From assembly GCF_009914755.1 (NCBI RefSeq), contig NC_060943.1: a stretch of 64,000 nucleotides of DNA. One strand, written 5' to 3'. Source of the stretch: the human T2T-CHM13v2.0 reference genome, Homo sapiens. Positions within the stretch are counted from its first letter, which is position 1. Every line of letters begins with the position of its first letter. Below are positions 1 to 64,000 of the stretch, in pieces. The notes beneath the pieces are model-generated. The model was not told where the DNA came from, did no database searches, and worked only from the letters and a program-made list of their open reading frames with translations. The translations under genes were made by a program, and so were the position numbers.

Positions 1-255
1 TATTGGAAGATTTAAGTATGTTTAGGACACGGGCATGTGAATTAGTTCTCTCAATTGTAAATTTTATGAAATCAATACAGAGGTCAAACATTTCTGATGA
101 AAATGTGCCCGAGCGGCGATGTTCTCTGTGAAATACTGGGTTCTGCAGCCTTTTACAAAAAAGGGAATATAAAATCACATCAATAGCTTTTTGCATTAAT
201 GACATATGGATATAATTTGATATGCTGGGTTAAATACTGTTAAAATTAGTTTCAA

Positions 256-553
256 GGCTGGGCACAGTGGCTCACACCTGTAATCTCAGCACTTTGGGAG
301 GCTGAGGCCTGTGGATCACCTGAGGTTGGGAGTTTGAGACAAGCCTGACCAACATGGAGAAACCCTGTCTCTACTAAATATACAAAATTAGCTGGGCATG
401 GTGGCACATACCTGAAATCCCAGCTACTTGGGAGGCTGAGGCAAAAGAATCACTTGAACCTGGAAGTCAGAGGTTGCGGTGAGCTGAGACTGTGCCACTG
501 CACTCTAGCCTGGGCAACAAGGGCGAAACTCCATCTCAAAAAAAAAAAAAAAA
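256..553 (+). mobile_element. Alu (S-type)
   Basis: Dimeric Alu with A tail; TSD aaaattagtttca. Confidence 0.95.
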
Positions 554-929
554 TTAGTTTCACTTGCTTCCTTTTACTTTTTAATGTGGCTACTGGAAAA
601 TTTCAGTTTGTGGCTTGAATAATTTCCACTAGACAGTGTTTTAGGGTTTGACCAGTAGTCTACTTCAGAATGACCAGAGGAATTAGATCATTAGAGAAAT
701 ATCAGTCAAGGGAGGGAGAAGCCATGTTATATGAAATATCAATGTAGAAATTGAAATCAAAAGGCAGGAATAATGTTGGTGAAAGAAACAAACCACGTGC
801 TAAAAAAATTGAGGAATGAGTGACATCAAAAGGTAGGAGCAGGTAGTGTTATTGAAGGGGCACCTCTATCCACCAACACCCAGGCATTCCCCTCACATGC
901 ACTGAGCTTTCAGCCGAGCAACAACTCAC

Positions 930-1097
930 CTCAGATGACTTATTTGGCATGTGGGCTCGTGCAGGATGTCATGCAGAAGTGAAAACATATTTAGGGAAAT
1001 GGACGTACAGTTGATACTCAGGTATGTCAGGCTCCGATTACGAGCCAAAGCCTTGAGTAAGTCTTCAAAACCAGAAGCAGTCGAGACATAGGACAAC
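930..1097 (-). CDS. NLRP11: NLRP11 LRR exon (168 nt)
   Basis: LSYVSTASGFEDLLKALARNRSLTYLSINC...TCQISHL. Acceptor ttccacag|G, donor AG|GTGAGT, phase 2-2. Confidence 0.93.
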
Positions 1098-1512
1098 CTG
1101 TGGAAGACATAATAGCAGGAAAGCACTAGTGAAGGTCTGAACATCTTCTCCACAATTTCTCCTGCCTGCCTCACTTCATCCTGTAACAAAGATTCTCAGT
1201 GGATTACATCCTCACACATGGCTCTCGATCTTAAATTTCTAGTCAGGTCAGAAGACTATTGCTAATTCCAAGGTCAGCCTGTTGACTTTGAAGTAATCCC
1301 CTGGGTCTTTATGGTGTGTTCACCTCATGACCTTTCTTAAGTGGGACCCACAAGCCGGATACTAAGAATACATCCACATGCACAAAGATATTAAGATACA
1401 TCCACATGCACAAGTTTAACCATGTTTTTCTACACTGAGAGCAAAAGACAAAATATGCTGATGGCTGATAATAGCCACACAATCAACCACATGTAAATTA
1501 CTCCGTTTCAGC

Positions 1513-6555
<5,043 letters not shown>

Positions 6556-7211
6556 TAAAGTTAACTCCTGGGCTTCCAGAATCCTAAGATCATATATGTT
6601 GATGTGTACTGAATATTTTAGTGCCATTTCCTATAGAGCTATTATAAACTCAGATAAATACTAATTTTCCCAGTGACTGTTTAGGCAAGTACAGCTGCTT
6701 TTCACCTGATTCTAACGCATTCTGTAGGAAAGAAACTGTTAGACTCCTACCCTGACCCATTTTTGCTTTCTTCCTTAGGATAAACCCACTTGTTACTATT
6801 TCTTCCTGATTCCAAGAGACTACTTTCCCAGTCCCCCTTTGTAGTTATATGAAGCCGTATGAAGACAAGGTAAACAGGCCAATGAGATGCAAGCAGAAGT
6901 GATACAAGAAAGAGTTTTGAAAAGACTCCATCAAGGAAGCTCCTGAAGCTTCTAGATAAACCTTTCCTTCTCCCTTCTGTTGCTTCCTGCCTTGAAGGCA
7001 GCCATGATGGCTGGGACCTCAGATGCTACTGTGGCCTAAGGTCATCTTTATCATAGACACACTAAAGATGGTTGAGAAGTACAGAAGGAGCCTAGGCCCT
7101 GATGAGCCTGACCTGAAAGTGTGTTTTGTATATTGTCTTCTCCCAGAGAAAGAAAAAGACCACCGTTATTCCTAGGGGAACCTCTAAGGCAGAGGTTGAT
7201 ATAGTACTTAC

Positions 7212-7373
7212 TTGAGTGTGCGAAGTTTACAGCTAGAATGCTCCAGGGCTTTAGACAGAATCCTTTCTGAAATACCATTAAGGTCATTGTCAAAGATATG
7301 CAGCTCCCGGAGGCTCTCCATTGTATAAAAAAGAGAGCAGATCTCTCTCCAGTAGACAAGGCTCTTCATTTGA
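7212..7373 (-). CDS. NLRP11: NLRP11 LRR exon (162 nt)
   Basis: QMKSLVYWREICSLFYTMESLRELHIFDNDL...SCKLRTLK. Acceptor tatgtag|T, donor AA|GTAAGT, phase 2-2. Same length as the paralogous NLRP4 exon. Confidence 0.93.
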
Positions 7374-7747
7374 CTACATAGAAGAAAAATTGAGTTTTCC
7401 AATGGAATCGATTCAACTCCAGCAATTTGTAAAACATGTAAATTAAAGTATGTTTTGAGAGTGCCTGTTGTCTGACTCAGATTTAATACCATGCAGCAAG
7501 AAATAAAGTAGGGTCAAGCATGAATGAACAACACTCAGATCCATTAAAGTAGCTGGTGATTCCATATTCTGATAAGACACATCTGAGTGCAGGGCCTTTA
7601 AATGCGAGATTATTAAATATTTTTAAACTTCAATATTAAAAATCAATGTTGCATGTTTTGTGCTATCATGAATACTCCTATAATGTAACAATACAAGGTT
7701 TATTTCTTTTTAATCTATACAACAGATCTGAAGAAATTAGGTTAAAC

Positions 7748-7950
7748 CACTGGTTTGCAATGAGGCAATTCTGCCGCTAAGCAGACATGTGGTGATGTAT
7801 AAGATTTTTGTTGCTGTCACAAACGGGGAAAAGGGGACCCTACTGGCCACAGGAGAGACCAGAGATACTGCTAAACCTCTTACAATGTGCAAGATAGACC
7901 CCCACCACAAAGAATAGCTGGCCCAAAACTTCAACAGTGCTGAGGTTTAA
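7748..7950 (+). mobile_element. MER20 hAT element
   Basis: ctgctaaac...acaatgtgcaagatag.cccccaccacaaagaat...gcccaaaa...agtgctgaggtt. Confidence 0.75.
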
Positions 7951-8127
7951 CTCAAACTTTGAGTTTAAACAGAAGCAGAGAGATTTAAGTCACTGGTCTA
8001 ATTAGAAGCTAGATTGGAAGTCAAGTTCTTCATGGCCCCGAGTTTGTCTTGTTCTGGTCAACAAGCTCTAGAATTATGGGCAGGTCTTAGGAAGACAGGA
8101 AAGAGGATTTATTTTTTAAAGACTCAC

Positions 8128-9697
8128 CTAGCAGTTGGCCTTATAAGTGGCTCTTTGTTTTGAAAGATGCGCTGAACACTCAACTTAAGTGTCCTCAGGT
8201 GACAGCAGTAATCCAGACAGTATAATGAGACCATCATATCCTTGTCTGATTGAAGGTAAACTGTAACCTCCATGAGAGCATCCACAATCGTCTTCACAAA
8301 TTCTTCTTCCCGATTCTCATAGAGACAGTAAAACAAAGGCATATGGTGCGTCAACTTTTCCGGGTCACGGTCCAAATGTTTCATGTATCCCACCGAGTAC
8401 CACTTGAAGCTGTCTACCATCGGTAGCTGGTATCCAAAGGATGTCTCAAGAATCTTTCTCCTGTTTGCATTTAGAAGACCAAAAATGAAAGTAAACACTT
8501 GATTAAAGTCAGAGTATTGTTCTCTCTTCTCTTTATACTCTCTGCTGCCTGAGGGGATCAGATAGTTGGGTACTGCCATCAGAAATGCAATGGCTGTACA
8601 AAACTCCTGGACGTTCAAGTGTATGAACTTGTAACGGTCTTTATGAGTGTTGCTCGGCAAAAGAATATTCGCGGCCTGCAACACAGAGACATCAGCCTCA
8701 GTAAACCCAACACATCTGAGGTCTTCACCACTGAAATTCAGGGTGCTCAGAAACAGTCCTCCTGCAGCCAGCAAACACAGACGTTTTAGGAGACCTAGGT
8801 GATACTGATTGGCAGTAAGTCCAGCCTCTGATGTCAACGCATCAGCAAGAAAGTGGGCATGTAGATCAGTGGGTGTTTGGCAGCAGAGCTGGAAGTCACG
8901 CCCCTTGTCCATCTGCCGCTTCAGGACAGTACACGTGATCCAGCATAAGATGGCGACTCGGCACAGACCCACGAGTATTTCATCCTCATGTACAAGCTGG
9001 AGGGCTGCCGACGCCCTCTGGCGGTCTTTAAAGAAAGAGTTAAAATATATCTCCCTCTTCCCATTCGACAGCTGCAAGGTCGTGCAGCAATCTACCTCTT
9101 TCAAGAACGTTTTTACATTATTCCCACGTGTGGGCCTTGAGGAGATGAGGAACCAGCAGCCTGGAGCCATTTTTCTCTTCAGCAAACTGACCAGGAGAAC
9201 TGGAATGGGAACTTTCTGGGTGCTGTTACTACACAAAGCACTTTCATTGACATTTAACTCGAATCTTATGTTGTCCAAGTCCTCGAGAATGAAAAGGAGT
9301 TTCTTGGGATCAGACAGGATGTCTGCAATGGGAGCCTGGCCGTCAGGCCAGTCCTTGGCGATTAGCTCAGCCAAGCTGCTGTTGGTCATCTGGTTTATTT
9401 CGTGAGAAGTGAGGTGAACGACGTACGAGATCATGTTCTGCCACATCTCACCCTTGATCCACCTCAACACAGCCAGATTTATAACAATAGTTTTTCCAGA
9501 TGCTCTCTCTCCCATCAGGAACACATTGAGATTGTTTGCTGAATAATAGCTGGTAGAATCATAGGCTAATTGAAGTATGTAGAACACATCTGACGAAACG
9601 TCACGAAAAAATTTATAATGAAATTTTCCAAAAGTGTGACTTTCCCATTGCAGCATGAATTTTCTCCTCATGACAGCTTTGCATGCCTCCTGATTGC
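8128..9697 (-). CDS. NLRP11: NLRP11 NACHT/HD1/WHD/HD2 exon
   Basis: Lies within ORF 8124-9734. Walker A GERASGKT, Walker-B region LLFILEDLDNI, WHD motif FIHLNVQEF. Acceptor tag|GCAATCAG, donor AG|GTGAGT. 1570 nt, phase 1 to 2. Confidence 0.96.
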
Positions 9698-9865
9698 CTA
9701 ATCCAGCGAGTACAGGGCAGAAAATACAGAACAAAGATGAAAGTTCAAGATGTAAAAACAGTTTTAGCTTCTTTTCATGTTTACAGTAAAAATATAGTAG
9801 AAATTTTTACTTACTACTGCTTATCACAAAGATATAGGTACAAAGATATTTACCATCATGTTGCT

Positions 9866-14943
<5,078 letters not shown>

Positions 14944-15939
14944 TTAACAGGTTAACATTTCTCCAAACATATTCAGTGCCAGAAGACACAGAAGGAATTT
15001 ATACAATATTAAAAAGGAGTGGCTGGAGAGTATTACGTCCAGTAAAGTTCCCATTTGTGTATAAAGACATGCAAAGAGTTTTAGACATAAAATTAAGGAG
15101 TTCACTAAGGAATTCACTCATGAATCCTTCTCAGAGGCAGAGATGGAGGAAGCAACAATGAAGTCCAGTTAACTAAGGCAATGAAATGAATTATTCATCA
15201 CATCAGGGACAGGGGTATGTGATAAGCCAGGTATAGCTTTAAATATAGAAGAAGCCTAAACAAAAAGATACTTGTGATTGCCATCAATAGTCGAGGTTAT
15301 GAGCCTTGACTCCATAAAGTATATATAAGCCATGGGTTGGAGGAGAATAGCAAAGGAAGGCCAGAAGCCTGTGAGTCATAACGATGAGTGAAGACATGCT
15401 ATACTATTTAATTGGGAAGATACGAGTTTAACCAAGTAAATATTGTATAAAAGTTGTCTTCAATATTAGAGGAATTTGAGGACCAAACTACTTCTTCATT
15501 CTAAAGAAGATCTACTGTTCACCTATAAGACACATAGACTGAAAATAAGAGGGAGATATTCCATGCCATTGGAAGCCAAAGAAGAGGAGTAGCTATGCTT
15601 ATATCAGACAAAACAGATTCCATGACAAAAACTATAATGAGACACAAAGAAGGTCATTATGTAATACAGGGGTTGATCTAGCAAGAGGATGTGACAATTG
15701 TAAATATATATGCATCCAACACTGGAGTCCTCAGTTTAGCTCTAATAATTGCTTTATGTAAGAGAGACTCTAACACAATTACAGCTGTAGACTTCAACAT
15801 CCCATTTTAGTGTGGTATTCATGATCTTGGTAAGTTCTCTTAACCCCTCAGGTATTCAGGTTTTCAATTGGAATACATGATTTTATCTATTTTAGAGATG
15901 TTCGGGAGGGACTAAATGAGCCAATGATGACGACCTGCA

Positions 15940-16092
15940 TAGGAGTGTACCCAAAATGTTAACCCTCCATGACGCTTACACAGAGTCCCCTACATTTCTG
16001 TAGCTGGGTCTTATGGTAGGAGCGTACCCGGTTGTTAACCCTCCATGATCTTTACACAGAGCCCCTACTTTTCTGTAGCTGGATCTTATGGT
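15940..16092. repeat. Diverged ~77-bp tandem duplication
   Basis: taggagYgtaccc...tgttaaccctccatga...ttctgtagctggRtcttatggt, twice. Confidence 0.88.
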
Positions 16093-16329
16093 TCTAGGAC
16101 AGAGCTCTCTGCTGGGAAATCTGCTCTAGCTCAAGTACTTTCTTTGAGTCTAATCCTTTGGCTGGCTACTTTCATATAAGCTGGTTTGCATAATAACAGA
16201 AAATAAAGGTAGGATCATAAAGCCACAAAATAGAACATGACCCATATCCAATCTATCCCTGGTCCTCATGTGATGTCCAGTTCTGAAGACTGGTTCTTTG
16301 GGGATGGAAAAGTCATGTATCAAAACCAC

Positions 16330-17197
16330 CAAGCTAAACAATTCCATCAACAAGTGGACTAAGGACACAAATAGATGCTTCTCAAAAGAAGATACACAAA
16401 TGGCCAGTATCTGATAGTCCTTGAAAAAATGAATATGAAAAAAATGCTCAACATCGCTAATGACCAGGGAAATGCAAATCAAAACCACAATGCAATCCCA
16501 CCTTACTCCTGCAAGAATGGCCATGATAAAAAAAAATTTAAAAAATAGATGTTGGTATGGATGTGGTAAAAAGGGAACACTTTTACACTGCTGGTGGGAA
16601 TGTAAACCACTATGAAAACCAGTGTGACTATTCCTTAAAGAACTAAAAGTAGAACGACCATTTGATCCAGCAATCCCACTACTGTGTATCTACCCAGAGG
16701 AAAACAAGTCATTATACAAAAACACATGCACACACATTTATAGTGGCACAATTCGCAATTGCAAAAATATGGAACCAGCCCAAATGCCCATCAATCAACA
16801 AGTGGATAAAGAAATTATGAACACACACACACACACACAAATACTACTCAGTCATAAAGAGAAGCGAAATAATAGCATTTGCAGCAAGCTGGATGGGATT
16901 AGAGACCATTATTCTAAGTGAAGTAACTCGGGAGTGGAAAACCAAACATTGTATTTTCTCTTAAGTGGGAGCTAAGCTATGAGGATGCAAAGGCATAAGA
17001 ATGATACATTGGACTACAGGGACTCGGCGGGAAGTGTGAGAGGGAGGTGAGGGATAAACGACTACACACTGGGTACAGTGTGCACTGCTCAGACGGTGGG
17101 GATGCCAAAGTTTTAGAAATCACCACTAAAGAACTTACTCATGTACTCAAATACCACCTGCTTCCCAGAAACCTATTTAGAAAAAAAAAAAAAAAAG
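16330..17197 (+). mobile_element. L1 3'-end fragment (L1PB/MA-like)
   Basis: Motifs aaatgcaaatcaaaaccacaatg and gatccagcaatcccact; poly-A at 17180-17197. Confidence 0.8.
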
Positions 17198-17262
17198 GCC
17201 CAACACCCAGCTTCCTGTGAAGTGCCCTGATTTCTGCCCACCCTTCTCGTGACCCCACTCAC

Positions 17263-17533
17263 GGTTTCGTCTGCCAATGATCTTCCTACAAAGATCTTCC
17301 TTACGCATCATTGAAAATATGCTGAAGAGCATATTCCATATATACTGTCCCTCATAAGAGATTGGCAACACGTTAGCCAGTTCTTCTTTTGTCATCTGTA
17401 TCAGTGGAAACTGTGGCAGTTTGAAATCAAGAATCTTGCGTGCCAGATACTTCTTAAAACTCTGAAATTCCTTGTCACTGAGATTCTCTAGATACCACAG
17501 CAGGTCAAAGTCAGTAGAATCCGATTCTGCCAT
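17263..17533 (-). CDS. NLRP11: NLRP11 first coding exon, pyrin (PYD) domain; the exon begins at 17595 with 62 nt of 5'UTR
   Basis: Translates MAESDSTDFDLLWYLENLSDKEFQSFKKYL...EDLCRKIIGRRN, a PYD pattern. Acceptor tttttag|ATCTC at 17595, donor C|GTGAGT after 17263. 271 coding nt, phase 1, matching the next exon. Confidence 0.95.
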
Positions 17534-18483
17534 CTTGCTTCTCCAGGGAAGGCAGACTTCAGAGAAGGGATTTTGAGGCACAAGAAATATGAGATCTAAA
17601 AATAGATGTGGAATCAGACAATCAAACCACACAGTAATGCCAATTCATCCAAAGCTAACATCCTAGACAATTCCTGTGGTGTGATAGAAGCTCCTTTCTG
17701 ATAGGCCATCAACGATAAGTCTGAACTCTTTCTGTCTGGGTCAATGGCCTTGTCGACTGATCTTGGCAAATTTCTAGGTTCTGTTAAGGTGGAACATCAG
17801 TTGTGTTAAAAGGCAACATTCTTATGGTAAAAGTTATCCCTGATTAGCAAATAGCATATAGGTTGAGAATTGAGTATCATACAGAAACTTTGGAGGGGAG
17901 TGTTTCTTTTGAAATTGTCAACCCTATGCAGATTGGAAATCTAGACTTGTGGTCTCTTACAAGATATGCTGTTGTATATGAAACTCCTCTATGTTAGAAT
18001 AATCTGTATAGCAATTGGCTGTATTTACAATGATTATACTCCTTGGAGGTATGTCATTGATACGTATAAGGACTCCTAATGAAGAGGCAACTGTTATAAT
18101 AAGCAAACAGGCTGTTTGTGGTCTTGTATGCTGCTGAAAAGAAATCTAAGTTATGATGTACTCTGTTCTGTCTTGTTAGTATATAAATGAGCCAAAGACA
18201 GCCCCTAGGTTATTTTTTCACTCTAGGCTGAAATCTGTTAGCGCATAAAGCCCACTGGCTTCAGACTCAAGTTTTTTATACAACCAATTGTTTTAAACAC
18301 AGCCCAAATAAGCAGATGTTTAGCCATGTAGAGCCTGCCCGCTTTGCATACCTCGCAGAACTGCTCCCAACATCTGCCAGCAATAGGTAAGTCCCCAGGG
18401 TCAAGATGACTGCAAGGTGCTACTGCCCTTTGGAGCTCTCGGACCCAGGAGATCTTCCTCCCCACTGTACTGAGTGGTATCGC

Positions 18484-18485
<2 letters not shown>

Positions 18486-18538
<53 letters not shown>
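18486..18538. repeat. (CA)n microsatellite; others at ~11330-11359, 20541-20593 and 39660-39722
   Basis: Read directly from the sequence. Confidence 0.97.
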
Positions 18539-18544
<6 letters not shown>

Positions 18545-20194
18545 GCCTCTTCAATTCTACCCCACCTCTGCAGGGGTTCCCCATCTTCCTGTCCTCCTGA
18601 GTAGGGACCCACACACTGTAGCCCCTGGCCAGGCTCCTGCTGTAAGAGACATGCCCCACACACAAACCTGTGAAAATGCCACCCAAAAAAGCATGTGTGC
18701 AACTGCCACCCCTTGGTTATCTTTTCCCTTGACCAATTTCTAAACCCCGTGAGCCTCCCACACCTGTCAGTTTCAATGTCAGTCTAATCCTGGTATCATT
18801 ACACTCCGTCACGAGAAGTTGAGATTGCCGAGTTGTGACTAAAGAATCCATTCCAGAGCCTTGACCCAACACAGTCAAGGCTCTCAGAGTTTATGACAAA
18901 GGTAGAGAAAGAAGATCTGATCAGATATGAGTGGATGTGGATTGGCTAACATCTCCATGGTTTTACAGCAAATGCTTCGACACAGAGAACAAGGGATAAA
19001 TAGTCCCTTTGGGGGCGAAAAAGAAAGTTGGAGAATGGCAGGTATCTGCTTGAGGCTAGACTGCTCGATCTCTAACCATGAAATAAACCTAACTAGATAC
19101 TCAACCGTAACTAGGTTGTTGGGCGTAAAGAAACCGCCAGTGAAGCTGATAAGATGCACCAAATACAAGACAGAGTCACTGGTATTGTAGACACACTCAA
19201 CAGTGATGCCTACCTGAAGGGAAGAAGTAGGCACATTAAGCTTGCAGACCTCATATACCAGGTACTATGTTAGAAGATAGAGCCACTGGGTTGGATCTGA
19301 CTCCATCGTGGCCATGAAGTACATGGAAAGATACTCATGATCCCCCAATAAAGGGGTAAAAAAATGGGCATACTGACATGCACCTATGGTACCTGAGTTT
19401 TGCAGCATTGCTATGCCAATCCCCAGTGCCCAACAAGGTAAGAACTATGACACCCTCTTCCAGAACATTTTCATTTGCCCTAAAGGAGGACCTGCAACTA
19501 GTAAGCAGTCACTCCCTGTTTCCCTCTCCTCCCCTAAAGGAGCCTTTAAATGCATGGTTGAGCTGGCAGAAAAAACAATAAGGAAGTCACTGAGTTTCAG
19601 AAGGCACGCATGCACCCAGGGAGTCGCTTTCATGTTAGGTCAGGTGAAGTCGAGCAAACTTTGGCAGCCTAGAGCTCAGTTTTAGGAAATCATATACAAT
19701 TTTAGGGCAAAGGAGAAGACAAACCCTGGGGCACATTGAGGTGGGAGGACAGATGAAAGGCCACCAGTCAGTGGCAGGGGATAGACAAATGAGAAGGTTA
19801 ACTAGAAAATCCCACTGAACAGAGGGTGGTGGAATTCTTACTCTGCTCAGTATCGGGTCTGAGGAGGAAAGGGGAAGCAATCGCACCCTTTGAGTTCCTA
19901 AACCTAAGCTGGACTTCGGAGAGTAATCATCCCACAGCTTTTCGTCTCATGTATATTTTTGTATTCTGGACCTAAATGCACAAACATGCTAAGAAATCTT
20001 TCGAAAACTTAGTTTTTCAAAAATGTCTTAATCTCTCTTAACTCAGAAAAAAAGTCATTACCTGAATAAAATGGAATGTGAAGCCATAAAGATTGGTTTC
20101 TAGGTCTATATTTGCTGGACCTACAAAGATATTTATAATATACTATTGAGATAAAAAGCAGTGAATGGGACTGGTACCCTGACTTATGTACATA

Positions 20195-20558
20195 CAGGTG
20201 TCGTGTTGGCTGAAGCCAGGATTTCAGGGTGTACAGAAGAGAGTTAACATGACACGTCCGAAACTGCCATCTTTAGGATCTGCCTGCTACATTGGCCGTT
20301 GGCTAGCATCTGGAACCTGGATGTGGAAGGCACCCCCCACCCACATTCCCAGAGCTGATAAGAGTGGCTCACATGCCTTTATGGCTTGTACAGACAACAT
20401 GGCTTATGCTGAAGCTTTGCTGTCCTTCTGGGAGCCTGGAAGCTTGCAATTTCCTTCCATCTAAGCAGTGAGCCAATTTTCTCGGCACTGTTTAATGCAT
20501 ATTTTGGAATATGCTAGGGAGAGGATGCCTATGTGACCAGCTCTCTCTCTCTCTCTCA

Positions 20559-20593
<35 letters not shown>

Positions 20594-20878
20594 CCCCAAG
20601 CACTGAGTTTGTAATGATCTTCCACAGCAGCCAATACCTCGTGTGTGTTTTTTATCACTTGCTGCTGGGGGAATTCCACATGTCCTGGGTGACTCTGCCG
20701 GGAGAGGACACTCGGGAGCCTGGTTTCCTCTGGATTTTGTCCCATGTGCCTCTTTGCTTTGCCGATTCTGCTTTGTAGCCCTCACTGTAATAAGTCACAG
20801 CTGTGAACAGGACTGTGCCCAGTCCCAAGTCATCCCACCTAACCCAACTAGGGGATGGCATTCAACACCTGACACACA
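20195..20878 (+). mobile_element. ERV LTR (MER68/MER77-like, family uncertain) with internal (CT)n(CA)n
   Basis: gctgggggaatt...gggagaggac...cctggtttcctc...gtaataa...gacaca LTR 3' pattern. Confidence 0.55.
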
Positions 20879-20952
20879 GGGTAACAGGAAATAGCCTCAC
20901 AACATTGAATGACGTCCTCCTAAACTCACCATCTCTTACCTTGCAGCAGGCA

Positions 20953-21151
20953 AACCCATTAACATTGTTAGTGATGGGAGAACCCATTAACATTGTTAGT
21001 GATGGGAGAACCCATTACCATTGTTAGTGATGGGAGAACCCATTAACATTGTTAGTGATGGGAGAACCCATTAACATTGTTAGTGATGGGAGAACCCATT
21101 AACATTGTTAGTGATGGGAGAACCCATTAACATTGTTAGTGATGGGAGAAC
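20953..21151. repeat. Minisatellite, 7 x 28 bp, AACCCATTAACATTGTTAGTGATGGGAG
   Basis: Units at 20953+28n, with one substitution in unit 3. Confidence 0.97.
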
Positions 21152-21320
21152 TGCTTTCAGGTCTAATTACTCCCTTAAATGGAAGTCTCCATCAGGGCAG
21201 GACCACTGTTTCTCTTTCTCCCCAGTGTTCTCAGCCTCTGTATCCATAATTGACACTTAGCATATTTGCCAAGAGGTCAGTTCTTTTCGTGCTCATATGG
21301 TTAACAAGATTGCCTTAGTC

Positions 21321-21678
<358 letters not shown>

Positions 21679-22649
21679 TTATGTCATGACTGAAGATGTC
21701 AAAGAAAAATTTTAGAACTGAGGCTTAGAATTTTATCAGACTGCAGGGAGGAGCCAAGATGGCCGAATAGGAACAGCTCCGGTCTACAGCTCCCAGCGTG
21801 AGCAACGCAGAAGACGGGTGATTTCCGCATTTCCATCTGAGGTACCGGGTTCATCTCACTAGGGAGTGCCAGACAGTGGGCGCAGGCCAGTGGGTGCACG
21901 CACCGTGCGCGAGCCGAAGCAGGGCGAGGCATTGCCTCACCTGGGAAGCGCGAGGGGTCAGGGAGTTCCCTTTCCGAGTCAAAGAAAGGGGTGACGGACG
22001 CACCTGGAAAATCGGGTCACTCCCACCCGAATACTGCGCTTTTCTGACTGGCTTAAAAAACGGCGCACCATGAGACTATATCCCACACCTGGCTCGGAGG
22101 GTCCTACGCCCACGGAGTCTCGCTGATTGCTAGCACAGCAGTCTGAGATCAAACTGCAAGGCGGCAGCTAGGCTGGGGGAGGGGCGCCCGCCATTGCCCA
22201 GGCTTGATTAGGTAAACAAAGCAGCCAGGAAGCTGGAACTGGGGGGAGCCCACCACAGCTCAAGGAGGCCTGCCTGCCTCTATAGGCTCCACCTCTGGGG
22301 GCAGGGCACAGACAAACAAAAAGACAGCAGTAACCTCTGCAGACTTAAATGTCCCTGTCTGACAGCTTTGAAGAGAGCAGTGGTTCTCCCAGCACGCAGC
22401 TGGAGATCTGAGAACCAGCAGACTGCCTCCTCAAGTGGGTCCCTGACCCCTGACCCCCAAGCAGCCTAACTGGGAGGCACCCCCCAGCAGGAGCACACTG
22501 ACACCTCACACGGCAGGGTATTCCAACAGACCTGCAGCTGAGGGTCCTGTCTGTTAGAAGGAAAACTAACAAACAGAAAGGACATCCACACCGAAAACCC
22601 ATCTGTACATCACCATCATCAAAGACCAAAAGTAGATAAAACCACAAAG

Positions 22650-23666
22650 ATGGGGAAAAAACAGAACAGAAAAACTGGAAACTCTAAAACGCAGAGCGTC
22701 TCTCCTCCTCCAAAGGAACGCAGTTCCTCCCCAGAAACGGAACAAAGCTGGATGGAGAATGACTTTGAGGAGCTGAGAGAAGAAGGCTTCAGACGATCAA
22801 ATTACTCTGAGCTACGGGAGGACATTCAAACCAAAGGCAAAGAAGTTGAAAACTTTGAAAAAAATTTAGAAGAATGTATAACTAGAATAACCAATACAGA
22901 GAAGTGCTTAAAGGAGCTGATGGAGCTGAAAACCAAGGCTCGAGAACTACGTGAAGAATGCAGAAGCCTCAGGAGCCGATACGATCAGCTGGAAGAAAGG
23001 GTATCAGCAATGGAAGACGAAATGAATGAAATGAAGCGAGAAGGGAAGTTTAGAGAAAAACAAATAAAAAGAAATGAGCAAAGCCTCCAAGAAATATGGG
23101 ACTATGTGAAAAGACCAAATCTACGTCTGATTGGTGTACCTGAAAGTGATGGGGAGAATGGAACCAAGTTGGAAAACGCTCTGCAGGATATTATCCAGGA
23201 GAACTTCCCCAATCTAGCAAGGCAGGCCAACGTTCAGATTCAGGAAATACAGAGAACACCACAAAGATACTCCTCGAGAAGAGCAACTCCAAGACACATA
23301 ATTGTCAGATTCACCAAAGTTGAAATGAAGGAAAAAATGTTAAGGGCAGCCAGAGAGAAAGGTCGGGTTACCCTCAAAGGGAAGCCCATCAGACTAACAG
23401 CGGATCTCTCGGCAGAAACCCTACAAGCCAGAAGAGAGTGGGGGCCAATATTCAACATTCTTAAAGAAAAGAATTTTCAACCCAGAATTTCATATCCAGC
23501 CAAACTAAGCTTCATAAGTGAAGGAGAAATAAAACACTTTACAGACAAGCAAATGCTGAGAGATTTTGTCACCACCAGGCCTGCCCTAAAAGAGCTCCTG
23601 AAGGAAGCGCTAAACATGGAAAGGAACAACTGGTACCAGCCGCTGCAAAATCATGCCAAAATGTAA
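22650..23666 (+). CDS. L1 ORF1p, intact 338 aa
   Basis: MGKKQNRKTGNSKTQS...REKG...YPAKLS...QNHAKM. Confidence 0.95.
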   Translation: MGKKQNRKTGNSKTQSVSPPPKERSSSPETEQSWMENDFEELREEGFRRSNYSELREDIQTKGKEVENFEKNLEECITRITNTEKCLKELMELKTKARELREECRSLRSRYDQLEERVSAMEDEMNEMKREGKFREKQIKRNEQSLQEIWDYVKRPNLRLIGVPESDGENGTKLENALQDIIQENFPNLARQANVQIQEIQRTPQRYSSRRATPRHIIVRFTKVEMKEKMLRAAREKGRVTLKGKPIRLTADLSAETLQARREWGPIFNILKEKNFQPRISYPAKLSFISEGEIKHFTDKQMLRDFVTTRPALKELLKEALNMERNNWYQPLQNHAKM

Positions 23667-23705
23667 AGACCATCAAGACCAGGAAGAAACTGCATCAACT
23701 AATGA

Positions 23706-27556
<3,851 letters not shown>

Positions 27557-28382
27557 ACAATGAGATCACATGGACACAGGAAAGGGAATATCACACTCTG
27601 GGGACTGTGGTGGGGTGGGGGGAAGGGGGAGGGATAGCATTGGGAGATATACCTAATGCTAGATGACAAGTTAGTGGGTGCAGCGCACCAGCATGGCACA
27701 TGTATACATATGTAACTAACCTGCACAATGTGCACATGTACCCTAAAACTTAAAGTATAATAATAAAAAAAAGAATTTTATCAGACTGCAAAGTTAGTAA
27801 TGATGTCAATTAAAGTAGATCTGTACTTCTCATGGAGAATACTCATTGCAACAAATTTTAAATCCCAGGAGAGCTGCTATGTGTGCACATGTGTAAGGCC
27901 ACTGCAGCCCCAATTAAGTATATCATAATTATGGTATCACAAATCCACACTGATACGAAATATGCATTAAATGGTGCTGAGAAATTTGGCTCATCACCTA
28001 GATGGAAGGAAAATGCAAGCTTTCCATCACTATACAAACAAAATTCAGTAAATAAGATTGGGTTGTATTTTTTAAGGAATGATTGGGACTTAATATTTAA
28101 TTAAGAAATATTTAATCATGCCCTTGTTTCTGATTTTATACTTATAGAATAAGGAATGTTCCATAAGCTTTACGTGTCGTGACTCTGGGGCTTAATAAAA
28201 ACAGATGTATATCTGACCTTTGAAGAAAAATATGTAGACAGGAGAGATGAAGATAACATAGAAAGAGAAGATTTTAAAGTTATTAAGAATTCTATTCACA
28301 ATCATTGAGGAAATATCAATTAGATATAGAACTTGAAGAGACAAGAAGTTATAAATGGCTAACACACGTATATACAAAATTA

Positions 28383-30115
<1,733 letters not shown>

Positions 30116-30410
30116 CAACTGAACTATGAGGTGATCTCCAACACCTGCAAAAAAGCTGACACTACAGCATTGCACGTCCCAAGTCGGCGTTGCATCAGAT
30201 TAGCTGATCACCGCACAGTTGGGCACTTCAAGCACCTGTGACCAGACTTTCTCAAGCACTGAGACACAGGGGAATCACCTGGGGAGTTATCAAAAACCCC
30301 AGTGTCCCGAAATACAGACACTGATTAGAGACTTTGGAGGTTGGGCCCAGGAACCAGTATATTGTTCCAATCCCCCCTGTAAATTCAGCACTCAAAGTTA
30401 AGAATCAATT

Positions 30411-30625
30411 TGTAAACTAAAAATAACATGTTAAGACCCACCGCCCACCCCCCCCATCCCCCCCACCCCCCCGCCCACAACCAACTGAGCGGACCCCCTC
30501 CTGGCCAAGATACTTGAAAAACAGAATCATTGACTATGGCAGGAAGGGAGGTCAAACCTCCTCCTATCTCCTTCCTTTCGGAGCCTAGGCACAACTGACG
30601 GGCATTAACATTAAAATAGAGCTCA
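30411..30625 (+). mobile_element. ERV1 LTR fragment (MER39-like, uncertain)
   Basis: tgtaaactaaaaataa...caactga.cggaccccctc.tggccaag...cattaacattaaaatagag. Confidence 0.5.
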
Positions 30626-30766
30626 GGACCGGGTGCAGGAGCTCACGCCTGTAATCCCAGCACTTTGGGAGGTCAAGGTGGGCACATTACTTGAGGTCAG
30701 GAGTTCGAGACCAGCCTAGACAACATGGCGAAACCCCATCTCTACTAAAAATACAAAAATTAGCTA

Positions 30767-30952
<186 letters not shown>

Positions 30953-31299
30953 TTATACATCACATAGAAGAATAGCATCCATAAGGCTATGATGACGAGT
31001 TAGTTAGGTTTAAACACTCCACCCACAGTGCACATACACTTCAAAACATCATGCTGCACACACTACACGCAATTTTATCTGTCAACTTAAATAAGTTTAT
31101 CAAAAAAAAAAAAGCATGACCCAAATTTACTCATGTGAACTTGAAAAAGGTAACAGAGCTTGGCCTGCCCTTAGGAACTTTAGTCATTTTATTCCCCAAT
31201 CATATTATTTCCAGCTCCTAACCAAAGAGAAAGCTAAAGAACCAATGTAACATAATAAAAAAAGACCTTAAAATCCAAACAAACAAATCGGCCAGAAAG

Positions 31300-31500
31300 G
31301 TAACTCACCAACCCTGCCACCAGGTCTCCTTGGCTGGTCGAAAGCAAACAAGCTAGGCAGCGGGAAGAAAAAGGCGGTGCCTGCCCGGTGATTAGCCAGC
31401 TGACTCCTCTCTTGATTGGCCAAGGTGGGTTCTTGATGACCTTCGCGATGGAGGGGAAATACTGCTGCACCTGCGTGTTTCTGCCCAGATGCCCCAATTG
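31300..31500 (-). promoter_or_regulatory. NLRP11: Putative NLRP11 proximal promoter and short non-coding first exon ending at a donor at 31309
   Basis: On the minus strand: CCAAT (31415-31419), CTAAT (31391-31395), TTCCCGC (31360-31366), then TTG|GTGAGT donor. Locally CpG-enriched and homologous to the NLRP4 promoter. TSS not determinable from sequence. Confidence 0.65.
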
Positions 31501-31999
31501 TCTTTCTTCACCCAGGACTAAACAGGGTCTGCTGATTAGGAGACGGTCCACACCCCGTTTATGATGTTGGAGCTCATGGGGCATCTGACCAAGAACCTCC
31601 AAAACAATTGACTTAGGCAGTGCCGGGGGAAAGAAGTTTTCCACCAATAATCTCAATTTCGGATAACCATCTATACAGTAAGCTCCATGAGGGGAATACG
31701 CTGTCTAGTCTACATAACCACCTGGCAAGGATCCTTTCAAATCTGAGGGAGGCCATAAATATTTGTGGAACAAATGCAACCAAAGGCATGTTTAACAGGT
31801 GATAGAATTTGCGGAGGCACGTCCTAGATCCTCCACCCGGGGGGCCCGTCTTGGCTGCCTATTGGAATCACCTGGAGACCTCTAGTGAAGACTGATAGCT
31901 CAGTCCTATGCGCAGGTATCTGCTTTAGTCAGGAGGGAGTATGCTCTGGGTATGACTGATAGAGCTCCTCATATTGAACAGATTACAGAAGAATAGGGG

Positions 32000-34300
<2,301 letters not shown>

Positions 34301-34764
34301 GTTCACTTCACAACTGGAAATTTATTTTGGTGGGAACCCCTGAGGATGCAACGGGCATGCTCTTATGGGTACATGAGTCTGCAAAGGTCCCCATCATGTC
34401 TGCTTCCCAATCTAGGTTCTGGACCACAGAGACTTGTGTTATGGTTACAGTAATTCCTTAAAGTTCTCATTATGTTTCTCTGCACTCCTTGATGTGTATA
34501 TTTCAAAACCAGGATCATCACCATCGTAACACTGAACTCAGGATTCTTATAAGGAGGAACTAAAATGGTGATTGTAAAAGGATAGCTCCTAGGACACTGA
34601 GGTTTGGCGTGAACCCAGAAGATGACTGTAACGATTGTAGGGAAGCTGGAATAGCAGGAAAACCATGCCCAATGATGAAATCTCGACCTTGCGTCTAAAA
34701 AACTTAGCGCCTGTTCTGCCTACGCAGAAAGACAGTAGCCGATATCCATTAAGTTCTTCTTGCA

Positions 34765-35507
<743 letters not shown>

Positions 35508-35739
35508 TTACGGCAGAAAGATGTTGTGCCACACGAACATTCTTCAAGGAGTTTAGCATGTAGGAAGGAATTAGACATTTAAATTATAAACAGAGTCACC
35601 CCAACTCTCCAAATGAACCATTTTGGAGAGACTGGAGGAGCATCCCTGCAGCCGTGAGCCCTGGGAATTCTCAATAGGAACCTCCAGCTTGAAATATCCC
35701 CCGCTCTATACGACACCAGGAGCAAAGGTCTAGAACAGC

Positions 35740-35920
35740 CCCTCAAGGGGCGGTGGGCGTTTCGCTTCACATATTTTCTGGATCTGTTCATCAAAAGCCC
35801 TCTGAGCCAATGGCAAGGGAGCAATTCGTTGGCCAATCAAATGGCACCACGGATCTTTTCTTCCCGCTTCCAGCCGCCAATCATTAAGGACCAGGAAGGC
35901 GTGGAGCGGTGAGTCAGCGC
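35740..35920 (+). promoter_or_regulatory. NLRP4: NLRP4 promoter (triple CCAAT, E2F-like TTCCCGC, GC box, AP-1 TGAGTCA)
   Basis: CCAAT at 35807, 35833 and 35877; GGGGCGG at ~35747; TTCCCGC at 35861; TGAGTCA at 35910. CpG-enriched, non-repetitive sequence. Confidence 0.7.
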
Positions 35921-36280
35921 TTCGTGCTGGGCTGTTCGTCTCTTCTATGTGCTGATTTCCTGGGTTACTTTGGGTCTTCCTTTTCTTTCTCCCTTTTACC
36001 CTGTCTCCTTTCTTGAGGCTGATCGATCACAGCCAGGCCTCTCCATTCTATTTACCCAGCGTTTTCCTTCTCTCCAGTTAGTGGGGTAGATGAACGCCCT
36101 GTGTTTATAAGGTGCCTCCCAGGAGCCTGAGACCTGTGAGAAGAATGGGGGGTGGAGGTGGGGGAGACTCGTCACGAAGGGAGACCTTGGAGCTTCGAGG
36201 GTGGGAATGTTCTTATTAGATTCTTCATCTCTGTTGACACAAACATGTAGGAGAAGCTGGAGAACATAGACAGGGATGAG
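35886..36280 (+). other. NLRP4: Putative NLRP4 non-coding exon 1 (start approximate)
   Basis: Strong donor GAG|GTAAGG at 36280/36281 downstream of the CCAAT cluster. An alternative donor GCG|GTGAGT lies at 35908/35909. Confidence 0.6.
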
Positions 36281-36919
36281 GTAAGGGGGGGGACTTCCCA
36301 TGAAAGGTGGGACCCAAGCCCTCTCTGCTCTTGTGAGCTTGCTCTCTGACCTAGGGCAGAAACGTCTTTGATACTGTAATTCCAGAATGTGATTTAAAAA
36401 GAAAATCACACTTCTAGTTGACTCATACTAATTATGTATATTAGCTGCAGAGAGATGTGTTGGTACATGTATACGTATCATTAAATCAGGGTAATGAGCA
36501 TATCCATCTCCTCATACCTGTATCATTTCTTTGTGTTAGGAACATTCAGAATCCTCTCCTTAGGTGGGAGGAGGGAGAGGGTCAGGAAAAGATAGCTATG
36601 GGGTCCTATTCTTAATACCTGGGAGATGAAAAACTGTACACCAAACCCCTGTGACACGAGTTTACCTGTATAACCAGTGTATATGTACCCCTGAACCTAA
36701 CATAAAAGTTAGAAAAACCCTCGAAAATAATAAGATATTAAGTATATTCAACCTATAGTGCTACTGAACACCAGCACCTATTCCTACCTACAGGTGTAAC
36801 TTGGTATCCATTAGCCAACCTCTTTTCATCCCCCTTCTCCAATTATGCCATTTGTTTAGACTATGAAACGTATATAGAAAGAATATTTATCTTTCTATAT
36901 CAATAAAAGTTGGTTTTTA

Positions 36920-37925
<1,006 letters not shown>

Positions 37926-38299
37926 ACGCTATTAAAAGAAAAAAATGATGTGATTTTACACTTAGAGAACAGCTTCAAGAATATATCCTTAGGATCACCA
38001 AATGTTAAAAGTTTACCTTATATGGTGTCCCTCTACTCTTATATAAGTATTTTTCCTGATCTGTTCAAGATTTGTACACATTGTACAAATTTACATCTAA
38101 TAATTTACCCTAAATGCTTCAGGGTTTATCTTCTAAAAATAAAAATAAAAGTAAGCTCTTTTGATAACCACACTATATAAAAAACAGGAAATTAATAGAA
38201 TGATATTATCTAATGTACAGATCTTACACTTAATGGACTTTTTAATTTTTGCATTTGTTTTCACAAGTAGACCGAACATGGAAATTCTTACACTAAGCC

Positions 38300-38613
38300 T
38301 GTTTTTTTTTTTTCTTTTTTTAAATTTAAGTTTTGGGATACATGTGCTGAATGTGCAGGTTTGTTACATAGGTGTACACGTGGCATGGTGGTTTGCTGCA
38401 CCTGTCAACTGGTCATCTAGGTTTTAAGCCCCACATGCATTAGGTATTTGTCCTAATGCTCTCCCTCCCCTTTCCCACCCCTCACCCACGGGCCTCAGTG
38501 TGTGAATGTTCCCCTCCCTGTGTCCGTTTGTGTTCTTATTGTTCAACTCACACTTCTGTGTGAGAACATGCAGTGTTTGGTTTTCTGTTCCAGTGTTAAT
38601 TTGCTGAGGATGA
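38300..38613 (-). mobile_element. L1PA 3'UTR fragment
   Basis: Poly-T followed by gatacatgtgctgaatgtgcaggtttgttacatagg. Confidence 0.8.
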
Positions 38614-39647
38614 TGTAAACCTGTTTTCATTATCTAACCTATGCCTCAGTTTGAGTGTGTGTGTGTGCTCTTTCACACACATATACACACATGCTTATGC
38701 TCTCACACACACATACCCACACACATGCTCTCTCTTAGATTCTGGAAAAATAATTTTTATTTAAATTTTGACATAATTTGCTGATGAAGATGTTTGAGCC
38801 TGAAGTCTTCTGTGGGGGAAGAGTTAAAAAAAAAAAAAAAAGCTTTCAAAACTTCACACACACAAAATAGATGAAAGTTGTCATTTTCTAAGAATTTATA
38901 TATTTGAACAAAATTATCAGTTTTATTGGCATAAAAATGGTAATAGTCTCAATTTTTGATATCTGTAGGGTATGTAGTGGTGTCTTCTGTTTCTGGTATT
39001 AATTGCTCATGTCTTCTTATTCATCAGACTTGTTGGGGGTTATCCAGTTTGTATTTTCAAAGAATCTACTTTTGACAGAGTCTTGTATTTTAATTTTTAT
39101 TTCATTGATTATTTTTTCTACTTTCTTTTGGTGTGTTTTGCTTTTTATCTAAATGTATAATTAGTTTATGAATTTTCAACCTTCCTTATGCCTTTGAAGT
39201 AGCACATTTTTCCAGCTCCTGATTTAGCTGTATTTCACTCACTTCATATGCAACATTAAATATTCAGTTCAAAATCTTATATCCGATATTTTCTCTTTAT
39301 TCATAGATTACTTAGAAGTATGTTTCTTAATTTTGGAATGTCCTTCATTTCATTGTCAAATTCTGACTTAAATTATGATCAGAATATTCTGTGTAACTTA
39401 TATTATTTGAAATATGTTGAAGCTTGCCCTGAGGATCAGTATATAGCTGACATTGGTAGCTGATTCGTCTATCTTATAGTGTTTTTTCCATTTATTGAAT
39501 GAAAAGGTCTGTGTCCACAAGGTAAAATTTTTCCATTGTTTTTAAGCCCTTTATTTTCTTTTTAACTTGTTTGTTTAATTGCTGGAACAAATTGATAAAA
39601 TATCCTGCTATGATTAGGGACTTACCTAATTCTCCTTATGGTGCTGA

Positions 39648-39947
<300 letters not shown>

Positions 39948-40344
39948 TAGCCAGGCTGGTCTAGATCTCCTGACCTCGTGATCCGCCCACCTCGGCCTCC
40001 CAAAGTGCTGGGATTATAGGCGTGAGCCACAGCACCCGGCTGATCATTCGTATATTTTAAGGCTGTGTTATTGTTGCATGTATGATTATAATTGTTCTCT
40101 CTTCCTGGTAATTTGAGCCCTGTGGTTATGCAGCATCTAGATTTCTCACCAATGTTTTGGCTTGGGGTCTGCTTTTCTGGTATCAATATTATGACAACAG
40201 ATTTTTTTAAAAGCCTGGAATAATTCAATATCTTTTCCTTCTAATTCAAGTCGTGCAATAAATGGAATGGATGAAGAGTTTGGTGAGTAAGATGGGTTAT
40301 CATACCTTACGTATGCATGACATGCTATTTTGTTCAGATTTCCC

Positions 40345-41470
<1,126 letters not shown>

Positions 41471-41969
41471 AGTTACCCCAGATTTTTTAGGTTCAAATTT
41501 GCATGTTTAGTCTTTCAACTTTCGTTTTTCCGTTCTTAGTTACCTCTTTAAAGAGCAAGTATTTGGTTTTTGTATTTAGTCTCACCATCTTTGCCTCTGT
41601 ACCATTGAGGCAATTATTCTGTGTAATTACTAATAAGAGTTCGAGTTGACCATCACTTTTTTATTTACCTTATCTGTTCTAGGTTCCTATTTCTGTCCTT
41701 CTTTATTTTTTAGGTTAGTTTGTCATTTTTCCTCTTCTCTATTTACTTTGGCAGACAAACTTTTTTATGGTTATATCAGAATTCTATCAGTGGGCTTATC
41801 AGAATTTCTTATCAAATTTTTACTTCTGTCATCTTCCCAGAGAAGAACATTAGAGCACTTGATGTCCTTTTTCTTTTTTTTTTAGATTTACGTGCCAGCT
41901 GTGATAAATTTTAATTCTATTTTCTGTCTCACAAGACTGACTCTATAAAGCAACTTGTCTTCTAATTGA

Positions 41970-42308
<339 letters not shown>

Positions 42309-42929
42309 TAGCCAGGATGGTCTTGATCTCCTGACCTCGTGATCCGCCCACCTCGGCCTCCCAAAGTGCTGGGATTACAGGCGTCAGCCACCGTGCCTGG
42401 CCTTATTTCTTAAAGATTATTTTATTCTGGTTAGACTTGAGTCAGCAGCTATTTGTTTTGAGCACCTTGCATGGTTGCTTCTTTAGTTTCTTCTTTCTGT
42501 AGCACCTGATCAGGTCAGCTGTCAACATAATGGCACAACCGTTCAAATAAATTATTGTCCTCCCCTTGCCTTACCCCCACTCTGGAATGCTTTCAAGATT
42601 TTCCCTTTTGTGTAACTTCTTTATGTTCTAATGTCATTATGTTTCCCTATAATGTGTCTAGACATGGGTTTGTTATTTATACTCTTGGACTTTATTGGGC
42701 TTCTTAATTAGTAGATTGATTTTTTTTTCATTGGTTAATAGAAACATCCAGGCCAGGCACAGTGGCTCACACACCTGTAATCCTAGCAGTTTGGGAGGCA
42801 GAGGCGGGTGGATCTCCTGAGGTCAGGAGTTCGAGACCAGCCTGGCCAACATGGTGAAACCCTGTCTCTACTAAAAATACAAAAAATTAGCCAGGCGTGG
42901 TGATGGGCACCTGTGATCCCAGCTGCTCA

Positions 42930-43079
<150 letters not shown>

Positions 43080-43157
43080 TTAGGTTGGTACAAAAGTAAT
43101 TGCGGTTTTTGCATTTTTTTCATGGCAAAAACCACAATTACTTTTGCACCAACCTAA
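43080..43157. mobile_element. MADE1 (Hsmar1 MITE)
   Basis: TTAGGTTGGTACAAAAGTAATTGCGGTTTTTGC...GCAAAAACCACAATTACTTTTGCACCAACCTAA with TA TSD. Confidence 0.92.
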
Positions 43158-43353
43158 TAAAACATACTACATCTGGTCCACAGTCTCTTTTCTCCTTTTG
43201 GGGAGCCAGTAACAAGTGTTAGCCCTTTTCATCCTTAGTCTCTTGTCCTCTCTTCTGTGCTTTTCATCTTTTTATCTCTCTCTTCTTGGATGACTTCTCT
43301 TTACGTGTCTTCTAGACCACTAATTATCTCTGTCAAATCTGATACTAACACAT

Positions 43354-44160
43354 TGTATTAGCTTCCTGGGGCTGCTGTAACAACATACCACAAAACAGAC
43401 AGCTTAAGCAACAGAAACTTACTGTCTCACAGTTCTGAAGGCTAATAAGTCCAAAATCAAGGTGCTGGCAGGCGTAATTTCTTCTGAAGACTGTGAGGGA
43501 GAATCAGTTTATTCCTCTCTATTAACTTCTACTTGCTTTAGGTGTGCTTTGGTTAGTAAGTGGCATTTTCCCTGTGGCATGGTATCCTCTTCCCTCTATT
43601 CATATGTGTCCAGATTTTCCCCTTTCTTTTTTCTTTTTATTTTTCGAGATGGAGTCTCACTTTATTGCCCAGGCTGGAGTGCAGTGGCATGATCTCAGCT
43701 CACTGTAACCTCCCGGGTTCAAGCAATTCTCCTGCCTCAGCCTCCTGAGTAGCTGGGAAGACAGGCACATACCACCACTTGGCTAAGTTTTGTATTTTTG
43801 GTAGAGATGGGATTTTACCATGTTGGCCAGGCTGGTCTTGATCTCCTGACCTCAGGTGATCCGCCCACCTTGGCCTCCCAAAGTGCTGGGATTACAGGTG
43901 TGAGCTACTGTGCCCGGCCAGATTTTCCTCTTTCAATAAGGTCACCAATTATATTGGATCGGGGGCCCACCCTGCTTTAGTATGACCTCATCTTACATGT
44001 TCCAGTACAGCTAATTGCATCTGCAAGGATGCTATTTCCAAACAAGCCCAGACTTCAGTTGCACTTTGTGACCTCCAGTGTAACTCATTGTATCTACGAG
44101 TATGCTATTTTCAAAAACTTCATACTTCAGCATGTAACTTTTGCAGGGGGACATACATTG
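43354..44160 (-). mobile_element. MLT1-type MaLR LTR interrupted by an Alu
   Basis: tgtattagcttcctggggctgctgtaacaac...aagtccaaaatcaaggtgctggcagg. Confidence 0.7.
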
Positions 44161-44370
44161 GATGCAGAAAAGAGTCCCTGGTGATTTTTGTGGTGGTAGT
44201 GGTGGTAGAGGAGTGTGTGTGCGTGTGTGTATGCATGTGTGTGTGTGTTTGGGGGAATATTTAAAGTTCCATCTGTAGCCAATCTGAATGCAGTCTTTCC
44301 CCTCACTTTCAGAGGATCTCTTCCCAGAGCCGGAGGTATTAATATTTCAGCCTGTGGCAAGAGGCTACAC

Positions 44371-45740
<1,370 letters not shown>

Positions 45741-45858
45741 ACTCTGATCTTGACACTGTCTCCACATCAAGAAAAGTCCAACTCTAGTTGCCTGCTTCTC
45801 CAAGATGGTCTCAGAGCAAAGCACCAGCAATGTTCTTGCCCAAAGTCATTCTTTAAGT

Positions 45859-46100
45859 CAGTGGTTTTCAAATCTGGGCATGCGTCAAAATTAACTGACA
45901 TTATATATAACTGATGTTATATAACAGATATATAACTGATATTATATATCTAATATCATCACTAACTATTTGCCCAAAATTAACAGATGGCTGTGCCCTA
46001 CCCTCAGCATTTAGTGTGTCTAGGGAAGGACCTGGGGATTTGCATAGCAAGTTACCAGTTGGTGCTGATGTTCCTTGGAGAAGTATTGCCTTAGGTGCTC
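45859..46100. mobile_element. MER5-like hAT element
   Basis: cagtggttttcaaa...atttgcat...ggtgctgatg. Confidence 0.55.
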
Positions 46101-46290
46101 AGTGGTGGCCTCAGGACTCAGATACATGTTCCTATAATTAAGATTTTACTAAAAGTAGGCTTTTTAAGACTATTGGCAAAAGCACGCAGGGGAGAAGCCA
46201 TGAAGGTCACCTTTCCATCATCATATTCTCATTCCGAATACTGCTTAATAATTTTCCCTAATTTTTGTGGGTTTTATTTATTTATTTTGA

Positions 46291-46392
<102 letters not shown>

Positions 46393-47014
46393 TGAGTAGC
46401 TGGGGCTATAGGCGCCTGGCTACTTTCCCCTAATTTTTGGATCTTAGATGCTATTAAATTTTTTTTAAATTTTTCTCCAAATTACCTATTTTATTTGAGG
46501 GGGGGGCAGCAACATTCTGCCTAATGGCCACCCATGAATAAAACAGCTTTATTTTTATTTTCCACTGTATAACTTAACCCTTTTATTGACTTTGCTATTG
46601 ATCTCTAATTTCATTGCCCTTAAGACAAAGAAGATGACTTTGCTACTGTTGGCTTTTTGTTTTTGAATTATGATTTCCTTTAAAGCTCAGAGCATAATTG
46701 ATTATCATGAGCATAATTACAAGCTAATTGATTATCATGAATGTTCCACGTATGCTTGAAAAGAATGTTCTCTTGTGTGTAGGATTCCATAAATATTCAT
46801 AAAATGTGTTGATTTTTATATATCTAATATGAATAACTATTTGCCCTATGTTTTTAGTATCTTTTAAAATTTTAGACTTGTTTTAGACACAGAAAAGTTT
46901 GCAAAAATAGTGCAGAGAGTTCCCATAAATCCTGTGCCACATTTCTCTAGTAACGACTTTCGTTACCATGGTACATTTGTCATAACTAATAAACCAGTAT
47001 TAATAGATTATTAA

Positions 47015-47186
<172 letters not shown>

Positions 47187-47748
47187 TAGCTGAGACTACA
47201 GACACCTGCCACCACGCCCGGCTAATTTTTTAATATTTTTAGTAGAGATGGGGTTTCACCATCTTGGTCAGGCTGGTCTCAAACTCCTGACCTCGTGATC
47301 TGCCTGCCTTAGCCTCCCAAAGTGCTGGGATGACAGGCGTGAGCCACTGCACCTGGCCCCTAATATCCTTTTTATGTGCCTGGACCTCATCTAGGATCCC
47401 CCACTGGGTTTCATTGCTGTGTCTCCATTGAGTTCTCTAAACTAGGACCACTCTCAGGATTTCCTTGTTTTCAGTGATCTTGAACGTTTTGAGAAGCACT
47501 GGTCAGGTATTTGTGGGACATCATTCATGTTGGGTTTGTGTGACGTTTATCTCATTGCGAGACTGGGGCTTTGAGGAGGAAGACCACGAAGGAAAGGTGC
47601 CCTTCCCATCATATCATATGCTACCACTTGCTACCCATGTTGGCCTTGATCTCCTAGCTTAGGTGTCTGGCTGGTTTCTCCACTCTGAAGTTAATCCCTA
47701 CCCCTTTTTATACTATAGTATTGTATACTATACTATACGATACTATAG

Positions 47749-48012
<264 letters not shown>

Positions 48013-48087
48013 TAGGATTACAGGCGTGAGCCACCATGCCCGGCTGTACTATATTCTTTAAAAAGAAGTCTCTATGTACAACCCACA

Positions 48088-48445
48088 TGATACGGTTTGG
48101 CTGTGTCCCCACCCAAATCTCATCTTGAATTGTGGCTCCCATAATTCCCACATGTGGTGGGAGGGACCCGGTGGGAGATACTTGAATCATGGGGATGGTT
48201 TCCCCCATACTGTTCTCCTAGTAGTGAATAAGTCTCGTGAGACCTGATGGTTCTATAAGGGGAAACCCCTGTCGTTTGGTCCTCTCTTGTCTGCCGCCAT
48301 GTAAGATGTGCCTTTTGCCTTCCCCCATGATTGTGAGGCCTCCCCAGCCACATGGAACTGTGGGTCCATTAAACCACTTTTTTCTTTATAAATTACCCAG
48401 TCTTGGGTAATGTCTCTATCAGCAGCATGAGAACAGACTAATACA
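48088..48445 (+). mobile_element. THE1-type MaLR solo LTR, sense to NLRP4
   Basis: TGATACGGTTTGGCTGTGTCCCCACCCAAATCTCATCTTGAAT...GACTAATACA, with 5-bp TSD CCACA on both sides. Confidence 0.9.
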
Positions 48446-49116
48446 CCACACTTAAGAGGTGGGGAGTTATGCCGCATCTCCTTAAAGGGGAAGAATCCAT
48501 CCATCTAAGCTACTTGGAATTCTTCTTCTTGCTAAAGTTGTTACAGTTTTAGCTATTGGAGGCTCTTTCAGCCTGCCCTGGGTTTCTTTGGTTAGGAAGT
48601 GGTCTTAGAAACCAAGAGCTGATCTGGACACTGGGTGTATCGATTGCCACTAGGGTATCTGTTATGCTTCCAGGCCCTTGCATGAGTGTGACTGTAACAG
48701 TACCGTAGACTAAGACTATACTTCCAGGGATCATTTCTATAGTTCACTGCAAAATGCTGCAGACTGGATGGCTTACCAACAGAAATGTACTTCCTCTAGT
48801 TCTGGAGGCTGGAAGTTCAAATCAAGGTCCAGCAGAGTCCCTTCCTGATGAAGACTTTCTGGATTGTACACAGCTGCCTTCTGTGTCCCCACATAATAGA
48901 GTCAGAGGAAGAGATGGGGAGAAAGAGAGCCAGGGAGGGACTTCCAGTTGTTCCAGCACCATTTATGGAAGAGACGATCTGCCTCCATTGTGCCTTTGTC
49001 AAAATGAGTTGGCTACATTTGTGGGGCATGCCTTCTCTATTGTTTACTGAGAAAAATGTAATTTCTATATTTACAGTGTAATTTCTATATTTAAAAGTAA
49101 AAATGTAATTTCTGTA

Positions 49117-51076
49117 GCTGCGGTGTAATTTCCAAAGCTGCGGTGTAATTTCCAAAGCTGCGGTGTAATTTCCGAAGCTGCGGTGTAATTTCCGAGACTG
49201 CGGTGTAATTTCCGTGGCCGCGGTGTAATTTCCGTGGCCGCGGTGTAATTTCCGTAGCCGCGGTGTAATTTCCGTAGCCGCGGTGTAATTTCCGAGACTG
49301 CGGTGTAATTTCCGTAGCTGCGGTGTAATTTCCGAGACTGCGGTGTGATTTCCGAGACTGCGGTGTGATTTCCGTAGCTGCGGTGGAATTTCCGAGACTG
49401 CGGTGTAATTTCCGTGGCTGCGGTGTAATTACCGTAGCTGCGGTGTAATTTCCGTGGCTGCGGTGTAATTTCCGAGGCTGCGGTGTAATTTCCGTGGCTG
49501 CGGTGTAATTTCCGTGGCTGCGGTGTAATTTCCGTGGCTGCGGTGTAATTTCCGTGGCTGCGGTGTAATTTCCGAGGCTGCGGTGTAATTTCCGAGGCTG
49601 CGGTGTAATGTCCGTGGCTGCGGTGTAATGTCCGTGGCTGCGGTGTAATTTCCGAGGCTGCGGTGTAATTTCCGAGGCTGCGGTGTAATTTCCGAGGCTG
49701 CGGTGTAATGTCCGAGGCTGCGGTGTAATGTCCGTGGCTGCGGTGTAATGTCCGTGGCTGCGGTGTAATGTCCGTGGCTGCGGTGTAATTTCCGTGGCTG
49801 CGGTGTAATTTCCGAGGCTGCGGTGTAATTTCCGAGGCTGCGGTGTAATGTCCGTGGCTGCGGTGTAATGTCCGTGGCTGCGGTGTAATGTCCGTGGCTG
49901 CGGTGTAATTTCCGTGGCTGCGGTGTAATTTCCGTGGCTGCGGTGTAATTTACGAGGCTGCGGTGTAATGTCCGAGGCTGCGGTGTAATGTCCGAGGCTG
50001 CGGTGTAATGTCCGTGGCTGCGGTGTAATGTCCGTGGCTGCGGTGTACTTCCCGAGGCTGCGGTGTACTTCCCGAGGCTGCGGTGTACTTCCCGAGGCTG
50101 CGGTGTAATTCCCGAGGCTGCGGTGTAATTCCCGAGGCTGCGGTGTAATTCCCGAGGCTGCGGTGTAATGTCCGAGGCTGCGGTGTAATTTACGAGGCTG
50201 CGGTGTAATTTACGAGGCTGCGGTGTAATGTCCGTGGCTGCGGTGTAATGTCCGAGGCTGCGGTGTAATGTCCGTGGCTGCGGTGTAATGTCCGAGGCTG
50301 CGGTGTAATGTCCGTGGCTGCGGTGTAATTTACGAGGCTGCGGTGTAATGTCCGTGGCTGCGGTGTAATGTCCGAGGCTGCGGTGTAATGTCCGAGGCTG
50401 CGGTGTAATGTCCGAGGCTGCGGTGTAATGTCCGTGGCTGCGGTGTAATGTCCGTGGCTGCGGTGTAATGTCCGAGGCTGCGGTGTAATTTACGAGGCTG
50501 CGGTGTAATGTCCGTGGCTGCGGTGTAATGTCCGAGGCTGCGGTGTAATGTCCGTGGCTGCGGTGTAATGTCCGAGGCTGCGGTGTAATTTACGAGGCTG
50601 CGGTGTAATTTACGAGGCTGCGGTGTAATGTCCGTGGCTGCGGTGTAATGTCCGAGGCTGCGGTGTAATGTCCGTGGCTGCGGTGTAATGTCCGTGGCTG
50701 CGGTGTAATGTCCGAGGCTGCGGTGTAATGTCCGAGGCTGCGGTGTAATTTACGAGGCTGCGGTGTAATTTACGAGGCTGCGGTGTAATGTCCGTGGCTG
50801 CGGTGTAATGTCCGAGGCTGCGGTGTAATGTCCGTGGCTGCGGTGTAATGTCCGTGGCTGCGGTGTAATTTACGAGGCTGCGGTGTAATGTCCGTGGCTG
50901 CGGTGTAATGTCCGAGGCTGCGGTGTAATGTCCGAGGCTGCGGTGTAATGTCCGTGGCTGCGGTGTAATGTCCGAGGCTGCGGTGTAATGTCCGAGGCTG
51001 CGGTGTAATGTCCGAGGCTGCGGTGTAATGTCCGAGGCTGCGGTGTAATTTCCGAAGCTGCGGTGTAATTTCCAAA
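49117..51076. repeat. Minisatellite, 98 x 20 bp, consensus GCTGCGGTGTAATKTCCGWG
   Basis: Register is exactly conserved over 1960 bp; variants are substitutions only. Confidence 0.98.
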
Positions 51077-51402
51077 AATGTAAAGTCTATATTTGCCTGG
51101 ATATTGAGGCTATGTCAGGTGACTATAGGATTCTTGTATCTTCTGGATTATTGTATCTCTGATTCCCCCATCCATTATTGAGACTTTCATGACCATTTGA
51201 ATGAGAAGGTGAGATGAATGTAATTAAATAACTTTCCGCCTTCATTGCCATCCCCCCAGTACTAGCAAGATACTATATAATGGTAATCTTGATCCATTTA
51301 TTTGTAATAACTTGGCACTGTCCTGAATTTTCTACAGGTTTTATTTATTTATTGTTCCTGGTCACTGTCTCTTTGAGGATTGGTATCTCTGCTCCAGAAA
51401 AG

Positions 51403-51682
51403 ATGGCAGCCTCTTTCTTCTCTGATTTTGGTCTTATGTGGTATCTGGAGGAGCTCAAAAAGGAGGAGTTCAGGAAATTTAAAGAACATCTCAAGCAAAT
51501 GACTTTGCAGCTTGAACTCAAGCAGATTCCCTGGACTGAGGTCAAAAAAGCATCCCGGGAAGAACTTGCAAACCTCTTGATCAAGCACTATGAAGAACAA
51601 CAAGCTTGGAACATAACCTTAAGAATCTTTCAAAAGATGGATAGAAAGGATCTCTGCATGAAGGTCATGAGGGAGAGAACAG
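51403..51682 (+). CDS. NLRP4: NLRP4 first coding exon, PYD; the exon begins at 51338 with 65 nt of UTR
   Basis: [30 protein letters not shown]...[11 protein letters not shown]. Acceptor tttctacag|G, donor AG|GTGAGG. 280 nt, phase 1. Confidence 0.96.
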
Positions 51683-51797
51683 GTGAGGGAGTCTGGGAAG
51701 GGGGAAGCCTTCTTATAATGAGGACTATGTCCTAATTTTGGTGAGTGGTCTCTGCCTGTCTACAACAGGACCTGAATGTGCTATGGGAAAATATTAG

Positions 51798-56134
<4,337 letters not shown>

Positions 56135-56512
56135 TGTTGTTGGATTTTTTGATTGGCTTTTCTTTTGAGAATTCTGCCATTGAAAGAAAGCTCACTGGCA
56201 TAAAGTTGGAATGGATGCGAGGTGCCATTCTATCCTCTCTACTGCATCTCCTCTCTCTTCTGGAGGCAACTGCCTAGGTCAGGTCCTTTTTAGGTGGACT
56301 TTCAGATCTAGTCCCTATATGTGAAACCTATATGTGTATATAAATCCCTTGTTTATGCAAATTGAGTACATGCTATAGACACTGTCCTGTTGCTTATCCA
56401 TATGAAGAGATTATTCCATACTTTTAATATTTGTATAATAGCTTGTGTCTCATAAATTATTTAACTGGTCTTGATAGTCATATAGCTATTTTCCATTTAT
56501 TTTGCTATCATC

Positions 56513-56646
56513 GTAGCAATGAATACCTGTGTATGTGTCTATTGAAAGCAGAAGTTGTCAAACTTTACATAGTAGCAATGAATGTATATGTGTGTGTGTG
56601 TGTCTATTGAAAGCAGAAGTTGTCAAACTTGACGTAGTAGCAATGA

Positions 56647-56679
<33 letters not shown>

Positions 56680-56704
56680 TATTGAAAGCAGAAGTTGTCA
56701 ACCT
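56513..56704. repeat. Three tandem units, each with an internal (TG)n of increasing length
   Basis: gtagcaatgaat-(TG)n-tctattgaaagcagaagttgtcaa, three times. Confidence 0.93.
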
Positions 56705-56915
56705 TTTTGTGTAGAGGATCATATGGTTTCCATTTTAGGCTTTGTGAGTCATACGGTCTCTCATATCTGTTCAGCTCTGCTATTCAATCAGGAAGGCTCC
56801 TGTAGACAATATACCCATGAATGGTGTAGTGAGTTCTAATGAAACTTTATTTACAAGAGGAGACTGACCAGGTTTGGCCTGGGGGCCACAGTGTGTAGAC
56901 CTCTGGAAAGATACA
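56688..56915 (+). mobile_element. MER58A-like hAT element
   Basis: ttttaggctttgtg...aaactttatttacaa...ggtttggcctggggg. Confidence 0.65.
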
Positions 56916-56993
56916 TCCTGAGAAGAAAAAAAGAATATATGCAGGAATGCTTAACTTTGTGGGTTTTCTCTCCTCTTGCCCTCACTGACTCAG

Positions 56994-58569
56994 GATACAC
57001 AAAGACCTATCAAGCTCACGCAAAGCAGAAATTCAGCCGCTTATGGTCCAGCAAGTCTGTCACTGAGATTCACCTATACTTTGAGGAGGAAGTCAAGCAA
57101 GAAGAATGTGACCATTTGGACCGCCTTTTTGCTCCCAAGGAAACTGGGAAACAGCCACGTACAGTGATTATTCAAGGACCACAAGGAATTGGAAAAACGA
57201 CACTCCTGATGAAGCTGATGATGGCCTGGTCGGACAACAAGATCTTTCGGGATAGGTTCCTGTACACGTTCTATTTCTGCTGCAGAGAACTGAGGGAGTT
57301 GCCGCCAACGAGTTTGGCTGACTTGATTTCCAGAGAGTGGCCTGACCCCGCTGCTCCTATAACAGAGATCGTGTCTCAACCGGAGAGACTCTTGTTCGTC
57401 ATCGACAGCTTCGAAGAGCTGCAGGGCGGCTTGAACGAACCCGATTCGGATCTGTGTGGTGACTTGATGGAGAAACGGCCGGTGCAGGTGCTTCTGAGCA
57501 GTTTGCTGAGGAAGAAGATGCTCCCGGAGGCCTCCCTGCTCATCGCCATCAAACCCGTGTGCCCGAAGGAGCTCCGGGATCAGGTGACGATCTCAGAAAT
57601 CTACCAGCCCCGGGGATTCAACGAGAGTGATAGGTTAGTGTATTTCTGCTGTTTCTTCAAAGACCCGAAAAGAGCCATGGAAGCCTTCAATCTTGTAAGA
57701 GAAAGTGAACAGCTGTTTTCCATATGCCAAATCCCGCTCCTCTGCTGGATCCTGTGTACCAGTCTGAAGCAAGAGATGCAGAAAGGAAAAGACCTGGCCC
57801 TGACCTGCCAGAGCACTACCTCTGTGTACTCCTCTTTCGTCTTTAACCTGTTCACACCTGAGGGTGCCGAGGGCCCGACTCCGCAAACCCAGCACCAGCT
57901 GAAGGCCCTGTGCTCCCTGGCTGCAGAGGGTATGTGGACAGACACATTTGAGTTTTGTGAAGACGACCTCCGGAGAAATGGGGTTGTTGACGCTGACATC
58001 CCTGCGCTGCTGGGCACCAAGATACTTCTGAAGTACGGGGAGCGTGAGAGCTCCTACGTGTTCCTCCACGTGTGTATCCAGGAGTTCTGTGCCGCCTTGT
58101 TCTATTTGCTCAAGAGCCACCTTGATCATCCTCACCCAGCTGTGAGATGTGTACAGGAATTGCTAGTTGCCAATTTTGAAAAAGCAAGGAGAGCACATTG
58201 GATTTTTTTGGGGTGTTTTCTAACTGGCCTTTTAAATAAAAAGGAACAAGAAAAACTGGATGCGTTTTTTGGCTTCCAACTGTCCCAAGAGATAAAGCAG
58301 CAAATTCACCAGTGCCTGAAGAGCTTAGGGGAGCGTGGCAATCCTCAGGGACAGGTGGATTCCTTGGCGATATTTTACTGTCTCTTTGAAATGCAGGATC
58401 CTGCCTTTGTGAAGCAGGCAGTGAACCTCCTCCAAGAAGCTAACTTTCATATTATTGACAACGTGGACTTGGTGGTTTCTGCCTACTGCTTAAAATACTG
58501 CTCCAGCTTGAGGAAACTCTGTTTTTCCGTTCAAAATGTCTTTAAGAAAGAGGATGAACACAGCTCTAC
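56994..58569 (+). CDS. NLRP4: NLRP4 NACHT exon
   Basis: Walker A GPQGIGKT, Walker B LLFVIDSFEEL, WHD motif FLHVCIQEF. Acceptor ctcag|GATAC, donor AC|GTGAGT. 1576 nt. Confidence 0.96.
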
Positions 58570-58965
58570 GTGAGTCCATCCTATGACTTTTTCTCTCTTC
58601 TCAGAATCTGTCTGTATTCCCAAGTGGGTTTTGCTGAGGGAGTGTTTAATATAGGATCATGGTTAGAAACTCATTTTTTCTGCCACAAAACCTCAGCTCA
58701 CATCCTGGCCCAACATTTTAGGAGCTCTTAGACTTTGTCTGTGAGCCTTGCCCTTTTGTGGCTGCAGTGGCCCCATTACAGAAGGGGGAATAATAATTGT
58801 ATTGTGAGGAGTGAATATGAGGACCTGTGTGAAGAGTGTTTCCTACTTTCTCAAGTATTAGCTGATCAGTACTATAATCGATATTTTTCCATAGCACCAC
58901 ACTCCCTGTGTCTTGACCTCTCAGCTGCAAGTTACCTTTGAAAACTTAGTCTAAAAAATCATACA

Positions 58966-60311
<1,346 letters not shown>

Positions 60312-60328
60312 CTATTTTGGATGTGAGA

Positions 60329-60548
60329 CAGGGTTTCTCAGCCTTGGCACTGGTGATGTTTTGGGGGCTGGCTCTCCTGTTACAGTGGGGGGCTCTCCTG
60401 TGCATTGTAGGATGTTCAGAAACATCCCTGGTCTGTACTCACTAGATGCCAGAAGCACCCCTCCCTTAAGCTCTAACATCCAAAAAGGCCTCTAGACATC
60501 CCCAAATGTCCCCTGGGGGGAAACGTCACCCCAGGTTGAGAACCACTA
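60329..60548 (-). mobile_element. MER20 hAT element
   Basis: cagggtttctcagccttggcact...cctgtgcattgtaggatgtt...ggttgagaaccact. Confidence 0.8.
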
Positions 60549-60707
60549 ACATAAGGTGACTTACCTGAAGGGTCCCGTTCCTTCTGACTGAGGGAGGCTC
60601 TGCCTCAGACATCTTCTGTTTGAGAAGACAGCGTAGTGCGTATATGTGTTACAAGTGGCTCGTGTTGACCGCCTGCCTGTGGAAAGCTCGTCCTTTCTTG
60701 ACCACAG

Positions 60708-60869
60708 GTCGGATTACAGCCTCATCTGTTGGCATCACATCTGCTCTGTGCTCACCACCAGCGGGCACCTCAGAGAGCTCCAGGTGCAGGACAGCACCCT
60801 CAGCGAGTCGACCTTTGTGACCTGGTGTAACCAGCTGAGGCATCCCAGCTGTCGCCTTCAGAAGCTTGG
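60708..60869 (+). CDS. NLRP4: NLRP4 LRR exon (162 nt)
   Basis: SDYSLICWHHICSVLTTSGHLRELQVQDSTL...SCRLQKL. Acceptor ccacag|G, donor GG|GTGAGT. Confidence 0.94.
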
Positions 60870-60977
60870 GTGAGTTGAGAATCGACTTCGACTCGAGTAT
60901 GTCACGGAGATGACCTATTCATCTCACCTCTAGCTTTCAGTCGAGGCTAACTGCACAAGCAAAGAATTAACATCCAG

Positions 60978-61190
60978 AGCAGTTGCTCAACCTCAGCACT
61001 TACAGACATCTCATGCAGATCATTCTTCATCATAGGGGTTGTTCTGTGCGTTGTAGGGTGTTAAGATGCATCCCTGGTCTCTACCCTCTAGATCCTAATA
61101 GCATCCCCTTGTCCAGATAACCAAAATAGTGTCCAGACACTGCCAGCTGTCCCTTGTGGGGGCAAAATCTCTCAAGTTGAGAACTACTGA
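60978..61190 (-). mobile_element. MER20 hAT element
   Basis: ctcaacctcagcact...catccctggtctctaccc...gttgagaactactg. Confidence 0.75.
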
Positions 61191-61313
61191 GCTGTGTCAT
61201 TGGGCTGTGAAATCAGAGAATGAGTTCATGATGGATGATGAGAGACAAACACAGGTGTGCAGGCTGTGCTCCCATTAGATGAAACTCATCCAAAATTTTC
61301 TTTGTTTTTGCAG

Positions 61314-61481
61314 AATAAATAACGTTTCCTTTTCTGGCCAGAGTGTTCTGCTCTTTGAGGTGCTCTTTTATCAGCCAGACTTGAAATACCTGAGCTTCAC
61401 CCTCACGAAACTCTCTCGTGATGACATCAGGTCCCTCTGTGATGCCTTGAACTACCCAGCAGGCAACGTCAAAGAGCTAGC
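61314..61481 (+). CDS. NLRP4: NLRP4 LRR exon (168 nt)
   Basis: INNVSFSGQSVLLFEVLFYQPDLKYLSFTLTKL...GNVKEL. Acceptor tttttgcag|A, donor GC|GTAAGT. Confidence 0.94.
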
Positions 61482-62102
61482 GTAAGTCTCCGTTTATTGA
61501 GACCACTGATTGGGTTTCAGAGAAGACTATAGCCTAAGTCTCCGTTTATTGAGACCACTGATTAGGTTTCAGAGAAAACTATAGCATAAGTCTCCGTTTA
61601 TTGAGACCACTGATTGGGTTTCAGAGAAGACTATAGCGTAAGTCTCCGTTTATTGAGACCACTGATTGGGTTTCAGAGAAGACTATAGCGTAAGTCTCCG
61701 TTTATTGAGACCACTGATTGGGTTTCAGAGAAGACTATAGCGTAAGTCTCCGTTTATTGAGACCACTGATTGGGTTTCAGAGAAGACTATAGCGTAAGTC
61801 TCCGTTTATTGAGACCACTGATTGGGTTTCAGAGAAGACTATAGCGTAAGTCTCTGTTTATTGAGACCACTGATTGGGTTTCAGAGAAGACTATAGCGTA
61901 AGTCTCTGTTTATTGAGACCACTGATTGGGTTTCAGAGAAGACTATAGCGTAAGTCTCTGTTTATTGAGACCACTGATTGGGTTTCAGAGAAGACTATAG
62001 CGTAAGTCTCCGTTTATTGAGACCACTGATTGGGTTTCAGAGAAGACTATAGCGTAAGTCTCTGTTTATTGAGACCACTGATTGGGTTTCAGAGAAGACT
62101 AT
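61480..62102. repeat. Minisatellite, 12 x 52 bp, starting at the NLRP4 exon donor
   Basis: Unit GCGTAAGTCTCYGTTTATTGAGACCACTGATTGGGTTTCAGAGAAGACTATA at 61480+52n. Confidence 0.98.
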
Positions 62103-62603
62103 GTATTTCTTTTTGTGTTGGGGGAGGGGGCTGCATATTTGAAGACATCCACTTTTTCCTTCTATGATTTGTATGCAAACTTAGTTTCCTGAGAACTTGG
62201 ATAGGGAAGTTAAAGTTTCCCAATTGATGTAGCCATTTCGGAAAACTGTGTGTATTCAGCCTTCATGGATTCTGGCAGATTATGTAACCCAATAATTCCA
62301 CCTGGAGGTGCACATTCGACAGAGGGACCTGTCTCAGTTTGCTGAAAGACAGGCACTAAAGCATTCCCAGCAGGTGTTCATAATCTCTGAGAAGTGGAAA
62401 TACCACTGACAGTAAGTTGGATAAGAAACCTGTGGTTACATGCTCCTGTTCCATGAGAAAGAACACTCTCGGTCGTATGCAAAAACCTGGACAAATCTCA
62501 GACATTGTTGATGGCAATGAGCCAGACTCAAGAGTACATCCTATGGCTTTATTCCTGTGAAGTTCAAAGATGGACAAGGCTCTGGTGTTGGAGGTTCGGG
62601 CAG

Positions 62604-62990
62604 TGTATTCACACGTTCTCGCGCTGCTATAAAGACATACCTGAGACTGGGAATTTATAAATAAAAGAGGTGTAATTGGCTTATGGTTCTGAAGGATGTA
62701 CAGGCTTCTGCTTCTGGGGAGGCCTCAGGAAACTTACAATGGTGGCAGAAGGCAAAGGGAAAGCAGGCACGTCTTACATGGGGGAGCAGGAAGAAGAGAG
62801 AAGAGGGAGGCGCTACACAGTTCCAAGCAACCAGGTCGCGTGAGGACTCTGTCACAGGAACAGCTCTAGGGGATGGTGGTAAATCACTAGAAACCACCCC
62901 CATGATTCCGTCACCCCCCAGGCCCCTCCTCCAACACTGGGATTACAGTTCGACGTGAGGGTTGGGTGGGGACACAGCCGAACCATATCA
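62604..62990 (-). mobile_element. MST/THE1-type MaLR solo LTR, antisense
   Basis: tgtatt...gctataaagacatacctgagactggg...gggacacagccgaaccatatca. Confidence 0.85.
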
Positions 62991-63319
62991 GACAGCGGTT
63001 ACTTTTGTTAAGATAGTGAAGGAGAGGGGTACAGGAGAATGATGAACCTGCTCTGTTTCTTGACCTGGATACTGGTAACTCAAGTGCCTTAAATTCATGA
63101 CAGTGCGTTGGCTGGCACTTAACCATTGTGTGTACTTTCCAGTATGTATGTTTTAATTCAAGCATTTTTATTTTTGCAATTAAATAAGGGTTTCCTGTAA
63201 ATACTTACCCTCTACTTACCTTCATTGGTACCCACACATTCAAATACTTCTCTATACTAGTCTTTGTTGGCCATTTTTCTGAGCTTGCATCAACCGAACA
63301 CAAAAAGACCCAAACCCTT

Positions 63320-64000
63320 TTTTAAAAAATAACAACTTTATTGTGATATCCACATACCACAAAACATATACTTTTAAAGTATGTACTTCATATATTTTAA
63401 GAAATACTTTTAAAGTATAACTATGTTTTAAAATGTACAGTTTAGTGATCCTCATATATATTCATGAGGAAGTACAACCATCATGACTGATTTTAGAATG
63501 TTCTCATTACCTCAGAAAGAAACCCCATACCCATTAGCATTCACTCCTCACTCCCTTATCTCTCTGGTCCCTGGGAATTACTAACATACTTTCAGTCCTA
63601 TTGGATTTTCCTATCCCAGGCGTCTCATGTAAGTTGAATCACATGTGGTCTTTTGCGAATGGCTTACTTTCACTTAGCAAAATGTTTTCAAGGTTTATCC
63701 AAATTGTACCATGTATCAGTACTTCATTCCTTTTCTTGGCTAAATAGTATTCCACTGTGTAGATATTCCCCATTTTGTTCTTCTAGTCCTCTAGTGATGA
63801 ACACTTGGGTTGTTACCACCTTTTAGCTATTCTGAATAGTGCTCTATGAACACTCATGTGTGAACACCTGCTTTCAATCCTTTTGGACTTGTAACCAGGA
63901 GTAGACTTGCTAGGTCATATAGTAAATCCATATTTAACTGTTAGAGAAACCACCAAGTTATTTTCCTCAGTGACTGCACAATTCTGTATTCCTACCAGCA
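63320..64000 (-). mobile_element. L1MB/MC-like 3' fragment
   Basis: Motifs aataacaactttattgtgatat and gtacttcattccttttcttggctaaatagtattcc. Confidence 0.7.

What the first reader, a model, noticed from the sequence alone, without database searches (positions are those of the whole stretch)
61478..62102. Splice-donor array: a VNTR copies the NLRP4 5' splice site 12 times, and only the two nearest copies have lost the GT
Seen: the 52-bp unit begins with the authentic exon junction TAGC|GTAAGT (GT at 61482). Copies 4-12 keep an identical TAGC|GTAAGT (GT at 61638, 61690, 61742, 61794, 61846, 61898, 61950, 62002, 62054). Copies 2 and 3 have lost the invariant G by two different substitutions (C at 61534, A at 61586). 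Read-through of the true donor gives GCG TAA (stop at 61483-61485), so use of any decoy adds a premature stop. Established: internal exons longer than roughly 300 nt are poorly defined, and premature stops upstream of a junction trigger NMD. Inference: decoys 2 and 3 would give 220- and 272-nt exons, which could compete with the real donor, while copy 4 onward gives 324 nt or more. The pattern therefore looks like selection removing only the dangerous donors. The array could act as a copy-number-dependent splicing/NMD rheostat or U1 snRNP sink. Caveat: the G>A change is at a CpG and could be neutral decay.
Basis: partly seen in the sequence, partly recalled or inferred. Interest (0 to 1): 0.82.

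Follow-up and report, generated by a model that had tools for sequence, protein, structure and literature searches.

The report
NLRP4 splice-junction minisatellite with decoy donors
A 52-base tandem repeat at the start of an NLRP4 intron really does copy the exon's splice donor twelve times, but repeats of this kind are already known in other human genes, and losing the two nearest copies needs no selection to explain it.

Summary
Window 61478-62102 is 12 head-to-tail copies of a 52-bp unit whose first copy starts 4 nt inside NLRP4 exon 5. The 9-mer AGC|GTAAGT is identical in copies 1 and 4-12. Copy 2 reads CT and copy 3 reads AT in place of GT. Read-through of the true donor gives GCG TAA.

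This is a new member of a described class: minisatellites whose first monomer spans an exon-intron boundary (F7 IVS7, CBS IVS13, IFI6, LMNB2; PMC1557585). In F7, identical downstream pseudo-sites are functional but silent, because the most upstream site wins.

In this assembly the first CBS decoy is also GT-less, and a 2000 paper title says that substitution prevents alternate splicing.

Selection is not shown here, for four reasons:
- The lost G sits in a CpG.
- All four private substitutions lie in copies 2-3, and two of them are unrelated to the donor, so these look like old, un-homogenised units.
- A second array in the same intron shows the same CpG decay of a C|GTAAG motif.
- F7, LMNB2 and IFI6 keep their nearest decoys.

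The neutral-model probability is 0.008-0.16. The rheostat and U1-sink ideas have no support. Ape and other human haplotypes and RNA-seq could not be examined.

The parts
61314..61481 (+). NLRP4 exon 5 (168 nt, coding, ends in phase 2). Its last 4 nt, TAGC, are the first 4 nt of repeat copy 1.
   Evidence: RefSeq rows; frame and translation
61478..62102 (+). Tandem array of 12 x 52 bp that spans the exon 5 / intron 5 boundary.
   Evidence: TRF score 1194, 98% matches, 0 indels; units listed; no copy found elsewhere in the genome
61479..61487 (+). Authentic donor AGC|GTAAGT, with GT at 61482-61483. It is the only donor used in the annotated transcripts.
   Evidence: 3 of 3 RefSeq transcripts; PWM at the 8.6th percentile of 174 donors; U1 duplex -6.4 kcal/mol
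61483..61485 (+). In-frame TAA that is met if the authentic donor is skipped.
   Evidence: Translation ...NVKELA*
61530..61581 (+). Copy 2. The donor G is changed to C at 61534 (CT in place of GT). It carries two further substitutions at 61564 and 61577, making it the most diverged unit.
   Evidence: U1 duplex -2.6 kcal/mol
61582..61633 (+). Copy 3. The donor G is changed to A at 61586, a CpG transition (AT in place of GT). The rest matches the consensus.
   Evidence: U1 duplex -2.5 kcal/mol
61634..62101 (+). Copies 4-12. These are nine intact decoy donors with the same 9-mer as the authentic site. Copies 8, 9, 10 and 12 share a C>T at the second CpG (unit position 14).
   Evidence: Each junction is predicted to sit in a junction-spanning hairpin that the authentic site lacks.

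Best explanation
This is an ordinary intronic minisatellite. It arose by tandem duplication of a 52-bp segment whose left breakpoint fell 4 nt inside NLRP4 exon 5, so each unit carries a copy of the 5' splice site.

The first, authentic donor is the one used. It is the most upstream site, it is transcribed first, and it closes a 168-nt exon 168 nt downstream of its 3' splice site. This is the '5'-to-3' oriented scanning' or exon-definition behaviour shown experimentally for the F7 IVS7 array. The downstream copies are silent pseudo-sites with no function of their own.

The 5' end of the array (copies 2-3) is the old part that is no longer homogenised, and it has collected point substitutions. 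The rest (copies 4-12) is young or recently homogenised. The two GT losses are most simply CpG-centred decay in those old units.

Shown: the anatomy, the frame, annotated donor use, the unequal divergence of units, and CpG decay in a neighbouring array.

Inferred: that the decoys are silent in vivo, that scanning or exon definition is the cause, and that the GT losses are neutral.
For: - Structure.
- 3 of 3 RefSeq transcripts use 61481, and none uses 61481+52n.
- The class and its behaviour are described in PMC1557585 (Introduction, Results section 6 and Discussion read). [quoted passage not shown]
- In the same assembly, F7 keeps 5 of 5 decoys, LMNB2 keeps copies 2-10 and IFI6 keeps copies 2-5.
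- All 4 private substitutions of the NLRP4 array are in copies 2-3, and 2 of them have nothing to do with the donor.
- At least 3 substitutions in one 52-bp unit is unlikely since the human-chimp split, with P 0.004-0.012 under recalled round divergence figures. Nine other copies differ by one shared CpG change.
- Local control: the 67-bp array 4.2 kb downstream in the same intron has a C|GTAAGC motif whose CpG G is A in 3 of 8 full copies. Its CpG positions take about 6.6 times more distinct substitution types per position (5 types at 4 positions against 12 at 63). One CpG G there shows two different substitutions, G>A and G>T.
- With CpG weights of 5-10, the chance of at least 2 of 4 events hitting GT is 0.04-0.08.
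- The window lies 2.7 Mb from the chr19q end (contig length) and holds several other minisatellites.
Against: - Two different substitutions at the one essential G, in exactly the two decoys nearest the exon, is improbable under uniform rates. P is 0.008 for GT and 0.002 for the G alone. One of the two is a G>C transversion, which CpG deamination does not explain.
- CBS shows the same pattern, with the first decoy reading CAG|AT. A published title attributes a splicing effect to it.
- PMC1557585 says that where pseudo-sites are used (IFI6, CBS), it is the two most proximal ones.
- Pooled over five arrays, GT-less decoys occupy 3 of 10 nearest-two slots against 3 of 59 others. Fisher one-sided P is 0.036, but 0.46 without NLRP4, which is the case that prompted the test.
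- Silence of the decoys rests on annotation only. No RNA-seq could be read, and NMD would hide decoy products from annotation.
- Only one haplotype was read.
Confidence: 0.6

Rival explanations
1. Purifying selection, the reader's core idea in its CBS-like form. The two decoys nearest the exon are the only ones the spliceosome would use alongside the real donor. Their use gives a stop codon and NMD, so haplotypes in which they lost GT were favoured. Distant decoys are harmless and were left alone.
For: - Both nearest decoys have lost the same essential G by different changes. Uniform-rate P is 0.002-0.014.
- The first CBS decoy is GT-less in this assembly through a non-CpG G>A. [quoted passage not shown] - In F7, use of a pseudo-site falls and exon skipping rises with distance.
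- Exon-length bins thin from 3.97% (246-297 nt) to 1.48% (298-349 nt) of 9219 internal exons.
Against: - The CpG context raises the neutral P to 0.04-0.16.
- If the two units share one ancestral loss, only one event remains, with P 0.11-0.38.
- The same motif decays in an array far from any exon end.
- F7, LMNB2 and IFI6 keep their nearest decoys.
- F7 minigenes show no competition from identical sites.
- The effect on fitness of a few percent NMD-cleared transcripts of a reproduction-related NLRP gene is likely tiny. This is an inference, and gene constraint figures were not available here.
Confidence: 0.25
2. The array is functional as an array. It could be a copy-number-dependent splicing/NMD rheostat. 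It could instead be a local U1 snRNP landing pad that guards the 5.5-kb intron against premature cleavage and polyadenylation.
For: - There are ten identical U1-complementary sites within 625 nt at the intron start.
- Polyadenylation-signal hexamers lie downstream in the intron at 62660 (AATAAA), 63179 and 65687 (ATTAAA).
- U1 protection of introns from premature polyadenylation is established knowledge, recalled and not taken from a call.
Against: - No expression, copy-number or conservation data could be read.
- Three hexamers in 5.5 kb is unremarkable.
- The site is a below-median U1 target, and the decoys are predicted to be less accessible than the real site.
- A global U1 'sink' is implausible for a low-abundance germline transcript, given the very high copy number of U1 (recalled).
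- No published splicing or expression association of a tandem repeat with NLRP4 turned up. Supplements were closed.
Confidence: 0.05
3. RNA structure, not position, silences the decoys. The 3' part of each unit is complementary to the 5' part of the next. Every internal junction therefore sits in a hairpin with positions +4 to +8 in the stem. The authentic site has exon sequence in place of the 5' arm and stays more open.
For: - The MFE of a 55-nt context is -12.9 kcal/mol for copy 4 against -8.4 for the authentic site.
- The probability that the 9-mer is unpaired is 8.6 to 28 times higher for the authentic site than the mean of the 9 intact decoys in 4 of 5 window/span settings.
- Copy 3, whose 5' arm is broken by the 61577 substitution, is as open as the authentic site.
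Against: - With a maximum span of 40 nt the ratio is 1.2.
- Absolute unpaired probabilities are low for all sites, at most 0.05.
- The whole region folds no better than shuffles: z is -1.40, and 20 of 200 shuffles fold at least as well.
- This is prediction only. For F7, the authors found no structure that explained the choice (Discussion).
Confidence: 0.15

Closest known systems
F7 intron 7 (IVS7) 37-bp minisatellite (Borensztajn et al. 2006, PLoS Genet, PMC1557585)
   Same: - The first monomer consists of the last 4 bp of the exon plus intron sequence, which is the same 4-nt overlap as here.
- The donor 9-mer is repeated identically in the following monomers.
- Only the first site appears in normal transcripts.
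- It was seen in the same assembly as 6 copies with all 5 decoys intact.
   Different: - F7 keeps its nearest decoys.
- Its unit is shorter (37 against 52 bp) and its array is shorter (6 against 12 copies here).
- Its donor is TGG|GTGGGT.
- Its polymorphism (5-9 copies) and the behaviour of its pseudo-sites have been shown experimentally. Neither has been shown for NLRP4.
CBS intron 13 31-bp VNTR (Yang et al. 2000; Lievers et al. 2001; both seen only as reference-list entries)
   Same: - The array spans the exon/intron border.
- In this assembly the first decoy has lost GT (CAG|AT), while the other 16 of 17 decoys keep it.
   Different: - One decoy is lost rather than two.
- The change is not at a CpG.
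- Most of the unit is exon-like sequence.
- According to PMC1557585, two pseudo-sites are still used in CBS.
- I set the register of the CBS junction from the sequence and the paper's description, because no chr21 exon table was at hand.
IFI6 (6-16) intron 2 12-nt minisatellite (Turri et al. 1995; cited in PMC1557585; the paper is not held)
   Same: The donor is reiterated about 25 times after the authentic site. The nearest pseudo-sites are the ones that matter.
   Different: - The 12-nt unit keeps the reading frame, so use of the two nearest decoys gives protein isoforms and not a stop.
- The nearest decoys are intact.
LMNB2 intron minisatellite (de Stanchina et al. 1997; reference title seen)
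   Same: - It has about 12 copies, its first unit starts 7 nt inside the exon, and it reiterates the junction.
- Only the authentic donor is used, according to PMC1557585.
- It is also on chr19.
   Different: - The unit is 105 bp, and the array fills most of a 1302-nt intron.
- The nearest decoys are intact.
- The one GT-less copy is at the far end (copy 11).

Membership tests
Exon-intron-junction-spanning minisatellite (F7 IVS7 / CBS / IFI6 / LMNB2 class, as defined in the PMC1557585 Introduction) | A tandem array whose first monomer spans an exon-intron boundary. | tested here: met
   The array at 61478-62102 starts 4 nt before the annotated exon end at 61481.
Exon-intron-junction-spanning minisatellite (F7 IVS7 / CBS / IFI6 / LMNB2 class, as defined in the PMC1557585 Introduction) | [quoted passage not shown] | tested here: met
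   9 of 11 downstream copies carry the identical 9-mer AGC|GTAAGT. Identity runs from -4 to +48.
Exon-intron-junction-spanning minisatellite (F7 IVS7 / CBS / IFI6 / LMNB2 class, as defined in the PMC1557585 Introduction) | The pseudo-sites are normally silent, or only the most proximal ones are used. | tested here: inconclusive
   3 of 3 RefSeq transcripts use only 61481. No RNA-seq was available, and NMD would hide decoy products.
Exon-intron-junction-spanning minisatellite (F7 IVS7 / CBS / IFI6 / LMNB2 class, as defined in the PMC1557585 Introduction) | Copy number is polymorphic in the population (a VNTR in the strict sense). | not testable with these tools
   Only the T2T-CHM13 haplotype can be read. 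Literature searches found nothing on this array. Supplements were closed.
Exon-intron-junction-spanning minisatellite (F7 IVS7 / CBS / IFI6 / LMNB2 class, as defined in the PMC1557585 Introduction) | The pseudo-sites become active in order when upstream sites are inactivated. | not testable with these tools
   This needs minigenes like those of PMC1557585 Results.
CBS-type 'nearest decoy disabled' arrangement | The decoy next to the authentic donor has lost the GT, while later ones keep it. | tested here: met
   NLRP4 copies 2 and 3; CBS first decoy.
CBS-type 'nearest decoy disabled' arrangement | The substitution demonstrably changes splicing or is maintained by selection. | tested here: inconclusive
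   Neutral-model P is 0.008-0.16. The local CpG control shows equal decay. Pooled Fisher P is 0.036 with NLRP4 and 0.46 without it.
Recursive-splice-site or micro-exon array (a 3' splice site followed closely by a donor in each unit) | A credible 3' splice site upstream of each donor copy. | tested here: not met
   The TTTCAG in each unit, 13 nt before the donor, scores at the 0.6th percentile of 175 chr19 acceptors in all 12 copies.
Structured or annotated RNA family | A match to an Rfam model. | tested here: not met
   0 matches at E up to 1 in 61000-62600, both strands.

The most novel reading that the evidence does not exclude
Junction-spanning minisatellites whose decoy use would be out of frame or hit a stop may obey a rule: the one or two decoys nearest the exon are disabled by selection, while distant ones are free to multiply. 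NLRP4 (two hits at the essential G) and CBS (one hit) would be independent instances. The NLRP4 array would then be a natural version of the F7 mutational series, with the remaining nine decoys giving a low, copy-number-dependent leak into NMD in germ cells.
Probability: 0.2. Interest if true: 0.55.

Novelty: new member of a known kind. Interest (0 to 1): 0.3.

Why it matters
The finding adds a sixth human gene to a small, experimentally useful class of natural arrays of identical 5' splice sites. It carries a natural 'knock-out' of the first two decoys. With 156 nt between the real donor and the next intact copy, it could test how far the first-site preference seen in F7 reaches, and whether exon size, RNA structure or order of transcription sets it.

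For NLRP4 itself the practical point concerns variant interpretation. A variant that kills the donor at 61482 is expected to give exon 5 skipping or use of copy 4 with an immediate stop. It would not give a benign in-frame rescue.

Nothing here shows that the array has a function.

Tried and rejected
- **Micro-exon or recursive-splicing reading.** Each unit has TTTCAG 13 nt before the donor. Rejected, because the acceptor PWM puts it at the 0.6th percentile in all 12 copies.
- **Structured RNA or ncRNA array.** No Rfam match. The fold z-score is -1.40.
- **Origin from a transposable element or a paralogue.** The search with 3 units found only self-hits in the genome, and there is no masked repeat between 60353 and 62620. 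The search skips common words, so a diverged single copy could be missed.
- **'Strong donor' premise.** Rejected. The PWM comes from only 174 donors of gene-dense, GC-rich chr19 stretches and ignores dependence between positions, so it may undervalue a site with a perfect intron half. MaxEntScan and SpliceAI were not available.
- **Frequency of such arrays.** 0 of 153 annotated donors in 7 gene-dense chr19 stretches overlap a tandem array.
- **PDGFA comparator.** PMC1557585 names an array of 81 bp x 16-18. It was not found in the T2T gene span, where only a 97-bp repeat of about 2 copies appears, so I dropped it from the counts.
- **Literature on this array.** Searches for NLRP4 + VNTR (3 papers, irrelevant), NLRP4 + tandem repeat + intron (2, irrelevant) and NLRP4 + minisatellite (1, irrelevant) found nothing. 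There is no NLRP mention in the main text of the splicing-TR catalogue PMC10078293. Its supplements, and those of VNTR catalogues, were closed and may list this array.
- **Papers not held.** The primary papers on IFI6 and CBS are not held.
- **Not possible here.** Ape orthologues, other human haplotypes, RNA-seq and gene-constraint scores could not be examined.
Full report
**1. The observation**

Window 61478-62102 is a clean tandem array with period 52, 12.0 copies, 98% matches, no indels and TRF score 1194. Copy 1 begins with TAGC, the last four bases of NLRP4 exon 5 (61314-61481), followed by GTAAGT.

Differences from the consensus, unit by unit:
- Copies 1, 4-7 and 11 have none.
- Copy 2 has three: 61534 G>C, 61564 G>A and 61577 G>A.
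- Copy 3 has one: 61586 G>A.
- Copies 8, 9, 10 and 12 share one C>T at unit position 14.

AGC|GTAAGT therefore occurs at the authentic site and at nine decoys: 61638, 61690, 61742, 61794, 61846, 61898, 61950, 62002 and 62054. The two copies nearest the exon read CT and AT.

The coding length up to 61481 is 2186 nt, which is phase 2. Read-through gives ...NVKELA followed by a stop at 61483-61485. Five exons follow. By the usual NMD rule (established knowledge), a transcript spliced at any decoy would be degraded.

'VNTR' in the sense of variable number was not checked, because only one haplotype is readable.

**2. What surrounds it**

- All 3 RefSeq transcripts use the donor at 61481.
- Intron 5 is 5550 nt long and ends at an acceptor at the 85th percentile of 175 chr19 acceptors.
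- The upstream intron is 444 nt.
- The unit has no other copy in the genome that the search could see. It does not lie in a masked interspersed repeat and matches no Rfam family.
- The same intron holds a second minisatellite, 67 bp x 9, which ends 150 nt before exon 6.
- Intron 1 holds a 20-bp x 98.5 array.
- The window lies 2.7 Mb from the end of chr19q (contig length).

**3. The donor is not strong**

A position matrix built from 174 annotated chr19 donors places AGCGTAAGT at the 8.6th percentile. The low score comes from G at -2 and C at -1, and 9 of the 174 donors have C at -1.

The predicted duplex with the U1 5' end is -6.4 kcal/mol against a median of -8.9. That is stronger than 21% of the 174 donors.

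The training set is small, comes from GC-rich gene-dense stretches, and treats positions as independent. A site with a perfect intron half may therefore be undervalued.

Copies 2 and 3 fall to -2.6 and -2.5 kcal/mol.

**4. This kind of array is already known**

The Introduction of Borensztajn et al. [quoted passage not shown] It lists five genes:
- IFI6 (6-16): 25 pseudo-sites, of which the two most proximal are used constitutively.
- CBS IVS13: two pseudo-sites are used.
- LMNB2 and PDGFA: only the authentic site is used.
[quoted passage not shown] When upstream sites are killed, the next one is used. The further away that next site is, the more exon skipping occurs.

The reference list includes Yang et al. 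[quoted passage not shown] I saw the title only, because the paper is not held.

**5. The known arrays in the same assembly**

I fetched the gene spans, ran TRF on them and printed the units.

| Gene | Array | State of the decoys |
|---|---|---|
| F7 | 6 copies | 5 of 5 decoys keep TGG\|GTGGGT |
| LMNB2 | 105 bp x 11.9; first unit starts 7 nt inside the annotated exon | Copies 2-10 and 12 keep GT; copy 11 reads AT |
| IFI6 | 12 nt, 25 decoys | Copies 2-22, 24 and 25 keep GT; copies 23 and 26 read AT |
| CBS | 31 bp, 17 decoys | The first decoy reads CAG\|AT; the other 16 keep GT |

The PDGFA array was not found in the T2T gene span, so it is left out.

For F7, IFI6 and CBS I had no exon table. 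I set the junction from the paper's description and the sequence.

Pooled over the five arrays, GT-less decoys fill 3 of 10 nearest-two slots and 3 of 59 other slots. The one-sided Fisher P is 0.036. Without NLRP4, the case that prompted the test, the counts are 1 of 8 against 3 of 50, with P 0.46. Copies within an array are not independent, so these figures are only indicative.

**6. Is the loss of GT in copies 2 and 3 more than neutral decay?**

The unit has two CpGs, at positions 4-5 and 14-15, and the donor G is the G of the first one. The array shows five distinct substitution events, four of them private to copies 2-3.

The probability that at least 2 of 4 events hit GT depends on the weight given to CpG positions:

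| CpG weight | P(at least 2 of 4 events hit GT) |
|---|---|
| 1 (uniform rates) | 0.008 |
| 5 | 0.041 |
| 10 | 0.079 |
| 15 | 0.107 |

With five events the range is 0.014-0.16. If copies 2 and 3 descend from one unit that had already lost its G, only one loss remains to explain, with P 0.11-0.38.

The 67-bp array in the same intron serves as a local control:
- CpG positions carry 5 distinct substitution types at 4 positions, against 12 types at 63 other positions. That is about 6.6-fold per position.
- Its own C|GTAAGC motif has A in place of G in 3 of 8 full copies.
- One CpG G shows both G>A and G>T.

Two different changes at one CpG guanine within an array is therefore not unusual in this intron.

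Copy 2 carries two further substitutions unrelated to the donor. Three or more changes in 52 bp are unlikely since the human-chimp split, with P 0.004-0.012 using recalled round divergence figures. The nine copies 4-12 differ by one shared change.

The simplest reading is that copies 2-3 are old units outside the zone of recent expansion or homogenisation. This polar pattern is typical of minisatellites (recalled knowledge). Copies 4-12 keep GT because they are young, not because they were spared.

The G>C transversion in copy 2 and the parallel with CBS remain points for selection.

**7. The 300-nt argument**

Among 9219 internal exons of chr19 'select' transcripts:
- 6.36% are 194-245 nt.
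- 3.97% are 246-297 nt.
- 1.48% are 298-349 nt.
- 5.23% (482) are 300 nt or longer.

This is a gradient, not a threshold. NLRP4 has a 1576-nt internal exon, and the intron upstream of exon 5 is short. In the classic work (recalled, not read here), a short flanking intron relaxes the exon-size limit. The F7 data do support a decline of decoy use with distance.

**8. How the real donor is probably chosen**

By analogy with F7, the first site wins. It is the most upstream and the first transcribed, and it closes a 168-nt exon.

One additional, purely predicted feature emerged. The 3' part of each unit pairs with the 5' part of the next, so each internal junction sits in a hairpin with +4 to +8 in the stem. 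The authentic site has exon sequence in place of that 5' arm.
- A 55-nt context folds at -12.9 kcal/mol for copy 4 against -8.4 for the authentic site.
- The authentic 9-mer is 8.6-28 times more likely to be unpaired than the mean of the intact decoys in 4 of 5 settings.
- With a 40-nt span limit the ratio is only 1.2.
- All the probabilities are low, at most 0.05.
- The region as a whole folds no better than shuffles, with z -1.40.

I treat this as a lead only.

**9. Other readings**

- Micro-exon or recursive-site reading: excluded by the very poor acceptor score, at the 0.6th percentile in 12 of 12 copies.
- Local U1 landing pad against intronic polyadenylation: this cannot be excluded. Polyadenylation-signal hexamers lie at 62660, 63179 and 65687, but nothing positive supports the idea.
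- Global U1 sink: implausible on abundance grounds (recalled).
- Copy-number rheostat: untested.

**10. Literature on this array**

I found nothing in print on it. Searches for NLRP4 with VNTR, with tandem repeat plus intron, and with minisatellite returned 3, 2 and 1 irrelevant papers. The main text of a genome-wide catalogue of splicing-associated tandem repeats does not mention NLRP genes (passages only). Supplementary tables were closed and may list it.

Passages from PMC2735741 place NLRP4 among the reproduction-related NLRP genes and report oocyte expression for the mouse copies.

**11. Verdict**

This is a real, clean junction-spanning minisatellite. It is a new member of a known kind, and most likely a by-product of minisatellite turnover with silent decoy donors.

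The loss of the two nearest decoys is suggestive, and CBS offers a precedent, but CpG decay in old units explains it adequately. Selection gets about one chance in four. The functional-array ideas get about one in twenty.

Ape and human haplotypes, junction reads under NMD inhibition, and a simple minigene series would settle the question.

Noticed in passing
L019 2286-2882 (chr19:58966286-58966882; beyond the window end, same NLRP4 intron 5): A second minisatellite, 67 bp x 9.0 with 91% matches, ends 150 nt upstream of exon 6. Each unit carries a C|GTAAGC donor-like motif. The CpG G of that motif is A in 3 of 8 full copies. I used it as a neutral control.
   Followed up: partly
window 49104-51073: A large minisatellite, 20 bp x 98.5 copies with 94% matches, lies in NLRP4 intron 1. 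It ends 265 nt before exon 2 (51338).
   Followed up: no
window 20953-21151 and 34764-35327: A 28-bp x 7.1 array lies in an NLRP11 intron. A 141-bp x 4 array of Alu-like sequence lies just upstream of the head-to-head NLRP11/NLRP4 first exons. In the supplied annotation those two exons overlap by 36 bp (35886-35921).
   Followed up: no
window 61478-62102, minus strand: The reverse complement of TTTATT (unit positions 17-22) is AATAAA. The antisense strand of the array therefore carries 12 polyadenylation-signal hexamers. This was read from the sequence, and no test was made.
   Followed up: no
window 61564 and 61577 (copy 2): The two non-donor substitutions of copy 2 both touch motifs of possible interest. 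One turns the unit's only GGG run into AGG. The other breaks the 5' arm of the predicted hairpin around the copy-3 junction, which makes that GT-less junction as open as the real donor.
   Followed up: partly
window, donors of NLRP4 and NLRP11: 5 of the 11 NLRP4/NLRP11 donors examined lack G at -1: CAA, ACC, TAC, AGC and GAT before GT. In the 174-donor set, 84% have G at -1. This probably reflects codon constraints of phase-2 LRR exons.
   Followed up: no
L009-L011 (PDGFA gene span, chr7:598210-621677): The 81-bp x 16-18 junction-reiterating array that PMC1557585 attributes to PDGFA intron 4 was not seen in this assembly's gene span. Only a 97-bp repeat of about 2 copies was found.
   Followed up: partly
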